The position numbers were made by a program, and so were the translations under genes. The notes under the pieces were generated by a model that ran no database searches, had not been told where the DNA came from, and saw only the letters and a list, made by a program, of their open reading frames with translations. Shown here in pieces: positions 1-6,335 of a stretch of DNA of 6,335 nt. Every line of letters begins with the position of its first letter. The stretch's first letter is position 1. Source of the DNA: Candidatus Helarchaeota ASGARD archaeon Hel_GB_B (GTDB lineage: Archaea; Asgardarchaeota; Lokiarchaeia; Helarchaeales; HEL-GB-B); assembly GCA_005191425.1 (NCBI GenBank), contig SUPR01000154.1:1-6335 (forward strand). The letters run 5' to 3'.

Positions 1-1
1 C

Positions 2-175
2 ATTCTCAAAAAAATGGTCAATTTTCGTGGTAAAAGGTCTGTATCTGCTTGGAATTTAGTTTTATATTTTCATTTTAAAATTCGCCAGTTTCCTGATCTG
101 GTCGAAGATGTAGTGAACGGGATGAAAATATGTCCGATTATTGCAAGGAGGTCTGAAAATCTATTCTGGAGGTGA
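2..175 (+). CDS. Possible 3' end of an upstream gene (partial, 57 aa, product unknown)
   Basis: Frame +2 is open from the window edge to TGA at 173-175: ILKKMVNFRGKRSVSAWNLVLYFHFKIRQFPDLVEDVVNGMKICPIIARRSENLFWR*. The segment is visibly more GC-rich than the DNA at 200-385, and the other five frames hit stops. Family not recognised. Confidence 0.45.
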   Translation: MLKKMVNFRGKRSVSAWNLVLYFHFKIRQFPDLVEDVVNGMKICPIIARRSENLFWR

Positions 176-176
176 T
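168..176 (+). promoter_or_regulatory. Shine-Dalgarno-like GGAGGTGAT overlapping the TGA stop of the partial ORF
   Basis: Exact GGAGGTGAT at 168-176, matching the archaeal-type consensus. The GTG 5 nt downstream (182) opens only a 4-codon ORF, so function is uncertain. Confidence 0.3.
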
Positions 177-344
177 TAAAAGTGGTGAGAAATTAAATTC
201 AGAAATTATTTATGTAAAAAATTCCACTTAATGAAAGCAACGATAAATAAAAACTCAAAAAATTTAATTTTCATAAAACATTCTATTGAAATTAGAGTTT
301 TTTCATATGATTCATATTGGGAAATTTTTTGTAATATGAAATTA

Positions 345-355
345 ATATTTAAATT
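345..355 (+). promoter_or_regulatory. Candidate archaeal TATA box for ORF 386..646
   Basis: ATATTTAAATT (TTTAAA at 348-353), about 33 nt upstream of ATG 386. Weak evidence given the AT-rich background. Confidence 0.3.
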
Positions 356-385
356 GGAATAACAAAAAATTGGATAGGTGGATAA

Positions 386-646
386 ATGAAAACGAATTAT
401 TATGAATATAATTTAGAAAATGATTATGAAATTTATAATAATTTCTATGTAAATGAGCTGGGTCAAAGCTTGTTACAAAACGAAGTATTGTCGGATAATA
501 AACAAGATTTTGTGAAGGTAAAAAGGCAATATAAATCTAAAATATCCAAAAAAAGTTCAGGAATCGTAGATATTCTAATAGATTTGGTCGTGATATTAAT
601 AAGTTTGATGCTTTTTACATTATTAAGCTTTTTTTTGATGATTTAA
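386..646 (+). CDS. Small hypothetical protein with a single C-terminal transmembrane helix (tail-anchored-like)
   Basis: 86-aa ORF preceded by SD-like GGATAGGTGGATAA directly before the ATG. N-terminus is N/Y/E-rich, followed by a basic patch (KVKRQYKSKISKK) and a hydrophobic helix (IVDILIDLVVILISLMLFTLLSFFLMI) running to the stop. T5 tract at 649-653 follows. Confidence 0.55.
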   Translation: MKTNYYEYNLENDYEIYNNFYVNELGQSLLQNEVLSDNKQDFVKVKRQYKSKISKKSSGIVDILIDLVVILISLMLFTLLSFFLMI

Positions 647-1055
647 TATTTTTGAGCGCTTAGTCTTTAAAATAAAAAACTTTAATTTAATTTTAGAAAG
701 ATAACAACCTTTTTAGAAAACATTAGATAAAGTATTAAACAAACTAGAACAAATTGAAGTCGTAGTAAGAGAGTTTGTATAGTAAATTTTCCATGATTTT
801 TAACATATCGTCCAGAAAAAAAACATTAAAAATATTAATTTAAGTGATATTAATAAATTAGAAACTTAAAAACTAAATGAAATTTAAATTAGAAACAATT
901 TAAATTAAAATTCATATTATTAAATATAACCTATAAAAGATTTCTAACAATTTAAGTTAAATTTAAAAAGAACTTTTAATATATTTATTCACTCGAATAA
1001 TTTATAGAACAGAAAATATTTAATAAAAAATATTTATATTTAAATTAGTTAGAAT

Positions 1056-1109
1056 TTCATATAAAATTTAGATTATAATATTATTGATTAAAAGTAAATA
1101 ATGGAGATG
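1056..1109 (+). promoter_or_regulatory. Candidate TATA box and ribosome-binding site of the GTPase gene
   Basis: TTCATATAAAAT at 1056-1067 (contains TATAAAA). GGAGATG at 1103-1109, with GGAG ending 7 nt before ATG 1114. Confidence 0.4.
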
Positions 1110-1113
1110 TAAA

Positions 1114-2025
1114 ATGAAAATATCATTAGTTGGGCTATCTGGCTGTGGAAAGACCTCAATCTATGCTACTACATTTGCTTTTAAAAAACCAGAAGATACT
1201 GAGAAATTTGCTCCAACAGTCATGTATGAAGTACGTAATCATCCATATTTGGGTTTGAATGTTTCGATATTTGATTTTGGGGGGCAAGAACAATATCGAG
1301 AGAGTTATTTGGAAAAGACAGAGGTATTTAAAGAGACAGATATATTAATTCCAATAATAGATCTTCATGATAAAGATAGTTTTCAAGAAGCATCTAATTA
1401 TTTTTCAAAAATAGTAAATGTATTTCAATCTTTTGAAAAAAAGCCTAGGATAGTTATTTTTTATCATAAATATGATTCAAAAAATTTTGAAAAAGAAGCG
1501 TTAGAAGTGAATTATCAAGAAGCCAAGAAGATAATAGGCGAAATTTTCAAAGATTGGGATTATAAGGAATATAAAACTTCAATATATGACCAGGAACAAC
1601 TTTCAATGATCTTTAGAGACTTATTAGTAGCAAATTATAAGGACCTCCAAAAACAAGTAGAAAATACACAAGATCTTCTTAAAAACATTAACGCTAAGAT
1701 TATCATTAGCGATATTAATGGAAATGTTATTGTCCATAATGTAAGTGGTATTTCAACTGGACTACAATTAAGAGCTGATCTAAGAGATTTTATTTCATCT
1801 TGTAATACTTTAAGGGAAAACTTTTTCAGGTCAGATTCAGTAAAATTTGCTGGATCTACAGAAGAATCCGAAAAAGAAATGAATATATATATATTCAAAT
1901 ATATCTTGAGTGTTTTAATTATGGGAGAAAACCTATCAAGCAAAGAGTTCCAAGATGAAATATCACAATTATTGAAAGATATGGAGTTATTTGCACAATT
2001 AGTTGTAAAAGCACATGAAGAATAA
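1114..2025 (+). CDS. Rag/Gtr1-like small GTPase with C-terminal roadblock/longin-like domain
   Basis: G1 GLSGCGKTS (aa 7-15); switch I DTEKFAPTVMYE with Thr35 (cf. RagA DTRRLGATIDVE, recalled); G3 DFGGQ (54-58); G4 HKYD (118-121), the His form typical of Rag rather than NKxD; G5 TSIYD (155-159), as in RagC TSIYD / RagA TSIWD. Aa ~176-303 show a helix-strand(IIISDINGNVI)-helix-strands-helix pattern like a roadblock fold. RBS present. Confidence 0.92.
   Translation: MKISLVGLSGCGKTSIYATTFAFKKPEDTEKFAPTVMYEVRNHPYLGLNVSIFDFGGQEQYRESYLEKTEVFKETDILIPIIDLHDKDSFQEASNYFSKIVNVFQSFEKKPRIVIFYHKYDSKNFEKEALEVNYQEAKKIIGEIFKDWDYKEYKTSIYDQEQLSMIFRDLLVANYKDLQKQVENTQDLLKNINAKIIISDINGNVIVHNVSGISTGLQLRADLRDFISSCNTLRENFFRSDSVKFAGSTEESEKEMNIYIFKYILSVLIMGENLSSKEFQDEISQLLKDMELFAQLVVKAHEE
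1639..2022 (+). other. Roadblock/longin-like C-terminal domain of the GTPase
   Basis: ~128 aa after G5, with a hydrophobic-D-x-N-G-x-V-I hairpin typical of roadblock/profilin-like folds. Position matches the C-terminal roadblock domain of eukaryotic Rags. Fold is inferred from pattern only. Confidence 0.6.
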
Positions 2026-2039
2026 ACCAAAATTAATAG

Positions 2040-3209
2040 TTGATTGGAATTATGCCAAAATTAATTAAATTATCTACTGAAAAGGTTGCAGTGGCAGGTT
2101 TGCCACATCAAGTTTCAGTAACATTTGATATGACACTATTAGAATCAAATACATCTGTTGATTTTGCAGGTATTAGATTAATTTCCAATCGTCCATGTAA
2201 AAAAGATATATTGATCTCAAAAATAGATATATTTAATGGAGGAATTTTGGAATCTGGCATATATTCGCGTAATGTTAATCTAAATATCAGTAGAAGAGTA
2301 GTTCCTACAGTTATTGAAAGAAATATTAGATATTTTTTAAGAGGAACTATGGTAATTGAACATGAGACAGGAAAAAGGGAAGAATTCTTTGATGACCATG
2401 ACTTGACCATTATTGCTGAAAAAGAGCCGGTTAGAAGTCCAAGACCAATCTTACTACAAATTAAAAATATTAAAATAAAATTAGATAAGGACATTTTTGA
2501 AAAAGGAGAAACAATAAAAATAAACTATGAAACTGAAAAAATCAAATTACTAAAATTTAAACTTATAAAAGAAGCAAATGTATATTGTCATTGTGCAGAT
2601 TATGCAAAATGTGCTCATATAAAGCAGAATCCGCCGATCACTCTACAAAATCTCGACTTACATAATCCACCATCTTCAGATATTGTATACTTCAATTTAC
2701 CAAATGATTTGGAACCATCACATAATTGGAAATGGATTGGAGCTAGTACATCTTATTTTGAAAATTCAATTGGCGATTCAGTTTCTTATAACCTGGTAAT
2801 CAATGGAACTACATTTAATAATGAAATAATTAGCTTGAATGCACCAATTATTATCGTTGAACCGACCAAAGAAGATCTTTTTATGAAAGAAAAATCTACC
2901 CAACAACCATTTAAAACGACATTTTCTCCAAAAAATATAGAATTACAGAGCTGTATAGTTTCAAATAACATTATTACTTTTAAATTTAAAAATAATTCAA
3001 ATCAAAAACTTGAAGGAATAACAATTTCTATAACCGGTATTCAAAAATCATTTTTTGAAACACCATCATGGATGATCGGAAGACGCGAATGGAATCCTGG
3101 CGAAATTATTGAAGTTTCATATAATAATCACACACCAGATATAGAAAGCTATCAGTTTATTATTGAAACTAACTCTGGAATAAAAGTTAAAAAAATAGAA
3201 AATATTTAA
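2040..3209 (+). CDS. Arrestin-fold protein (arrestin N + C domains; alpha-arrestin/Vps26/SpoOM-like) with Cys/His insertion and extra C-terminal beta-domain
   Basis: N-domain pattern ILESGIYSRNVNLNISRRVVPT...NIRYFLRG (cf. LxxGxYxFxFxFxLPxxLPPS...IxYxL). C-domain pattern IKIKLDKDIFEKGETIKI...YFNLPNDLEPS...VSYNLVI...LNAPIIIV. The track uses TTG 2040, but ATG 2052 (MPKLIK) is the more likely start. Begins 14-26 nt after the GTPase stop. Confidence 0.75.
   Translation: MIGIMPKLIKLSTEKVAVAGLPHQVSVTFDMTLLESNTSVDFAGIRLISNRPCKKDILISKIDIFNGGILESGIYSRNVNLNISRRVVPTVIERNIRYFLRGTMVIEHETGKREEFFDDHDLTIIAEKEPVRSPRPILLQIKNIKIKLDKDIFEKGETIKINYETEKIKLLKFKLIKEANVYCHCADYAKCAHIKQNPPITLQNLDLHNPPSSDIVYFNLPNDLEPSHNWKWIGASTSYFENSIGDSVSYNLVINGTTFNNEIISLNAPIIIVEPTKEDLFMKEKSTQQPFKTTFSPKNIELQSCIVSNNIITFKFKNNSNQKLEGITISITGIQKSFFETPSWMIGRREWNPGEIIEVSYNNHTPDIESYQFIIETNSGIKVKKIENI
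2925..3206 (+). other. Unnamed ~90-aa beta-rich domain (FFETxSW motif), copy 1
   Basis: aa ~296-389: FKFKNNSNQKLEGITISITGIQKSFFETPSWMIGRREWNPGEIIEVSY. Aligns with the N-terminal part of the CBS protein. Confidence 0.7.
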
Positions 3210-3219
3210 TGTAAAATTA

Positions 3220-3230
3220 TTTTCTTTTTT
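3220..3230 (+). terminator. Oligo-T archaeal-type terminator after the GTPase-arrestin gene pair
   Basis: TTTTCTTTTTT starting 11 nt after TAA 3207-3209. Confidence 0.5.
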
Positions 3231-3558
3231 ATATAAAATGAAAAAGATCATTAATTGAAAGTCAATATTTGCTGAATTTTTGTACTCTCTATTTTAAGTA
3301 GAAATCTTTTACCTTTTCACTTTTGAGATTACACTAAAAAGTTAGTAAAATTCGCTTATTTTTATTAAAAATTCTAAATTAAAGAATTATTTTAAAAAAT
3401 TTATTTTAGCCTAAAATGAGAGATTATTTATTAATATTTAATAAAATAATAAAAAATTTGTAAATTAATAATAAATTTGCCAGATTTTTATAATAAAATA
3501 TCTAAAAAGAATTTATAGAAACAATGTATTGGGTTAAATGATTAAAATTTTCTTATTA

Positions 3559-3570
3559 TTCATATAAAAT
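3559..3570 (+). promoter_or_regulatory. Candidate TATA-containing promoter element for the surface protein gene
   Basis: TTCATATAAAAT, identical to 1056-1067, ending 31 nt before ATG 3602. Confidence 0.35.
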
Positions 3571-3592
3571 GTATTCCAAAAACATATAAAAA

Positions 3593-4852
3593 GTGGAAAA
3601 AATGAAAAATTTAAAAAGATTTTCAATGATTACAATTTTATTAATATCTCTACTTAATTTCATGATTATACAAACAATATACGCAAATAATAATGATATT
3701 TCAATAAATACCATATCGACAAAGGGAATAAATCTAGAAACCCAAAAATATTGGCACAATGGTTCGAATATAGTAATTTCAGATTTATCTTTAGAATATT
3801 GGTTAGATGCAAATGTGGTTCAAGGAGAAGATGTACTTTATGAAAATATGTTTATAACATATAAAGATATGACATATACAAGAGTTGGACTTCAAATAAC
3901 TGTCACTTTTGATAAAGGGGGACTAGATGTTGCTAGAAAAACGGTCTTAAATTGGTCTAAAGCAAAATCCTCCGCTATATGTATGATCAGTGATTCTACT
4001 TATCCAAATTATAAAAGAATTGAGTTTTCATTTAATGGGTTTGATATTGTCAATGGAACAGCAAAAGACCTCAAAATAGAAAAAAACAGTAATGAAGAGA
4101 GTTGGAATCACAATGTCAAAAACATAATTAGCTCAATTCAATTTAGAAATACAAATTATTATATAAACAATGTAGAATTAAATACTATTGACTATTTATA
4201 TAATAACCAAGTTCTGAAAAAAAGCATCTTTGATTTTAATGTAACTTTAAACAGCACTATTGGAACAGAAACGCAGAAAAATTATATTCCAGTAATTCTT
4301 AAGTTTCGGATTACGCACAATATAACGTCTACAATTTTCAAGTATGGAATGGACATTGACTGGAGTAAATGTAAAGCATTTCCGACAACAATACCACTTA
4401 GTACAGGTGATGATTTTACATTACTATCAAATGATTTAATCACTGTATCAAACGGAAATTGGCAAATTGGACATTTTACAACCGATCCAGAGAATAGAAC
4501 TGCAATATTTACAAAAAATGGAAATGAATTAGGGCGAGAATATTTTACGACGCAATACCAAATCAAGGGAAGTCCAACAACCTATAATACAACTAGGATA
4601 TATATACAAAATGAGTCAGATCCAGGTGGTATCTATGAGCCGCCCTATGTGTCAAAAGTTTTTGTCTGTTTTGATGGCTTTAAGTATAATCAGAGTACAG
4701 GACTAATTTTTGACCCTATTATAGTTATTCCTTGTTCTTCATCAATTGGTCTGTTTTATTTGATTATTTTTATTATTATACTCGCAGGAATATCAGCGGT
4801 TCCAGTTATTTTCATCATGAAACGGAGATCTAAACCCAAAACAGCCTCATAA
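3593..4852 (+). CDS. Secreted, single-pass (type I) membrane-anchored surface glycoprotein, function unknown
   Basis: Likely start ATG 3602: MKNLKR (basic n-region), FSMITILLISLLNFMII (h-region), TIYA|N (SPase-like site). Ten N-x-S/T sequons (NGS, NWS, NGT, NVT, NST, NIT, NRT, NTT, NES, NQS). Beta-rich ectodomain, C-terminal TM helix IGLFYLIIFIIILAGISAVPVIFIM (4745-4819) and basic tail KRRSKPKTAS. Confidence 0.85.
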   Translation: MEKMKNLKRFSMITILLISLLNFMIIQTIYANNNDISINTISTKGINLETQKYWHNGSNIVISDLSLEYWLDANVVQGEDVLYENMFITYKDMTYTRVGLQITVTFDKGGLDVARKTVLNWSKAKSSAICMISDSTYPNYKRIEFSFNGFDIVNGTAKDLKIEKNSNEESWNHNVKNIISSIQFRNTNYYINNVELNTIDYLYNNQVLKKSIFDFNVTLNSTIGTETQKNYIPVILKFRITHNITSTIFKYGMDIDWSKCKAFPTTIPLSTGDDFTLLSNDLITVSNGNWQIGHFTTDPENRTAIFTKNGNELGREYFTTQYQIKGSPTTYNTTRIYIQNESDPGGIYEPPYVSKVFVCFDGFKYNQSTGLIFDPIIVIPCSSSIGLFYLIIFIIILAGISAVPVIFIMKRRSKPKTAS

Positions 4853-4906
4853 TTTTTTCAATATTTCAATTTTTTTAATATTTTTACCATTTTAATGTAG
4901 TTTTTT
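4853..4906 (+). terminator. Serial oligo-T tracts (terminator) after the surface protein gene
   Basis: T6 at 4853-4858 directly after the stop, T7 at 4870-4876, T5 at 4881-4885, T6 at 4901-4906. Confidence 0.55.
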
Positions 4907-4982
4907 AATTTTTAATCAATTTTATTAATCCCAATTTTAATAATCATTTAAGATCATTAATTCCATAACACCTTTTTGAAAT

Positions 4983-6335
4983 TTAAAAAGCTTTACTTAG
5001 GTCTAAATCAGGAGGAGTAGCCGTAGAAATATCCATATTTAAAATATCTGTATTTGAAATAATCCCTTCAATTTCATTTTCCGAATTTTCTTCAGTTATT
5101 ATAATATGTCTGATACCTTTAGTAATCATGATATGTATTGCTTTTTCAATAGTATCATTTTTACTTAAAGTAATTAATGGAAAATTCATAAGATCTTGGG
5201 CTTTTAATTCTTTAGGATTGGAATCTTGCTCAATTGCACGCCTTAATATATTACGTTCTGTTATTATCCCAATAGCTTTTCTATTTTTAGAAACTACAAC
5301 GCTACCTATTCTTTTTTCGTTCATAATATTAGCAATTTCAATTAAACTCGTTTCAACGTTGACCATAATAACATTTCTATTCATAATTTTTTCAATGGTC
5401 CTTTTGTTTAGATCGGCAATTTTAGAGTATTTTTCTTCTAAATCAGGACTTTTTAACGATTGTTTCAAATATACATTAATTAAATCATTTGTTCTGATTA
5501 TTCCGACTAATTTATCATCTTCTAGTACGGGCAATTTCTTAACACCTGTTTGCAAAATTAGCAAGGCTGCTTTTCGTATGTTATCGTTTTTATTCACGTA
5601 AATTAATGGTGTTGACATAATTTCTTTGCATTTAATTTCGTTAGGAGAAATATTTTGTTCATACATCATGGGGATGACTTTTTTTAGAATATCTCTATGA
5701 GTAATAATACCAATGGGTTTTTCATCTAATGTTATAATAATATAATCGAACCGATTTTTGTTCATTTCAATAACAGCATTTTTAATATTTTCAGAATAAG
5801 AAATAGTTAATGGTTTTTTGTCCATAAAATCTTTTGCGGTAATTATATCAAAAAATGATTCTTTTTTAGATAGATAATCTTTTGCAATAATATCTTTAGT
5901 TAACAGTTTAGTTCCATCGACACTATTTTCTACATTTAATTGAAATTTTTCATTAATATCAGTTATTGGATATTTAAAAATTAACTCTTCATTTGCAAAC
6001 CAAATATCGATAGTAGTTTCCCAACTTGAGGTCTCAAAGAACTCTTCGATTCTAGATATTTGGATCCTAATGTTTCTTAGATTTTTTGTTTGATTCTTTA
6101 AAATGATTTGTAATTTTTGGTTTCCTTCAATTGTTTCGATTGATTTAATAATAATAGGCTTTATAAATAAGTTTCTATCATCTCTTTTCTTATCTAAGTT
6201 GTTACCAACCGAGATTTCAAATTTTCTTGGCTCAGATGGAGGAGTTTGAGAAAGTTCTTTCAAAAATAAATAAGCTAATTTCTGGTTTTTTCTTGTTTCA
6301 GCACTTGTGATTGATTCTATTTTATTTAAATCTTC
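4983..6335 (-). CDS. Multi-domain protein with an FFETxSW beta-domain and four CBS domains (two Bateman modules); 5'-partial
   Basis: Four CBS repeats with motifs GIITHRD, GIIRTND, GIITERN and GIISNTD. The track starts at TTG 6263, but the frame stays open to the window edge (EDLNKIESITSAETRKNQKLAYLFLKELSQ...), so the true start is probably outside the window. Confidence 0.9.
   Translation of the reverse strand, partial: EDLNKIESITSAETRKNQKLAYLFLKELSQTPPSEPRKFEISVGNNLDKKRDDRNLFIKPIIIKSIETIEGNQKLQIILKNQTKNLRNIRIQISRIEEFFETSSWETTIDIWFANEELIFKYPITDINEKFQLNVENSVDGTKLLTKDIIAKDYLSKKESFFDIITAKDFMDKKPLTISYSENIKNAVIEMNKNRFDYIIITLDEKPIGIITHRDILKKVIPMMYEQNISPNEIKCKEIMSTPLIYVNKNDNIRKAALLILQTGVKKLPVLEDDKLVGIIRTNDLINVYLKQSLKSPDLEEKYSKIADLNKRTIEKIMNRNVIMVNVETSLIEIANIMNEKRIGSVVVSKNRKAIGIITERNILRRAIEQDSNPKELKAQDLMNFPLITLSKNDTIEKAIHIMITKGIRHIIITEENSENEIEGIISNTDILNMDISTATPPDLDLSKAF
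5034..5843 (-). other. Tandem CBS pairs (module 1 ~5469-5843, module 2 ~5034-5402)
   Basis: Module 1: AKDFMDKKPLTI...GIITHRDIL...KCKEIMSTPLIYV...LPVLEDDKLVGIIRTNDLI. Module 2: IEKIMNRNVIMV...GSVVV...GIITERNIL...AQDLMNFPLITL...GIRHIII...GIISNTDIL. Confidence 0.9.
5886..6158 (-). other. Unnamed ~90-aa beta-rich domain (FFETxSW motif), copy 2
   Basis: aa ~36-126 of the track ORF: IILKNQTKNLRNIRIQISRIEEFFETSSWETTIDIWFANEELIFKY. FFETSSW is encoded at 6021-6041. Confidence 0.7.

Follow-up and report, generated by a model that had tools for sequence, protein, structure and literature searches.

Introduction

Eukaryotic Rag GTPases act as obligate heterodimers of two paralogues (A/B with C/D), which pair through a C-terminal roadblock domain, under the control of GTPase-activating proteins (GAPs) with longin domains. 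NPRL2, FLCN and SMCR8 are GAP longins for Rag and Arf GTPases: the NPRL2-NPRL3 pair of GATOR1 serves RagA/B and the FLCN-FNIP pair serves RagC/D, R78 of NPRL2 and R164 of FLCN being the reference arginine fingers. Among prokaryotes, a Ras-like GTPase with a roadblock GAP is known from the MglA-MglB system. CBS domains bind many kinds of ligand, and four-CBS proteins of the AMPK gamma/MJ1225 kind bind adenosine nucleotides. The PPxY motifs of alpha-arrestins (TXNIP, Rod1/Art4) recruit Rsp5/NEDD4-type ligases.

In Asgard archaea, most eukaryotic signature genes were reported to lie outside conserved neighbourhoods; the same study described NPRL2-like longins fused to prokaryotic sensor domains and an operon of a FLCN/DENN-like protein, a Rab-like GTPase, explicitly not a Rag, and a LAMTOR1-like protein (Liu et al., 10.1101/2020.10.19.343400). 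An arginine finger and a GP motif have been reported both in the GAP longins of eukaryotes and in part of the Asgard longins, and the question has been raised whether Asgard Rag GTPases are clients of Asgard longins (PMC12290439). In the searchable literature, we found no description of a Rag/arrestin/FrhB/CBS set with a shared beta domain such as the one reported here.

Organisation of the locus

The window, i.e., the whole stretch of DNA analysed, is the entire 6.3-kb contig SUPR01000154.1 (6,335 nt) of Candidatus Helarchaeota ASGARD archaeon Hel_GB_B (Table 1). The nearest relatives carry the names Candidatus Helarchaeota or Lokiarchaeota, in keeping with the probable Asgard origin proposed by the initial annotation, which had also recognised the tight tandem of a Rag-like GTPase and an arrestin-fold gene and, 1.8 kb away, a convergent gene for a protein with four CBS domains. 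The arrestin-like ORF (2040-3209, plus strand) contains a conserved Met at ATG 2052, the probable true start, so that the gap to the GTPase gene amounts to 14-26 nt, and the two genes probably form one transcript. The CBS gene (4983-6335, minus strand) lies 1.77 kb from the arrestin-like gene. Because its 5' end is beyond the contig edge, about 190 N-terminal residues of the protein are missing, and a search of the organism's own genome found no continuation of the cut gene. The protein encoded in the 1.8-kb spacer is unrelated to the module described below and does not occur in relatives.

Table 1. Features predicted on the 6,335-nt contig.
Feature	Coordinates	Strand	Evidence
Rag/Gtr-family GTPase, 303 aa	1114..2025	+	Pfam Gtr1_RagA
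Arrestin/Vps26-fold part of 389-aa protein	2040..2924	+	predicted fold
Shared beta-sandwich 'beta domain' (~95 aa), C-terminus of arrestin-like protein	2925..3209	+	profile A4
Membrane-anchored protein in spacer	3593-4852		
Four CBS domains (two Bateman modules), C-terminus of CBS protein	4983..5870	-	Pfam CBS
Beta domain inside CBS protein	5865..6167	-	profile A4, BLASTP
Helical linker of CBS protein	6168..6335	-	ORF 5'-open

The GTPase and the arrestin-like protein

Judged by profile comparison, the GTPase is a member of the Rag/Gtr family. It matches Pfam PF04670 (Gtr1_RagA) over residues 2-204 with 78.9 bits (cut-off 22, E 4.9e-22), it is closest among solved structures to RagA, Gtr1 and 8yl2 (annotated 'GTP-binding protein'), and a profile of 19 orthologues reached RagA at 1.6e-20, Gtr1 at 7e-20 and RagC at about 1e-11. 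Along with GLSGCGKTS and DFGGQ, the protein carries the Rag-type G4 (HKxD in place of NKxD) and G5 motifs HKYD and TSIYD, which are invariant in the 19 orthologues and pair in the profile alignment with HKMD and TSIWD of human RagA; the HKxD and TSI(W/Y)D motifs are thus common to this protein and the eukaryotic Rags. Identity among orthologues across the class is 52-90%. The G domain (approximately residues 1-175) is followed by a conserved 128-aa C-terminal domain (approximately 176-303), into which the alignment to Gtr2 extends as far as residue 228. Residues 176-303 alone have eukaryotic Gtr1_RagA fragments as language-model neighbours (score 0.85, a lead only), and hhalign gave this domain a probability of 0.2% against the roadblock proteins of its own genome. 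Contrary to the eukaryotic heterodimer, one Rag orthologue (E<=1e-60) is found in most genomes, and the module has no second Rag gene; a heterodimer partner may nevertheless exist, since more distant Rag-like paralogues are present in the same genomes.

The AlphaFold model of the arrestin-like protein (pLDDT 74.5) consists of two beta-sandwich lobes, and Foldseek matched it to VPS26C, beta-arrestin-1, VPS26A and TXNIP at E of about 1e-10. VIA comparison of residues 3-280 gave Z of 12-14 to arrestin/VPS26 folds, including VPS26A (Z 14.2, 248 residues aligned, rmsd 9.0) and arrestin-2 (Z 13.3, 226 aligned, rmsd 6.2), the high rmsd being due to a different inter-lobe angle in the model. As modelled, the protein is an arrestin-clan fold of two consecutive lobes, the architecture of VPS26A/B/C, the beta-arrestins, TXNIP and bacterial Spo0M. 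It differs from this clan by its C-terminal beta domain and by a four-cysteine motif (C53, CxCx5C), of which C53, C183, C185 and C191 are invariant in 29/29 orthologues. Moreover, retromer partners are absent here, Pfam Arrestin_C stays below threshold (17.9 bits, cut-off 27.7, E 0.0039), and the 389-aa sequence contains no PPxY, its only PP being that of NPPSSD.

The CBS protein and its longin domain

Full-length orthologues of the CBS protein (P0013-P0015, 639-647 aa) carry a longin domain at residues 25-190. This region is off the contig and was for that reason missed by the initial annotation; as the window copy is without its N-terminal part, the fold was examined on orthologue P0013. The P0013 model (pLDDT 79.7) has the secondary-structure order bb-a-bbb-aa of the longin fold and continues through a helical linker and a beta sandwich into the CBS domains, whereas the eukaryotic longins have a DENN or an NPRL2 C-terminal domain in this place. 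VIA comparison of residues 25-190 gave Z of 9-10 to many longin domains. The highest values belonged to 8fw5_B of GATOR1 (10.1), which we take to be NPRL2 from its chain length and residue range, to the Lokiarchaeal longin 8yqg_B (10.1) and to 6nzd_H of the FLCN complex (10.0), with the non-GAP longins DENND1A (9.8) and BLOC-3 (9.6) close behind; GAP and non-GAP longins (DENND1A, BLOC-3, VAMP7) are separated by less than 1 Z unit. Foldseek against Swiss-Prot models placed SMCR8 first (2e-4) and NPRL2 at 2e-3, with no non-GAP longin among the 30 matches listed. In its modelled structure, the CBS protein thus appears to belong with the longin-domain proteins FLCN, NPRL2 and SMCR8. Sequence methods gave no link from this domain to the eukaryotic NPR2 or folliculin families: Pfam NPR2, folliculin and DENN had no match in 28 longin-family members, and the longin profile had none among PDB chains at E<=10.

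The family shares an arginine-rich loop, S-x-R-x-K-x-R-G, a candidate catalytic element, with R99 conserved in 22, K101 in 23 and R103 in 21 of the 28 sequences; R99 and R103 sit in the loop joining strands 4 and 5. GAP longins have a GP motif ahead of strand 2; here G39 is kept in 27/28, the next residue being H, with P at +3 (G-H-x-P, not G-P). The narrow structural preference for NPRL2, FLCN and SMCR8 and the arginine-rich loop may be features in common with the eukaryotic Rag GAPs. One family (f16) has an adjacent second longin-beta paralogue that lacks the loop, a pairing reminiscent of NPRL2-NPRL3 and FLCN-FNIP, in which one partner is catalytic and the other is not. The architecture is rare, the longin-beta query retrieving only 80 representatives among 1.84 billion.

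Pfam CBS recognised four stretches in the window protein (E 7.5e-48), arranged as two Bateman modules like those of AMPK gamma and MJ1225. The proposal that these modules are AMPK-gamma-like was not borne out: the solved relatives at E<=1e-5 were archaeal and bacterial CBS proteins (MJ1225, ST2348, AcuB), the archaeal MJ1225 and ST2348 being the best, with AMPK gamma absent at this threshold. By sequence, this part of the protein is close to stand-alone archaeal CBS proteins of an ordinary kind. Unlike in AMPK gamma, it is fused to longin-beta and has no kinase subunits, and Pfam detected no kinase domain in the window's proteins. Fusion of the four CBS domains to longin-beta is specific to this lineage (order), outside which the CBS component is a separate single small Bateman protein adjoining the longin gene.

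The shared beta domain

The arrestin-like and CBS proteins have a domain in common, as the initial annotation had stated. Pairwise BLASTP connected them at E 0.004 through the motif FFETxSW, and profile A4 scored E 2.1e-29 on the arrestin-like copy and E 3.3e-32 on the CBS-protein copy. An HMM built from longin-protein copies only recovered the arrestin C-terminus at 1e-10 and the C-terminus of an FrhB-like Fe-S flavoprotein at 2e-23; in this genome, the latter protein is encoded on contig C161. The N of KNxS and the F-E of FFET are invariant in alignment A4, and no Pfam family covers the region. These profile matches identify the beta domain as a true homologous module, usually present three times per genome and exactly three times in this one.

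Conservation across Asgard archaea

Synteny had been set beforehand as a test of the three-gene association. All three close relatives have the order Rag (303 aa), arrestin-like gene (385-391 aa) and, converging on them, the longin-beta-4xCBS gene (639-647 aa) preceded by a small CBS gene, and the components are linked in several Asgard classes, surviving rearrangement. The linkage was counted in 36 sampled genomes, where the numbers overstate independence because the loci come from related genomes: Rag shares a locus with the arrestin-like gene in 27/36 (adjacent in 20), with FrhB-beta in 28/36 (adjacent in 25) and with longin-beta in 23/36. A small CBS gene lies <=150 nt from longin-beta in 19 of these 23 loci, and the CBS-longin adjacency holds across classes with differing gene orders. 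Family f6, the largest, shows no linkage between Rag and the longin gene, and its arrestin gene commonly lies 1-6 kb away. Members of f16 lack the arrestin-like protein, and a beta domain is carried instead by a GltD/NfnB-like enzyme (Fer4_20 plus Pyr_redox_2), so that an arrestin output is not indispensable.

Across families, the distribution of the beta domain (E<=1e-6) is almost identical to that of the Rag orthologue (E<=1e-60). Both are present in families f1-f3, f6, f7, f16, f20, f21 and f32, and both are missing from f5 (0/14), f13 (0/31), f15, f18 and f19.

Discussion

The conserved Asgard 'Rag module' usually has five genes, of which the window carries three. We propose, with moderate confidence, that a single RagA/Gtr1-like GTPase is the switch of this module, for which the arrestin/Vps26-fold protein would be an effector or adaptor. 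The regulator of the switch would be the product of the convergent gene, composed of longin domain, helical linker, beta sandwich and, within this lineage, a fused set of four CBS domains. Control over the nucleotide state of Rag most likely lies with the longin domain, and a GAP role via the conserved S-x-R-x-K-x-R-G loop appears likelier than that of a GEF, while the Bateman modules might tune this action in response to an adenosine-containing ligand. We infer that the beta domain acts as a common docking module bringing the arrestin-like, longin and FrhB-like proteins into contact on one hub, an assembly that could couple redox and energy status to the Rag GTPase.

Such a link to nutrient or energy sensing, here through CBS domains and redox enzymes, would be a further likeness to the eukaryotic Rags, as may be the pair of catalytic-like and loop-less longins in one Asgard family. 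Contrary to the eukaryotic system, the Asgard module is without TOR kinase, Ragulator and DEPDC5, and its GTPase is accompanied by an arrestin-fold protein and by Fe-S flavoproteins. MglA-MglB likewise joins a prokaryotic small GTPase gene to an adjoining gene for a roadblock/longin-superfamily regulator; however, MglA is outside the Rag family, MglB, a roadblock protein, has no sensor domains, and arrestin, CBS or redox partners are lacking. The previously described Asgard operon is a comparable neighbourhood of a small GTPase with longin/roadblock regulators, its GTPase being Rab-like and that of the present module a Rag (10.1101/2020.10.19.343400).

The prominence of redox enzymes at these loci lends itself to another reading, which we regard as rather unlikely: the beta domain would build a metabolic complex around the FrhB-like and GltD/NfnB-like Fe-S flavoproteins, with Rag, longin and arrestin as its regulators, acting in assembly, localisation or activity and not as a nutrient switch with a downstream adaptor. 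FrhB-beta indeed shows the tightest linkage to Rag (adjacent in 25/28 loci), more FrhB paralogues lie close by in many loci, in f16 a second redox enzyme with a beta domain stands in for the arrestin-like protein, and the four invariant cysteines of the latter could bind metal or an Fe-S cluster. However, the longin domain resembles GTPase regulators, and FrhB-beta lies 4 kb from Rag in the closest relatives of the window and on a different contig in this genome. Furthermore, no role as enzyme maturation factors is known to us for Rag-family GTPases, longin domains or arrestin folds.

The circuit put forward by the initial annotation, in which an AMPK-gamma-like sensor of adenylates with four CBS domains acts through Rag on an alpha-arrestin-like adaptor of membrane proteins, analogous or ancestral to the control of alpha-arrestins by AMPK/Snf1, appears improbable to us. 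Its assumption of a functional linkage of the three genes is upheld by synteny and distribution, and the four tandem CBS domains and the arrestin-clan fold with TXNIP among its matches are compatible with it. The analogy to AMPK and alpha-arrestins is not supported: AMPK gamma gave no match at E<=1e-5, the window has no kinase and the arrestin-like protein no PPxY; in addition, the CBS part fits generic archaeal CBS proteins best, genomes outside this order have one small Bateman protein as CBS partner, the arrestin-like fold matches VPS26 no less well than the arrestins, and no conserved membrane-protein neighbour was seen, the one in the window being absent from relatives. The least probable explanation is that the CBS gene encodes a generic regulator of its own, placed here by the shared ancestry of close genomes, for although CBS proteins are very common in archaea and this gene is a separate convergent unit behind 1.8 kb and an unrelated gene, a rare domain unites it with the arrestin-like protein, CBS-longin adjacency is kept across classes and gene orders, and beta domain and Rag orthologue are nearly co-distributed over families.

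The linkage of the genes is thus real and runs through a longin regulator instead of an AMPK-like circuit. The identity of the longin domain ties the CBS protein to Rag regulation more directly than the AMPK-like proposal did, and since this domain appears folliculin/NPRL2-like, the Asgard Rag module and the Rag nutrient switch of eukaryotes may be related.

Gene content of the window

The window, which is the complete contig C63 of the Hel_GB_B genome (G000; 6,335 bp, ~26% G+C), carries four substantial genes, and its initial annotation as DNA of a probable Asgard archaeon was correct, the closest relatives being labelled Candidatus Helarchaeota or Lokiarchaeota. The gap between the GTPase gene and the gene of the arrestin-like protein measures 14-26 nt, depending on whether the latter starts at 2040 or 2052, and co-transcription of the two is therefore likely. 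Upstream, positions 1-1113 are very AT-rich (19-26% G+C) and contain a sole ORF (386-646, 86 aa), possibly membrane-spanning. Scanning for Rfam families and tRNAs gave no match anywhere in the window. The membrane-anchored protein matched nothing in Pfam, NCBIfam or PADLOC; its gene separates the arrestin and CBS genes in this genome only, these two being 50-210 nt apart in the relatives. In a Lokiarchaeota relative (L005, 512-4199), the module is immediately preceded by genes for a Ras/Roc-TIR protein of 604 aa and for another GTPase, which matches longin faintly.

Coordinates of the window's genes and of associated features in sampled Asgard loci
Feature	Location	Strand	Basis or remark
GTPase, 303 aa	window 1114-2025	+	ORF
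All-beta arrestin-like protein, 389 aa	window 2040-3209	+	ORF; conserved start is the ATG at 2052
Protein with signal peptide and C-terminal membrane anchor, 419 aa	window 3593-4852	+	ORF
CBS protein	window 4983-6335	-	ORF; 5' end beyond contig
FrhB-beta of the Hel_GB_B genome (L062)	G000:C161:1479-2942	-	beta-domain profile match
GltD/NfnB-like flavoprotein (Fer4_20 + Pyr_redox_2), 577 aa, beta domain at end	L064 8741-10474; L065 8691-10424		family f16
HAD-type hydrolase	L034 5105-5827; L035 10206-10916; L036 7158-7862; L041 5068-5775; L045 7619-8335; L046 7338-8054		family f6

The Rag GTPase

The claim that the GTPase is Rag-like proved well founded, as the protein matched Pfam Gtr1_RagA with 78.9 bits, far above the curated cut-off of 22. 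A profile built from 19 orthologues ranked RagA (1.6e-20) and Gtr1 (7e-20) first, followed by RagC (~1e-11) and Gtr2 (5e-10), with Arf proteins behind the Rags (~1e-7), and the HKYD and TSIYD motifs of the GTPase aligned with HKMD and TSIWD of RagA. In a protein search the best 120 of 394 matches were all Asgard orthologues; in public records such orthologues are named 'ADP-ribosylation factor-like protein'. Identity among orthologues across the class amounts to 52-90%, the 128-aa C-terminal domain included, and the GTPase, together with this domain, is strongly constrained. Comparison of the C-terminal domain with the genome's own roadblock proteins by hhalign gave a probability of 0.2%. The language-model neighbours of the C-terminal part alone were eukaryotic Gtr1_RagA fragments, at a score that serves as a lead only.

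A beta domain common to the likely partner proteins

The initial annotation also proposed a domain common to the arrestin-like and CBS proteins, and this held, with a BLASTP E of 0.004 between the two. An HMM built from longin-family copies only recovered the C-terminus of the arrestin-like protein (1e-10) and that of an FrhB-like protein (2e-23), which consists of 2x[4Fe-4S], FrhB_FdhB_N, FrhB_FdhB_C and the beta domain at the C-terminus. The alignment of the domain covers about 95 residues, with the N of KNxS and the F-E of FFET invariant, and an Ig-like beta sandwich is predicted for it. Structure searches gave no specific known relative, and no Pfam family corresponds to it. A likeness to RhoGDI/UNC119 (Foldseek E 3e-4 to 1e-3) was set aside as a generic match of Ig-like sandwiches, since Ig domains of glycosidases score equally well.

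The genome of Hel_GB_B contains exactly three beta domains, two in the window and one in FrhB-beta. The latter adjoins a CdhD-like fragment and not CBS genes, so that either the assembly has a break at this point or the closest relatives have a different gene order; with no CBS genes following FrhB-beta on C161, the contigs could not be joined.

The arrestin-like protein

At the sequence level the evidence for an arrestin fold is weak, the match to Arrestin_C (E 0.0039) falling under the cut-off. The AlphaFold model (pLDDT 74.5) comprises three beta-sandwich units and upholds the proposed fold: its residues 3-280 resemble VPS26A/B/C, beta-arrestins and TXNIP (Foldseek E about 1e-10), and by VIA reach Z 12-14 over about 245 aligned residues. 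The high rmsd of these superpositions is explained by the angle between the lobes, which differs in the model.

Alignment of 29 arrestin-like orthologues from several Asgard classes, with an overall identity of only about 30%, revealed that C53, C183, C185 and C191 are invariant in all 29. C53 belongs to the N-lobe, and C183-x-C185-x5-C191 to a C-lobe loop modelled at low confidence. This pattern suggests a putative site for Zn or an Fe-S cluster, which may connect the two lobes.

The longin-beta-CBS protein

The visible part of the window's CBS protein consists of a linker, the beta domain and four CBS domains. Orthologues in three relatives measure 639-647 aa, and the search of the own assembly for the missing 5' part returned only a decayed paralogue of the longin domain on C158 (L007; G000:C158:12578-12961, minus strand; 35% identity over 124 residues, five in-frame stops). 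When residues 1-345 of one orthologue were folded with a 28-sequence alignment (pLDDT 79.7), a longin fold was predicted at residues 25-190. In an exhaustive structural search this domain scored Z 10.1 against both GATOR1 chain B (residues 6-143) and a Lokiarchaeal longin domain, and 10.0 against one chain of the FLCN-FNIP2-Rag-Ragulator complex, followed by DENND1A, BLOC-3, VAMP7, Sec22 and TRAPP longins (8.5-9.8). Among Swiss-Prot models searched with Foldseek, SMCR8 came top (2e-4) and NPRL2 was also found (2e-3), with no other longin families in the 30 matches listed. The longin part matched no known Pfam family, either as single proteins or with 28 members, and its profile matched nothing in the PDB at E<=10. 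A search of the own genome with PF06218 was blank, as were its controls.

In the longin-beta family, G39 is conserved ahead of strand 2, as is an S-x-R-x-K-x-R-G loop linking strands 4 and 5. According to PMC12290439, GAP longins are marked by an arginine finger and by a GP motif where strand 2 begins; the paper describes both in some Asgard longins as well and poses the question of Asgard Rag GTPases as clients of the latter. Whereas GAP longins have the GP motif, the longin-beta family shows G-H-x-P, and an arginine finger may be located within its Arg-rich loop. Complex prediction for the Rag and longin-beta alignments (score 0.01, mark 0.32) counts neither way.

Conservation across Asgard genomes

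In the 36 sampled genomes, which are related and not independent, so that the counts are qualitative only, Rag shares a locus with arrestin-beta in 27 cases (adjacent, at <=150 nt, in 20), with FrhB-beta in 28 (adjacent in 25) and with longin-beta in 23, and longin-beta is adjacent to a small CBS-pair gene in 19/23. Gene order and orientation vary from lineage to lineage, a pattern that speaks against one arrangement having simply been inherited. Among 400 Asgard genomes, a Rag orthologue was detected in 151 (E<=1e-60) and the beta domain in 179 (E<=1e-6), usually in three copies per genome; these counts, too, come from related genomes and are qualitative. Both have a nearly identical family distribution, including lineages labelled Freyarchaeota/Jordarchaeales, and both are missing from, e.g., two families, one with 14 genomes and of the same class, the other with 31. 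Three genomes of family f9 (G162-G164) have one beta-domain copy each and no Rag orthologue at E<=1e-60.

Besides the truncated copy in the window, five sampled orthologues have longin-beta fused to 4xCBS. A sister family encodes longin-beta and 4xCBS as two genes, and elsewhere a separate small CBS gene stands beside longin-beta; the CBS-longin link predates the fusion. Family f16 has two longin-beta paralogues side by side (L051 12811-14906, L052, L053, L064, L065), of which the second keeps the conserved Gly and is without the S-x-R-x-K-x-R-G loop. This pair resembles NPRL2-NPRL3 and FLCN-FNIP, the loop-less member being comparable to the non-catalytic NPRL3 and FNIP. In f6, the family with the most genomes, the genes for Rag and the arrestin-like protein are separated by a conserved gene for a HAD-type hydrolase, which is encoded on the opposite strand.

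A proposed Rag-centred module and its alternatives

The best-supported reading is a Rag-centred module, in which the longin-beta(-CBS) protein would regulate the Rag GTPase, the beta domain would dock variable partners (the arrestin-fold protein and redox flavoproteins), and energy or redox information would enter via the CBS domains and perhaps also the flavoproteins. As the main rival, the entire gene set might serve a redox-enzyme complex. Bearing on both readings is family f16, where arrestin-beta was not found near Rag and a GltD/NfnB-like flavoprotein bears the beta domain instead. The analogy to AMPK and alpha-arrestins drawn in the initial annotation is unsupported, because a kinase is absent from the window, the CBS similarity of the window's protein is generic and the arrestin-like sequence has no PPxY motif. 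An anti-phage defence role was dropped, as PADLOC matched none of the module proteins.

The known signature proteins of Asgard archaea include Rag-like GTPases, longins and arrestin-domain proteins, in which these genomes are rich; according to published surveys, the genes are seldom found in conserved neighbourhoods. Liu et al. (10.1101/2020.10.19.343400) described an FLCN/DENN-like operon whose GTPase is Rab-like, not Rag, and NPRL2-like longins fused to sensor domains. No paper linking FrhB with Rag or longin in Asgard was found in the literature searched. The window contributes four observations: CBS domains fused directly to longin, a CBS-longin adjacency that is conserved, a longin paralogue without the loop, and a cysteine motif that is invariant. 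The fusion, specific to this lineage, hints most clearly at a small-molecule energy signal as input of the regulator.

The Rag-centred module assigns one Rag GTPase three likely partners, namely a CBS-bearing longin regulator, a redox enzyme and a protein of arrestin/Vps26 fold, each of which carries the one rare candidate docking domain. A pre-eukaryotic origin of Rag-longin regulation, and of its coupling to nutrient or energy state, becomes testable with four or five defined proteins. A further-reaching reading, which we consider rather doubtful, sees in the module a forerunner, in archaea, of the Rag-GATOR1/FLCN hub: a longin GAP, fused directly to a Bateman (CBS) adenylate sensor, would dock through a dedicated beta domain on one Rag GTPase, alongside Fe-S flavoproteins and an adaptor of arrestin fold with a cysteine cluster. 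In that case, sensing of energy and redox state by Rag would be older than TOR and lysosomes.

Follow-up and report, generated by a model that had tools for sequence, protein, structure and literature searches.

Why genes for a Rag-like small GTPase, an arrestin-like protein and a CBS protein lie together on a short contig of an Asgard archaeon, and why the last two carry the same unnamed segment, are the questions raised by the locus described here. The window, i.e. the whole stretch of DNA that was analysed, comprises 6,335 nt of contig SUPR01000154.1 (assembly GCA_005191425.1) from Candidatus Helarchaeota Hel_GB_B. Among the 'eukaryotic signature proteins' of the Asgard archaea are Rag GTPases, longins of the GAP type and proteins with an arrestin fold, and for these few partners are known. 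For the cultured Asgard strain MK-D1, one study found that small-GTPase genes as a rule do not lie in one operon with genes for roadblock, longin or TRAPPC3 proteins (PMC10933270), and a second paper raised the question of the GTPase that is served by the GAP-like longins of Asgard archaea (PMC12290439).

The GTPase (P0003, 303 aa, 1114..2025, + strand) reached 78.9 bits with Pfam Gtr1_RagA (cut-off 22) and a feature similarity of 0.91-0.94 to eukaryotic Gtr1/RagA clusters. It extends about 100 residues beyond the G domain and ends in VVKAHEE, with no cysteine nearby. The reading frame of the arrestin-like gene is open from a TTG at 2040; its probable start is the ATG at 2052, in line with the orthologues (MPK...), which gives a protein of 385 aa (2052..3209, + strand) with the FFET segment discussed below at its C-terminus. 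The N-terminal 280 residues are predicted to adopt an arrestin fold of two consecutive lobes, and in the ESM Atlas residues 5-280 matched arrestin, Vps26 and Spo0M clusters with TM values of 0.51-0.72. Pfam Arrestin_C gave 17.9 bits, which is below its cut-off of 27.7, and was sub-threshold in 8 of 16 members of the arrestin-like family (best E 3.4e-5).

The arrestin-type copy of the segment, here termed the FFET domain, is located at 2907..3206 on the + strand (P0001:290-389, profile match E 1.1e-32) with FFETPSW at 3051-3071, and the copy in the CBS protein at 5862..6179 on the - strand (P0005:244-348, E 1.8e-38) with FFETSSW at 6021-6041. Re-reading of the sequence returned the positions and residues that a preliminary description had given for both segments, and its alignment with 16 identities in 48 columns and two gaps of one residue was reproduced. 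A resemblance by chance or composition among proteins of an AT-rich genome would be in line with the weakness of the pairwise evidence. BLASTP gave 20 identities over 59 positions with an E of 0.004 in a single comparison, and the observed score was reached by 5 of 5000 shuffles of the domain and by 118 of 2000 shuffles of the whole protein. The shuffling check foreseen in the preliminary description thus lends the two-copy alignment marginal support, and homology was settled by profiles instead. The genome contains a third copy, located at the C-terminus of an FrhB-like iron-sulfur flavoprotein (contig C161, P0016:382-487), which matched the copy of the CBS protein with an E of 8e-8 and the arrestin-type copy with an E of 0.0095. 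Since it bridges both, the two copies of the window are linked. Comparison by hhalign of independent profiles for the sub-families ARR (arrestin-like + FFET), LNG (longin + FFET) and FRH (FrhB-like + FFET) resulted in 98.2% and E 2.9e-14 for ARR-LNG, 98.5% and E 2.1e-15 for ARR-FRH, and 99.8% and E 7e-29 for LNG-FRH. These profile-profile values already refute a chance resemblance, against which the bridging copy, an identical predicted strand pattern in two modelled copies and the recurrence of the domain across 104 genomes within one and the same operon also speak; its probability is negligible. Judged from these comparisons, it is nearly certain that the FFET segment is a genuine homologous domain of about 100 residues.

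As a signature, the originally proposed FFETxSW was retained in part: its FFE core persists as [FL]-F-E, whereas T, S and the first W are each kept in at most half of the 75 family members. The conserved core over these 75 members comprises N318, [FL]338, F339, E340, W351 and E355, and the signature reads L-x-N-x-S ... [FL]-F-E ... W-x-P-x-E-E. Concerning the polar positions, the Asn is invariant and two Glu are near-invariant. None of the three copies matched a Pfam family, even at E<=10, and NCBIfam comprises no model for the domain, in agreement with the view that it has no existing name. Literature searches returned no account of the domain or its operon. FFET represents a new domain family that could enter the domain databases.

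With regard to the fold, the domain is predicted to be an Ig-like (E-set-like) two-sheet beta-sandwich, as had been suggested before. The AF2 model of the FrhB-type copy (pLDDT 88.9) comprises eight strands, and the longin-type copy showed the same pattern with strands within residues 252-341 and a short terminal helix. The modelled sandwiches of seven to eight strands matched solved Ig-like domains with Z of 8-9.5 for the best cases, with 80-104 residues aligned. Foldseek and VIA searches returned generic Ig-like neighbours, among which no family stands out, so that the structural comparison yielded no confident match to a well-characterised family. CARDB (PF07705) gave no Pfam match and showed a weak structural and feature likeness; its clusters were the nearest named neighbours by language-model features, with a score of only 0.79. 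There was no indication of the domain being a third arrestin lobe, the FFET profile reaching a hhalign probability of 0.5% against the arrestin lobes.

The gene of the CBS protein is represented in the window by its 3' part (4983..6335, - strand), as its initial 191 codons lie beyond the contig end, and the TTG at 6263 is not its true start. An identical full-length protein was recovered, according to which P0005 comprises 641 aa (orthologues 639-649 aa). The earlier placement of the domain holds for the arrestin-like protein, where it is C-terminal. In the CBS protein it was drawn from a truncated reading frame, and the domain lies mid-protein, with a longin part ahead of it and four CBS domains (two Bateman modules; 4986..5861, - strand; Pfam CBS E 5.5e-48 in four stretches) behind it. 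The longin part itself is invisible in the window, being lost beyond the contig end, and was missed by the preliminary description.

In the AF2 model (pLDDT 81), this N-terminal part showed strands at residues 28-35 and 39-46, a helix at 48-67, strands at 79-83, 86-95 and 112-121, and a helical stretch at 122-157, which corresponds to the beta-beta-alpha-beta-beta-beta-alpha-alpha order of the longin fold. It matched a Lokiarchaeota longin domain with a Z of 10.0 and chains of GATOR1, DENND1A, FLCN-FNIP2 and SEA with Z of 9.1-9.8, while SMCR8 was at the top of the Swiss-Prot model search. A GP motif and a neighbouring arginine finger are the marks of GAP longins of the FLCN/SMCR8/NPRL2 type (PMC12290439). 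At the site of the GP motif, just before strand 2, all 32 longin sequences have Gly, followed mostly by His and in 1 of 32 by Pro. A loop S/T-x-R-x-K-x-R-x-G between strands 4 and 5 is conserved and, at the level of sequence, absent from a shorter adjacent paralogue. Pfam Folliculin (PF11704) matched none of the 32 members at E<=5, and neither Pfam nor NCBIfam has a model for the longin part of this family. An Atlas cluster in which 23% of the members carry Folliculin was a weak structural neighbour (TM 0.39). When the longin alignment was used as a profile against PDB sequences, the sole return was a designed TIM barrel, which was discarded as spurious.

Searched exhaustively with the domain profile, 1.84 billion representatives gave 103 matches at E<=1e-3. 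All full-length matches were longin+FFET, arrestin-like+FFET or FrhB-like+FFET proteins, and all short ones were C-terminal fragments of these carriers. The only match not of Asgard type, P0120 (E 2e-4), a surface protein of 1846 aa with multiple Ig domains, was set aside as noise. The profile search of Asgard and other proteomes that had been proposed thus confines the domain, this match apart, to the carriers of one Asgard system. Genome searches added a fourth architecture, NfnB/GltD-like + FFET, which replaces FrhB in some genomes of family f24, where the domain genes still number three in all five genomes searched in full. Neither the FrhB nor the NfnB carrier had been noticed in the preliminary description. 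By its sequence, the third carrier is a member of the FrhB/FdhB family (Pfam FrhB_FdhB_N E 4.9e-23, FrhB_FdhB_C E 9.1e-41) that is left unassigned as a true FrhB, its scores lying under the NCBIfam FrhB-family cut-offs (235 vs 269 and 203 vs 331.5). The carriers are unrelated to one another apart from the FFET domain, which is C-terminal in the longin, arrestin-like, FrhB-like and NfnB-like proteins; in Helarchaeota the longin carrier has the four CBS domains beyond it. In the domain tree, the copies group by architecture (5 label changes vs 24 after shuffling), and the arrestin-type copies form one clade with a support of 99/100. Since the copies cluster in this way, the tree points to a few old fusions rather than free shuffling. 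The term 'mobile' used for the module at first was accordingly an overstatement for a domain with four architectures, all in one system.

The FFET domain is restricted to some Asgard archaea, being found in 104 of 301 Asgard genomes and in 7 of 30 families, and 55 of the 104 positive genomes carry three copies. A gene set of CBS, LNG-FFET, FrhB-FFET, GTPase and ARR-FFET recurs in Helarchaeota, Freyarchaeia, one Jordarchaeum record and further families; with the FrhB-type alignment as query, nine related loci were obtained. The arrestin-like slot of the cluster is sometimes taken by a second longin protein. LNG-FFET and the four CBS domains are encoded by one gene in Helarchaeota and by two overlapping genes in genome G294 (a Rosetta-stone fusion), and other lineages encode the CBS part in a neighbouring gene of its own. 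In 14 of the 26 loci that were fetched, the gene of the Rag-like GTPase adjoins genes with an FFET domain. Orthologues of this GTPase in the related loci scored above 300 bits, compared to below 130 and mostly below 60 for other GTPase matches there. An orthologue was present in 6 of 7 FFET-positive and in 0 of 23 FFET-negative families, a co-occurrence that rests on about seven lineages, as related genomes are not independent. The linkage to a GTPase/arrestin locus is thereby borne out, both by one conserved cluster and at the level of families.

Altogether, it is assumed that the FFET domain serves this one system as a module for the assembly or docking of proteins, of whatever kind, with a probability of roughly 0.65. 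As its mechanism, we tentatively favour an assembly of FFET with FFET, to which we give somewhat less than even odds. Paralogous domains common to the subunits of one complex often mediate its assembly, such as roadblock in Rag-Ragulator and the longin pairs in FLCN-FNIP. The paralogous FFET domains would likewise associate with one another to a pseudo-symmetric hetero-oligomer, which would tether the redox enzyme, the CBS adenine-nucleotide sensor, the longin GTPase regulator and the arrestin-like adaptor. The tethered subunits would represent one GTPase-controlled energy/redox-sensing complex; with this, we infer a putative physical association of the carriers and a putative sensing role. 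Since Lokiarchaeial genomes reach five copies, with the genes spread over several loci, a number of three per complex would not be universal.

The docking could also be directed to a partner without an FFET domain, namely the G or C-terminal domain of the Rag-like GTPase or the CBS module, comparable to the Ras-binding domains of diverse effectors. In many loci the orthologous GTPase is immediately flanked by FrhB-FFET and ARR-FFET, and this position and its co-occurrence with FFET at the family level fit the GTPase as partner. The CBS module, fused right after FFET in Helarchaeota and adjacent elsewhere, would suit such a proposal as well. However, where a genome has several carriers, these would either compete for a single site or require more than one, and three genomes of family f15 hold FrhB-FFET alone, lacking a GTPase orthologue and the other carriers. 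Because of these three genomes, self-association fits better than docking to the GTPase, and a common non-FFET partner is considered possible but rather doubtful.

For the conserved Asn and the two Glu, a role in binding a ligand, a metal or the membrane would be just as conceivable. A C2-like sandwich, whose aromatic loop and acidic residues bind the membrane, possibly with a cation, would recruit all carriers together. The conserved loop [ED]-[FL]-F-E and the element W-x-P-x-E-E would suit this function, and C2 and RhoGDI/UNC119 are among the weak Foldseek matches (E ~3e-4 to 1e-3, TM by target 0.3-0.5; for C2 E ~5e-4 to 1e-3 and TM 0.38-0.46). Moreover, one carrier resembles FrhB relatives such as FpoF by NCBIfam similarity, and such relatives dock onto membrane complexes. 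Nonetheless, many unrelated Ig-like domains score equally well, Pfam gave no match to C2 or CARDB, and general membrane-binding modules usually occur in many proteins, whereas FFET is found in the products of one operon only. Like FFET, the sandwiches of C2, RhoGDI, UNC119 and PDE-delta comprise eight strands, and they act with small GTPases or membranes, but the C-terminus of the GTPase P0003 has no lipidation motif, whereas a client of the latter three would carry a CAAX box or a myristoylated terminus. Membrane targeting is therefore unlikely. Less probable still is a sensing function, in which a small molecule or metal recognised by the domain would supply every carrier with one regulatory input in common: the invariant Asn, the near-invariant Glu and the ligand-sensing CBS modules already in the system would agree with it, but neither a pocket nor a known ligand-binding family was matched, and there would be redundancy if three subunits of a single system each had a copy of one sensor.

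Returning to assembly by FFET, its significance lies in the conserved operon that the domain marks. A Rag-like GTPase is there placed together with one specific longin, CBS sensors, a redox enzyme and an arrestin-like protein, which provides defined sets of partners that can be tested, and a candidate for the module of assembly. A more speculative reading, for which the odds are clearly against, takes the cluster as an archaeal energy/redox-sensing Rag-GTPase complex and as the prokaryotic counterpart, possibly the forerunner, of the Rag-FLCN/GATOR and AMPK-gamma logic. A catalytic/non-catalytic longin pair, or a longin and the arrestin-like adaptor, would regulate the Rag-like GTPase, the CBS modules would read adenine nucleotides, and the FFET domains would couple these GTPase regulators to the FrhB-like or NfnB-like flavin/iron-sulfur enzyme. 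If true, nutrient-sensing logic of the eukaryotic Rag-FLCN/GATOR and AMPK-gamma type would here be wired to redox metabolism.

Among known systems, the prokaryotic Ig-like/E-set domains (CARDB PF07705, DUF3244, Ig-like domains of GH2/GH3, transglutaminase C-terminal barrels) comprise the same two-sheet sandwich of seven to eight strands. In contrast to them, FFET has its own signature without a match to a sequence model, and in contrast to the surface proteins among them its context is cytosolic and confined to the products of one Asgard GTPase operon. The appendage ('ear') subdomains of adaptin/COPI and dockerin-cohesin offer a functional analogy, either as a small platform for interactions at the end of a subunit or as one plug shared by various enzymes. 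However, a platform subdomain is missing here and homology is unsupported; the linker-plus-appendage region of beta-COP was among the weak structural matches, with a TM of ~0.2 by query over the whole model.

An Asgard operon of a LAMTOR1-like protein, a Rab-like GTPase and a DENN protein, read as FLCN-like, likewise couples a small GTPase with regulators of the roadblock/longin superfamily (Liu et al., bioRxiv 10.1101/2020.10.19.343400). Its GTPase is stated to be distinct from the Rag family, whereas that of the FFET cluster is of the Gtr1/RagA type, and neither an FFET-like domain nor partners of the FrhB, CBS or arrestin kind are described in the paper (10.1101/2020.10.19.343400). Closer are the Rag-centred assemblies, i.e. 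the roadblock proteins of Rag-Ragulator and the longin pairs FLCN-FNIP, NPRL2-NPRL3 and C9orf72-SMCR8. Compared to these, the domain in common is here an Ig-like sandwich instead of roadblock or longin, a DENN domain is missing, a GAP activity of the longin with its GAP-like motifs is putative, and an arrestin-like protein, CBS modules and a redox flavoenzyme are added. Nonetheless, a Rag/Gtr-family GTPase is present here too, adjacent longin paralogues occur, only one of which keeps the basic loop, and the principle of joining different subunits into a complex through homologous domains is the same as that proposed for the Asgard FFET cluster.

The arrestin-like protein (2040/2052-3209, + strand) and the CBS protein (4983-6335, - strand, open at the contig end) share a domain of ~100 residues, named FFET after its FFETxSW motif. 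The motif lies in both proteins exactly where the preliminary description had placed it, and its alignment does contain 16 identities in 48 columns. Taken alone, the pair is marginal, with an E of 0.004 in pairwise BLASTP and a score reached by 5 of 5000 shuffles of the domain and by 118 of 2000 of the whole proteins; the homology becomes firm through a third copy and hhalign. This copy, which either segment retrieves from contig C161 of the window's genome, makes up the C-terminal 106 residues of an iron-sulfur flavoprotein of the FrhB/FdhB family (487 aa; motif SEFFETASY). Since it matches both the CBS-protein copy (E 8e-8) and the arrestin copy (E 0.0095), it bridges the two. Separate domain alignments, for which proteins were grouped by their N-terminal parts only, gave hhalign values of 98.2% (E 2.9e-14), 98.5% (E 2.1e-15) and 99.8% (E 7e-29) between the three. 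Altogether, the similarity of the two segments is real, which confirms the shared domain. Over 75 members, the conserved core comprises an invariant Asn (N318 of the 389-aa arrestin-like ORF), [FL]338, F339, E340, W351 and E355; within the proposed motif, T, S and the first W are less conserved.

AlphaFold2, applied to an alignment of 17 FFET sequences, predicted eight strands and, after them, a short helix (pLDDT 88.9), and an independent model of the CBS-protein copy showed the same strand pattern. Structure searches by Foldseek (PDB, AFDB) and by VIA, the latter scanning all 48,161 chains, returned generic Ig-like sandwiches only (best Z 9.5), including GH2/GH3 Ig-like domains, transglutaminase barrels, DUF3244, FlaF/FlaG and CARDB, with no single family standing out. 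Since all structural matches are Ig-like and neither Pfam nor NCBIfam contains a model for the domain, the guess of an unnamed Ig-like sandwich was right on both points, and FFET is a new Ig-like domain family.

The domain is present in 104 of 301 genomes of the phylum and in 7 of 30 families (Helarchaeota, Freyarchaeota and a Jordarchaeum by record titles, Lokiarchaeota by protein records); three is the commonest copy number (55 of the 104). Only 103 proteins reached E<=1e-3 when 1.84 billion representatives were searched exhaustively with the profile. All full-length matches combine FFET with a longin, an arrestin-like or an FrhB-like part, and all short ones are C-terminal fragments of these carriers; the sole exception, a multi-Ig surface protein (E 2e-4), was taken as noise. 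Genome searches revealed a fourth carrier, an NfnB/GltD-like oxidoreductase of 577-588 aa (Fer4_20 + Pyr_redox_2) with FFET at its end. In a tree of 55 copies with unresolved backbone, the arrestin-type copies come out as one clade with 99/100 support, and the copies group by architecture, with 5 label changes compared to 24 for shuffled labels. Because of this grouping, the fusions are, judged from the domain sequences, old and few, and the term "mobile" used for the module before was overstated.

The window, a complete contig of 6335 bp (~26% G+C), comprises two further genes, a Rag/Gtr-like GTPase (P0003; 1114-2025, +) and an unrelated membrane-anchored protein (3593-4852, +). The latter, with 419 aa and hydrophobic segments at both the N- and C-terminal ends, had no match in Pfam or NCBIfam; the contig of the closest relative lacks it at this position, its arrestin and longin-CBS genes converging directly on each other, and the gene looks like an insertion outside the system. 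The window truncates the CBS gene, whose complete product (641 aa) is ordered as longin domain, long helices, FFET domain and 4xCBS. In the model, the N-terminal ~190 residues of this product adopt a longin fold, with a Z of 10.0 to a Lokiarchaeota longin of solved structure and of 9.1-9.8 to GATOR1, DENND1A, FLCN-FNIP2 and SEA chains; SMCR8 was the top match among Swiss-Prot models. In the 389-aa arrestin-like ORF, C53, C183, C185 and C191 (window 2196-2198, 2586-2612) are invariant in 16/16 family representatives (alignment A4) and are likely to make up a metal or redox site in the region of the arrestin C-lobe. Near-identical DNA to 1114-6335 occurs in hydrothermal-vent and marine-sediment metagenome runs of several studies; five runs from four studies contain half or more of the words sampled.

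In the 26 fetched loci the carrier genes form one cluster, in many cases ordered CBS / longin-FFET / (C25 peptidase) / FrhB-FFET / GTPase / arrestin-FFET. In the closest relative, a stretch of ~6.4 kb accommodates all three carriers together with the GTPase and a small CBS gene. Longin-FFET and 4xCBS are one gene in the window genome and two overlapping genes in the related genome G294, a Rosetta-stone fusion. The G294 contig with the full cluster (DATKTP010000045.1) is publicly labelled "Candidatus Deferrimicrobium sp."; by placement, this genome and the Asgard genome of the window share an order, and the label is probably wrong. Family f24 shows two longin-FFET genes, CBS and FrhB-FFET with the GTPase beside them. 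Other genomes of f24 have instead an NfnB-FFET gene at the end of an operon of GTPase, NuoE, NuoF, NuoG-like and NfnA-like genes, which in loci L056 (1751-9421) and L057 is divergent from CBS / longin-FFET x2; here the redox enzyme bearing FFET is NfnB-like, not FrhB. Whichever enzyme is the carrier, the number of FFET genes is exactly three in each of the five f24 genomes that were searched in full. The two longin-FFET paralogues are adjacent in L039, L054-L057 (f24) and L040 (f3), and only the longer one retains an S/T-x-R-x-K-x-R-x-G loop and an FDExxGH motif. ORFs of 670-870 aa lie between longin-FFET and FrhB-FFET in L036 (9062-11080), L037 (8430-11045), L038 (9639-12188), L058 and L059; that of L036, a Freyarchaeota chromosome and the only one covered by Pfam, is a C25 (gingipain-type) peptidase with a CarboxypepD_reg domain, and those of the other four (f21, f10) are of similar size at the same position. 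Also in L036 (2249-4864), three ~425-aa genes flank arrestin-FFET, the two scanned both having a V4R domain as their final part. In the lokiarchaeial f3 loci L044 (10380-10874) and L049 (9380-9865), a ~160-aa GNAT acetyltransferase is located directly downstream of a lone longin-FFET gene.

The cluster GTPases are one orthologous group with more than 300 bits to P0003, compared to less than 130 bits, mostly less than 60, for other GTPase matches in the same loci. Among the families, six of the seven with FFET and 0 of the 23 without it yielded the orthologue; given the relatedness of the genomes, this amounts to about seven lineages and not to 300 independent observations. Together with the clustering, this supports the linkage to the GTPase locus, so that of the preliminary description the observation, the fold and this linkage hold, mobility excepted. 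The one FFET-positive family that departs from the co-occurrence is f15, in whose genomes no GTPase orthologue was found and FrhB-FFET is kept alone. In L051 and L052 (f15) it is the sole carrier found in the genome; its upstream neighbour in L051 is a GFO/IDH/MocA oxidoreductase.

Since FFET is found nowhere but at the ends of different subunits of one operon, it is most simply regarded as an assembly element. We tentatively favour that the paralogous domains would associate with one another (probability roughly 0.4). Ranked second is a less likely arrangement, in which each carrier would dock via FFET on a shared partner lacking the domain (the GTPase or the CBS module, for example); f15, which keeps FFET on FrhB without a GTPase orthologue or other carriers, mildly favours self-association. 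The aromatic/acidic loop and weak C2/RhoGDI structural matches would fit a C2-like membrane-binding role, which appears rather unlikely, and the invariant Asn and Glu residues could point to a ligand or metal site, the most doubtful of these explanations.

The system combines a Rag-like GTPase, adjacent longin paralogues, one with the S/T-x-R-x-K-x-R-x-G loop, CBS modules and a flavin/iron-sulfur enzyme. Read at the system level, this inventory suggests that a GTPase would act as a switch coupled to the energy and redox state. The FFET family marks out a conserved Asgard module of Rag-GTPase, longin, arrestin, CBS and redox enzyme. Full-text literature searches yielded no description of the domain or the cluster, an absence which is no proof of novelty. 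In strain MK-D1, small-GTPase genes generally share no operon with roadblock, longin or TRAPPC3 genes (Tran et al., PMC10933270), and in PMC12290439 the question which GTPase the GAP-like longins of Asgard archaea pair with is left open. The Asgard operon of Liu et al. (bioRxiv 10.1101/2020.10.19.343400) differs from the present cluster with its Rag-like GTPase, as it combines LAMTOR1-like, Rab-like GTPase and DENN genes and its GTPase is stated to be of a non-Rag family. The adjacent longin-FFET pair with one loop-bearing member recalls catalytic/non-catalytic longin pairs such as FLCN-FNIP.
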